Assembly: GCA_020891255.1 (NCBI GenBank)
Contig: BQFW01000003.1
Coordinates: 124,001 to 188,000 of the forward strand
Source: Entomortierella parvispora E1425
Taxonomy: Eukaryota > Fungi > Mortierellomycota
Direction of reading: 5' to 3'
Length of the DNA: 64,000 bases
Numbering within the stretch: position 1 is the stretch's first letter; the number at the start of each line of letters is the position of its first letter. The notes below the pieces were generated by a model. It worked only from the letters and a program-made list of their open reading frames with translations. It searched no databases and was not told the origin of the DNA. This document shows, piece after piece, positions 1-64,000 of the stretch. The translations under genes and the position numbers were made by a program.

Positions 1-833
1 AACATGGAAGGCTTGGTGAATAAGAATGAAATGTTTCAAGCAAGAAAAAAAAAAATACGAGGGCGCTGCGTTTTACTTACTCTGAAGGTTCCCCAGGTAT
101 AGACTTCGCCCTCCTCGGTAAGAGCGACGGTCAACGAGTCTGAGCAAGCGACCTTGAGAATCTTGACGTTATCCAAGCCCTCGACAGGGAGGGGAACATA
201 TTCATCGCCGGAACGTCCCAAAGTCTTTTGATCATTGACTCCCCAGGACCAGAGCTATCAGAAGAAGAAGAAAAACGTGTATCAGAGATTGCTCCTTTAT
301 AATGCTAGCATAACACCTTTCCCGCAACTTTTAAAAAAAAAAAAAGAGTCGCGGTTTTGTCATCTAATCTTACCTTTCCATCAACGGTGAGGGCCATGTT
401 GTGCATGCCTCCGGCAGCAATGTCGACAATGTGCTGATCGTTCAGGACCTCGAGATTGGCGGGCTTCTTGCGAATGATTTTGTCCTCTCCGAGACCCAAC
501 TGGGCACAATCTCCGGTGCCAAAGACATAGACATGACCCTCAGTGGTGTCGCGAGGAGCACGGGTGAGGTCGAGAGAAGAACCCAGGGACTTTGACTTTT
601 TGAGAGCAGGAGTGGATCCGGAAGAGGCAGTGCTGTTGCGAGCCCTCTTGTTGGTGGTAGTGGTGGTGGTGGTGGCTAGTGGATGAAGAGATTGACCATC
701 GGAGAGAGAAAAAAGTCAGTTGGGCGAGAGCCTTGAACGCGTGTGTTGTTGGGTCCAGATCAAGGGGGAGCGGTCCTGGGTGATGGAGTGGAGCGAGCTA
801 GCTGGGGGGGGGGGTTTGTTTACCTGGGGTCAT
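1..833 (-). CDS. RCC1: RCC1-family Ran guanine-nucleotide exchange factor (Prp20/Srm1/Pim1-like), 5' part; 3' end lies beyond the window start
   Basis: Spliced model: exons 833-824 (ATGACCCCAG), 675-374 and 254-81 joined by GT-AG introns in consistent phase. Translation MTPATTTTTTTNKRAR...GHVYVFGTGDCAQLGLG...IVDIAAGGMHNMALTVDGKLWSWGVNDQKTLGR...ILKVACSDSLTVALTEEGEVYTWG shows RCC1 repeats and a basic N-terminal tail. Confidence 0.9.
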
Positions 834-1057
834 GATCGACAGTTGGATGGGTGTTTGCGCAAAGAGAGGAAGGAGAGAAGCAAACGAAGAGCAATGACAA
901 TGACAACGACAATGACAAGCAAGACAAGGCAAGAAAAAGAAGAAGAAGAGAGATCTGCGTGGTGGCAGAGCGTGCAAAAAGAACGAGAACGAGAACGAAG
1001 CGAAGAGGGAGAGAAATGAGAAATGGGTGGCTTAGCCGCACCGTCTCTTTGGTGCGC

Positions 1058-1060
<3 letters not shown>

Positions 1061-1096
<36 letters not shown>
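1061..1096. repeat. (GT)18 microsatellite in the RCC1/SWI1 divergent intergenic region
   Basis: Perfect GT dinucleotide run seen directly. Confidence 0.95.
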
Positions 1097-1098
<2 letters not shown>

Positions 1099-1521
1099 GT
1101 CCACCCACACGCCCCTCCTCCTTCGAGTGAGCGAGTGAGTGAGAGAAAGAAAGAAAGAAGGCCTTCATCTACATCATCCATCCCCTTCCTGGGTTCTCTG
1201 TCTGTCTGTCACTCACTCACTGGACACCTCACCGTCATCTCATCATCGCACTTTGCTTCTTCTTTCCTCCTTCTTCTCTCCTTCTTTGCTCTGTCCCGTC
1301 CTTCCATCCGTGCGCCATCAAAGCGGATCTCGTTGATTCTGCAGCCGAGTGTGCCTCTTCTCCCTCCTCCTTTTCCTCTTTGTACATTTTCTCATTTGCT
1401 CTCTCCTGCTCTGTTTGCGGTCGGTGCCTCCCTCCCTCTCTCTCTTCTTTTTCACTTTTTGTTTTTTTGGTATCTTCCCTGTCTTCACTCCCTTCCCCCC
1501 CTATTCCTCTCCTTGTCAAAG

Positions 1522-1609
1522 GTACGAGCCTGCAGTTGCATTGACCGCAAATCAACCGAGCGATCCTGCGACCCTGACTGATTTGACCATTTTCCATCTC
1601 TCCTACCAG
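1522..1609 (+). other. Probable 5'-UTR intron of SWI1
   Basis: AG|GTACGA donor at 1522, CTGAC branch-like motifs, pyrimidine tract and CTACCAG acceptor at 1609, upstream of ATG 1736. Confidence 0.5.
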
Positions 1610-1735
1610 CCAATCTGACGCGGTTCTGACTCGGTCTCCCTTTGACAGGCAGGCAAATACAACCAGATAGGCCTTGTTCCCTGCTCATCCCCCCCTGACG
1701 ACGACGACGACGACGGCGACGTGCGTCCTCCCACA

Positions 1736-4700
1736 ATGTCGGAGACCCCCATCAATCCTGGTTCATTCAATCCACAACTCCAGTTTTCACCCACAAACAT
1801 GCTTGGTCGCGTTAATCGTAAGTGCTCACCCGGTCGTCCTTTTGGACTGACACTTACGCATAGCTCCTCTCCCCGTGCCTCGCACAAAGAAGGACAATTG
1901 CAAACTAACCATCGATTTTTGACATCTCGCGCCGTCCAATCTTTGTAGCCACATCTGTAAATGGTGCCAGTCCAGGGATGCCAATCAGGAATATGTATAC
2001 ACCCACAATGGCCAACACCATGCCCAACATGAGCGTACCTGGATCACAGAACGTAGGCATGGCTCAGCGACAAAACCTTGGTACACCCGGTGTAGGCAGC
2101 CCCTTCCCGACGTTTAACGGCAACGGTCCTGTCTTTGCCAACATGAACCTTCAGCAGCAGCAACAGCGTCAGTTCCAACACAATCAAATGTTGCAACAAC
2201 AGCAACAGCAACAGCAGCAGCAGCAACACCTGCAACTTCAACAACTCCAGCAACAGCAATTACAACAGCAACATCAGCAGCAGCACCAGCAACATGCTAC
2301 AATGATGAACAACTATCAGTTGCTACAACCCTCAGCAGATTCGCAAATGGGAGATAATGGATCGGGCGGTGGCCCTGGTGCTGTCGATGCAAAGTCGTCC
2401 CTTTCCTCTACGCAGCCTCCCTCCAGCGACATGAACGACGATCTCTTTGGACTGGATTCTTTTGTAGATTTTACAGAAATGGGCCCTGCAACCTCGACTG
2501 CAACCTCTGGAAAGACTGATGGTGGCGCGACTGCTGACGGAAGTAACTCTAGTCCAGGTGGCGCCACCAACATGAACAGTGGAATCGGCAACGACAATAA
2601 TAGCGTCAAGATCGGCACTGGCAATACCAACGATGGTTCGAGCCCGGCGCTCAATACCAGCACAGCCACCACCATGGCCGTCACACCCGGCATCATTGGG
2701 GGCCTGAACAATAACAATAATAACGCTCTGAACCCGAATGGCAGGAACCCATCACAGGCTGGAGCTGGTTTTAACAGCCCTTTAGGATTCCAACAACAAC
2801 AACCACAGCAGCAACAGCAGCAACCCATGAACCCTCAGGGCATGTCCATGTTCCCAGGCCAACAGCAATTGCAGCAGCAGATGCAGCAGGGGCAGCAGGG
2901 CATGATGAACAATCTGCAACGCCAACAGTTGCAACAACATCTTCAGCAACAGCAACAGCAAAATGCCCAAGCTCGGAATGGCATCAACCTTTTGGCCCAA
3001 AACTCTCCTCAAATGATGATGCAGCCTCAGCAGCAGCCACAGCAGTTGCAACCCCAGCAGCAGCAACAACAGCCCCAACAGCCGCAACAGCAAATGCCAA
3101 ACGGAATGCCGGGGATGATGCCAGGAATGCAGGGTATGCCAGGAATGCCTGGAATGCCATTCATGAGCGTGGAGATGCGCCAGCAGCTGAATCTCATGCA
3201 GCAAGCCAGTCGTCAGCGATACATTAGCACGATAGAGGAGCTTTCACGGCGGCAACAACATGCTCTCAGTGGTGCGAATGGAGACCCGACCCTCATTGCC
3301 AATATCAATGAACAATTTGAGAACATGAAAAAGCAGGCCACGAACCAACATCAGTTCCAAAATCAACAGTTGTTGAGAAATTTCCAACAGCAAGTGATGC
3401 AACAACAAGGAATGAACCAAGGTCCAAAGGTAACCCCAGGCAGCAACACCGGCAACGCTATGCTGAGTCCCATGCTGCAACAACAGCAAAAGCAGATGCT
3501 GAACCAACAGTCTCTTGCCAACCCCCAGGGCATGTTCGGCTCCCCAATGTTTAATCCGCAGCAGCAAGGTCAAAAGCAACAGATGCCGATGCACCTTCAA
3601 GGACAAGCACTACAAGGTGTGCAGCAGCAGCAGATGCTTCAACAACAGCTTCAGCAGCAGCAGCAACAGCAGCATCAGCAACAGCAGCAGCCTCAACAGC
3701 AACAACAGCAACTCGGGCAACAGCAGCAGCTTCAGCAACAGCTTCAGGCTATGAATGGTGGTCCTGGACCCCACATGCCCCTTGGAGTGACAACTACGAC
3801 AGCAAAGGCAAGAAAGGCGCAAGGATCGCAGCCGTCTTCGGCTCAGTCCTCTCCTTCTCCTGCGAACGCCAGTCTACCAGTCAACCATAATGTGACGCCA
3901 AACCTCAACATTGACTACACCACGATCACTGGCGACGAATTCGAAGAGCAGCTTCGAGAATTCATGAAGGCGAGAAACACACCTCTGCCCACAAAGATCC
4001 CAAGCATGGGAAGCAAAAAGATCAACCTGCTCCTGTTGTTCCGGATCTCAATGTCGATGGGGGGCATGGAAAGTGTAAGTGCATACTGCTATTGCTCTAG
4101 AACATGGGCGAATGGACCTTCTAGAGCCTATTGAGTCTAATATTGAGTCTAATCACACACACCGTCGTTTTCCTGCTTTTGTAGGTCTCGAAGCAAAAGG
4201 CATGGAAGAGCATCTCGAGCCAATTGGATATCCCTGACACTCTTGCCACAGCAGCTCAGACTCTCCGAAAACACTACTCTCTTTTGCTCCATCCCTTCGA
4301 GGAGGCGGTCATGAACGCAAAGAACTTGGGCATGACCGTGCACCCATCCCTCGGCGCTGTGCCAGTCATCCCAACGCCGGAGCCTGAGGTTCAAGGTTGG
4401 TTATTTTTCTAGATTCTAGGTTCCTTGCCCAGAGAAATGTTCTCTATGGATACTAACCCTATTGCCTTTTCACATAGTCCCATCTGCCGGAACACCACAG
4501 ACACAGCAAGCAACGCTGGGAGTGCCAGGGTCTCATTCAATGCTCCACCCGCAGCAGCCTGGGTTCCTTGCCAATCCAATGCAGATTCAACAGCATCAAC
4601 TTCAGCAGCAGCAGATGCAGCAGCAGATGCAGCAACATCAGCAGCTTCAGTTCTATCAGCAACTTCAGCAACAACAGCAGCAGCAACAACAGTTGCAACA

Positions 4701-7404
4701 GCAACAGCAACAACATCAGCATCAACTCTTGAACCAGCAACAGGCTCAATCGATACCAATGTCGATGCCAGTGTCAATGCCAATGTCAATGCCAATGTCG
4801 ATGCAGCAGGCAGGACGTGCTGTGACTTCTGGAGCCCCCAACTCTGGAACTACTCCTAATTCTGCAGCTCGGTTTTCGCCCTACCCAACTGCTATTTTGA
4901 TGAAACAGGCTCAAGCCCAAGCCCTGGCCGCTCAAGCCCAGGCTGGAGGTCAGAACGCAACTCCTGGCGTGTCTTCCACAGATACTTCAACATTGATCTC
5001 TGCAACTCCTGAGCAACCTGAACAATCATCAGATAAGGCTCAAGACAAGCCGAGTGGAGAGTCACCGATGACAGCAACGAGCGAGGGTGGATCTAAAGAT
5101 CCCAGTTTACAACCAACGCCAGATGTATCTGCAGCACCTCAGACTGCCGTTACTACAGAGGCTCCGGCGGCTCAGGGCGGAATTAGCAGTGAATCGAATG
5201 ACCAAGTACCGACCACATCTGCAGCTACAATCACAAGTGCGCCTTCAACCACTGTAGCAGTGACGGCATCCGCACAACCCGTCGCCACCTCTGCCCCAGA
5301 GACAAGCAGTGCCGTTACAGCAGCCGCTATTCCAGCAGCGACTACTGCAAATGGTGCAGTCAAAGGTCTTGGTGTTTCCGTGGCACCTGTACCAGCCTCG
5401 CCTAGCGGGCCGGAGTCTACACTAGGATTTGCTCAAGCAATGATGGCTGTTCCAGTCCCCGTTATTACTTTGCCACCCTCCTTGCCGCACGCACATCATC
5501 CACCTCAACCACAGCCTTCGCAAGACCCTTCAAGTAAGCTTCCACAAGGGGCTACGGAAACCGCTGTGAAAACGACTACAGAGCCTGCTGAGGAGCCAGC
5601 TCCGTCAGAGCCATTACCACCCATGGAGGTCATTTACCACCCTATCACGAGGACAGATGACACTTATGGAGGTATTGACATTATGGCTGTTGAAAAATTC
5701 AACATGCCTCGCTTGATTCAAAGAGAATATCTAGGTAAGACTTTTTAGCTGTGCTTCCGGCGCTCATGGGAAAGAATCCAGTTGCGTTTGAGACTCATCT
5801 TTTACCTTTGTCCTCTTTTAGGCACTGTTGACATCCACGCCTTGATCATGTCACTAAAGTCAGGAATGAAGTTTGAGATTACGAACGCGCTCAATACTCT
5901 ATCCGTTGTCACGAAGCTCGAGAACGAAAATATCGTCTTGGGACATTGTCCAGAGCTTTTGGATATCTTGCTGGACCTTACTGCAGAGACGATCGAAGCC
6001 TGGAACCTGACAGACAACTTTGGAGCAACTACCGCTGCCGCCACCACCACCACAGATTCCCTGAGCGGTTCTGAAGCTGACCACAGTGTTCTTGATCGAC
6101 GGTCACCACAAAAGGAACCAAACCATCCGTTCCTCCACCGTGACAAGTTTGACACGTATCAAGAACTGTTTGAGGCCAGCGTCGACGAAGCCTGTAATTT
6201 AATGGAGCTTCGAGGATCTTCTGGATCATCGGTGGTCGGCGCCGCTACCACTGGCGATTCGACTGACATGGACGTTGAATCGGAAGACGAGCCAATGACG
6301 ACTAGAGCAGCCACTCGGTCACTGACTTATAGCGAATGGTCGTCTACCAAAGATCGATTCCTGGCCTTGTCCAACATCCTCCGCAATTTGTCTTTCTTGC
6401 CTACAAACTACGATTTCCTGGCGCGGTATCCTCGTTTCCTCCGAATTTTGAAGAGCACCATCCTGGCCTTCCAGATGAAGGGGCTCTTGTTGGAGAGGTC
6501 TGTAGAGGTGGAGAAGGATCAGACTGACATTGTGGTCGACATGGATGAAGTGTGTAGTCAAGAGTTATCCGAGACATCTTTGAGGATAGATATTGACGCC
6601 CATCCTCAACCAGTATCCAAGAGCAGTACCATCCAGTGGCTCCCATCAACGGGAGCACTGACGATATTGGAGCACCGCAAGGATGTATTGACGATATTGG
6701 CCAACTTGTCTGGATACTTGGTCCTGCCAGATTCCGACACTGCGGAATGGATTATGATGCTGTTGTTGGATTTCATGCAGACGCGCGATACCTACTACTC
6801 TAGTCTCGCATTGGAAGCCATCGCCAAGCTCGGAATTAGCCATGACAACCGGCTACTTCTTGCAAGTGTGGACAAGGAGCTCAGGAAGGCGTCAAGGAAA
6901 GGCAGCTTGGGCTCAAGTACACCAAAGTCAAACCTTTCCAAGTCTTGTTCAGCAACCACACAGTCATCTGAATCTATGGAAAAATGGGAGACGGGAGGAT
7001 TCCTGTTGCCAATCTTTGAATGCTTGTCGTCCATGCTGTCCCAAGCTTTGATCCAGGTGACGGAGGCCATGTCGGCGGCCGTGATCATCCCCCACTCTGC
7101 GCAGGCGCACCTGGAGACGTTGATCCTGGCAACCTTTAACCTGGTCGCAATGTCGGATAGCGGGTTCCGGAGGTATATGGTTTCGCGGCCAGGTTTTGTG
7201 GGAAGCATGCTGAGGTTGAGCGTTCTTTTGGCGGACGAGCGGCAGCAGTACACTTCTGTGAGCATGCGCACGGCCGAGACAGTCCGGGTGATCTCCAAGG
7301 ACAATGAGGATCTGTTGGTCCAGTACACCGAGATGATTGCCAAGGCGGCGATGCAACCTCATATTCATCCAAAAGTCGTGGACGATTTGATGTGTGTGCT
7401 CTAA
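1736..7404 (+). CDS. SWI1: SWI/SNF subunit SWI1/ARID1 (Q-rich N-terminus, ARID domain, BAF250_C-like C-terminus)
   Basis: Exons 1736-1817, 1949-4074, 4185-4395, 4478-5734, 5822-7404, phases consistent. ARID motifs FEEQLREFMKARNTPL..KIPSMGSKKINLLLLFRISMSMGGMESVSKQKAWKSISSQL..AAQTLRKHYSLLLHPFEE; C-terminal GTVDIHALIMSLKSGMKFEITNALNTL. Confidence 0.92.
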
Positions 7405-7885
7405 AAAAAAAAAGAGAAGAGATTGTTTTGTTTGGTTCATGGTCATCCTTTCTTGACATAGTCCTTTTTTTTTTCTTTTTGCTTTCTCGTTCTCACTCTT
7501 TTTTTTTTAATTTTGGCAAGCGGTTCTTCCACATAGTGCTTTCTTCAAATACCATTATCCCATGCCCAAACACACCCTTTCCCTTTCTATTCTTCCTTTT
7601 TTTTTCTTTTGTCATTATTGTCCTCTCCCCCCTTTTTTTCTTTTTGCCTTTTAAACACAAAAAATACAAGTCAAGTGTATCTCAAAAGCTTTTCTGGGTC
7701 GCGTCCATCTGGACCCAAAACGCGCTTTTTGGTGGCAAAAAAATTGAATGTTTTTTTTAGGTTTGCATTGAATCAGGAATCACATGATCTCTCATCCTTC
7801 TCCCATTTCGTCTCCTCATCTCTTCTCCTCATCTCTTCCTATCAAAAACACCTTCAGGAAAAAAAAAAAAAAAAAAAAAAAAAAA

Positions 7886-8632
7886 ATGACGACAGAGCTG
7901 ATTCTCTATCTTGAGCCAAGTGCTCAGTCGACGCTGTGGACTCAGACCCAATCATTCTTCCAGGCGAGTCAGTCTCAAGCCTTCGCCAGCAACGAAGCCC
8001 TCCGCTACCCAGTCCATTGCACCATGCTCGGTTTCTTCAACAAGCCCTTGCCCTCGCCACAGTCGCCTTCAGGGGTAGAGTCCCTGGTAGACTACCTAGA
8101 CGGATCCATTGCCAAGATTAGACACCAACTCTCCCAACAACCCTTCCTTCCAGGACCTCAACAGCAACAGCAACAGCAGCAACCTCAACACAAACCCCCA
8201 GTTCTGATCCAGGGGTTGGTCCGCCCTCACCCCGAGGCCCTTTTGATCGCCTTGCTTCCCTCGGATGAGCTCTTGGCCTTGGTCTCGTCCTTGACTGCTC
8301 AGTTCCCAGAACTGGGCATTCGCCCCAAACGCACCAACCACCTCTCGCTTTGCTATTGGGACGAATCTGAAATGGTCCGAAAAGGAGCCATGTCGGATCT
8401 GGAAATGAAGCAGCGCCAGCTATGGACTGATCACGCGCTGGCCCTGGCCAGAGAGACCCTTCCCATGCTTGGCTCCAGTCCAGTCTCTCGCCTCCTTTTG
8501 GAACCACCTCAACAGCCCACACAGTACTTTTTGAACGAGTCTTGGGATATCGTTCTCTACGAGATCCAGGGTCGCGACAAATCAAATGATCTGCCCTATC
8601 CATTCCATGAACTCAGGAGGTGGACCTTGTAA
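7886..8632 (+). CDS. Stand-alone 2H phosphoesterase-fold protein (UBASH3/STS-type 2H domain), 248 aa, intronless
   Basis: MTTELILYLEP...SNEALRYPVHCTMLGFF (HxT) and RTNHLSLCY (HxS) are the paired 2H motifs; N-terminus resembles the UBASH3 2H domain pattern YxLYLxP...PHxTL..FF. ATG at 7886 follows an A-run. Confidence 0.75.
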   Translation: MTTELILYLEPSAQSTLWTQTQSFFQASQSQAFASNEALRYPVHCTMLGFFNKPLPSPQSPSGVESLVDYLDGSIAKIRHQLSQQPFLPGPQQQQQQQQPQHKPPVLIQGLVRPHPEALLIALLPSDELLALVSSLTAQFPELGIRPKRTNHLSLCYWDESEMVRKGAMSDLEMKQRQLWTDHALALARETLPMLGSSPVSRLLLEPPQQPTQYFLNESWDIVLYEIQGRDKSNDLPYPFHELRRWTL

Positions 8633-8677
8633 AAGCAAAAATAAAAAAAAGCAGAACAATTATGACCAATTTTTTTT

Positions 8678-11600
8678 TTAATCTTGGTTATCTCCAGGGT
8701 TCTCGGGCTCTCTCTTCAGGTTCCCGCTCAACCACTTCTCTCTAAAGTCTGCATTGCTTTTGGGTGCTGGCGCAGAGGTCCCTGAACCTGCCGACGCGTC
8801 CGATGAAGTCGATACTGTCGTGGAAGCTCCAGCTAGGACGGCAGAATGGCCTAGGAAAGCAGGCCGAGGTGGGCGTCCGCCTCTGCTGGCCATTGGCTTC
8901 TTGGCGACGTGTCTAGGTGCCATCGACATTAGAGTCGCTTTGACCACGGGTTTCTCGCTCTTGGGCTTGGCGGTAGCTTTGGAGGAATCTGACGTGGAGA
9001 CTTGGGGGGCCTCTGTGGCATCAGAAACAGTGCCAGTCGAGGGCGGTGGGGGAGGAGGCATGGCAGAGCTCGAAGATGATAACGATGCATGACCATGGCC
9101 TTCTGTCGACTTTTCTTCCTGACCGGTCCGAGCGGCAACCCTCTGTGCATGCTTGTCTTCTCTCCTAGACGCTCTGTTTTTCTTCTCCTGCATATGAAAT
9201 TCGCGTCTCGTCACCAAGAGGTTCTGTCCATAATATTCATGACCGTTCAAAGCCAATGCAGTTGTGGCATCCTCCTACATTGATGTATAAATACGAAAAA
9301 TCAAAAACGCGTGAGTCTACAGTTCACATACTCCAACTTGCCGCCCTCAAAGCTCATTGACCTTACCTCAGATGCAAACTTGACATTCGCCCACGCCTCA
9401 CCTTCGCTGGCGGGGACTCTTTGGATGAAAACATCGATAGGCTCGGCATACTAAGGCAAGGAGAGTAAAATAGATGGTCAAAAACAATAGAAGCAAAATA
9501 TGGTCATTTTTTGGATTCAAGAAAAAAAAAAAGGCGCCATCCTTACCAATGAAAACAATTTTTTCAGCTCTGACTCCTTCATCTCATTCGGAAACTTCTT
9601 GACGTGAAGTTCGTGCAGACTCACAGTTGGCTTGGGTGCAGGGCCGTCATGGCGCTTCGCAAGGCTCGTGTCCGAGATTTTAACAATCAGTCCTCTTCGC
9701 TGACCCATGTCATGTCCATCTAGCTCCAGGGCTGCATGAGCTTCCTCCTAAAAAGGTTTGTGCAGGATACATAGAAACAGGCAATGAGATTATGACAACA
9801 AGAAGAACATGCACAGCAATAATCACAAGCACAAACGATTCATATCACCTACCGATGTCGTAAATTGAACATAGGCGATTGTGCGGAACTTTCCACCAAG
9901 ATTGCATCGCTCAATGGTTCCATACTATTAATGTAAAGTAAAAAAAAGAGATCCTTTCGTCAGTTGAACATGAACATGAATAAACTTGATCCAGCAAAGA
10001 CTCGACCTCTATTCTTCCTCCGTACCTTTGCAAACATAGCTTTGAGTTGTTTATCTGTAGTTCCCGCAGGAAAGTTGGTCACGAAACATGTATTTTCATG
10101 GCGTCCACGACTGATGGTCATCCTAAGCCTGAATGTTGGAATATGGAGTATGCAGGGTTAGTACTCTGCCCAAATCAAAAGACAAATAAATAATGCAAAG
10201 AATCTAGGCCTTAAATGTTACTTTTTCTGGTCTGGGGATTCCGTGGGCTGGGCAGTGGAATCGTCTAAAGCCTTTTCCGGGATCTTGTCTTCCTTGTGAG
10301 TCAATGGAGGCTCGATGTGAGTCTCGGTAGGAGTCTCGAGAGGGGTCTCTTCGATTTTTGCACTCTTTGATACGCGAGAATCCTCGGCTGCTGAACCCTT
10401 CCTCTTCTTCTAAAAGGCATTGGGGGCAGTGACATTAGACATAAATCATCCCTAGATCGAGGGATAAAAATAAAACGTAATCCGCCTATTGTTACCTTGT
10501 CAGAGGTGGCCGCTTTCTCGACTTCGACCTCCGGCGCTGCAGTACTGGCAGCAGCAGCAGCAGCTGAAGGATCATAATACGCGTGTTGTTCGAGCGCTGC
10601 TTTGGAACGGTTTGCCTCGACTCCTCTCATTGCTGTTCGGCATTTCGTCAAGGCATCCTTATACTCGTGAACATCTCCATGAGCTCGTTCGAATGCAAGC
10701 CACGCTTCATGCACCCTTTCAGGCCAGTCCAAATAGTTTGAGGCCTGGCAGCCACGACCGAATACCACTCTTGCTCCTTTGATATTTCCGACACGTCTAG
10801 TGAATCAATCAAGAACCAGACAGTCTGATTAACATGCATGATCATCTTTGGCCGAAATTTCATGCCTTGCATTAGAGCAAGTAAAAAAAAAATTGGGCAT
10901 ACTTTTCAAATTCTGCGAATCCGATCCAATTCTCTGACAGTGTTTTTTGGCCTGTAACGATAGATTCCCATAATCCGCGCGCCTTCCTGTGATCTCCGAG
11001 AGCGCCCGCCTCCAGATCAATCCATAGTCGTTCCAGTTTGTAGTACGGATCCCCGCCCGCTAAAGCAATTGGATCATAGGGTTAATATTTCAAGTCAAAG
11101 AAGCAGTCGATGCTCGTTCCTCACTCAATGCGCCCGCGTTGACCGGTGTACCTGTCTGTACTGTCGTAATGGACTGCTTGAAACACTCTCTAACGCGTGC
11201 ATGTCCCTCTAATATGGAGCAGCAAAAAGGTCTGTGAGTACTGTTGTATATCATTTATCGTAGGATACAATCCATGGGATCAGATGGCGCACCTTCATCT
11301 CTTGCTGTTTTCCTGAAAATGTACACACTTTTGGCAAGAAGAACTTTGACTAGTTCTGTTGGGCTGGCGAAGAGGCTCGCATCGGCTGCCGCTTTGTTCA
11401 CAAGATCTATCATTTAAAAGCATTAACAATCGGGGTGAGATCTTGAGTTTACTGTATGTCTCCCTATTGCTGCTGACGGCATGACACTTACCCTCTACAT
11501 CAGAAAGAGGTCGAGAGTACATCTCCTATATTGTCAAAATGAAGCGCATACACATCAGTCATGTCCCATTTCTCTGCAATCCGCACACAATTCTTACATC

Positions 11601-13253
11601 AAACAAGGTTATTCATACCAAGAACAAAATTCGGCTTTCCCACAGATCACCACTCCATGGACAATTCCTATGCGAACGTTCCGCAACGCTCAGGATTTCG
11701 GTTGGGTTCAGGTCAATATCTTTGTTTGCGAACCCCTATGAGAAGAAAATAATTCCTAAGATTAGGAACTACAGCTCAGCACTGCAAAACCCCTCTGGAT
11801 CCAATTGACTTACCGGAGACATCAAAAATGAAAGGTAGTCGCTCCATACGTTGGGTACCAAGCAGTGGACCGCCAGCGCCCTCTCAAATAAGGTCCGGAT
11901 GCGTCCATATGATCTTGGTGGCGATTTGGAAGATTGCAGCCTCTCATATTCCAGATATGCCACGAACGCCTCAAGGCTATTCCCAGTGGAGATCTTGAAA
12001 GTAACCATTATTGTTAGTCTTACGGTCAGATAGATCCCAAAAGAACCCTCTCGAAGAGTCAAGCACAGCCTTACCAACTGATCTTCAAAATCCGACAGCC
12101 TTCTGAGTATCCCGCGCGCCTTACTTGCTTTCTCACTGCTATGAGCCATAGTGCTTTCGTACTCACTGTTCGCGTATTTGGTCATAAACGACGACAAATT
12201 CGAGAGAGTACCATCGATGTCGTTATGAGGGACAGTGAGGCGTTCCTGAAAGCTATTCTTCAGCTTGTTGATGTGGTCCGATCTATGGAAGCACCAATAA
12301 CATCTGTCAGCTTAAACTCTCTCTCGATCCACATGAACAATGTATGCTGAACTGACACTTACGATGGCGAATCCTAGTGTAGAAACGGCGTGAAGAGCAA
12401 TGCGGCAGTCAGTCAGTACTGGTTTGAGAATAGGCATATCGACCGTGAAAGGCACATGGTCCAGCATCTTACCTGCGACTCCAATAGTTGGAGCTCAAAG
12501 TCCATCCATGCGTTCCAGATCGTGTGGCTCTCTGGAATATGATACTCTGTAAATTTGATGGCGCGATAGCAGATGGTCCTGACCTCATCTTCGGTAATAA
12601 CTGGTTCTTCGTCGGGATCCTCCATTGATTCCATGTGCTCTTCGATCGCGTAATCCACATATGACTTCCAAATGGTGATTGCTGTAGTGCAGGGGTTCAA
12701 GAGTTTAAAAAAGGGTGTTTGAGGTGAGTTGGGAGGCACAGACGATAAACTCTTCTCAGTAATATCCCAAACTTAACGTACAGAGATAGTCCGCTGTAGC
12801 CTTCTCATAGAGTTCCAGGACTTGCTTCTTTTCTTCCTCTGAGATTGCAAGGCTGACTTCGTCCTTGATCCAGTCCAACCAAAGTCCTAATGGTGAGAGG
12901 AAAAAATATGAAGGATAAACAGTTGGTCGGGTGATCCAGCACGTAATACGCGATCTGTGGGATATGGCATTACCTTCTGCGAGAGGAAAGGACTTGCTCA
13001 TAGACTTTCGTGCATTCCTCAGTTCATCCAGCATGTCAGAGTCCTTCAGGAGAGTGATCAGCTGAATGTGTTGCTCGTACTGATTGGGATGCTGTTCCAG
13101 AGAGGTCTTCAAGGCGGTAATTGCCGTCATGGCTTCAGCCCCTGGTCCAGACACATTGTCCATGTCCACGTCATTGAACGAGTCGTCCATGTCGTCGTGC
13201 GAGTCCAAGTGCACGTCTTTGCTGCTATCGGGAGGTGAGTCTGTCGATGCCAT
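8678..13253 (-). CDS. PRP24: U4/U6 recycling factor PRP24/SART3 (HAT repeats, RRMs, C-terminal LSm-binding motif)
   Basis: About 17 exons traced with GT-AG junctions from ATG 13253 (MASTDSPPD). HAT repeats (LWLDWIKDE; RIRTLFERALAVHCLVPNVWSDYL; ERSHRNCPWSGDLW), RRMs (TCFVTNFP; IAYVQF) and terminal SNADFREKWL. Confidence 0.92.
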
Positions 13254-13342
13254 GTGATCCTGAGAAACAAGAGAAAGGAAAGGATCCAATGACGCGCGCG
13301 CTTGGGGCGCTGCATTAATGCATTTCTGATTCCACAGTAATA

Positions 13343-13350
13343 TCACGTGA
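13343..13350. promoter_or_regulatory. TCACGTGA E-box (bHLH/Cbf1-type site) upstream of PRP24
   Basis: Palindromic TCACGTGA 90 nt upstream of the PRP24 ATG. Confidence 0.45.
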
Positions 13351-15490
13351 TGATTTCTTCTTTTTTTTTCTTTCTCGATGTTCCTAGTCTGGTGCACGGA
13401 CGCACCTGCAACGGCCTAAAGAGGGTCCACCCTCGCGCACAGGGGCCCTTTTGTCAGGACACACACTAGATTCATCGGGTCGCAAAGCGAGCAGTGCGAC
13501 GACTGTTGCAAACATGTGGGGGCGTGATGGGCCCTCCTGTCTCAAAGACGTGCTCAAGGCTGGACTGGGAGTGTGGAACAGGAGGAACTGCTGCCATTGC
13601 GTCGTCTTGGTCCCATTGAATACAGGGAAAGAAATAGATCACACACACACAGCAGATGATGGGGAAGACCTTGGCCCGGGTGCGGTCTGTTTGTTGTTTT
13701 GTTGCTGTCTCTCTGGTCTATCGCCAGGGATTGAATGGAAGAAAAGCGGGAAGGGTCTGTCTGGTCATTCAATTGCACCTTCTTGCTCGCCACCCTTCGC
13801 CGTCGTCGCTCCTTCTCCCGCTTCGGCAAAGTATTGCGCCCACCGACCTTGTGTCCTCCGGGCTGCACACATGCAGACGAAGAGACGGAAAGACGGAAAG
13901 ATACACACACACGCCATTGACAGCATGATTGATGCACATTTCTCATGCAGCACAAGTGCCTTGCAGCAAACAGTAGCTATCTTCTAATCATTCGCTCATT
14001 CGCTTATTCGTCGATGTGCTGTCGATTCTCTATCTTTCTCCGTCTTTGTACCTCCTTCCCCTCCGCCTCCTCCACTTTGTTTGGTTGCCCCCCACAACCA
14101 CACATCACTCATGCACGCACGCACACGCTCGCACAAACACTTGTTCACAAACAACAACAAGTGCGTGTCTCTTTGCTCTCTTTCTCCAGCGGAGATGAAA
14201 GCCAAAGCGTCAAAGTACTGTACCCCCCAACCAAGAAACTCTCGATGAGAGCATGGTCTGTGAGAGTTATATGAGTGCGCGCCTCCTCTTCCTCCACTTT
14301 GGCCACCAAGAGAGCCTTTTGGTCGAGTCTGCTCCGATGACCAGCGATTGGGCCATTTGGAAGGGCATGCAAGCGACCAAGAAGATAGCAACACGGGCCT
14401 GTTGACCAACCAATTCCCACACAAGGGCTCTATCAAGAAGATTGACGGATCCTTCATCACCCTTCCTTTCCGTTCCCATTGATCCGACTTGTTTTCCTCG
14501 ACGATCTCGGCCCAACAGTCGCTCTGGATGTTCACCTGCACACCCCCGACCACCCCCTGTGGAAACACAAGACAGCCAAGTAGACAAGCGTGGCAGGGCA
14601 AGACAGGGCAAGACAGGGCAGAGTAGGGCAGGGTAGGACAGAGCAGGGCAGGATGGAACCCCTCTCTTCTCTTCCTTTTGCCTCTTGTCTCCCCCTGTCA
14701 AAGCAGACGGACCCACGCAATAGACAGGCAGTTGAATAAAAACGAGTATCTTTTACAATAGAGGAGAGAGAGAAAGAGAGGATAGACCCCCTGGGTGCGT
14801 GTGTCTCTCCCTGTTGTCCTTCTTGGCCCCTTTTCTTTTCTTTTCTTGGTCCTTTCGTTGCCTTTTTTTGTTCCCTTCACTCTTCCCAGCCTGCGTGTTT
14901 CTACCCTCCAACAACCTTGATTCAAACGCATTCGTCATTCGCATCTCCATTCCTTTCCTTTCCTTGGCTGACAACAAAGCCATTCATTCATTTCCACACT
15001 CACAGACACTACTGCCGAGACACACCCACCCTCGTCCAAACTGACACCCAGTCAAACCTCGCTCCAGGAACAACGCGCGCCCCTTCTTCGGCTTTTCCTT
15101 TTTCTTCTTTTTTCTCTTCTTTTTTCTCTTCTTTTTGCCCCTCGTCCTGATTCAGCTCCACTCCCTTTTCTTTCTCTGTCGATTCTCTCTTTGCCTTCCA
15201 CACTCTCCACCGTTTCTTGCCTCTCTCTTCTTCACCTGGTCCGATCTATCCCACCTCCGCATACCCCTCGCCTCCACATCTCTTCCCCTCACCCTCGAAT
15301 CATTGAGTACTTCCGGCTGGGCTTGAAAAACCACTATCGCTCTTCCAAAAAAGCGGACACGTCGAACCATATCCTCTCTTGCTCTCTCTCTCTCTCTCTC
15401 ATTCTTTCTCTCTCTTTCTTCCTATCGTTCGATTCGCTTGCTTGCGCGCGCCCCCGACCTGCAATCAACTCGTTTGTCTCTTGATAAACA

Positions 15491-17812
15491 ATGACCAGCC
15501 AGCAATTGGTCCCGTCCATGTGCGTGGACTATCTGTCCCACCCACTTTCGACAGAACACCTCCTGGTCTGCTACCAACAAATCACTCGTCAGGTTGCCCA
15601 TGCCCCTCAAACTCCAAAGGCGGCTGCTCTCTCGTTCCAACACCAATCCCAACTCCTTTTGGACTTGTTGGGACAACACCACCAAAACCTCGCCATGCCC
15701 TTGACCAAGGAAAGACCCGCCCCCGTTGGCAGCAAGGCCGAGTTGAAACGGATGCAAAATGCCCTCTGGCGTCGCTCTGCACAATCGAGCCTAGCCAAGG
15801 ACGTTCCTCTTGTCCGACCTGAATCATTGAACTGGTAGGTGCACCAACGCCCCTCTCCCCCTTTTGACCTGCATTTATTGCCTTTTGCCCTCTTGATCTG
15901 TGCCAGCCTTTTTTATTTTCTTCCGGATGATTGATAACCGACCGAAAAGTGGGTCAAGGACAAGAGAGCATGTACAAAGGGAGGAAGGGAATGATGTGAT
16001 CTTTTTTGTTCCTCGTCTTTTCATTTGTTCAGAACAAAGGAAGCATACAGGGCTCTCTTTTTTTTTTTTTTGGACCTGCGACAAAAAAGCCTGTTCATCA
16101 TCTACGTCGCATCGACTATTTCCACACCAACAACAACACCACCACCATAACAGCACCCTGTCTCCCCAAAATTCCTTTTCTTTCTTTTTTTGCCCTTTGT
16201 GTTTTTGTTTGTTTACATACAATGCACTGCAACTTAACTAGTGCAAGGCTCTTGGTGCCCTGTGGAAAAAGACCCAAAAGAAAAAAAAATGAAAAAAATT
16301 GAGCGAGTGAGCTTTGGCCACCCGTGCACGAACCCACTGGAGACGCCTCCTCCCCGACCGCGTTTAAATTTATTCCACCTATGCTAACCTTGATTAAACT
16401 ATCCCACCAATAGGCAGAAAGAGTGCGACGTGCTTTGGCTCTATGGACCCCTCTACAGCCTGGGGCTCGTTCCCTCGACGGACCAATTGGACATCCCTAG
16501 TAAATCGCCACAGACGAATCCCCAGAGCCCTTCATTGTCGATGTCACCACTCGCGGACGAGGGTGCGTCCACCACCAGGGAAACATCATCAGCTACTGCT
16601 ACACCCATGGAGACTATCTCGGAGCTATCAGGATGGGAATCAGCGTCGTCTGATAAGAAAGTGTCACCCCTCCCCGACTCTTCAGTATCTTTTGCCCCCC
16701 ACCACTCCACCACACCGACTTTGGCGGATTCAAATAACTCGCCTATTATCAATACCCCCACCATGCAGTCAAACCATCCCGCAAGGTCAATGGCCTCCCG
16801 TCCAAAGTCGGCCTTGAAGCGACAGCGGACGAAACAACAAGTGCTTGATGAATTGCGAGCGTTCACACGCAGTGCGGGCTATGCGGCTTGGAATCAGGCC
16901 CTCGCTGTCTCCTCGTCAGGGTCCGACTCTAATACCATGGCTCTTGTGGAGGGGTCTCAATCAGAGCCAATCTCGCCCATCACCACCAGCCCCGCATCTT
17001 TTATTCTGCCCATCTTTCCATCCCCGACCAAATACCACTTTCGCAGTCAAGATCGGCGTCGCGCGTCCTTTCCCAAATCAGCCAGTCACCCGAACCATCT
17101 TAACTTGAACGTCAACGTGAACATGAGCGTGAGCATGCAAGACCGAAACAACAGTCCGCCCATGCCCAAGCATTTGCGCTTCAGTATGGAGGTCCAGGAG
17201 CTTGTTTTTTTGCAAAGCTCCCCTCCTTTCCGCATCTCGCGAGCAAAGCCCACCAGAGCCCATTCCGACCCCGCTATCCTATCGTCGAACTGCTCGTCCT
17301 TCATTGCGCCATCGCATCCAACCAATGAGGTGATGCAAGGCTCGTCCTCCTCGTCCCCACCTCTGTACACGAACCCGTCAATTGATAACCTCACCCAGCA
17401 GCTGGGCAATCTGATTACCACGGCAACAGCCTCCGGCTCTTTGTACGATAACACAACGACGACGTTCATCAAGGTGCGCGCTCACGATTTCCGAGGCTTG
17501 GGTATCAACGAGGATGATATTCCAGAGTGCGGGTTCAATGACGATTTCTCGGACGAGTACCTGTTTGAAGATTGTCGCGAGGACGACGACGATGACGAGT
17601 TTGATATTGATGATGGCTGTGGTCTGGTGGAGAAACAAAATGGATCATCCCGACTCTCGGCCAAAGATGGCATTGTGGCGCGTCGAATTCAGGCCGAAGA
17701 CCGTCAGCGCCATGCACCGGGCGTGTTTTGGCAAGTTTACACGGCCGTCACGGGCGTGAAGGAACTGATCGCGTGGTATGGCTCAATGGTCTATCATAGT
17801 TCGTCGCTCTAA
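15491..17812 (+). CDS. Reg1-like / DUF1752-type protein, candidate PP1 regulatory subunit
   Basis: Exon 15491-15834 joins exon 16414-17812 across a 579-nt GT-AG intron, restoring NW|QKECDVLWLYGPLY. Motifs CVDYLSH...KRMQNALWRR match the Reg1-type N-terminal domain; KSALK and KHLRF resemble PP1-docking motifs. Confidence 0.75.
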
Positions 17813-19139
17813 ACGCCATGCGATCCCTTCACCCCCCCCCCCCCACCCTTTCTCCCCCCTCTCTCTGTCTTTTGATTTTCTTTTTACCCCCAGAAACCGT
17901 TTTGTTCTCGACGTGTTTTTTTATCTTTTCATTTTGTATATCCTTTTTTTTTGTTTGTTTGTTTTTTGTTACATGTTCAACACCACTTCCCATCCCATAC
18001 CATCCATTTCTTGATACTTTCTTTCCTTCGCTTTTCTCACTTGTTTGTCATACCCCCAAAACAGACCGGTTTTGTCATGTTCACGCCATTTGTACTTCAA
18101 AAGAAAAAAAAACAAACAAGCTGAAAAACATCACAATCATTCCTTCAGGCAAGCCTGCACCATCGCAACATTACACGTTCTTCCTATTCTTTCCTTCGCA
18201 TCTCACTTTTTCTCATGTTTTGACTCTACTGTACATACCCATTTTGAAGTAAAATAAAAAGGTCGCGATGTTTTTTAAAGCTGTTTGATGTCTTGATTAG
18301 AATGTGCAGGGCTGTTGTGGACCGTGTCGTCCTCCCGAAGGGATCGAACCAAACACAAAGTTGCGGACATGCAGGACCAAGGGGGGTGCAACGAAGGGGT
18401 GTTGGCCACTTTTCTGATTGTAAAGATGATACCTTTCTAGCCTTGTCTGCATTCAGCGAATGCATTTCGAAATGGCCATGATGAAAAAATCGAATTCTGC
18501 AGGACTCTGCAGCCCCCTGGTCTGCCTTTTCTCTTCTTTGCCTATCGTACCAAACAGCTGTCTGGGAATGCCTTTTAGTTCTCTCTCCTGTTCCTGTCCA
18601 AGATCCACCCGTTTTTTGTGCCAACGTTTCCCATATCCGTAGAGATACGACATAGACTATAATTAGCAGAGGTACGAGGAGAAGCAAGGTAAATGCCTCA
18701 ATGTGGAGATGTGGAAGAGAAGCCAGAATGGCTACCCCAAGCTTTTGTGTTCATCCCCCCTCCCCCCTCCCCCCTCCGTTGTTTTTGTCATTCTAGATCT
18801 CCAAGGGGACAAAGTGAGGTATGGAAACGGTGTTTCCGGCTTACTTTTGCAACGCCCTTCCTTCGTCCTTTACGACCCTGTTCCAATATTTAAAGAAGCA
18901 CTCACTCGTCACCGACACTCGTCCGACAACGAACCTTTGCTCAATACAACACCTTCAACATCGACCACTCTACACGCAGGTAACTTTTGAAATGAAAAAG
19001 TGCGGCCACCGTACTCCAAGTTTTCGATTTTGCAACACGCGAACACTTTCCGTCCCAACTCCATATTCACAACCCTCTACAATCGTTCCATCTAGGTTGA
19101 AAAAGATATCCTCCCGCAACCAACAACAAACCATATACA

Positions 19140-19412
19140 ATGATGTTGAGATTGGCTGCTATTGCTGCTTGTATTGTCGTCCAAGTAGTGTCTGCTAGCA
19201 ACGTTACTATCGCCAACGGGTCAGCAGGTAGCATCTATGTGCTAATCGAAGGAACCACAGGTGGATTGGTCGAAATGAAGTCGCAACAGACTCAAACGTT
19301 TACCAATACGCCTGACACAACTGTAGCTTTCGTGTCGAACAGTACCACAGCCGGCAGCCCGGTCCAGGCATTTGTCGTAGCTAATTCAGCTACTTTTAAT
19401 TATACATCTTAG
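19140..19412 (+). CDS. Small secreted protein of unknown function (90 aa)
   Basis: Intronless ORF; hydrophobic signal peptide MMLRLAAIAACIVVQVVSA; beta-strand-like mature part with four N-glycosylation sequons (NVT, NGS, NST, NYT). Confidence 0.7.
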   Translation: MMLRLAAIAACIVVQVVSASNVTIANGSAGSIYVLIEGTTGGLVEMKSQQTQTFTNTPDTTVAFVSNSTTAGSPVQAFVVANSATFNYTS

Positions 19413-20331
19413 TCCAAAAAAAAAAAAAAAAACACCTTTGGGGCATTGGCTCTCCACTTGTTCAATACACATCGAGTTACAAATAATGCTCCAGCAGTTG
19501 GAAGATGTCCTTTGAAGGGCGAACAATGACTCAAAGAGAAGGAAAAAGAAAAGAACCACGAAACCTGACGTGACTCAAAAGTTCCTCATCTTTTCGTCTG
19601 GGAACCCTCAATTTTTTACCATCTTGAACATTCGTTCTCCTCCCTTTCACTGTTGTTAGTTGCTCTTTTTCCATTGTAACACCTCCTGCTGCTTTCAAAA
19701 AAAAAAAAGAAAAAAAAAATCACGAAACGCGACGTGGACGCGACTGTCCTCTGTCCCTTCACCCTTTCCTTGAGCAGACTCCAAGTCTCGAGCACCATGT
19801 TTCTCCTTCCTTCATCTTGTTCGTCTTCTCACCATCGCACAGACCTGCAACCTAGGGGAAAAAAAACAAGAGCAAGAACATGAAGCTTACTTGCGATAGA
19901 CTGCGCACAGAGAAGCTCTCGCCGGGGCAAAGAGGGCGAGCAGCAGAGACACGGACGCAGAGATACACAGATTTGGTCACGGACAGAATGCACCGCCCTC
20001 CATTTGTTCATTCATTCCATTCCATTCATTCCATTACCTCTCATTTGTTGTCATCCGGTCGACTTCATTTTCCTTCATTCTGTTTTCACTGGCTGTGACT
20101 CTTTTGCAGTATTGCATCTTTTGTCCTTCAGCACTGCTTTGCTCTCTCGTTTCTTGTCTTGTCTGCCCTTCTCTTCCTCCTCGCTGCACTGCAACAACGT
20201 CGCCTCCGCCTCTGTATCTACTTGTCTATCTACTTGTCTATCTCCTAGTCTCTCTATCCGGCTATCTATCACCCCTACTTCACCTCCACATCCTTGGCAC
20301 CATCCACGGGAACACAGGGTCTTCTCTCGTC

Positions 20332-21274
20332 ATGTGGATCCCATTCCCCTATACCAGCCCATCGTCCTCCTCTGCAGGTGCAGACGGTTCTGGAATAGCC
20401 TGGACCATCTCCCAGCCACAGCCCAGTGTCATAACGCCCAACAGTAAGGACTTGGCTTCCTCCTCCTCCTCCTCCTCCTTATCGTCGTTTCTTCTCTCCT
20501 GGGTCTTCCTTGTCTGATCTTGAGCCACTTCTTCCTTTCTATCTTTCCCTACGTCGCCATTGGGGCACAGCAGCATCCACAAGACACCAAGCCATATCTT
20601 TTCTATTGCCAATCATCATCATTGGCGTCTTTCTCGCCATTGTAGGCTCAACTCTTTTGATTGCACAATGTCTCTACAGAAGGATAAAGACCCTCCATAT
20701 CACCTCTTCTGCTTTCGGTACCGGCTCTTCCTCCTGGAGAAGCTATTACTCCCCCAACGGAATCCAGGATGACAATGGCGACGACGACGACGGGTTGGAG
20801 CGGGGAGAACGAGAACGACTCTTGGAGAGACGTCAGAGCACGTCCTACTTCAACACCAACCGCACCCGTGCCCCTGTTCCCGTCATCATCCGACACGACA
20901 CCCATGGCCGACCCATCTCGACCTGGTCGACAGCGAGCTCTGTGGCGGCCAGGCGAGGCGAGGAGCTGTCCAAGTGGACTCGACGCAGGGATGACCTGAT
21001 CCAGATTTATGGCAGAAGCAGTCAGCTGTACACAAGTGGTACCGAGGATGCAGACGTGGGCGAGGGCAGAGCAGACGAGGACGAGGACGAGCGAGGGGAC
21101 ACGGCGGATGTGAATGTGAAAGGGGGCAAAGAAATCACTTTTGCGGTGGGGCACAGTCCAGCACCCCCCATCCAGGGTGTGCACGCGCACGACCACGAGA
21201 ACGCGCACACGCACACACGCATGCAAAGTGACTTGTCGTGGACAGAGACAGAGACGGTGCCGGATCGGCGATAG
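20332..21274 (+). CDS. Hypothetical single-pass membrane protein
   Basis: Exon 20332-20443 and exon 20571-21274 (GTAAGG...CACAG, phase 1). One TM helix ISFLLPIIIIGVFLAIVGSTLLIA followed by basic residues and an acidic low-complexity tail. Confidence 0.65.
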
Positions 21275-21902
21275 GGGGAGCCAGGCTGGCATCCGTTGGT
21301 CCTGGCATCCTTTGGAAGCGACAGATAGTCATTCGCAATAATAAAAAAAAACTTGTATATACCACAGGGGGTCTCGACTGTGACCGGATAACACGCACCA
21401 TCGCACTCCCGAGTGGCGACCAGTCAGGACAGGCAGGGGTGGAAACAGTGCTGCTTCGGCAAGCACAGGGCACGATAGCACTGCAGGGTGGACCTTCCTT
21501 CCAGACCAGAGCGGGAGGAAAAGAGAAACGGTTGTTGAACTTGGTCTTCCTTCCCACTGTTTGTCGCACAGGGCATGGACTCTTTTCTTCTATTTCCTTC
21601 CCAAGCTTGCCCATCCCTGATCCTGCTTGCTTGCTCGTTCGCCTGTCTGTTGGCCGTCTTCGCCTTGGCAGGGTCTCTTCGCGTCATTTTCGTTTCATTT
21701 CGCCTGTTTTTCCCACTCTCTCCCTGTCTCTCTCTCGTTTTTTCTTTTTTTTTCTATCCCGTCCTCCCACACTTTCTCAGACAACAACAACAACAACAAA
21801 CAACCACTCTTCAACTGCGATCGCAATCCACATTCAACTTGCACATTCAAGAGACGCTGCGACGCGCATTCATCTCTGTTCATCGCGAGGAATCAAAACA
21901 AC

Positions 21903-24016
21903 ATGAGAATCGATTACCTCTCCAAGGTCGGGGCGGCCGTCACGGCCTTTTTTGCACCGCCCTCGTTCCCACACCGTGTGGGTGGTCAAGCACTCGTCAA
22001 GGAGCTCTACCCTGTCAAATCCGTCGCCGTCATTGGTAAAGTACCCGATAGAGAGAGAGAGAGAGAGAGAGAGAAGAGAAGACATCCTTCTCGTGTTGTC
22101 TTCTTTGACCGAGACAGAGACGCGTCTCTTGTGATGCCTTGCAGCGTAAGCATGCACTCAAAGGGGCTGACGCTCTCTTTTTCTTTCGTTTTTTTTTCAT
22201 GGTCCGCTTTTGACAGGTGCAGGCGCAGGGGGCTCATCAGCCGCGTACTATCTCAGCAACTTTTTGCAACCGCCTCAATCCGGCCGTAAGCTGGAGCACA
22301 CGATCACGATCTTTGAGCAGTCGGACAAGATTGGCGGTCGATGCATGGCCTTCAAGGTGCGGAACCCCGGCGAAAAAGACGAGTATGTCGAGGTCGGCGC
22401 CAGCATCTTTGTCAGGGTCAACTACAACCTCTTTGACGCCACCCAGGACTTTGGATTAAAGACCAAACCCCTGGACGATGAAAAACTGGCCATCTGGGAT
22501 GGGCATCGGTTTGTGTTTGAGGAGAGTCAGTGGACGTTTTGGAATATCTGGCAGGGACTGCGGCGCTGGGGCCTTGCACCCATGAAGGTAACAAGGAGAC
22601 CTCTCTTTTTTTTTCCTTCTTGGCTGTTGTTTGCTTTATTTTCATCGTCAGGAACAGTGTCTGATCATCCTTTGGTTTCTTCCATGCTTATCTTTTCCAG
22701 TTCCAACGATTGTTGAAAAAGACGATTGGAAATCTATTGGAGAGTTACAGCTCTGTCGAGTCTTTCCCGAGCGTGGCCGAGTTCATGGAGCGCTTCAACT
22801 TGAAACAGCCCGCGGCTGTGCACTCGCACCTCTACCTCCAGGACAACAACATTGACCGTCTTTTCAGCGAGGAGGTGATCGAGGTCGCCACCCGAGTCAA
22901 TTACGGATCCAACTTGGATCAGATTCACGGTTTGGGGGCTTTGGTCTCCATGGCCGCCGACAATGCCTTGCAGGTTCAGGACGGCAACTTTCAGATCTTT
23001 GAAGGGATGGTCGCCCGGAGTCAGGCCCAGGTTCGACTGAATACAAAGGTCACTCGGGTCAAGAAACTGGCTCCCGAATACGAAGGCGCCGAAAGTCGTT
23101 TCGAGATCACGACCTTGAACGGACAAAAGGATATCTTTGACGCCATTATCATTGCTGCTCCTATCGTAAGTGGTTGACCCCCCTCCTTCTGTCTTCTTTG
23201 CCCGCATCTGTTTTTTTTTTTCTCACGCGGAAAAATCATCTCACATTATGTTCTTTTTCCGATGATAGCAATCCATGGACATTGACTTTGACCTGGACTT
23301 GCCTCCTCTCCCCAAAGTCAATTACCGGACGGTCCACGCGACGTTTGTCCGTGGCTTTGTTGACCCCACGTACTTTAACGTCGCCTCCACCGACAAGTTC
23401 CCAGCCCATATCCTCACCACCAATGCGGATGCCGAGTTTACATCCTTGAGCATCCAAGTCAAGCTGTCGACGGGCGAGACCGTGACAAAGATCTTTTCTC
23501 CCGAGCCCGTGCCGGAGGAGCTCCTGGATCGACTCTACACCAATAGGACCTGGGTCAAACACAAGGCCTGGAAGGCTTACCCTGAACTGGCCCCCTTGAA
23601 TCTGTTGTCCACAGAATCGGCCCAGGATGCCTTTGCGCAGTTGCAACAGGATCAACAACAGGTTGTCCTAGAGACTTTGCAACAGGAAAACCAAAGACGT
23701 GCGGCGGCTTGGGGTCAGATCGAGGTCGTCCCTGGCGTGTTCTACCTCAATTCGTTCGAGCCTCTCATCTCGGTAAGATGAACGAACAAACAACCGGAAA
23801 CTGTCCCTTGAAAGAGGAAAGGGCAAAAGGATCCGTCAAAGATGCATGCCCCTGTCTCTAATATCTTTTTGTCTTTGCCTTTTTTTTTTTTTTTTTCCTT
23901 AGACCATGGAAACAGAGACAGTTGCAGGAAAGAACATTGCCAGATTGGTTCGGGACCGCATTCTAGGTTACTGTGCCGCAGAAAAGGTGGACAAGAAGAG
24001 GAGGAGGGCGCTGTAA
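21903..24016 (+). CDS. PCYOX1: Prenylcysteine oxidase/lyase
   Basis: FAD-binding motif VAVIG|AGAGGSSAAYYL restored by splicing; ITIFEQSDKIGGR; VEVGASIFVRVNYNL; C-terminal YLNSFEPLIS|TMETETVAGKNIARL. Five exons traced; stop at 24016. Confidence 0.92.
22050..22075. repeat. (GA)n microsatellite in PCYOX1 intron 1
   Basis: GA dinucleotide run seen directly. Confidence 0.9.
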
Positions 24017-24420
24017 AATGATGGATGCCGCGTTAAGGCAACAAACAACGCGTCGAGTTTTGACAGATTTGTAAATATCGTCTTTCAATAAACACAACTG
24101 AGCAGTACCCTGTTGGGATCCTCGGTGGAGAGCGTTCAGACTGAGCCTTTCAGCAGGCCGCTGTGCTCTTCCAACATGCACCCACTGCCGAAGACACTTT
24201 TGGTCGATTTTTTTCCTCAAATGAAGGAGATGGGGTGCCAAAAAAAAAAATTCATCCCCTGCATTTCCGTTCATCCTAGAAGTTTTTGCCCATCCATTGC
24301 ATTCATCAAAACAATTCGACCTTGTTCCCCTTTTCGTTGTAATGTTCATTGTGCTTTTTGTTTCTTCTTCACTTTGGAGACTGACGCGTCTTCTTTTATT
24401 ATTGCCTATGTCATAGTGAT

Positions 24421-26078
24421 ATGCAAGCCAAGGAAATTCTCTCAAAACTCTCATTGACAAAACATGAGACCAAGAAGCATCAACGCGAACGATTCATCCG
24501 CATGGAGTCACTTCCAGATGAGGATGCAGGTCTTGTTTTCTGGGAAGTATGTGAAAAATGATCGAGAAGTAAGTTGAAGGACATATTTTTCGACTATGGA
24601 TTCCAACCCTTTTCTTCTATTTGTAGGATTATTGTGACCTTCATAACTGGCCCAGGATGCCCACCTCGGCAAAAATACACCAATACGCGAGGGAGTTCGT
24701 GAGCGAGAAGAACAAGGAGATTCGCAGCCGATGGACTGATGTGGATCATATTGACGCCCATGACTTGCTCTTCAAACCAGTCGCTCGGTTCATGTATCGA
24801 AGCCTGGCCGAGAGCGACAGTCATTCGCGCAATGATCCTGAAGAACTGCAACCACGACGCTCACGGCCCACATCTCCTAAAGTTACGCAACAGTCTCGCT
24901 CATGGAAAGCGCGTACTCAATGTCTGCAACAACAACCCTCCCTGAATGCGGCTGCAGCGTCCTTTGCAACCCTTCCTCCAGAGCTTCACTTTATGATTGC
25001 CGCGCTCCTCACCCGCAAGCAGGATCTCTATTCCTGCACTCTTGTCAGCCGCGATTGGCATCAAATTCTCAACCCCATTCTTTGGAACAACATCGAAGAC
25101 GACTGTCCATCCGAAATCCGCATACGGATATTGACTTTTGTCGACAAGGTGCTCGGCACAGGATCGTTACAGAAATACGGACACCTCATCCAGACACTCA
25201 AAATCAAGTGCAGGAAGGACGACTTGGAGCTGTTCATGGACGAAGCACCCGACAAGTTTTCGCGACTGCATTCCATTGAGCTGATCGGGAACGATTACAG
25301 CGATGATGTCATTGCAAATCTCTTGCGCCAATGTTCTCGACAATGTGGTGGTGTGGGTCCGCGACGTGTAGTCTTCAACATTGATGATTGTTTGATTGGG
25401 GAGAAGAGCGAGATTGGCTTTGGGCCAGAGTCTGCCAGGGCGTTGAAGGACCATTTTCCGACACTGGAGGTGCTTCGCGCCGAGGGTGCCGTGTTCTCAA
25501 GCAAAGAAATCAAAAAACTGTTATGCTCAACCCCCAAGCTCCGGGAATTCAACATCCTACCCAAGGATCCCGAACAGGCACCCTGGTTAGGCTTTCCAAG
25601 CTCGCTAAGGGCAAGTGATACCGCCCACCCGAATTGGGCTTGCACGTCGCTTGTGGTCTTTGGTTGCCCTGTCACAGGAATACCATATGGCGAATACGGG
25701 AAACTGATGGACTGTGTTCAACAAAAGAGGATTGAGCTCCACAAAAGTGTGTACTCCCAACTGGCCCGATTGACGCACCTTGAAGAGCTCCGACTGGGAA
25801 CTCATTACGACCCAGATAATATGGACTCCTTTAGCGATGACTATGACGAGTGGAATGACAGACAATATGACTGCCTCTCTATGACTCTTGAGAGCGGACT
25901 GGATATGCTCAAGAGACTCAAGAACTTGCGGGTCGTAGATCTGGAGGGTATGGACGTCGGTATCGACGGAGAAGGTGAACAAAAGTGGGTCGCGGAGCAC
26001 TGGCCAAAGGCAAGTGTCCTCACTTCATCCGATGACACTGAGGAAGATGGAGGAGGGCTGTATGTCCTTATTGAGTAG
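24421..26078 (+). CDS. F-box / leucine-rich-repeat (RNI-like) protein with an extra N-terminal domain, about 525 aa
   Basis: F-box FATLPPELHFMIAALL..DLYSCTLVSRDWHQILNPILW, LRR-like region and C-terminal CLSMTLESGLDML..LKNLRV...EQKWVAEHWP. Upstream exon 24421-24546 splices (GTATGT...TTGTAG, 80 nt) in frame to 24627, extending the tracked ORF by 52 aa. Confidence 0.85.
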
Positions 26079-26574
26079 CGGACAAAATATACGAGCAAAA
26101 TGCTGATTTCTTTTACGGATTGGTATGCTCAGCAGAGCTTTCCTCCATATTGCACTTCGACCCTTCTGGATGAAGAGACTACAAATTGAATAAAAAATGT
26201 TCACGTTCATTGTCCCCCATCTTCTTTCGTTTAACTCGACACCCTGTTGGAATTTTGGGAGGTTGTCACAAAGATTCGCCCCTTCAGCGGATTTTTTTTT
26301 TTTTTTTTTTTGACAATCTTTCCACCTTGTCATCTACTATTGGTAGGGGTGGTGATGATGATGGCCAATTGTGAATACCTTGCTTCGACTTGCCGCAGGC
26401 GACGACGACTTTTTATGCTTGTTCATATCAATCTTTTTTAATTATTTTAGAAGAGCATAGACACGAAAGAGTGCAAAAAAAAAAAAAGTACAAAAAAAAA
26501 CCTCTGGGAAATGATAAAAAAAAAAAAAAGAATGCGCAAATGAACCATCTCAACTATCTTTTTTTTTTTGTTCT

Positions 26575-29471
26575 CTACCACAAATTGTACTTGGCATCAA
26601 TATCGCCCTCTGCTGGTGCATCCAGGTCCACATACGACTTGACCTTGCGAGGGTCCGTCATTTTGCTAATGGAGTGAGCGTGGCAATAGCGAAGGACGAT
26701 CAGTTCATAGGTTCAGTCCGGAATCATACAACAACAAAAAAAAAAAAAAAGGCCGCTGTGCGACTTTCTTACCTCCTGGGATCCAGCGCCATGCCGGGTG
26801 GGGGAGGAGGTTGTGTGAACGAAGGGGGCTTCGTGATCCTGGGTCCATTCTCATCCTTGGGTCCCCGGCCGAATCCAATTCGTGGAATCTGATCCAAGGG
26901 TGTTCCTGGCATGGCTCCCGTGGTTTGGAATGAGGGAGGGATGAATCCAGGTGTAAACATGGGCGGCGCACCGGGGTTCATGAACGGTGGCATACCCACG
27001 GGATGGCTTCCAGGCATAAAGCTAATAGGCATGGGGTTGCTGAACATTGGTCCTGGGCCTCCAAAGCCAAATCCATTCGAGATTGGTGGTGGCTGCTGCT
27101 GTGCCGCTGGATTGATGTGGTTGGGATCCAAGATGTAGTTGTTGAATAGGTGGAGCTATTGGAGGCAAGTAATTGAAGAGTCAGTGAGAATGTTTCTTAG
27201 GAGAGTAAGTCATCCCAAAGTGGTTGGCACAAGAACAGCAACTTCAAAAAAAAAAAAAAAAAAAAAAAAGTACCTTGTTTTCGACCTCCTTGACCTCATC
27301 GGGATGCTTTGTACGAATATGTTTGTGAACAAACTCCTCTCCTCGGAATGGCTTTGTGCAAATCTTGCAGCGCCACTTTGTAGTATCGTCTTGTTGAGTC
27401 TTTCCTTGAAGGAACTTGAGGACATTTCTAAAAAAAAAACAAAGTCAGGGTCAAAAGCAGGCTGTTAGGACAATCCGATCTACAAGGCAACGCCTGAACA
27501 ATCCTGCTGCTCCTTCATACCTCTCTATCGACTTTCCACCCAGCTTGACAATCTCATCATCTGTAGGTGCCTTGAGCCGCAAGTTGATCTTGTTCTCCAG
27601 ATTTTTGACCCACACAGGTCCCTTTGTAGAGTTCACGGGTGCCTTGGGCTCTGGGTTGCGGTAGTGTTTGCTGCACTTGCGGTGGAACTCTTCCACATTG
27701 TCACTGTCGCCGCCACAGTAGTAGCAGAACAAGTGTACCTGGCGCAAGTATTCAATGTACAAGTCCAGAGATTGACGCTATTACAAAGGAAGAAAAAAAG
27801 CAGCATACGTTCAATAACCATCACTTGTCTTGACAAAAAAAAAAAAAGGTTTCAAATGTCGCCAGAACGTACCACATCGGCAATCTTTGGCGCCGTCACC
27901 GATCCTTCTTCTTGGTCTCCCTCCTGAGATTCAGTTGTTGCCAAGATATGGTCCGCAAGTCTGGCCTCCAGCAAGGGCGTGCCATCCAGAGTCACCGGCT
28001 CTGGTTCTCCTACTACAAGCTTCTCAATCATAGCTTGGTCGCAGACCTTGACAAGGCTCTTGATCAACTCCAGATCGGCACGGAGTCTAGCTTCCGAGTT
28101 TGCAATCTCATGTGTGTAGCGAGGGCGAGTCGCTCTATGGGGAGAGGTTGAGGCCTGCCAATCCTTTGACTTTGACAGCACCTTCAAGGCATTATCTATG
28201 TCTGTTCCTTTCTCGAACTTGATCCAGCCAGTGCGCTCAAGGTCCTTCAGAGGGTGGGGTTCTGACAGGGACAGATCAAGGAATCCCTTGATTTTATAAC
28301 AGCGCTGCAATAAAAGTGAAGGGTACGACTTTCATGTTAGAAATCTTCACCACACCGCTGTCATGCAAGTCTCGCACACAAAAGCCTCATCATTGTAGAA
28401 TTACCTCGATAATGGACTCCCGAGAAACATCAGGGAGAATAGTTCTCAAGTATAACATTTCCCCGTCCTCGGTTGCCTCGGACAAAGTGATATCACCGTC
28501 TTCATCAGCCTGACCATTCTGATCTCCCTCAGTGCTGGCTTTTGTCTTGTTGTCGTTGGAAACGCCGTTGATCTTCTTGTCCCGCGCCTCGTCGCATGTT
28601 GTGGTGTCGTACTTTCCTGCAGCAAGATCCACGACAAACTTTTCAAAGAGGGATCTCCTCAAAGCGCGGGCATCCTTTTGTCTTTGGCGTGATTTCTCGG
28701 GATGGTACTTTTCCTGGAACCACGCCTCGTTCATGTGCTTTTCGTAAAAAGCCGCCAGTTGCTTGGCAGTGTATTCTTCTCTGTAGGTGCCGTAGCGGGT
28801 CTGAAGTTCCTCGTCCGAGTAGCGTTTGAAGCGATGGGATGCCCTGTCCATGTTCCTGACATGTTCACAGTACTGCTTGAAGGACATTAAATAGTCGAGT
28901 TTCATAGGATCTTCCACGGCGTCGTGATTGTTCCAGCCGGAAGGAGGCATGTCGCCACCATAGTCTGGACCATCCAGATCATAGTCATCACGGCGTCTGC
29001 CTCCACGGTAATCGCCATAGCCGCCGGGACCGTCGTACCGTCCACCATATCCTTCGGGACGGTACCTGGGTGCAGGGTTGTAACGATCGCGGTCATAGTT
29101 GGGAATATAACGATCACCAGGCTCTGAAGGATCACCACCGTCTTTGGAAGTTGATCTGTTTCTCTTTGGGCGCCTCTCTAACAAAGACATAAAGAAAAGG
29201 AAGGAAGGAGGATGGCAAAGGAAGAAGAAGAGGGGGGCGAGTGAGTCGGAGGCGAACCATGACGTGTCCAGCATTATCGACATCCTATGCTCCTGTTTCA
29301 AAGACCCTGTCTCGTACCACGGTCGTCAGGCGAGGCAGACACCTTTCTCCTCCTCTTGTCGCGACCAAAGTCATCCTTCTCTGGACTGCGTTCGCGTCTG
29401 AACTTGTCGCGGCCCCGAGAACCAGAGTCGTCGTCAGAGTAGTCTCCTCGGCCGTAGTAGTCCTTTGGCAT
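26575..29471 (-). CDS. SRRT: SERRATE/Ars2 RNA effector (cap-binding complex partner)
   Basis: RD/RS-rich N-terminus; LMSFKQYC..RYGTYREEY..FYEKHMNEAWFQEKYHP; RQSLDLYIEYLRQVHLFCYYC; C2H2 finger WRCKICTKPFRGEEFVHKHIRTKH; last exon DPRKVKSYVDLDAP with TAG at 26575. Confidence 0.93.
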
Positions 29472-29509
29472 CGTGATCACGCTTTAGTTGATGTACGAGT
29501 TGAAAGGTC

Positions 29510-29745
29510 CTGTTCAAATAAAATAAAAAAAAGGAAGGGTCAAAAAGGAGAAGAGTTGAGGGTTAGGGTATGGAGCAGGTTATGGAGGCGGGGTTTATTT
29601 CTGGAAGGTCAATCTCTGATGGAAATGGAAGAAGAACTCGGGTCTTTTGTTTCCATCATGGCCGTGATCGCCAGGGGGTGGTCGAGGGGGTTGTTTGGAG
29701 GGGAAAGGGGACAGCTGCGTGCCAACACCCGACGGCGCGTCTTAC
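29510..29745 (-). other. Probable 5'-UTR intron of SRRT
   Basis: GTAAGA donor at 29745 and TTTGAACAG acceptor at 29510, 38 nt upstream of the ATG. Confidence 0.45.
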
Positions 29746-29967
29746 ACACGAGTGGGTCCATTGAATGAGTCAGGGGGGGAGCGTGAGGATGGAATCAAAC
29801 ATCATGAGGTGGGTGAAGGGGTGAAGAACTCCAAAAAAGATGAAGGGAACTGGATGCATCTGGATGCCAGGGCATGGAATGAGATGGAGAGAAAATCAGA
29901 CGAGGGAGAATGCATCAGGGGAAGCAATAAGGGTACCCTTGGTGAGCGACAAGGGCAGTGAAGGAGA

Positions 29968-29974
<7 letters not shown>

Positions 29975-30011
<37 letters not shown>
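29975..30011. repeat. (GA)n microsatellite
   Basis: Near-perfect GA run; ATTGGG hexamer repeats follow at about 30060-30083. Confidence 0.9.
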
Positions 30012-30012
<1 letters not shown>

Positions 30013-30362
30013 CGACGACGAGCGGGACCTTACCCCTGTGGGCGCTGGGATCGAAAGGGATGGGATTGGGATTGGGATTGGGATGGATGCAAAGTGATGC
30101 CAATGAGGGGGACCCTTTTGAGTGGTGTGCGGTGTGCAGTGTGCGGTGTGCGGTGTGCGGTTGGTGTGCTGACTGTCTGTCTGTCTGTGTCAGAGGTATG
30201 TGGCGCGCTGGGTCTGATCCGGCTGTGCGTGCGATGCTGCGGGTACCGTGACGTAGATCTCGTTTTATTTATTCGTTTTATTTTATTCTTGTTTATTCAG
30301 AATAGTTTAGTAGCGATGATCCAATGAAAGATGCTCTTCTCCGAGATAGAGAGTACCGCCAT

Positions 30363-30806
30363 TTACTTCTTCTCTTCGAGTTTGAAGGGTGCAGAGTCGT
30401 CGTAGCCGGGCTGGGAACCCTCAAAGTGGGCACGGATGCGGAAGGGCACGTTTTGCTGCTTCTCGATCAAGAACTTCTTGTCAACCTTGAACTTGAAGCC
30501 GTCCTTGGCCAACTTCTCGGCAGAGATCGATCCAAGACTGTCGTTCAGCTCGGGCAGAGGGATGGCCTTCTGGATCAAAAATTCAATGTCGGTGTTCTCC
30601 TTGAGAAGCACGTTCTTGGAACCACCGACGAACGTCACCTTGACCTCGACCTCGTCACCGACATAGTAGACTGAGTTCTGGTTGGGCGAAGTGATCTTCA
30701 ACAGAGGCGACTCTGGGGGTGGGGGGCTGGCCAGGGTCAACAGTCCACAGCTGGACAAGGCGCAAAAGGCGAGGATAAGAACGGTGATGAATGAGCGGGC
30801 GTGCAT
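30363..30806 (-). CDS. Secreted 147-aa protein, probable Kre9/KNH-like Ig-fold (Ser/Thr-rich GPI family N-domain-like)
   Basis: ATG 30806 in AAGCCATGC context; signal peptide MHARSFITVLILAFCALSSCGLLTLA; LKITSPNQNSVYYVGDEVEVKV...DSAPFKL pattern; strong C/G third-position bias; intronless. Confidence 0.8.
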   Translation of the reverse strand: MHARSFITVLILAFCALSSCGLLTLASPPPPESPLLKITSPNQNSVYYVGDEVEVKVTFVGGSKNVLLKENTDIEFLIQKAIPLPELNDSLGSISAEKLAKDGFKFKVDKKFLIEKQQNVPFRIRAHFEGSQPGYDDSAPFKLEEKK

Positions 30807-31578
30807 GGCTTGAAGCAGTATGTTGAACTTGGTGAGGAGTGATGAAGAATATATAAAAAAAGATGAAAGGAAGCGAAACCGCAGTTCCCTTTTATGAGCG
30901 TTCGCAGTTGACGCCTTTTTCAACTGTGCAGCGTCATTGAGCCAAAGAATGGTCTCGGCTTACCTGTTGATCATGGTCCTCCCTTTTCTCTTGTGCTCGC
31001 CTGTTCATGCACCCCACATCCTTCATTTTTAGTGGCGACCCAGGCCAGGAAAAGGCGGCGTGTATTTCTCCAGGTAAAAAAGTCTTGTAACATACATGAT
31101 CCCTTCTTTGGCTTTTGATCCCTCATCACTACTTCATGGCGGTGCCCTTCTTCTTTTGCTTTGGTGCATCTAAAATTAGTAGGCGCCGCTGTGTTCCAGT
31201 GGACGTGGTCAAAATAATGTTCTGAGAGGGTACCCACCCCTTCCGATTTTACTCACGTCTGCGCCAAGATCTTATTTGGAGAATGGTGGCACATGCCACA
31301 AAAATCCATACATGCGTACATGTACTTGCCCCCACATTGGTTGTTTCTGTTAGAGTCGACTGATTCCGCAACTTTTACCCCAGATGAGGTTTTCACTTCT
31401 AGGGGAGGGAGGGCCTTTACCATCTGTTACCATCTGACAACAAAACGCCAAAAATGATGTTTTCTGAACGCGTCTCGATTGTATTTTTGTCTTTTTTTTT
31501 TTTTTGTTGCACACGCGAAGGTCCCAACGTCAAGATATAAATAGATGCTGCATTTTCGGGGCAAACAACATTGGCCAT

Positions 31579-33596
31579 CTAATGATGTTGTTGTTGCAGT
31601 TGTTGTTGCAGTTGTTGTTGCTGCTGCTGCTGATGTTCTCGAGCTTTCCAGGCCGATCTGATTGAATCGGATGCATGTAAAAGCTAAACAAGGAAAAGAA
31701 GGAACGGATATCCTAACGGGTCAGCGCCATAGCCACATTAAAAAACAGGCCGCTGGAGTGCACATGGAATACAAGTTGCTGTGTTTACCTCGTCTCTTTC
31801 GACACCGTCCCGAATGCTCTCAACCACTTTTCGCACAACGGAAGAGTGGTTGCCATGTTCTTTGTCGTCTCTAAATCTGAAGAATCGCCAGCCATTCTCT
31901 TCTGGAGAATAGTTCACTTCCACAATCCGCTGTTCTAAAGGAGTCTGTGTGGACTTCCATCTGTGATCATACGAGTTACATGGTCAGTCAGAGATGGGAC
32001 CGCCAGGTTCAGGTGCGGAACAAACTGTAAAAAGCAACTCGATCACTTACTGCTGCCAGAGTTCATCATCCACTATCATCTCAGCAAAGTGGCTATATTG
32101 TTGTCCACCTTGCCACTCGGCCAAAAGGAATCGTGGCTTTTGGGAGTAGTCTTGGAACTGGAGCGTCAGTTTAAAGTCGACAGTGTTTTCGCTTGGTGGC
32201 TTCCACTTCAACCTGTATCCGCAGAGAAAAAAAAGAGCAGAGGATGTCGTTTAGATATTATCCTCAAGCTCCTGCAATTGATACCACAGACCTGATTGAG
32301 TCCCTACATTTTGGGGTTCGTTGAAAGGACGTATGGCGCCACAGAGGAGGTAAAGATAAGGCCATCGCTTCCATGCTTCAGTGATGGCACGACCAGGTCA
32401 AACATTCTCTGCAGTCCATACGAGAGCTCCATGTCCTTGACTGACACCCTATTTCATTGACAGCAGAGAATAATACCAATATATCAGAAGGCTGAGTACT
32501 ATCCAGAGTTCATGGCGTCATTCACTGGTAATCCACTTACTGGAATGGTTGGGACTGAACAAATTGCGGCTGGGCAGTTTTGATCAGACGCTTGTATGGC
32601 TCAACGAATTCGCTTCTCAAACGCTGGAGTCAAGAGGGAAACAAAAGTTATTAGTACGGGACTGGAGTATGGACAAGCCAGTTCTGTCCTACGATGCACA
32701 TACTCCCAGGCGACTCGTGAGGGGCTTTGCAATCAGGTTCGTGCCATGGCAGGCCATCATATCAAACGCCAAGAATCTCACGACCTGTTGACCATTTGGC
32801 TCAATGTCGGTGACAAGCTCACCATCCACAATTGTGTCGTTGTGAAATGTTCTCATGTCTGGAAGGGTGAATCGCAACTGCGGTACATAGCTGAACTTGT
32901 TCTTCCTGTCAATCTACAATAGAATTGTCAAACATTCGTCAGTTCACTTTTCAGATTAGGACGCAAACAATCAGTCATGAGCGCGCGTCCGTACCAGGAA
33001 AACTTGCTGATCACCATTCGCGTGCAGCACGCAATACAGAAGGACGCGAACGCCATCCGATTTTTCAGCCATGAAGTAGCTAGAGGGTAGATAGGGAGCG
33101 ATTAATTGAAAAAAAATATCAGTCAGTTTAAATGAAAGTCCGGACCAAGCTCATTCCGGACCCAACCATGACCATAGCCGGCACAAACTCGCGGCTATCC
33201 CTCGTGTTTATGAGTCAGCATCCATGCACTTACTTCTCAGAACGAAGCTCGTCGATACTAGCGCGACTGAAGCTGATCGGTTGCGCTCCTGTCGATGACA
33301 TTTGATATCCAGAATTAATAAACTACGTTCGTCGTCAAGAACTCCTGACATTCTCACATTCATCACTTCAAAAGCACATGGGCTCGAGAAACATACCAAT
33401 GAACCTAATAGGATGAGGAATGCACTGATTAATGTCCATTTTCTCTCCAAAACGCATTGTTTGTCCTGCATTCAACGAGGCCGTACCTGTTGCCCTGAAT
33501 TCCAACGACGTTACATATCCTCTGCTGCAGCATTTGCTCCATCGACCGCTCAAGAGGATGTCCGGGAATATTGGGAATGATGGAATCGGCCGGCAT
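31579..33596 (-). CDS. CEG1: mRNA capping enzyme, guanylyltransferase subunit (fungal type, no fused triphosphatase)
   Basis: MPADSIIPNIPG...RFIGAQPISF (via an 8-nt microexon); motif I YFMAEKSDGVR; DTIVDGELV; HGSDGLIFT; LKWKPPSENTVDFKL; WRFFRFRDDKEHGNH; polyQ C-terminus, stop at 31579. Confidence 0.93.
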
Positions 33597-34042
33597 GGTG
33601 AATTAAAGGATAGTTGTAACAACAGTGGAACCGACAATGATGAGCAACAGAGGGAGGGCAAGCAGCTGGAGAACAAATGATGGAATGGAAAAAAAAGACG
33701 GAGAGACTATGTAGGCTAAGCTCAGAGGGCGTGAGAGGGCTCAGCCACCAATTGACATGCTGCAGTTCTGTCTGATTTTCATCTGCCGTGTCCGGGACGT
33801 TCTTGTCAGCCTGCAAACCCCCTGCATCCTGCTGTTGGGCCTATATGTACATCCCTCAGCACCTGGCCTTCGGAACGAATGGTCGTAGAGATGGATATCT
33901 GAACACCTGCCCGACGTACATATCGGGGATGCTGTTTTATTCGTAGGATGAAAAATATTGTACAAAAAAAATTCAAGACGGGTGTCGATGCAATGTGTAT
34001 TGGTGTTCCTCTGCAATGCTGCTTCCTAGTTCCATGCATTAT

Positions 34043-34623
34043 TTAAGCTATAAACAAAACGCAAAGGGGCAACCTATGTTAGTTCTGCTTCCCAAGTTTG
34101 GAGGGTTGACATAGTCTGCGAGAAAAATATCCAGGGGTATTACTTACCAGAGGGGGCGCCGAGCGTCGTTCCACGGCCGGATGGGACAGCCTTGACAACA
34201 ACAGGCTCCTCCTTCTGAATGGGGGCCTCTACAATGTGCAAAGAGAGAGAAAAAAAAGTCGATGGTTGGAGTTAGACTTGCTGGCCAGAGGTTTTGTTGG
34301 AAATATGAAAATTCCGAGGGGACGCTGATCCTTCAATTAAAGTCAGGCTTGAGCGCTTCGACGCTCCACATTGTTTCCAAGTTATTACCCTTCATGGTAG
34401 CCTCACGAACGCCACCGGCCTTGATGAGAGCAGAGTCCAACATGTGCTTCAAGTTCTTTCCCTTCTGCTGGGCCTTCTTTTTGGAGATACGGCGAACATG
34501 CTGAATGCTGGTGGAGACGACAGACTTGTACGACGTTGAGTTGGACTTCAAAGCCTGCTTTCTGACACGTCCGAGCTTCTGCAAGTTGAACTTTGGGCGC
34601 TGGATGTTGTTACGGGTGACCAT
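34043..34623 (-). CDS. ALB1: 60S ribosome biogenesis factor ALB1-like
   Basis: Three exons. N-terminus MVTRNNIQRPK, internal RRISKKKAQQKGKNLKH and C-terminal GRGTTLGAP resemble yeast Alb1 (MPSKNSINRPK...GQGTTLGGP, from memory). Confidence 0.8.
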
Positions 34624-34727
34624 GGCGAATGTGTGGTGTGGTGTTGATGAGAGAGATGGTTGAATGCATGAACAAGAAAAAAAAGAAAAAAAAGCAACAA
34701 CACAAAAAATGGCCGTCACATAAACGA

Positions 34728-34735
34728 TCACGTGA
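34728..34735. promoter_or_regulatory. TCACGTGA E-box upstream of ALB1 (divergent ALB1/VTC region)
   Basis: Palindromic TCACGTGA 105 nt upstream of the ALB1 ATG. Confidence 0.45.
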
Positions 34736-35730
34736 AAGAAGATGTCAATCGCACATGCAATATACGCCCTGCAAAAATGTCAAATTGTAACATTTTTCAC
34801 AACGAAGAGAGGGTCCGAAGTCTGCTCTCTGGCGGGCGGCGGGAGTGAAAAAGGAAAGGTGAAAGGAGCGTGAATGGTGGGTGTTGTCCAGCTGCTGCCG
34901 GCAGCATACTCAGCTAGCAGAAGGACAGCAACCTGCTGGGTGCGGCAGTTGATCACCGTGCATTTTATCGCTTTGGGACAGTTCACAGTGCGTGAATAAA
35001 GTTCGGGTCTGTCTGAGCACGTTTGCCCAAGGGCGAAGACGAGTGGATGTGGATTTGTGCGGTCCTACAGCTGCTGGATCACTTTTCTGCTCAGAGCCGA
35101 GAGAGGAAGCAGATCCTCACAGCTGGCTTGCAATTTGAGTCTGCCATTTTGCAGCGGGGTAGGGGTGGAGATCGAAAATGGGATTGATTCGCTTTGAGCG
35201 AGATCGCTGGCCGCACATGCGCCTGGTTCTTACGCTGTCTGGGGCAGAGGGCTCTGGAGGTCCGCTGGATAAGCGTCTACAGGCCGGGGAGTGAAAATGC
35301 ATCCGACAGGCGCCTGCTGGGAGAGATGCGGATAAGAACAGAAGCATTGTCGTTGCTGTCGATAGTGAATGGCAGGAACGCTGGTCATCGGGTGAGATGG
35401 TGTAGAGCGAGTGAGTGAGTGAGTGAGTGAAAGAGAGCTGGCTCCTACTGCGAATGGCAAGAGGGAACCAAAACTGAACGTTGATCAGGGCAAAGAGATG
35501 ACTATCGCGACCATGGTTCGGTCGCGGAGAAGAGAGAGAAAATAACAAAAGAAGCGCAGAAACACGATCCGTTCGATTTTCGCTTCTTTTTTCTTCGTTC
35601 TTCTCTCTTCTCTCTCCTCTCCCACCCTCCATCCCCATCCTCCTTCCTCCCGTCACCCGCCCATTACCCCCAAGGAGAACACCCTGTCACCCTCTCCCAA
35701 CTCTCTGCATCCCCACACACTCTATACACC

Positions 35731-38367
35731 ATGAAGTTTGGTGACAATCTTGAGGATTCCATCAATCCCGAATGGAAAGACAATTACGTGCAGTATAACG
35801 CTTTGAAGAAGCAGCTGGAAGAGGGACTCAACAAGTCTGCAGGATGGACTGAGCGCGATGAAGGCATCTTTGGCCAGACCTTGGACAGCGACCTTACCAA
35901 GGTGAGGACAAAGTGCAATTGAATGGCGGACATGCGTTAATGCGTCCTCAGCGATGCAGCCGCGAACCTGCTCTCCTTTTTTTTTCTAACTGCCGGATAC
36001 TCTTCTCTCTTGCTACCTGTCCTGCAAATTCCCAGGTCTTCAACTTTGTCAACTCAAAGTTCGAAGAGCTCCAGGAGCGCACAACAAAAGCCGAATTGAA
36101 GGTCGCCACTTTCCACGAGAGCTACAACCAAAAGGCGCTCGAGACGTTGACTTCGACCATTTCTGGGATCACGGATGATGTCAACCAGCTCTCAAAGTAC
36201 TGCAGAACCAACTATGCTGGTTTCCTCAAGATCGTCAAGAAGCACGACGTAAGTGGAATACAAAGCATAACGAACGAAGGATAACTCCGTGATGAGGATC
36301 AATTGAGGAAAGGAAAATCGATTATCTGACTCGGTGTCCACTGAATCTACTCCACAGAAAAACGTGCCCTACAAGCTCAGACCTGTGTTCATGGTCCAGC
36401 TCAAGTCGCGGGCGTTCTACAACGTCAACTTTGACTCGCTTGTCGTGCGTCTTTCCAAGCTCTACCATTCGCTCGGAGGCGAGTCCCTCCCCTTCGGCAC
36501 CCCCATCACCCCCTCAACCTTCACTGGCATGTCGAACCAGGCTGGACTCGACCGCAAATCGTTCAAGTTTTGGGTTCACCCTGATAACGTCATGGAGGTC
36601 AAGACCACTGTGTTGAAGCATCTGCCTGTCATCCTCTATACCCCTCGCGGACCCAACCATGGCGAGTCCCTGGATCCTTCGCTTTCTTCCGTTTACCTCG
36701 ATGATTCTTCATTCGACCTCTACAACAACAAGCTGGAGCGCAAGGAGGGCGCCCAGGCCATCAGACTCCGCTGGTATGGCAACCCCTCCAACAACGAAAT
36801 TCATGTGGAGCGCAAGATTCACCATGAGGTCAACAAGTTTGGAGAGTACCACGATCGATTCTCTATCAAGGAAAAGTATGTGGACGCATTTTTGAAGGGA
36901 GAGTACACCATGGAGCGCCAGGTCGCAAAGTTGCGCGAGCAAGGAGTCAAGTCATCAGCTGAAATTGACAAGTTTGAGGAGATGGTCAAGGATGTGCAAA
37001 ACTGCATCGTTCAGATGAAGCTCAAGCCAGGTATTTTGGAGCAGCCTCACCACTTTTTTCATGTTTGCCTGTTTCAAAAGAAACGATTATCTCATCATTA
37101 TTTTTGATCCCTTTCCTAGTGTTGAGAACCGTATACAACAGAACCGCTTTCCAAATTCCCGGAGACAAGAGGGTTAGGCTCTCAATGGATACAGACTTGT
37201 GCATGATCCGTGAAGATAACTTTGATGGCGTCTCTCGTTCTGGAAACCATTGGCGCCGCATGGACATTGACTATCCCATGGAAAGCAAGACTGCGTACGA
37301 ACACGACATGACGCGGTTCAACTATGCCATTCTTGAAGTCAAGCTGGAGTTGCCTGAAGGAAAGGCTACACCAGCCTGGGTGACTGAGCTGATGAACAGT
37401 CATTTGGTCGAGTCAGCCGAGACATTCTCAAAGTACGTGCACGGTGTTGCCGTCCTCCTGGAAAGCCACGTCGCACTTTTGCCTTTCTGGCTGGCTCAGC
37501 TCGAAAAGGAGACTGCCCGTCCTGCAGACTCGATGCGCGGTCAGTTGTCTGCCGATACTCCCTCTATCAGCAGGGCCGGATCAACAGCCGAAGTGCATAG
37601 CATCAACAGCCGGAGATCCTCTGTCGCATCAGGACCAGAGTCTGACAATGGCTCCAACGGAAAGGGCAAAGGAAAACAAAGAGGCATGGATATTGTTGTC
37701 GACTCTCAGTATGGCGCCAGCAATGCAAACTCAAGACCCAGCCTTTCGAGAACAAGCAGCAGACGTTCCTTTACATTCAAGGGTCTCGCTGGTGCATTTA
37801 GACGTTCTGGCATGAACAAGGATTCTCGCGAGACAAGCCCTCTTCTTGGACCTAGCCACGGCGATCCCGACTCTGTGCCTCAAATTCGCATCATTCCTCC
37901 AAAGCCCAAGAAGGTTGTTGGTGTGTTGAAGGTGGAGGCCAAGGTCTTCTTTGCCAACGAGCGTACATTCCTCAAGTGGATGAACTTTGCAGTACTCCTC
38001 GGCACACTCGGAGTTGGTCTTTTCAACGCTGGCGACAACATTGGACGATTTGCAGGCATTCTTCTTGCCTTGACTGCATTGCTTACCTTGGTCTATGCGA
38101 TCTGGCTTTACGAGAGGCGTCTCACCATGTTGCGCAACAAGGATCCCGGCCCATACGGTAAGCAATTGTTTTCTGTTTGTTATTGTCGCCTTCCATACCA
38201 GGGGAGATTGATATCTATTACATTACTGGTGGAACTCACACATTGCATTCCTTCTTTTTCTATCGATTTTAGACGAGCCTGTGATGCCCACACTCATGTG
38301 TGTGTGCTTGTTGACCGCAATCTCTCTCAACTTTTACCTCAAATCCAATGTCAAGTCCAAGCCCTGA
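35731..38367 (+). CDS. Vacuolar transporter chaperone subunit (SPX, VTC polyphosphate-polymerase domain, DUF202 TM helices); Vtc2/3-like or Vtc4
   Basis: SPX start MKFG..EWKDNYVQYNALKK; RKSFKFWVHPDN; IRLRWYG; YNRTAFQIPGD; ILEVKL; FSKYVHG; KVEAKVFFANERTFLKWMNF followed by TM helices. Five exons, stop at 38367. Confidence 0.93.
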
Positions 38368-38533
38368 AGGGTTGGACTAGTCCATATTTTTATTCCACAT
38401 TTCAAATAAATCACGTGCTTTTCCTGATTACTCACGGTAGCTTTTGCTATTCTGACAAACGCTAATCCGACTTCCCACCGTCTTGAAAAGGATATCTCGA
38501 CGCGTCCACGGTGGGTGGTCAATGCCACTTCGC

Positions 38534-38873
38534 CTAGCGTAGCTGAGGAATTTGCTTGAAGAGTCTTGGCTCCATGTGCATCTTGATTTCGGCACCACAG
38601 GTGTTGGGGAAGATCTTGGGCCCGGCGCGTGTCGGGCAGGTTGATTCCTACACGAGGAAGCGAGTAGGGGGTCGGAGTCAGGTGTCATGGCACGACGGAA
38701 CCTTAATTGGTCGAGGCGATGATTGTGGTCTGGGGTGGGTGGGGGGAGGGGCTGTGAGTGACCCACACCGGGGACCAGGAAGGCTGATCATGGCTACCTG
38801 GGACCAGGGCAGGGTGGATAAGAGCGGACGAAGGGATGTAGATAGCATTGCCATTGAAGGCATGGATGGCCAT
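38534..38873 (-). CDS. Candidate small two-exon gene, frame uncertain
   Basis: Intron-like segment 38797-38648 (GTAGCC...CTGAC...TCCTCGTGTAG). ATG 38863 gives a 59-aa product ending KIFPNTCGAEIKMHMEPRLFKQIPQLR* with C/G-ending codons; ATG 38873 gives another frame. No recognisable domain. Confidence 0.3.
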
Positions 38874-41042
38874 GGTGGGTGCAGGGCAGTGGAGTGGGGG
38901 GGGGGAGAATACCGGTGGGCACGAGCACTTTGTCAGAGGCGGGACCCCGCCTGAGCCCTGCGCGCGCTCTGATGTGTGAGAGAAAGAGAGGGAGAGAGAT
39001 GAAAATGCCCCTCTTCTCCCTGCCTGCCTCTATTGCCTGCACTATTGCCTATTGCCTGCCTGCCTTGCCTTGCCTGCCTGCCTGCCTGCCTGACCCCTGA
39101 CTGACTGACCGGGCTGACTTCCCTCGCTGGTCTCTGCGGTCATCAAGCCAGCCTCGCCTCCATCGCTCCCATCGGTCGGGCGCTCTTTCCTTTTTGTCAT
39201 CCTTGTCTCCATCCACCCCTTCCATCTCTACTTTTCTCCTTCCATCTCCATAACGTCCATTCCCGCCCAAGTCGACCCTCCGTAGATCTAGTCTCCGGTG
39301 CGTCCCTCTCCCTCTCCTTCACTCCCACATAACCGTCGCCGTCCCTGCTTGGCGACCCTCATCCACTCGACCGGCCCTGCACACATACCCCTCTATCCCC
39401 ATCCCCACCCTCATCCCCATCCCCAACCCCAACCTCATTCTCCTCAATCTGTCAACACTGCACACACACCTGCGAGTCCCTTGTTCACCTCCCTTGAACA
39501 CAGACCCACCTCTTCCAAGCTGATCGTGCCTGAGCATCGCTCCGAGGCAACAAGCCAACAAAAGGTAAAGGGTGCAATCAATCACCACAACATTCGTCCC
39601 TTGCACACAATACACACACCCACACAATGCACACACACACACACACAGAGAGACACACAGAGACACACATTGCTCCCTTCCACTCTCTTCCGCAGCCAAA
39701 TATGCCATCGTCTTCCACCTTCAGTACCTTGTCTTTTACTCCTGGCCCTTTCTCCTTCAACTTTTATTCTCTGTTGTGCTATGCCATTCTTGCATCATGC
39801 AGAAAAGCAGTTTGCCACCAATTCTCAAACAATGGACTCTGGGGAGGAACTTTGATGACCTCGAAAGCAAAGCCGCTTTGTTGCTATGCGGTGCATGGGT
39901 CCTCAAGGGTCACTCACTCTGACCTGTGGAGAACTTCCTGACAAAGCTGCGTGGCGCATTGGACTCCTGGTTCTCCTCTCCAGGGTGAGGGAGAGACGCA
40001 CCACACCGTAAACATATATCCATATATCCCGGGATAGTTCCCTTCCTCATGGGTATCAGTCTACAACATCCGGATACCACATCATGGCAAGGGTGGCAGG
40101 GTGAGGAGGGGTCCGTGTCAGTATCGTCTCGGGTGCGGATGGGGATCCGGACCCGTCTCAAAATGCGTAGTGAGGGGCGGCGGCAGTGGCGAGAGCGCAA
40201 GGGGAGACGTCAGCTCTTTCTGCACTCACTGTGCACTTGCCATGGTGCCGCCTGCGCGGAAAAAGACAGAGAACCACCTGTCGAGATGGCATCATGGCAT
40301 TGTCCATCCTTGCATCCATCTATCCGCCTGTTGGGGCTTTGCCTCGCTTTTCTTGTGGTCAAGACCCACGATGGTGGTCCATTTTCTGCTATTCCTCCTT
40401 CCGTCCTTCCCGTTTTTTGCACGCGCTGGCTCCCTGACCCCAGCCTTTGGTGCAGTGCTCACCGCTGCCTTCCAGCCCGGCTCTTGGGGCATTGTCATCA
40501 TCGATTGCTCTTCTCCTTTTGCTCCCTTCTGTTCCTGCTGTTGCTGTTGTGGTCCGTCGTGCTCCTCTCGTCTTTGCTCCCTTCACCGCATTCACCTGCT
40601 CCGTGCGCAGGTCCTTCCTTTGTCTATCAGGCTGCATCTAAACACGCCAGCCTTCATCTTTCTGCCCCCGCCACTTTACACAGCCGCTTTATTTCCTGGC
40701 ACCTCATCACGACCCTGACCTCACTTGCCCCTCTTTCCTTTTGCTTGTCCCCCTTCCCACATCCTCCTCCCTGCCTCCCTCCCTCATCCATCCTCCCCCA
40801 TTGACGCGTTTCATCATTCTTTGTCGTTTGACCCATTGTTTCCTCTCGCAGCCCAGTACCTCCCGAATCGCGCACCGCCTCTTTTTTTTTTCTATTTTTT
40901 TTCTCAACGGTCAGACCTCACACCGTGGAATGATTACATGCAACCTTCCTTCCAATTCCGTTGCATTTTTACAACCAGTGAATGCTTCAATGTTTTGCAT
41001 CCATCTAATCAACGTTTCTTTATTGGATACCATTCTAATTAG

Positions 41043-44000
41043 ATGGACATTGATCTCCCAGGAACGCAGCCTGTCCAGACCCTGATCGACGCTGGCGACC
41101 CACCTTCTTCCGTCGACAAAGGAAACGCGTTAAAAATCTTGGATCAGACCATCAACGATGGTGGAGCTGTCATGTACACTGTCCTTTGGGAAAACGGAGC
41201 CACGACTGAGGTAAGAAAGCCAAGCCAATCCAGATTTCCTTTTGGGGGCTCAACAAACCGAATTTCCCCATCATTCAGATATCGACTACTTTTTTTTTGA
41301 GCATTTGAGGAGAAAGATCTTTTTCTGTCGCGCGATCTCTCCCGCCATCTCTCTCTCGACCATTGCTTGCCCAACATCACGGGCAGGAGTAGAAAAGAGT
41401 TGGTTCCCAGGAATGTTCGCCTTGATCAAACTCTTTTTTTTTTTTTGCTCATGGAACTCGGATAGCCAAGGGGGTGTCTGAGCACCTTACTCATTCAAAC
41501 ATGACCCGGTGAGGGAGAGCAGGGTCAAACAAAGCAAAAAATAGGAGAGAGAGATTGGGTCAACTGAACAGGGACGAAAAAGGAGTGGGAATCAAGGAAA
41601 ACTATCAGGAGGGGTAGAAAAGCGGGTGCAAGAAGGAATGAATGAAGGAAGAAGGGGGGGGGATGGAGAGGCGCCTTTGACTTTCAGTTGACGGCAAGTG
41701 ATGCAGGTTATGACAGAGATTCGATGTTGTCATTCATTTTGGAGGCGACAGTTGAGAAATGAATGAGCGGGCGTTATAGGGATGGCTATCGCCCGTGCCG
41801 CACTCTCATCAAGAGTGCACCTTGAGTGCTCCATAGAAGCGTTGGCGATGATCCGACGGACAATCGTGTGCGATAGCAGGAGCACGCTATCTCTACAGAT
41901 CGCGGAGATCCTTGTGGAAGGGGGCAAAAGAAGAAAGAAAAAAAAATTCAGGGGGTGTGTGTGACATGAACATCGTGGCCAGCAAATTAACGCGTGGAGA
42001 ATCATTATTTTTGTCGCTGTGGCATGCGCGTTTAGGAATCGGTCCAGGCACTTGGAGAATGGGACGATCTCGTTCAAGAATACGAACACAGCCAGTTCTC
42101 CATGTCAGAGACCAAGCCCCCATCTCCCTCACCGCCCGTCCGTAAACCACAGCCTGCCTCGGCTGCCGACAGCGACTCGTCAAAGAAGAAGCCTGCCGCC
42201 TCAGCGCGACCCACTCGGATAAAGGCGAAAACCAACTATAATGAACAGGCAGATTCAGACGACGATGGTGCCTATGGTACGCCTACAAGTGGCAAGAAGG
42301 GCGACAAAAAATCAAAGAAAGCCTCAGCAGCCTCCAGTGGCGAGGATATTCCAAGTCCAGATCAGGATGCCGAATCGACACCAACACTCTCTGCTCGAGG
42401 ATACCCCAGGAGGGCTGCCAACACTGTAAAGCCACAGCCAAAGGCGGACTCTTCTGACGACTCTTCAGAAGAAACTACAACAACAAAGGCAGCACGGCCT
42501 GAAAGGAAAGGAGGTCCCTTCACGGCCAAGCCCAAGAAGGTGCTCTTGGCTAGCTCTACAGAGTCCAGCTTTGTGTTGGCGCATCACTCGTTCTGCACAA
42601 GATGTGGCTTGCGGGGCGAGATTACAAAGCGCAAAGGCAAGAAGAAGAGCGATGACGAAGACGACGACGAGCCCCTTGGACCTCTATTGCTTTGCGAATG
42701 CTGTGCCTCAGGATACCATCGCCTCTGTTTGAGGAAGACATATGTGGACAGCTTGGGCGATCATGGATTCAGGTGCGAGTCATGTGTCAAGAACGGTGGT
42801 GCAGAGTGCCTCGAATGCCACGAATGGGAAGGCAAGACATCCAAGGCTGTGATTAAACCCTCGACCTCCAACGGAGGATCATCAAACACGACCTCTGAGG
42901 CCGCCACCCCAACAGAAAGCGTAGCAGCAACAGAAAAGAGCGCTGACAATCCCGAAAGCACTACTGCTGAAACGGAAACGGATAAGGATCAGTCAAGCAG
43001 CATGGACATTGTCAAGGAACCATCGGCAGAGGAACCTGCCCCTGAAGCGGCAGCTGAGGGAGAAGCTACTCCTGCACCTGAAGTCCTCTTCCGCTGCTTC
43101 CGGTGTACTTATAGTGCTCACGACAGGTGTTTAAAGCCTTTGTCGACCACGGATCCCGACATTAGCCAATCCGCACTCGTTAAGTCCTACAGGAAAGACT
43201 GGAAGTGTCACCAGTGCTTGGAATGGGACCTGGAACTTGACTCGATTCTCGCCTATAGAGACGTTCCTATCCGTAAACCTGGTACTGAGGACATGGAGGT
43301 GGATGAACCTGAGCCCGTCAAGAGCAGTATTTTCCGACGAAAGGCTCAGGTCGAAGTCTCCAAGGACAAGGACGGGGCTCTGCCCCAAGCCAAAAACACG
43401 ACACGGGAGCTTTTGGTGAAGTGGAAGAACATGTCCTACCGAAGGGTGACCTGGGTTCCATACTACTGGGCTTGCCAAGTGGTTTCCTCTGCCAAGATCA
43501 AGACATTTTGGAAAAAGACGTCTGGGCCCGCTGACATTTCTGAAGTGATACCCTCAGAGTGGACCCAGGTGGATTGCATCATGGATGTTATTTTCGATTC
43601 TGAATGGCAAGGGTCAGAGGACAGCATGGATGCGCTGGATCACATCCAGACCGTTTTCGTCAAGTGGAAGTCATTGGACTATGAACATTGTAAGGATTGA
43701 CATGGCGATCATGATGGCGGCCATTTGTTTTATACCTGAGACTTACTTTTTGACATGTGATATCTTTTTAGCCACATGGGATGACCCTGACGAGCCGGAT
43801 AGCCCACATTACGCCTCCTTCAAAGCGGCGTACAAGAATTGGGCTGCTTCTTTAAAGATCAATATCCCTGCACGTGCAAAGAGGGGGCGCTCTGGTGTCC
43901 AGCCAAAGCCCGGCTCAAAGCATGCATTCGAGGAATTGAAGGTCCAGCCAGACTACATTGCTGGAGGAACACTCAAGAACTATCAATTGGATGGACTCAA

Positions 44001-47000
44001 GTAAGAACCCCCTTTTGTTTTTGTTGGAATGTCAAAGGGGCTCATGCTATTTGTAAACTGACGCTATGGTCCTTTCAACGATGTTTTTTAGTTGGATGCG
44101 GTATAACCACTTCATGGGCGTCAACAGTATTCTGGCCGATGAGATGGGTCTGGGCAAGACTATCCAGATGGTGGCTTTGGTCACGACTCTTTACCATCAA
44201 CTGGGAGCCTTCCCCTGCCTTATTGTCGTACCCAACTCGACTCTGACCAACTGGGTGCGAGAGTTTGCAAAGTGGGCACCTGATCTCCGTGTGGTTGCTT
44301 ACTATGGTCCACAAGCCTCTCGGTCGGTCGTACGAGACTATGAACTCTTCCACAGAGGCACTCAGGATCTGAAGTGCCATGTTGTAGTGACGACCTACGA
44401 GATGATTGCCAACAGCGCCGAGAATGGCATCTTCCGCAAGAACTCTTGGGAGTGCCTTGTGGTGGATGAGGGTCAGCGACTCAAGAACGAGAACAGCATG
44501 TTGTTTGTGAAGCTGAACGAACTCTCTGTGGATCATCGCGTTCTGTTGACGGGAACACCGTTGCAGAACAACATCAGGGAATTGTTCAGTTTGATGAACT
44601 TTTTGGATCCAGTCAAATTCGCGGATGTGACGGAGCTGGAGAAGAAGTACGAGAACTTGGACAAGGCTGCAGTAGAGGAACTGCATGTGGTATGTTGTCT
44701 TTTTTGGTTTTCCTTTGTCGCTCTCGTCGCTTTGATCTCGATTAGTTGACTAACTCTCTGCCGCCCTTGCATTTATAGCTCTTGAAACCTTTCTTCTTGC
44801 GCCGTACCAAAGATGAAGTTCTTAAGGATCTTCCTCCAAAGGTAATGCTCTGTGGGACAATCAGGCATCTAGAATGGAAACAGAACCTAACAAACGTGTC
44901 TCCCTTTCAATTGTTATCTGCAGAGCGAGGTCATTGTACCGGTGGGCATGTCTGCGCTTCAAAAGGAGATTTACAAAGGAGTGTTGGCTCGTAACCACAA
45001 ACTGCTCCAGTCCATCACCAACCGAGGAGGCACCGCCAGCAACCGCAAATCTTCGCTTCAGAACATCCTTATGGAGCTTCGCAAGTGCTTGAACCACCCC
45101 TACCTGATTGACGGAATCGAACCCCGCAATCTGCCTTCCATGGAGCTTGTCCACAAGAGTCTGATCGAGGCAGGAGGCAAGCTAGAGCTTCTCCACAACA
45201 TGTTGCCAAAGCTGAAACAGAACGGACATCGTGTCTTGATCTTCTCGACCATGACCCGACTCTTGGATATTCTGGAGGACTATCTGAATGGTGAACGGTA
45301 CAACTACGTGCGCTTGGATGGATCCACGACCAGCAATGATCGTCAAGCCAGGATTGACAAGTACAATGCACCTGACTCCGACGTCTTTGTGTTCTTGCTC
45401 TCGACTCGAGCTGGAGGTGTGGGAGTCAACTTGGCAACGGCTGATACCATTATCATTTACGACGTGGATTTCAACCCCAAGGCGGATATGCAGGCCCTCA
45501 GTCGCGCCCATCGTATCGGACAAAAGAACAAGGTCCTGGTGCTCAAGTTCATGACCCGCAACTCTGCCGAGGAGCGCATTGTCCAGATCGGAAAGAAAAA
45601 GATGATTCTGGATCATTTGATTGTCGAGCGCATGGAAGACGAGAACTTGGACCCAGTGGACGTGGAGAGTATTCTCAAATTCGGTGCCAAGGCCCTGTTT
45701 GAGGAGGACTCGACTGCGAACGAGGATGTCAAGTACGACGATGCTGCCCTAGACGCTCTCTTGGATCGAAGCAAGATTGAGCACAATTGGGACGATAACG
45801 ACAATGGTGAGACCAAGGTCAGCGGCTTTGGTTTCGCCAAGGTCTGGACAGAGACCAAGGGAATCGTGGACGAGGAGATCCCAATTGACGCTCCTCCAGC
45901 GGACGAAGAAGAAGGGTTCTGGTCGACTTTGCTCCGAGACCGGTTAAAGATGTCGTACGCTCAGGAAGAAGAGACCTTGGGCCGTGGCGCGCGCAGAAAG
46001 ACGGTCTTGTCCTATGCAGAGAATGGCAATGAGCAAAACAAGAAGCGCAAGGCCGGCAAGGACGCACCCGCCAAGGAAGACGATGAAGAAGAGGAGGATT
46101 ATATCGATCAGGACATGGCTGGATCCGATGCTGAATCTGTAGAGTCGGATGTAGATCCAAATGAGGTGGCCGCAGAACTGGAGGGCAAAAAGGGGGCCAA
46201 GAGGAACCGTGGCAAGCTTCTGGATCCCAACTCTGCGGATGGCACGGGCTTGGACGAGGACGGTGCTGCGAAAGCAAAGAGAGCCCGTGGCGCCCAGCCA
46301 TCTTCTCCTCTGCAAAGAGGCGAGGGACAAGGCAAGAAGGGAAGGAAGCCGTTGCCTTGCTTGGTGTGCCACAGAAGCCATCGGGATCGGTGCCCAGAGA
46401 GTCAGGACATTCCTTTGGTGTTGGAACGGAGACAGCAGATTGCAACCAGCAACTACCCAGAAAACTACAAGGAAGTGGCGTTGGCTGCTTTGGATCGGTT
46501 CTTGCTCGAGAAACAGATTCAGCCAGGCGAGTTGCCCAAGGGCAAGGTCGCAAAGTCTCTCTCGGCTGCAGCAGCAAAACTGGGTGGAACCGCTTATCAA
46601 GAGAACCTTCGGTCCATGTCAATTGGAAAGGCCTATGTCCCTACAATTACTCCGGGCGCGTGTATTGTCTGCAACCAGGTCCCGTATCACTTGCCCTTCA
46701 AGTGCCCAGAGACCCGAAACGTCCAGTTCTTGCAGGAGAGGTGCCGCAACATCACTTTGGATCCCACCATTTCAGATGCCAAGAAGCAGGAATATGTCGC
46801 CACCATCAAGGCCCTCGTGTCCAGGGAGGCCCCTCGTGGTGCTGCCCCTCTGCCCACTCTCCCGTCTGCCCGGCGACAAGGACCTTATGTGTCACAAGTG
46901 CCCTCTGGACGAGGTGGGCCAGCGTCTACGGCGGCAGGAGCTGCAGGACCTCCTGTTGGAGGGAGCAAGGTTAATTCAATGACAGGACGACAAGGAGGCG

Positions 47001-48046
47001 GTGGCGGACCTATCCAGGGACGCTCCAGCGCAAGTACATCTCATCACCCTTACGCCTCTCAGTCTCAGTCCCAATACCCGGCCTCGCAACAACAACAGTA
47101 CTCTCCAACGTCACATCGAGACAATCAACGATCGCAGCAGGACCATGCTCCTGGATATGTATTCCGGAACGGCCCCTCTTCTCAACACTCATCCTCCGGA
47201 AATGGTCAGAGCTACCCACCAAGGAAACCAGTCGATGGCTCTGGGCGTGTAGGTGTTTTCGCACCTGTGCCAGCCTATGCTGGTCGGGGAGGTGCGGCAG
47301 GTGCGCAGGACTACCAGGGCGCTCCTCGCTACAGCCAATCCGGGGCATCAGGACCTCCAAGGCAAGGAGGCAGTGCGTACACGTCGTCTGAGGATCTCCG
47401 TGGACAGGGAGACTATTCGCCACCAGATAATGTAAGCTACAACTCAGGTTTCCGATGTTCTCACCCCCTTGCAAGTCGGAAATGATGTGAAACTAACGAG
47501 TGCTTCTCAATTTATGTTTAGGATACCTATAGTTCACGCGGCGCTAACGCTCACCGGCCCGCTCAGGCGTATTCTCATGAACGTTCGCAACAACCTTACC
47601 GCTCTCAACAACAACAACAATCACCACCACAGCACCTTCAAAAACAATCACAACAGCCAATGCCTCGGACCAATGCCCTTCCCCCGCGTGATGATCTCCG
47701 CAACCCCCAACACAACCCCAAGGAAAGACGAGGACCCCCTCCCCCTCCAGAGGCTGTGATAGATCTCGTCATGTCCTCACCTACACTGGATCCCCAACAA
47801 CCACCATCACGGCAACCTAATGGATCATCCTCACACGGCGAAGAGAACGAGGCTCATTCCCCCCAGCTGTATGCATCGGAAGAGATTTCTAGTGGTCTCA
47901 AGACTAAAGTTGCAGGGATCGAGAAGTCGGCGGCGACGACGGTGGCGGTGGCGTCCAACCTGTCCACAGAGGTTTTGACGACTGAACTTTCCATCCAGGA
48001 ATCACCCCATTCGACATTTGGTCACAATGGAAACAGCCACTCGTAA
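41043..48046 (+). CDS. CHD/Mi-2-type (Mit1-like) chromatin remodelling ATPase: PHD fingers, chromodomains, SNF2 ATPase, C-terminal Cys/His knuckles
   Basis: Exon 41043-41210 splices to 42036 in frame. PHD-type Cys/His clusters; ELLVKWKNMSYRRVTW; VFVKWKSLDYEHC|ATWD; ILADEMGLGKT; LVVDEGQRLKN; LLTGTPLQNN; STRAGGVGVNLATAD; QALSRAHRIGQ. Last exon continues to stop 48046. Confidence 0.93.
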
Positions 48047-48448
48047 TTTCGCCCGTCTCTCTTTTTCTTTCTCTCCCTCTCTCCTCGTTGTTGATTTGTC
48101 TATCTTTTTTCCTTTGTGTATTTCAAAAAGCCTTCCCTCCGCATTCATAAAAAAAAAACCTATCAAATAAAATGCAACAAGATGATGCCTGGTGAATCTT
48201 GGGTGGAGTGATTGACGTCTGTCGCACCGAGCAAAAGGTATCGGCCGCATGTTGGAGGTTTAAACTTGGACACTCACAGCCCCTTCTCAACAACACGTGC
48301 TGGGTCCAATTGATCCAGACAAGAAAGACTCGGAGCTGTTTCCAGTATGTGACAACCCTAGTTCTGAATCAAACGGAAATTCACCCGCGGGAACAGTTAT
48401 AGGAACAGGCACAGCAGTGAGGGCCACAGAAATATATTATTGTAACTT

Positions 48449-51400
48449 TTATTGGAACGACATCAACTTTCCAGTGATACCCATGAGTCGACCTATCGGT
48501 CCTTTGCTAGCTTTGCTCAATTGGGACATTTTCTCGAGACTTTTGATTGTATTGATGTCGGCTGCCTTTCTCAACCACTCCATAGCCTTCTCGTGATCTG
48601 GAGGAACACCCATGCCATCGTAGTGCATCAGGCCAAGATTGCGCTGCGCATCAGTGTACCCTTGGTCCGCGGCTCTAAGATACCACCCCATGGCCGTCGG
48701 ATAGTGCCGGGTTACACCCTTACCACTATGATACATTAAGCCAATGTTGAACTGAGCACTGGCGTAATCTTGATCGGCGGCCTTCAGATACCACTCCATT
48801 GCCTTCTGGTAGTCCTGGGGAACTCCTTTCCCGCCCTCGTACATCAAGCCTATGTTGAACTGGGCACTGGCCTCTTCTCTCTCTGAAATCTTCAAGTACC
48901 AGTCCATGGCTTTCTTGTAGTCCTGGGGGACGCCCTTACCACCTTGATACATCACAGCCGTATGCGCCTGCGCATCGACATTTCCTTGCTCGGCGGCCTT
49001 CAAATACCACTCCGTGGCCTTCTGGTAGTCTTGTGGGACACCCTTTCCACCATCGTACATCAAGCCCACGTTGAACTGAGACCTGGCAATCCCTTGCTCG
49101 GCGGCTTTCAAGAACCACTCCATGGCCTTCTGGTAGTCCTGTGGGACACCCTTTCCACCATCGTACATCAAGCCCACGTTGAACTGAGACCTGGCAATCC
49201 CTTGCTCGGCGGCCTTCAAAAACCACTCCATGGCCTTTTGGTAGGCCTGAGGAACACCATCTCCTTCATGGTACATGACGCCAATATTGAACTGAGAACT
49301 GGCGTCCCCTTGCTCGGCAGCCTTCAAAAACCATTCCATGGCCCTCCGGTAGTCCTGAGGAACACCTTCTCCATCATTGTACATCACACCAATATTGAAC
49401 TGAGAACTGGCGTCTCCTTGCTCGGCGGCCTTCAAATACCACTCCATGGCCTTTTGGTAGTCCTGAGGAACACCCTTTCCATCACTGTACATCACACCAA
49501 TATTGGACTGAGAACTGGCGTGCTGTTGCTCGGCAGCCTTCAAATACCACTCCATGGCCTTCTGATGGTCCTGAGGAACACCCTTTCCATCACTGTACAT
49601 CACACCAATATTGAACTGAGAACTGGCGTCTCCTTGCTCGGCGGACTTCAAAAACCATTCCATGGCCTTTTGGTAGTCCTGAGGAACATCCTCTCCACTG
49701 TACAACATCACACCAATATTGAACTGAGAACTGGCGTCTCCTTGCTCGGCGGCCTTCAAAAACCATTCCATGGCCTTTTGGTAGTCCTGAGGAACATCCT
49801 CTCCACTGTACAACATCACACCAATATTGAACTGAGAACTGGCAATTCCTTGCTCGGCGGCCTTCCAATACCACTCCATAGCCTTCTGGTAGTCTTGTGG
49901 AACACCCTCTCCACTGTAGTACATCGCACCAATGTTGTGCTGAGCCCTGGCAATCCCTTGCTCGGCGGCCATCAAAAACCACTCCATGGCCTTCTGGTGG
50001 TCCTGAGGAAGACCCTTTCCGCCATAGTACATCACACCAATGTTGAGCTGAGAACTGGCATCCCCTTGCTCGGCAGCCTTCAAAAACCATTCCATGGCCC
50101 TCCGGTAGTCCTGAGGAACACCTTCTCCATCATTGTACATCACACCAACATTGAACTGAGAACTGGCGTCTCCTTGCTCGGCGGCCTTCAAATACCACTC
50201 CATGGCCTTTTGGTAGTCCTGAGGAACACCCTTTCCATCACTGTACATCACACCAATATTGAACTGAGAACTGGCGTCTCCTTGCTCGGCGGACTTCAAA
50301 AACCACTCCATGGCCTTCTGGTGGTCCTGAGGAACACCCTCTCCATAATGATATAAGCCGCCCATGTTGGTTTGCGCGGGAGCATAGTCCTGGGCGGCAG
50401 ACTTGAGATACCACTCTCTGGCCGCAACAAGATCCTGAGGCACGCCATTGCCCTTAAAGTACATATCTCCAGTTCTGTTCTGAGCTTCAGCGTGTCCCTG
50501 CATTGCCGCTTTGGAATAGCACTCCATTGCTTTCGTATAGTCCTGTGGAGCGTTCTTTCCTAGATAATAGATTTCTCCTAGGCTGAACAAGGCGTCGGCA
50601 CTCCCTTGGGCCGCTGCCTTTGAATACCATTTTATAGCCAATGAAATGTCAAGCGGAAGTCCTTTGGAATGCTGATAAAATGAGCCTAGATTGAACTGGG
50701 CTATGGTGTGTCTTCGGTTGGCCGCTTGTAAGTACCACTCTGAGGCTTTCAGATAATCTCGAGCTACGCCATCACCTTCATCGTACATTGAGCCAAGGTT
50801 GAACTGAGCATCGGCGTATCCTTGATCGGCAGCTTTCAGATACCATTCAATGGCTTCGGATTTGTTCTGCGGGAGAATTGTACCAACGTGAAGCAAGAGT
50901 CCTATGTAGTACTGAGCCTGTGCAAGCCCTTGGTCTGCAGCTTTCCTGTACCATCTCACAGCCAACAGACGGTCCTGTGAAACGCCTCTGCCATGTTGGT
51001 ACAAGATGCCAAGGTTGAACTGAGCATCGGCCAATCCTTGGGTGGCCGCCTTCTTATACCATTCAGCTGCTGCGTAGTCGTCATGAGTAACGCCCTCGCC
51101 CCCCTCGTACATTGCACCTATACTGAATTGGGCAATTGCGCACCCTTTGTCCGATGCCCTCAGGTACCACTCCATGGCTTTCGATAGGTCCTGTGGAGTG
51201 CCGTAACCCTTGTAATACATCACGCCAACACTGAACTGGGCGATTCCGTGCCCTTGCTGTGCGGCCTTCAGGAACCACTCTACAGCCTTAGGGTGGTCGT
51301 CGTCTCGACGATAGATCATTCCCAAGTTGAATTGGGCATCAGCGAATCCTTGGTCGGCGGCTCGGAAAAACCACTCCTTAGCAGTCGAGTCGCTCTTGGG

Positions 51401-51823
51401 AACACCTTTGCCGTCTCGATACAGGATGCCGACACTGTTCTGAGCAGAGCTGTTTCCTTGGAGAGCTGCCTTCATGTACCATACCATGGCCCAGGTATAG
51501 TTTTGAGGAACACCATCGCCTTTATCATACATTCGTCCAACATTGTACTGGGTGGTCGAATTCCTTTCAGTGAGATCGTCCATTCTATCAAGTCAGTTCA
51601 TGACACAGAGACGACAGGTTGTCAGGGTGGGAGTATAATCGAGACGTTTCTACGTGGGTTTCTTTGACTGGCATCAATACCTGAGTCCATTCAATTCTTG
51701 TATCAATCCAGTATGGTCCTGCCCATCCATTGTATGATTGTTGCGATCACTGATACCTTGGATGCAGATCTTTTCGACAACAGACGGGATAGGACCATGG
51801 TGAGGTGCTTGCATCTCTTCCAT
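48449..51823 (-). CDS. Sel1-like repeat (SLR) protein, 28 repeats, about 1092 aa, no signal peptide
   Basis: 36-aa repeats GxAxAQFNxGxMYxxGxGVPQDYxKAMEWYxKAAxQ. An upstream exon 51823-51681 (MEEMQAPHHG...NGLR) splices in phase 2 via GTATTG...CTGAC..TGATAG to 51584. Confidence 0.95.
48986..50281 (-). repeat. Tandem array of 12 highly similar 108-bp units inside the Sel1 gene
   Basis: 108-nt periodicity with near-identical neighbouring units (49021 vs 49129; 49681 vs 49789) and a 756-nt-offset duplicated pair (49345 vs 50101). Confidence 0.95.
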
Positions 51824-52522
51824 GGGTTAACTTGAATGGCTCTCGCGCTGAATGCAGATGGTCTTTAAAAAGTGCACCAAAAAGTGAAAGGACAGAGGAG
51901 AGGGAAGCGTGGGAGGCTGGGAAAAGAGCGGAAGGGGGTTCGCCTCTCGTCCCACGGCGGGGGGTTTTTTTTTGCTTTGCCATCCCGTTTTGTCTGGTGC
52001 CACAAAGAAAGGACAGTCTCGACATCTTTGTTTCTGCTTGGAGGTGGGCTGGTGTTTTTTTCTACTTGCGTTTTTGGTCGCACAGGACACTGCTCCTACT
52101 CCAACTCATCAAGATCATAGGCGAAAAAGATGCTCGCTCAAGACGTGGACCTGACGAAAACGACACTGAGAGATAGAGGAAATCGATGTTGATCAGGCGA
52201 AATCCAGAAACGACATCTGGTTCAATGAAAACTGAGTTTATCCAAGTTTCCCTTGTCGTTTATTGACGACAACTGGCCAATAATTCTTTTCAGGGCCTCA
52301 AGAAGACTGGCCATCCGCCACCCTGTTGTATCGCATAGGTCCATTCATGTTGGTGCTGTGGATCTTGACACTTCAAGCTGACAAGACATGGTCCCTCTTC
52401 TGCCTGCCTTTCACTTCTCGCCTGCTATCCTTGCTTTCATTTGTCTAGTCAGTTTTTTTATATCTGCTTGCCTGTCTTTATTCCAGTTCCATGAAGCAGG
52501 CAATTTATAACTAAAAAATCCT

Positions 52523-54244
52523 TCATCGTCTGGAAGGACTGCGACTACGACTTCTCCGGCGATAATCATCTCTTCGGTCGCGATAGCGGTCACGACTCCT
52601 GCTCCTGCTATAGCTACGATGACGGGATGATCTACCATCGCGGTCATCGTCATATCTACGGCTGCTGCCTCGTCCGTCATCTCGACCGCCACGGTCCCTG
52701 GATCTAGAGCGGTACCGAGATCCAGGGCCTCTATGACTATCCCGTTGATCACGGCCTCGGTCCCGATCGCCTCGATCTCCTCCTCGATCTCCACTTCGGC
52801 CACCTCGGTCCCTGTTGTCTGGCCTGTCTTTCCTAAAAGTCGCGCCAGTTGTAGAGAAATTAGCTCCAGCTGGGTGAAATACACGCAACAACTGCTCAGA
52901 GAGTAAGGCACAAATAGAAAAAAAGCAGCTTACCTGAAATGATCACGTTGACCCATCTTGGCGCGGCCGGCATCTGCATATGGCTCCAACTTTGTCTCCA
53001 GATCGCGCATCACCAAGACTGGAATACGAGGTAGAATCTGTCCAAGAAACTTTTGATCATGAAGCAACATGTAGCACATCTTGCCGATAGTTCTACAACA
53101 CAAAATTATCTATCGTCAGCTCTTATATCCGTGAGGCGCGTTCAATTTTGCATTGAAATAAATCTTACGAGTATACGGGCTTGACACCGCCTTGGAGCTG
53201 AATCTCCTGATCGTCCTCCAGATAAGGTCCAAGCCAATCCCACAGCTGATCTGGCTTGCAGACATATCTCAAGTAGAGAAAACCAAGGCCTCTCAAGTAG
53301 CTAATAACAATGAATGAAGAAAGTTGGTTGTTGGCATGAGTGTCAGGGTATCCGATCAGGTTTCACAGTCAGCATAGTTGGATTCAGTTGCCTATGTTCA
53401 CTTACACCGAGTGTGGGTGGTCGATCAAGTTCTCCAACTGCCTGACAGTCAAGGGCAAAGTCCAGAACTTGTACATGATAACCCATGCAGTCGATGGAGT
53501 GGTTCCTTTCAAGAATGGCTCTATTAGAGTATCACAGATGCAAGATCCCATGGTTAATAAAAATATGGAAAAGTGAGGTTTTCACCCCTCTAAATCGCCA
53601 CTCCACTCTTCAAAATCCCGATAGCTTTGTTCAAATATCTGTGGAACAATCAACACGAGCTGAACATTACTGTGTATGCCACAGGGCGCTTCCTCGTCAC
53701 TCGATCCATGTCTGCCTCATCGACTATCGAAGGATCCTTCTTGTAATGCAAAATTTCACCGAGGCTTACCCATGGATTTCACTAAAAACAGAGATGCAAA
53801 GGACAATTGTTAGTTTCGTTCATGTCCTTTCCCAGGTGGGTACACATACGATACATCCATGGAGGTGAAAAGAGACTCGATTGAGGTAAAAGCCAACCCT
53901 CGATCTGCTGCTCGGTCCGTTCTCCTCTGAAGGTAGGCGCGACGAAACTTGAGAGTGGGAAAACAGGACCCTAAGCAAAGGCACATTGTAGTGGAGGCAA
54001 CCTACCGTTTCGTTGAGCTTCATTTTGGACTTCCTGAAAGGTCTCCATTTCGCTAGAAGAGCAGTTTCAAAGAGAGAAGGGAGCATGAGTTGACCTGATC
54101 ACCCCATGACGTCAAACAGTGATATTCAATAGCCACGTACCTGATGGTGCGGAGGTAGGGCGAGTCAATGATGTTCTGGAAGAGGACCGAGTTGAGGTTC
54201 ATAGTCCTGGCATTGCCGTGCGTCTCCAGCTGATTCGAGCTCAT
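52523..54244 (-). CDS. PRP38: Pre-mRNA splicing factor 38 (PRP38B-like) with RS/RD tail
   Basis: MSSNQLETHGNARTMNLNSVLFQNIIDSPY; STAWVIMYKFWTLPLTVRQL..LIDHPHSV|YLRGLGFLYLRY; LWDWLGPYLEDD; C-terminal RSRSRSPSRR. Seven exons including a 12-nt microexon. Confidence 0.92.
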
Positions 54245-54346
54245 GATGGGTCCGTGTGCGTGTGTAAGTGGTGATGAATGAAGAAGACAAGAAGGGCGGA
54301 CGGAGGCGCCCATTTGTGCTGGAGTGTGGTCACTGGGAAAAAAAAA

Positions 54347-54354
54347 GTCACGTG
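54347..54354. promoter_or_regulatory. GTCACGTG E-box centred in the 224-bp PRP38/RRN7 bidirectional promoter
   Basis: 103 nt from the PRP38 ATG and 115 nt from the RRN7 ATG. Confidence 0.5.
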
Positions 54355-54468
54355 TCTGCTATTTTTTTTTTTTTCTTTTTTTTGTCCTTCTGCCATGGCA
54401 TTGCTTGCCCATTTTGGTCATTCCTTCGTCCAACTCGACATTCCACCGACCTACTCAACAGCACAGCC

Positions 54469-57113
54469 ATGGGCAAGAAGCCGCCATGTCGCATTTGCCG
54501 CTCAAGGCGGTGGAGAAAAAACAGCAATGGCTTTTTTATTTGCGAGCTGGGGCATCAGCTAGAGGTACGCCCAGCGCAGCGTTCGTTCCGCTGTCCAGTT
54601 GTGTTGAAGAAGGTGCTGACGACTGACTTCTTCAAAAACAATCCACATATCGTAGGGTCATCAAGAGGAGGTGTCCGAATTCGATGCCACCATGGGATCG
54701 ACTTATCAGCGAGTGAAAAAGGGCCCAAAGCGGAAACGAAAGGTCCAGGAAAACCTCATTTCATGTACGTCTGCCCCTGTCATACCTTTTGGTGGATTTC
54801 GCCTCGATTTTTTTTTTTTTAAGCTGATCCAACCCTGACAAATCAAACACTTTTCTGATTCATATAGTTCTCAGTGGCAGAGACTTGGACTTTTATTTTC
54901 TTCAGTGCATCCAATTGCTCTTGAGAAAACAACTCTATGCGATGATCCACGAGCTCGGTTGCCCTGCAGAAATCGAGAATGTCGCGCACGAATACTGGAC
55001 CCTATACATGGCGAGCCTGACTGCCTATCGAGCCTCGAACGATACCCTGAACACCGACGACGACGACGAGAGCGACGATGAGGGCGAAGACAATAGCGAG
55101 CAAGACGGAAAGAACAAGGACAAGGACAAGGACATGGAGACTGGACCCGAATCAGAAAAGCAACTGAAAAAGTCGAAAAAATCGAGTGATCCTGTTTTCA
55201 AAGATAAGGCAGACGTGTCTGAAGAAGAGCCAGACGATCTGGATAATATGGACGAGTACCAGCGAAGTGATTCTTCATCTTCCGAGTCCGAAGACGAAGG
55301 AAACGATGACGAGAACGACAATGACGATGACGACAATCTCAATACGGGTCTTCCGCAAAAAAAGACCAGAAAGACGCTGCCCTCAGGAAAGGTCGTGCCG
55401 AGCAAGAAGTTTTTGAAAAACTCTGCGACAGACCTGACGATGCCATCCACAATCGCCATCTGCTTTTTGTCTGCACAGCATTTGAAGCTGCCCATCGTCA
55501 TGGGAGACTTTTATCGGTATGGAAAAGGGTGTTAGAAACTGCGATTTGCTCTTACTCGCTCGTACTGATCAAAGACGACATCTGCTCCTTCTCATTTGCG
55601 TAGCTGGACCATGGACAGAACAATACCTTATTTCAACGCTGAGAACTACTTTCCTCCCGAAATGCGTGGCCGAGCACTTGTTGAGGTTCTCGCTCCCAAG
55701 GTATGGATAGCATGGAAACGAGCACTATGACGTGGATCGAGACTGGATTGAGGATTTGTACTAAGAGTGTTTTTTGCAAACCCGCTGTTAATAGCATCGA
55801 GGGATCGAGGTGTTTCAAAATGCTGCCGGCTTCATCTCCAACCACATGCTCTCAGAGTTTGGGGTTGTGCCAAGGACTCCAAACATCCCGCCCATGATAT
55901 TTCGATTTGTGCAGGAGCTAATGCTTCCAGGTAAATTCAGCTTTTTTTGTCGTGTCGGACAGTCAACGTTTGCTCGGAGGATCTCTCTCTAATATATTAT
56001 CCGTACAGTCGAGGTCTACCCATGTGCGATGCGCCTGTATCATATATTCCAGGATAAAACGTCCGAAAAGCTTGGACGTCATTATCGCCATCAAACCACG
56101 ATGAACCCAGTTATTGCAATGGCTGTGGTCCTTGTTATTGCAAAACTCATTTATGGTCTGGATGACAAGAAGAGGTATTATTGGAATTCACTCGTGCATT
56201 GTCAACACGAATATTCAAAGGACGGTGTCTAATTTGTTGATCCTTCTGTGTGTATATAGATCGACACCTCAGCCGTCGTCATGGCTCAACTCATTACCGC
56301 GAGAATCCGACATTTTCAAATCCCTAGATGTGTTTGACAGTCTTCAAGCCCAAACAAAGATACCCACTCTCTTCGGGTAAGTTTTTTGGGATATGTTTGA
56401 GATGTAAGGTCTTTGTGCCTCGTTATCTCTGACTTTTTTTTTTTTTTTTTTTTTTTCATTGACACAGAGAATTTGAAGAGCTGATCAAGCTGAACCCTGA
56501 CCTTTACACGGAATATTGTGAAAATGAGTTGAAGCCATACCCAAGGCTAGGATGGGCGACTCGACCTCGCGGGCTTCTCCCATTGCTGTCGGTTTTCGAA
56601 TCGACAAATTACGGAGATTTGACGACAGGAAAGTATGAGGAACGACCGACCCCTACCATTGAAGCATTTATACAACATCTCCATTCGAAAGTGCCAACGC
56701 CGAAGGATCGTGAGGACTGGACAAAGACGGCAGGCCCACCACCCCTCAAACCTGGCGAAGGATATGTGCACTACAACAGCGATGCGACGGGAGAGTATCT
56801 TGGACAATACAAGCGAATGTTGAGCTATGCTACCAACATCCTGTGTGTGACAACAGATCAATTGCAGGAGGCTGTGGGTCGTGTGGAGCTATACACTGTC
56901 TGCGACACTGTCCATTCGGCAGGCAAACTCAATATCATCCAGAAGAGACCACCCCCCAAAAAAACCACCAGAAAGGCATTGGAACAGGCATTGGGCATTG
57001 CAGATGATGCTGATCTCGCGGCTGTTCTTCTGGAGAATGGCACCGAGGCTGCAGAGGGTATCGTCGAGGATATTCCTGAGGATTTTGATGCCATGGATTT
57101 CGAGGATTTCTGA
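54469..57113 (+). CDS. RRN7: RNA polymerase I initiation factor RRN7/TAF1B
   Basis: N-terminal zinc ribbon CRICRSRRW...GFFICELGHQ; FLQCIQLLLRKQL..MI.ELG.P.EIE.VA.EYW.LY; TIAICFLSAQHLKLPIVMGDFYR cyclin-like region. Confidence 0.88.
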
Positions 57114-57142
57114 TCCAACCTTCCATACAAAAAAAATAAACA

Positions 57143-57151
57143 GTCACGTGA
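57143..57151. promoter_or_regulatory. GTCACGTGA E-box upstream of JMJD6
   Basis: 90 nt upstream of ATG 57241, in the 127-bp gap after RRN7. Confidence 0.45.
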
Positions 57152-57240
57152 ATTCTTCCTATTTTTTTGTTGTTTTCGCATGCATGTCTTCTTTCCTTCT
57201 TTGCATCTGCATTCTTTTACCCGACACAGTCATTTCGAAA

Positions 57241-57708
57241 ATGCAGCCGCCCATGATGACTCGCCACCATCGGCGGATTCGACGAGCCAAGTTGAGGGCT
57301 CGGTCTGGTATGTGTTGAAGCTTTATCTCTTGATGTTCAGGAACCAAGACGTTCACTTTCTTTCAAACTCAAGCACCTACTCACCTACTCAGCCTGTGGC
57401 CCTTTCATTTTCCCAACGACCTATCCTCGGGCATTTTAGAACTCGATATCTTTCAATGGAACAAGCACCAGTTTGCTCAACAGGATTTCACCATCCCAGA
57501 CCATTACGACACCTTGAAGCGGATCGATTATGACAAGGTCTCTCGGGAAGAGTTCATTGAGGAGTATGAGGAAAAGAACATCCCTGTGGTCATTCGAGGA
57601 GTCATGGAAGGATGGGGAGCCTGCAAGAACTGGAATATCGAGGTATGATCCTTGACATCTAAGAAAAAAAAGAAAGGCCGTCTTCATATTTTTGGATCCT
57701 TTTCTAAG

Positions 57709-57739
<31 letters not shown>

Positions 57740-59340
57740 TTGGTGAGTAGGCATTTTTGAAAAAGTACTATTCTCAGCCTTTCAAAGTTGGGGAGGACGA
57801 CGATGGCAACAACGTCTATGTCAAGATGAAGTACTTTTTGAAATACGCCGAGACGGACGGACTCAAGGACGATTCGCCCCTCTACATTTTTGATTCTGGA
57901 TTCGTGAAGCGCAAGTTGACACCGACTCAAAAGCGACGCATCTCTGGATCCTCTTCATCCTCGTCCTCATCATCCTCTACCACCTCCGGCAAAAAATCCT
58001 CCAACAAGAAGGCAGTCGTGTCCAAGGACGGAGACGATGCTTCTTCCAGTGATGAGGCTGATAGGAAGGGCTCTGTCGGCAACAAAAGATCTAGACCTCG
58101 CTCCAGCTCTCCGTCAGACGGCAACTCCAAAAAAGTGATCAGGGTCTTTGGAAAGCGTGACAATGGCGATTCCTCAGAGTCCAAGGAAAGACGCAACAAG
58201 AGAGAGGAAGAGCATGCCAGTACTTTACTTGATGACTTTACTGTCCCAAAGTACTTCAAGGATGATCTGTTCCAGTAAGTTCTACAGGAAGGGAAAAAAA
58301 TAGACTGGAATGCTGGCTATTTGGTGGCAAAAGCGCACGGGCTCGAAAATTTGTTTGGACTGACCCCCTTTGTCAACGGTCATGACGATCTTTAGATTGG
58401 CTGGAGACCGCAGGCGACCTCCTTACAGATGGTTCGTGGTTGGAGGCGCCAGAAGTGGAACAGGAATTCACATCGATCCCCTTGGTGAGTCTGAGTTGGA
58501 GGATTATCTTTGATATGGGGGTGTTTTCTTTATTTTTTTATCTGTCAACCGGGCACTGACCTCTTGCTTGATCGGACTATAGGCACATCGGCATGGAACA
58601 CATTGACAACAGGACATAAGCGCTGGTGTCTGTTCCCTCCCGGCATTGAGAAATCTGTGTACGACCCTCCTATGAAACCATTTGATCGGGAAGCTGTCTC
58701 TTGGTTCCACCATGTCTATCCTCGATTTGCCGCGAACGACTTTGAATTGGCAAAGAAATACGGGATGATTGAGGTCATTCAAAGGCCAGGAGAGACCATG
58801 TTTGTGCCTGGTGGATGGCCTCATATCGTGATGAACCTCGGTAAGAGATCTGTGGCGCACAGAATTTATTCCTGTTTGGAGACGTGGAGACAAAAGATGG
58901 GATACTGACATTTGCTACCCACTGTGATCATAGACTTTACTATCGCCATCACCCAAAACTTTTGTTCGCCCACCAACTTTGAGACTGTGTGGCTGAACAC
59001 GCGCCATGCTCGTCCAAAACTATCGCAAAAGCTGCGGTCCGAGATTGAGCGATTGTACAAGAAGACGGGACGATGCTTTTATAAGGACTTGATGGAAAAA
59101 TGTAGGTCGCTTGCATATGTTCCGATGCTTCCTATGTCCACTGATGATAGCAGCTCCAGCAGCAGTAGCTCGAGTTCGAGTTCAGATTCGTTGAGCTCGA
59201 CTGAAAGCGAAAGTGATATTGGCGAAATCTGCATGTGTCACAAGTGCAAGAAGAGGCGAAGAAAGGAAGAGCGAAGAGCCAACAGGGAAAAGAAGGCAGC
59301 AGCCAAAGCCTCAGCGGCGGCAGATGCGGACTCTGACTAG
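57241..59340 (+). CDS. JMJD6: JmjC oxygenase JMJD6 (PSR) homologue
   Basis: [14 protein letters not shown]; [20 protein letters not shown]; PLYIFDSGF; [10 protein letters not shown]; [27 protein letters not shown]; [10 protein letters not shown]; [18 protein letters not shown]; IAITQNF; Ser-rich C-terminus. Confidence 0.95.
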
Positions 59341-59798
59341 AGAAAAAAAAACACATACGTGGATCCTGGATTGGACTCCACCCACAGCACATTTTACCAT
59401 ATCACGCATCAGTCATACACTTTATACAAAAAAAAAACGACATCGACTTGACCCTCATATCCCCCCATCGATAGTCAATAAACCCATATCAGTTTGCATT
59501 GTAGTTGAATTTCATCCGCATGTTGAAGACTTTAAAATGACGTTGTATTATGGATAAAGGTGGTTTTAACTGCTACGAGATGATGGAAAATGCACATTGT
59601 TCCTGTCCACTTTGAGAAAAAGTGGAACAGGAATGCTGTTGGGTGAGGTGAGGTGAGGTGGGTATGATGGTTTTGTGCGCAGTAGATAGAATGTAAAGGG
59701 TTCGCCAGCCGACGACGCGCTGTCGTCGTTGGTTTGCAAAGGTGGGCTCCCACAATGAAGACGCGGATCTCGGTTGGCAGGCAATGTTGTCCTTTTTT

Positions 59799-61142
59799 TT
59801 ACCAGGCAATCTTTTTCCTGGACAAGTCAAAAGAGTCGACCATGCTGCCACGGTAGAGCTCCTTCAAGACCTCCCCCCGCTCGATCGTCGACTCGACAAT
59901 GGCTTCACAATGGCAAGGATCCACACGGCCGTACCAGACAGCCATGCCCTCTTGCTTGTGAACAATGACATTGCCCGCAAATTTGTGTCCACCGATATGA
60001 GAGACCAACCAGATCTCGACATCGCCCTCACAATCGCCATAAATGTCCTTGGCACGGAGGATGCGCTTGAATTCCTTTTGGAGGATGGGGGCCGTGACGC
60101 CGCAGCGCTTGTCACGCTTGCGATGCGAGCAAATCATGATGGCGGCACGGGGAAGCCATCTGTGGGCGGTGAAGGTGGTGTTGCCAGCCTTGACGGTACG
60201 GACTTGATCCGTGGTGGAGTGGTGGAAGGTGCCCTTGGAGGAAGGAGAATCAACGGCCGTAGTGCTGCTAGAGCTGGAGATGGTGCTGCCACTCGAAGAG
60301 ACCTTGCGAGTGGTAGTCGTGGTCGTGGTGGTCACGACGGTCGTCTTGGATCCATTCTGGGTCGCGTTGACGGTAACAGATGAGTTGGATTCCGACTTTT
60401 CATCATCCTGGACATGTCCATTCGTTTTTTCCAGCTGGCCATTCAGTTCTTCCTTGGCCACTTCGAGCGCCTTGGACTCTGTCTCGTGCTCAGCTTCCAC
60501 GGTGGCAGCAACGGAACCCACGGGGGGTCTCAAGAAGGCCTCAAAGAAATCGTGGCATTGGTCTTTGGTGACATTGTTGACGACAATTTGATCGGGCAAG
60601 ATGACGACCTGCCAGCCTTCACCCTCCCAGCTGTCACCGTGCTTTGAGCTGTTGGTCAAGACGATTCTGGGCAGATCACGACCGCCGTTCTCCTCCTTCA
60701 GACGGGCTTGACCTTCCTCGATGGCCTTTTGTAAATACGGGGCGAGCGAGTCCTTGTCATCGTCAATGTGGGCCTCCCAATCGTCCTTGCCGGTGGAGAT
60801 GAGGACATGACGGGTATAAGGACGCATGGAATCCAACAACGGGGTCTCTTGATCGATTTTGAGGTAAGAAGGGTAATGAGGATGGTTTTCCTCGGGGCAA
60901 GGCGTGGGGCAGGCATGGCAGTCCGAGAGGGTGACATAGGGGATATGGACGTCGGTTGATCCCTGTTCAGGCGCGGGCTTGGGGCCCTTCTTTTCCTTCT
61001 TGGTCTTGGGCTCGGTCGTCGAGGTAAGGGTCTCTGTGGTGGTGGTGGTGGTGGTGGTGATGACGGAAGGAGAGACGGGGGCAGTGTTCTTGAGGACCAG
61101 GCTCTTGGCGAGGTTCAAGGCGATGGCGGCGGTGATGATCAT
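59799..61142 (-). CDS. APD1: Sucrase/ferredoxin-like (thioredoxin-like 2Fe-2S) protein, Apd1/Aim32 family
   Basis: PYTRHVLISTGKDDW; IMICSHRKRDKRCG; SHIGGHKFAGNVIV; WYGRVDP; N-terminal CxxCxxPC. Intronless. Confidence 0.85.
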   Translation of the reverse strand: MIITAAIALNLAKSLVLKNTAPVSPSVITTTTTTTTETLTSTTEPKTKKEKKGPKPAPEQGSTDVHIPYVTLSDCHACPTPCPEENHPHYPSYLKIDQETPLLDSMRPYTRHVLISTGKDDWEAHIDDDKDSLAPYLQKAIEEGQARLKEENGGRDLPRIVLTNSSKHGDSWEGEGWQVVILPDQIVVNNVTKDQCHDFFEAFLRPPVGSVAATVEAEHETESKALEVAKEELNGQLEKTNGHVQDDEKSESNSSVTVNATQNGSKTTVVTTTTTTTTRKVSSSGSTISSSSSTTAVDSPSSKGTFHHSTTDQVRTVKAGNTTFTAHRWLPRAAIMICSHRKRDKRCGVTAPILQKEFKRILRAKDIYGDCEGDVEIWLVSHIGGHKFAGNVIVHKQEGMAVWYGRVDPCHCEAIVESTIERGEVLKELYRGSMVDSFDLSRKKIAW

Positions 61143-62080
61143 GTTGTTTTCTGTTGCAATGAGGAAATGAGACCGAGATGTGATGAGCTTTTTCCTTTTT
61201 TTTTTCTTGACTGTTTGAACGCGACGACAGGAGAGAGTACGAAAAGAGTGGGGAGTGGAGAGAGAAGGAAAGAAGAGTGGAGAGAAGATGAGAAGAGTGG
61301 CGAGAAGAAGAGAAGAGGAGTGAAGAGAAAAAGAGAAAGAAAGAGGACGGAGGAAAGGCGATCTATATCATTGGGGCGGGGAAAGACAGAAGGAGCTAAG
61401 AAGGACAGAAGTGGACAGAAGGCCATTCTTCCCACCGTCTAAATGCAGCGCAACCAAAGAGGATCAATACAATATAGTCAGCACACAACACACAACACAC
61501 AAACAGAGTTATCAGATGGGTGCCAATCATGTCCCCCGTCTTTCGTCCATCTGATAAAGAACTTGTCCAAGCAAGGTGGTACGACAGCAGTTTTGGAGTC
61601 TGTCCTCATTCGCTCCGGATATGGCAACCATGATGTCCCCACGGCCACGGGCGTGCTTTTCTTTTCTCTCACTCTCTCTGCTTCTCTCCCTCTCTCTGCT
61701 TCTCTCACTCGCTCTGTTCTCTCTCCCACTCCTACTCCCACTCCCCCCTTTGATCACTTCCCAACAGACTCCCTTCACACACACAGACACAGACTCTCTT
61801 TACATACACAAAAGAACAAAAAAAAAAAAAAAAAAAAAGTGCTGACTGATCCAACCACTCCTTCCTCCCCAGCCACCGTAGGTCCTTTGTTGCCTAGGAA
61901 CAAGAGAACAAAAAAAGCCACCTTCACGACCATGTCGCGTCTCTCTCTCGCTGTGTGTGTCTCGCTGTCTGTCTGTTCTTCGTGTCTATCCTTCTTGCTT
62001 GTGCATGTATGTCTGTCTACGTGTATGTGTCTATGTGTCTGTCCACCCCACAAGCGAGAAACGTGTCCATGTGCAACATT

Positions 62081-62110
62081 CATTCATTCATTCATTCATT
62101 CATTCATTCA
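62081..62110. repeat. (CATT)n tetranucleotide repeat within a simple-repeat-rich intergenic region (also TACACACACT and TCACTCAAA repeats)
   Basis: Seen directly; related repeats at about 62151-62185 and 62475-62505. Confidence 0.85.
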
Positions 62111-62628
62111 TCCCTCTTCCCTTCTTTGCATGGCATCCGTGCACTCACCCTACACACACTTACACACACTTACACACACTTACACACGCGCACCACTTTC
62201 ACTCCTCCTCTCCATCTCTCTTCACTCACCTTCCTTCACCTTGCTGCTCTTCCTCCTTAGAAATCATCCTCTGCTCTCACTCACAATCTCTCTCACTCTC
62301 TCTCTCTCACTCTCAATCTCTCTCTTCCATCCATTCCGTCTCTCCTTGCTCCTTTCTCCTTTCTCCTTTGTCATCGTCCCTGCACCCGTTGCTTTGTCCT
62401 CTGTCTGCTCTCAATCAGTCTACCAATCAATCAATCATTCACCCTCTTTTCGTTCTTTCTTTTCTCCCTCCATTCACTCAAATCACTCAAATCACTCAAA
62501 TCACTCAATCACCCGTACCTTCTCGGTCCTTTTCATCCACTCATCCACGCATCTAGTCCCCTTCCTTCTTCTCATAGTGATCGTAATCATCCTTCATCCC
62601 TCCATTCCCTCTGGAATGACTCCTGTTC

Positions 62629-64000
62629 ATGGCTTCATCCTATAACCCCAGGGATCCTCTTGCCTCGGCCATCTCGACCCCGGACCAACAGTCACTCTCC
62701 CTCGCGTCTTCGACGTCTTCCTCCTCCGTCTCCTCCGTCTCCTCCTCCTTGACCCCGGCAGTACTAGACCCGATCGTATTTTCTCTTGACTGCAACGACA
62801 CGACCTTCCGTGCTAGTGAAACTCTACCTCTTTCTCCACGGTCCCCTCCCACGTCTGCGCACAGTCTGTCTCGGTCTAACCTAACCGGTATCCGAACCAT
62901 GGCGCCTAACCCCGCTGACACCGCTGACACCGAGACCGCATTGCCACGAGCCCTTTTCGGCGAAGCTGTCTCTTCCTCGTCCCTATCTTCTCCTGCTTCT
63001 TCACTCCCTCTCTCTACTTTTCCGTCAGCGTCGATTGCGCCGACCTCGGACCCTACTTCCAGAACGACGCTCGTCCCCAGCACGGTCGCACAGTCGCATG
63101 ATGAAGGAGAGCGCCCTGTCCACTTTGGACAGGGGCTACCAACAGCATCATCGACCACAAGAACAACAGCGACAACAACAAAAACAAACAACACGGGGCA
63201 TGACCCCCCGGACCACGAGCAACACCAGCACTGGCCATCGCAGGTGGACGGGCCCTCCGAGCACTTTCCTGACCAAGAAGAACAAGAGCAGGACCTTCAC
63301 TCTCAATTTCAGCTTCAGGCTTACATTGAAGATCTTGAACAGGAAGAGGCTGCTATCGAGGACTCACTCCAGGTCGAGGCTGCCGTCCAGGCGTCCTTGA
63401 TCCAACTTGACAACAACCCTGCTCACGACCACCATCACTTGCCAACATGGTCTACCTCCGTCTTTGATCAACAGAACCTGGCCGAAGACGTCAACATGCT
63501 GGCCCATATGAGCAGCCAACTTCATTTGACAGGACACGGAGGTCATGATACCAACCTCACGCAGGCGCTTTTAAACACTGCAGTGAACAGTAGTGAAGCA
63601 GGAGGAGGAGGAGGGGGTCTCTTAAGAGACATTGCAGGGGGTTTCGATGACGACGAATACAACGACGATGACGATGATGAAGAGTGCCCTCCCCCGAGCG
63701 AGACAAAGTACTTTTTCTACGATGACCCTGTTCCGCCTGTTGGAATTGCAGAGGCTGTGGCAGAGCTCAATGGCGATCTGATGGATGTGCTGTGGAAGGT
63801 GAACGAGGCTGCTCGCGATGGGTTTGCAGCTGTAGATCGGTACTACTGGGAAAGCAGCAGCGCCCTTGAGATGGCAGGAACAAGTCCTCCCGACGTGGGA
63901 ACACAGGGGGGAGAAGAGTCTGTGTTCAGTCAGATTCAACAAGACTATCTCTACCGGGAAAAGTTGAAGGCAAAAAAGGAGCCTCCCACTGCTGCAGCGA
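62629..64000 (+). CDS. Hypothetical protein, 5' part (open to the window end; Ser-rich then acidic)
   Basis: Frame open from ATG 62629 (MASSYNPRDPL...) to the end of the window, over 450 codons without a stop; absent from the ORF track because the stop is outside the window. Confidence 0.75.
   Translation, partial: MASSYNPRDPLASAISTPDQQSLSLASSTSSSSVSSVSSSLTPAVLDPIVFSLDCNDTTFRASETLPLSPRSPPTSAHSLSRSNLTGIRTMAPNPADTADTETALPRALFGEAVSSSSLSSPASSLPLSTFPSASIAPTSDPTSRTTLVPSTVAQSHDEGERPVHFGQGLPTASSTTRTTATTTKTNNTGHDPPDHEQHQHWPSQVDGPSEHFPDQEEQEQDLHSQFQLQAYIEDLEQEEAAIEDSLQVEAAVQASLIQLDNNPAHDHHHLPTWSTSVFDQQNLAEDVNMLAHMSSQLHLTGHGGHDTNLTQALLNTAVNSSEAGGGGGGLLRDIAGGFDDDEYNDDDDDEECPPPSETKYFFYDDPVPPVGIAEAVAELNGDLMDVLWKVNEAARDGFAAVDRYYWESSSALEMAGTSPPDVGTQGGEESVFSQIQQDYLYREKLKAKKEPPTAAA

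What the first reader, a model, noticed from the sequence alone, without database searches (positions are those of the whole stretch)
48986..50281. Sel1 protein with a recently homogenised, shuffled repeat block and concentrated variable positions
Seen: repeats 1-11 and 25-28 are divergent, while repeats 13-24 are near-identical at DNA level. Duplication steps can be read off: R17 and R18, R23 and R24, and the pair R13-14 recurs as R20-21, 756 nt away. Amino-acid differences within the block cluster at a few positions: after VMY (SDGKG, NDGEG, YGGKG, YSGEG/YSGED, HEGDG, DGGKG) and at the repeat start (GDASS, GIARS, QHASS). Known: fungal non-self receptors such as Podospora HET-D/E diversify by concerted evolution and shuffling of near-identical repeats with hypervariable surface residues. 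Inference: this may be a Sel1-based analogue, a cytosolic recognition protein whose binding surface is regenerated by unequal crossing-over, possibly sensing bacteria or endosymbionts.
Basis: partly seen in the sequence, partly recalled or inferred. Interest (0 to 1): 0.75.

Follow-up and report, generated by a model that had tools for sequence, protein, structure and literature searches.

The report
Sel1-repeat gene with young internal block
A soil fungus gene encodes a long helical repeat protein whose middle dozen repeats arose by duplication and reshuffling and differ mainly on the likely binding face. Those differences fit relaxed constraint as well as adaptation, so an immune-receptor role is not shown.

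Summary
Window 48449-51583 (minus strand) is one open frame of 28 Sel1 units, each exactly 36 aa. Units 13-24 are 77-99% identical in DNA. The named twins are real (R14/R21 99%, R13/R19 96%, R17/R18 96%, R23/R24 95%), and the other units are 44-68% alike.

I add four points:
- The young tract starts inside R12 (window 50344).
- The gene has a hidden 47-codon first exon (51681-51823) and a 96-nt intron.
- The same genome, probably Entomortierella parvispora E1425 from a Nanopore assembly, holds at least 30 paralogous Sel1 loci.
- Six paralogs share one plan: a conserved N-terminal scaffold, their own homogenised block, then further units.

Units cluster by gene and show recombination mosaics. 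The variable positions lie on one face of helix 1, the concave face in solved Sel1 and TPR structures. They are also the most variable positions in old units (Spearman 0.80). Their dN/dS is about 1 (0.98-1.14, CI 0.89-1.46), against 0.36 for the other positions.

There is no NOD or effector domain. Strain polymorphism could not be tested. The HET-D/E analogy is therefore only partly supported.

The scan's first readers flagged similar Sel1 arrays elsewhere in this genome (s1-193919, s1-190180).

The parts
51681..51823 (-). Exon 1: ATG at 51823, 47 codons plus 2 nt. It encodes a short N-terminal head with no Pfam match.
   Evidence: ORF 51674..51823. The donor (CAG|GTATTG) and reading phase are conserved in 13 paralogs. 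A profile of the paralogs' first exons hits only sites just upstream of family members in the whole genome, including this one at E = 9e-20. No Pfam family matches.
51585..51680 (-). Intron, 96 nt, GT..AG, phase 2, with a CTGAC branch-like site.
   Evidence: Sequence read. The junction codon AGA keeps the frame into the long ORF, for a total CDS of 3279 nt. Paralogs have introns of 76-113 nt at the same place. No RNA evidence was available.
48449..51584 (-). Exon 2: 28 Sel1 units plus a C-terminal tail and the stop codon.
   Evidence: The AlphaFold2 model has mean pLDDT 90.5 and is all helix-loop-helix.
50390..51577 (-). N-terminal scaffold, units R1-R11. These are old, divergent units with positional counterparts in the paralogs.
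   Evidence: Within-gene DNA identity is 49-68%. The best matches are units at the same rank in other paralogs, at 69-81%.
50345..50389 (-). First 15 codons of R12: old sequence just upstream of the block boundary.
   Evidence: 23 of 45 bases differ from the block consensus.
48986..50344 (-). Homogenised block: R12 codon 16 through R24, about 12.6 units of 108 nt.
   Evidence: Identity matrix, dot alignment, TRF array, recombination tests and unit tree.
48554..48985 (-). C-terminal scaffold, units R25-R28. R25, R27 and R28 are old; R26 is 81% identical to the block.
   Evidence: R25 and R28 resemble the corresponding C-terminal units of paralog L007 in protein sequence and rank.
48452..48553 (-). 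C-terminal tail of 34 aa, modelled with low confidence. Its motif recurs in paralogs L013 and L005.
   Evidence: pLDDT is below 50 for residues 1026-1044.

Best explanation
This is one member of a large, lineage-expanded family of probably cytosolic Sel1-like-repeat (SLR) solenoid proteins in a Mortierellaceae fungus.

The predicted protein has about 1092 aa: a 47-aa head, 28 SLR units and a short tail. It is modelled as a right-handed superhelix of roughly 3.5-4 turns.

Its middle part (R12 codon 16 to R24) was built over time by unequal crossing-over or replication slippage between 108-nt units. Gene conversion with breakpoints inside units then reshuffled it. The last few duplications are very recent, with synonymous difference 0-0.05.

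Purifying selection keeps the fold-determining residues (dN/dS 0.36). The exposed residues of helix 1 and the adjacent loops drift at about the neutral rate. This yields a long concave groove with an invariant Asn at unit position 8 and variable neighbours.

The most likely function is binding of an extended peptide or another protein as an adaptor or scaffold. The same process has run independently in at least five paralogs.

Shown: the gene anatomy, the duplication and recombination history, the family-wide plan, and the fold.
Inferred: the cytosolic location, the binding groove, and the adaptor role.
For: - Unit anatomy and identity matrix.
- Recombination mosaics.
- Units of each of six paralogs form one group on the tree, with 5 label changes (the minimum possible) against 40.5 when labels are shuffled.
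- At least 30 paralogous loci, six with their own homogenised block after a shared scaffold of about 11 units.
- Overall dN/dS 0.31-0.66, with about 1 at predicted groove positions and 0.36 elsewhere.
- AF2 model with pLDDT 90.5 and a 13/7/13/3 helix-loop pattern identical to c5321: PMC3851747.
- Foldseek TM-scores (normalised to the target) of 0.77-0.90 to 6ok3, 4bwr, LceB, HcpC and a further Oxalobacter Sel1 structure (6ork).
- PDB sequence hits at E = 1e-94 and 6e-88.
- In c5321, helix 1 forms the concave face and a conserved helix-1 Asn anchors a bound peptide backbone: PMC3851747.
- TPR positions 2, 5, 6, 9, 12 and 13 (equal to positions 4, 7, 8, 11, 14 and 15 here) are the ligand contacts: PMC1261162.
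- Internally conserved Sel1 blocks are frequent: 18 of 120 long Sel1 proteins have at least 4 units with a twin of at least 85% identity.
- The assembly matches a Nanopore 409x genome, so the 1.3-kb array was spanned by reads.
Against: - No ligand, expression or localisation data exist.
- Omega near 1 could hide a mixture of constrained and positively selected sites. My counting method (UPGMA tree, parsimony, Nei-Gojobori sites) is crude, and recombination blurs it.
- Relative to old units, the young blocks keep proportionally more variation at positions 14, 15, 2, 7 and 4 than at helix-2 surface positions such as 24, 27 and 35. This leans slightly towards focused diversification.
Confidence: 0.6

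Rival explanations
1. Diversifying recognition protein. The block is a binding surface that unit shuffling keeps regenerating, with positive selection on the groove residues. It would serve non-self or symbiont sensing, analogous to the WD, ANK and TPR arrays of fungal NLRs.
For: - Shuffling and within-gene homogenisation are real and recur in six paralogs.
- Variable residues map to the predicted ligand face (PMC1261162, PMC3851747).
- Young blocks hold relatively more variation at groove positions than old units do.
- Paralogs L002 and L008 give omega 1.7-2.0 at groove positions, though on few silent changes.
- The same genome has a NACHT-WD40 protein ending in Sel1 units and a kinase-Sel1 fusion.
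- The probable host strain carries a Mycoavidus endobacterium (PMC8759367).
Against: - Pooled omega is 0.98-1.14 with a CI that includes 1, and 0.90 in this gene. The best single codon has nominal P = 0.028 before correction for 36 tests.
- There is no NOD, effector or other signalling domain.
- The first-exon motif is found nowhere else in the genome, so no partner shares it.
- Block units are not exchanged between paralogs.
- The gene lies among housekeeping genes, not in an immune-like cluster.
Confidence: 0.2
2. Functionless repeat drift. The middle of the array is a slippage-prone tract whose unit number drifts neutrally, and the gene may be on its way to decay.
For: - Groove positions evolve at the neutral rate.
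- Paralogs L003 and L008 carry in-frame stops in their last units.
- Several family loci contain stops.
Against: - The 3.1-kb frame is intact.
- Scaffold positions inside the block are under clear purifying selection (omega 0.28-0.36).
- Fold-determining residues are kept in all 12 units.
- The model is confident throughout.
Confidence: 0.12
3. Assembly artefact. The number or order of near-identical units is wrong.
For: Nanopore assemblies can mis-size tandem arrays, and I could not inspect reads.
Against: - Units differ by 1-23% in a consistent mosaic, and the frame is intact over 3.1 kb.
- Six separate loci show the same architecture.
- The probable source assembly had 409x Nanopore coverage with reads of at least 1 kb plus Illumina polishing (PMC8759367), and the array is only 1.3 kb.
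Confidence: 0.04

Closest known systems
Podospora anserina nwd family (HET-D, HET-E, HET-R): NACHT-WD40 proteins with highly conserved, concertedly evolving WD repeats (as described in PMC4986451)
   Same: Tandem units of one gene are much more alike than units of ordinary repeat proteins. Units are duplicated and reshuffled, and amino-acid differences concentrate at a few positions on the interaction surface.
   Different: - The repeat here is Sel1 (alpha-solenoid), not WD40.
- There is no NACHT domain and no HET effector domain.
- Positive selection was not detected (omega about 1).
- No exchange of block units between paralogs was seen.
- Mean unit identity is 78% in protein, against about 85% in Podospora.
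- No allele data are available.
Highly conserved TPR and ANK arrays of fungal NLRs (Dyrka et al. 2014, PMC4986451)
   Same: Both are alpha-helical repeats of the TPR clan. The variable sites lie in the helices of the concave face.
   Different: Those arrays are C-terminal sensor domains of NB-ARC or NACHT proteins in Dikarya, with demonstrated repeat-number polymorphism and positive selection. This is a repeat-only protein in Mortierellomycota with neither property shown.
Bacterial SLR proteins with solved structures: c5321/EsiB (4bwr), Oxalobacter Sel1 protein (6ok3), LceB, LpnE, HcpC
   Same: The unit geometry is the same (13-residue helix, 7-residue loop, 13-residue helix, 3-residue loop). 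Identity is 35-39%, and TM-scores normalised to the target are 0.77-0.90. Helix 1 forms the concave face, and an Asn there anchors a bound peptide.
   Different: The bacterial proteins have about 7-12 repeats, as judged from chain lengths. From my own knowledge, most are secreted or periplasmic. This protein has 28 repeats, is eukaryotic and probably cytosolic, and has a short family-specific head.
Expanded Sel1-like gene families of Glomeromycotina (Rhizophagus and others; PMC8647823, PMC9453076)
   Same: Both are lineage-specific expansions of Sel1 genes in a Mucoromycota-grade fungus. Kinase-Sel1 fusions occur in the same genome.
   Different: Those papers describe copy number and genome compartment, not within-gene homogenised blocks. 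The Mortierellaceae family here has its own conserved plan of head, scaffold and block.

Membership tests
Sel1-like repeat (SLR) proteins, Pfam PF08238 | Tandem repeats of about 36 aa matching the Sel1 profile | tested here: met
   28 stretches, E = 0, 970 bits against a cut-off of 30.7.
Sel1-like repeat (SLR) proteins, Pfam PF08238 | Helix-loop-helix units stacking into a superhelix like solved SLR structures | tested here: met
   AF2 pLDDT 90.5 with a 13/7/13/3 pattern in every unit. Foldseek matches 6ok3, 4bwr, 8sxq, 6ork and 1ouv with TM-scores (target) of 0.77-0.90.
Fungal NLR-type hypervariable repeat receptors (HET-D/E, nwd, NB-ARC-TPR) | Central NACHT or NB-ARC nucleotide-binding domain | tested here: not met
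   Pfam finds only Sel1/TPR-clan matches in exon 2 and nothing in exon 1. The upstream intergenic space is about 830 nt.
Fungal NLR-type hypervariable repeat receptors (HET-D/E, nwd, NB-ARC-TPR) | N-terminal effector domain (HET, HeLo, PNP_UDP and others) | tested here: not met
   The head is 47 aa with no Pfam match. Its motif occurs only upstream of Sel1 family genes.
Fungal NLR-type hypervariable repeat receptors (HET-D/E, nwd, NB-ARC-TPR) | High internal repeat conservation (over 85% protein identity over at least 100 aa, PMC4986451) | tested here: inconclusive
   Mean unit identity in the block is 78% in protein (range 67-97%). Only subsets such as R13/R19/R20, R14/R21, R17/R18 and R23/R24 exceed 85%.
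Fungal NLR-type hypervariable repeat receptors (HET-D/E, nwd, NB-ARC-TPR) | Positive diversifying selection at a few surface positions | tested here: inconclusive
   Omega at the groove positions is 0.98-1.14 pooled (CI 0.89-1.46) and 0.90 in this gene. The best codon has nominal P = 0.028, uncorrected. The method is crude and no population sample was available.
Fungal NLR-type hypervariable repeat receptors (HET-D/E, nwd, NB-ARC-TPR) | Repeat shuffling within the gene and exchange between family members | tested here: inconclusive
   Shuffling within the gene is met. Exchange of block units between genes is not seen. One probable conversion tract between the scaffolds of two other paralogs was found.
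Fungal NLR-type hypervariable repeat receptors (HET-D/E, nwd, NB-ARC-TPR) | Repeat-number polymorphism among strains | not testable with these tools
   No second isolate was reachable.
Lineage-expanded Sel1 gene families of Mucoromycota-grade fungi | Many paralogs in one genome, with kinase-Sel1 fusions alongside | tested here: met
   61 matches in at least 30 loci. A kinase plus 10 Sel1 units lies at L018:1909-4074. Named Mortierellaceae relatives appear.

The most novel reading that the evidence does not exclude
The Mortierellaceae head-scaffold-block Sel1 family could be a repertoire of modular peptide or protein receptors. Each gene would keep an invariant backbone-anchoring Asn ladder while regenerating its specificity residues by unit shuffling. 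That would make it a NOD-less, Sel1-based counterpart of the hypervariable repeat sensors of fungal NLRs, possibly working with the kinase-Sel1 or NACHT-WD40-Sel1 proteins of the same genome in microbe or endosymbiont sensing.
Probability: 0.15. Interest if true: 0.7.

Novelty: new member of a known kind. Interest (0 to 1): 0.35.

Why it matters
If the groove residues proved to be under diversifying selection and the unit number polymorphic, this family would extend the shuffled hypervariable repeat strategy of fungal immune receptors in two ways: to a new repeat type, and to early-diverging fungi that host endobacteria.

As it stands, the finding documents how long Sel1 arrays grow: internal expansion between two conserved scaffolds, independently in several paralogs. 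It also corrects the gene model by adding a hidden first exon. Both points help annotation and any later functional work on Mortierellaceae Sel1 genes.

Tried and rejected
- Exact look-up of the 1044-aa ORF found nothing in the protein collection. The deposited model probably includes exon 1.
- The word search with the N-terminal 434 aa was swamped by generic Sel1 proteins. The best named relative was only 52% identical (Mortierella alpina), so no ortholog or allele comparison was possible.
- I considered that the head might be a signalling motif shared with a partner protein. A profile search of the whole genome found it only upstream of family members.
- I considered a 7-unit (one superhelical turn) periodicity of duplications. 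Other paralogs show 2-, 4-, 5- and 6-unit spacings, so I rejected it.
- The WD40 units of the NACHT-WD40-Sel1 gene show no DNA-level homogenisation.
- Model coordinates are not exposed by the tools, so solvent accessibility could not be computed.
- The large representative-protein search was not used, because the family assignment is not in doubt.
Full report
**The sequence**

The finding lies in a minus-strand open frame, window 48449..51583, of 1044 codons. Cut every 36 residues from residue 3, it gives 28 in-register Sel1 units. Pfam PF08238 matches 28 times at E = 0. Tandem Repeats Finder reports a 108-nt array at 48573-50346 with score 1928.

Identity matrix:
- R13-R24 are 77-99% identical in DNA.
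- Twins: R14/R21 99%, R13/R19 96%, R13/R20 95%, R17/R18 96%, R23/R24 95%.
- R4-R11, R25, R27 and R28 are 44-72% identical to any other unit.
- R13-14 recurs as R20-21 at 97% over 216 nt.

- The block is less uniform than 'near-identical' implies. Mean identity is 85% in DNA and 78% in protein, and mean synonymous difference is 0.31, ranging 0-0.57.
- Its 5' edge lies inside R12 at codon 15/16 (window 50344). The second half of R12 differs from the block consensus at 3 of 63 bases, the first half at 23 of 45.
- R26 is a more distant member of the block (81%).

**Source genome**

The window is eukaryotic. Neighbouring frames carry PHD/chromo, SNF2 helicase C, ARID, F-box and Suc_Fer-like domains, and no tRNA is found. 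The assembly is 38.9 Mb in 20 contigs. The best named relatives of the protein are Mortierellaceae.

Earlier notes of this scan name the genome Entomortierella parvispora. I took that as a lead. That assembly has 19 nuclear contigs plus a mitochondrion and was built from 409x Nanopore reads polished with Illumina (PMC8759367). The totals differ by about 0.16 Mb, so the identification is probable, not proven. If it holds, reads spanned the 1.3-kb array, and an assembly artefact is unlikely.

**Gene model**

Most paralogs lack an ATG before their first unit. All have a conserved donor (CAG|GTA) about 80-110 nt upstream of a YAG acceptor.

In this gene:
- Exon 1 is 51681-51823 (47 codons plus 2 nt).
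- The intron is 51585-51680 (96 nt, GT..AG).
- Exon 2 is 48449-51584. The junction codon AGA keeps the frame, giving a CDS of 3279 nt.

The first exons of 13 family genes align weakly around a G-F-E-N-x-H-x-x-G-like motif. A profile of them hits the genome only just upstream of family members. Exon 1 has no Pfam match. The next gene upstream ends about 830 nt away, so there is no room for a large N-terminal domain.

**Family context**

The genome holds at least 30 related Sel1 loci. I cut 483 full units from 32 frames.

Six genes show the same plan: this one (L001), L002, L003, L007, L008 and L020. Each has a scaffold of about 11 old units with positional counterparts across paralogs, then a block of 5-18 units that resemble each other far more than anything else, then further units. 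This gene and L007 also share a recognisable C-terminal scaffold. L003 and L008 instead carry in-frame stops in their last units.

On a tree of the 66 block units, each gene's units form one group. That needs 5 label changes, the minimum possible, against 40.5 for shuffled labels. Expansion or homogenisation therefore happened within each gene, and I see no exchange of block units between genes.

Silent-site difference inside this block averages 0.31. It is 0.40-0.76 between scaffold units and their nearest paralog, and 0.75 among old units. The block is thus younger than the gene duplications, but it was built over a long period; only the last steps are recent.

**Shuffling**

Among 28 informative sites in the 12 units, 109 of 378 pairs show all four gametes. 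Incompatibility rises with distance (permutation P = 0.002). At least 9 recombination or recurrent-mutation events are needed. Codon 2 alternates between GAC and ATT, which differ at all three bases, in combinations that only exchange can explain economically.

**Location of the variable positions**

Replacement changes are unevenly spread (P = 0.0008 here, P < 0.00005 pooled). Codons 15, 2, 17, 14, 7 and 30 carry 56% of them.

The AlphaFold2 model, built on an alignment of 15 paralogs, has mean pLDDT 90.5. Every unit shows a 13-residue helix (positions 3-15), a 7-residue loop (16-22), a 13-residue helix (23-35) and a 3-residue loop. This is exactly the geometry of E. coli c5321, where helix 1 forms the concave face and a conserved helix-1 Asn hydrogen-bonds a bound peptide backbone (PMC3851747). 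Foldseek and sequence searches confirm the SLR fold.

Aligning the L-G-x-x-Y core gives an offset of +2 to TPR numbering. Positions 4, 7, 8, 11, 14 and 15 then equal TPR positions 2, 5, 6, 9, 12 and 13, the ligand contacts of Hop. Position 2 equals TPR position 34 (PMC1261162). The spacing 4, 7, 11, 14/15 is one helical face. Position 8 is Asn in all 12 block units.

The variable residues therefore very probably line the concave groove around an Asn ladder. This is inferred by homology.

**Test for diversifying selection**

I counted silent and replacement changes by parsimony on unit trees for the six blocks. Overall dN/dS is 0.31-0.66.

| Position set | Omega |
|---|---|
| Seven predicted groove positions, own silent rate | 0.98 |
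| Seven predicted groove positions, pooled silent rate | 1.14 (95% interval 0.89-1.46) |
| All other positions, own silent rate | 0.37 |
| All other positions, pooled silent rate | 0.36 |
| Groove positions, this gene alone | 0.90 (0.51-1.54) |

The best single codon (position 14) has nominal P = 0.028 before correcting for 36 tests.

Positional entropy in young blocks correlates with that in 329 old units at Spearman 0.80. The concentrated variable positions are therefore the positions that vary in all Sel1 units.

There is a mild excess. Young blocks retain relatively more variation at positions 14, 15, 2, 7 and 4 than at helix-2 surface positions. Paralogs L002 and L008 give omega 1.7-2.0, on few silent changes. 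The data fit relaxed constraint and do not exclude weak or episodic positive selection.

**Comparison with known systems**

[quoted passage not shown] These show internal conservation above 85%, repeat-number polymorphism, shuffling within and between paralogs, and positive selection on the interaction face.

Here, within-gene shuffling and the surface location are met. Internal conservation is borderline. Positive selection is not shown. Inter-gene exchange of block units is not seen. Polymorphism is untestable. The NOD and effector domains that define NLRs are absent. The gene should not be filed as an NLR-type receptor.

Sel1 expansions are well known in Glomeromycotina (PMC8647823, PMC9453076). 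Kinase-Sel1 fusions occur in this genome too. Internally conserved Sel1 blocks are not rare: 18 of 120 long Sel1 proteins have at least 4 units with a twin of at least 85% identity. These include two Mortierellaceae proteins, a bacterial CHAT-domain protein and a Tritrichomonas kinase. That sample is biased towards consensus-like arrays. I found no paper describing concerted evolution of Sel1 units in fungi.

**Verdict**

This is a real and well-resolved example of internal repeat expansion and reshuffling in a lineage-expanded Sel1 solenoid family. It comes with a corrected gene model and a family-wide architecture.

The immune-receptor reading remains a minority possibility, which I put at about 0.15-0.2. 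Alleles from other isolates, read-level confirmation and expression data would decide it. First readers of this scan flagged the same kind of array on other pieces of this genome (s1-193919, s1-190180).

Noticed in passing
L033:2069-6484 (+) = G000:C13:2055568-2059983: A single 1471-aa frame combines NACHT (aa 96-256, E = 6e-11), about 13 WD40 repeats and 3 Sel1 units at the C-terminus. It is an NLR-like protein carrying Sel1 units in the same genome. Its WD40 units are not homogenised at the DNA level (no TRF array). The upstream frame L033:525-2069, which has an ARM-like repeat, abuts it.
   Followed up: partly
L018:1909-4074 (-) = within G000:C13:2073500-2080500: A protein kinase domain (aa 11-231) is fused to 10 Sel1 units, the kinase-Sel1 architecture known from Rhizophagus.
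   Followed up: no
L002:1725-2385 against L020 (G000:C1 and G000:C5): A tract of about 600 nt covering scaffold units 3-7 is 80-98% identical between two paralogs on different contigs. Flanks are 67-72% identical and the upstream DNA about 50%. This is probably an ectopic gene-conversion tract between family members.
   Followed up: partly
window 48452-48553 (-); also the C-termini of the L013 and L005 frames: The C-terminal tail after the last unit carries a recurring motif (K-G-P-I-G-R-L-M-like) in several paralogs. In c5321 and HcpC crystals a C-terminal tail sits in a neighbour's concave groove, so the tail could be a self-ligand. This is untested.
   Followed up: no
L003 frame at aa 949 onward and L008 frame at aa 799 onward: Two block-bearing paralogs have in-frame stop codons inside their last units, so they are truncated relative to the family plan.
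   Followed up: no
window 42102-47485 (+): Two long frames (PHD/chromo, then helicase C with an HDA2-3-like region) look like exons of one CHD/Mi-2-type chromatin remodeller next to the Sel1 gene. An Arg/Ser-rich frame lies at 52523-52891 (-) just upstream. The Sel1 gene therefore sits among housekeeping genes.
   Followed up: no
G000:C2:2486500-2508000 and G000:C8:3183000-3227500: Several Sel1 family genes lie in tandem clusters on contig 2 (at least five frames within 21 kb) and contig 8. The gene studied here is solitary.
   Followed up: no
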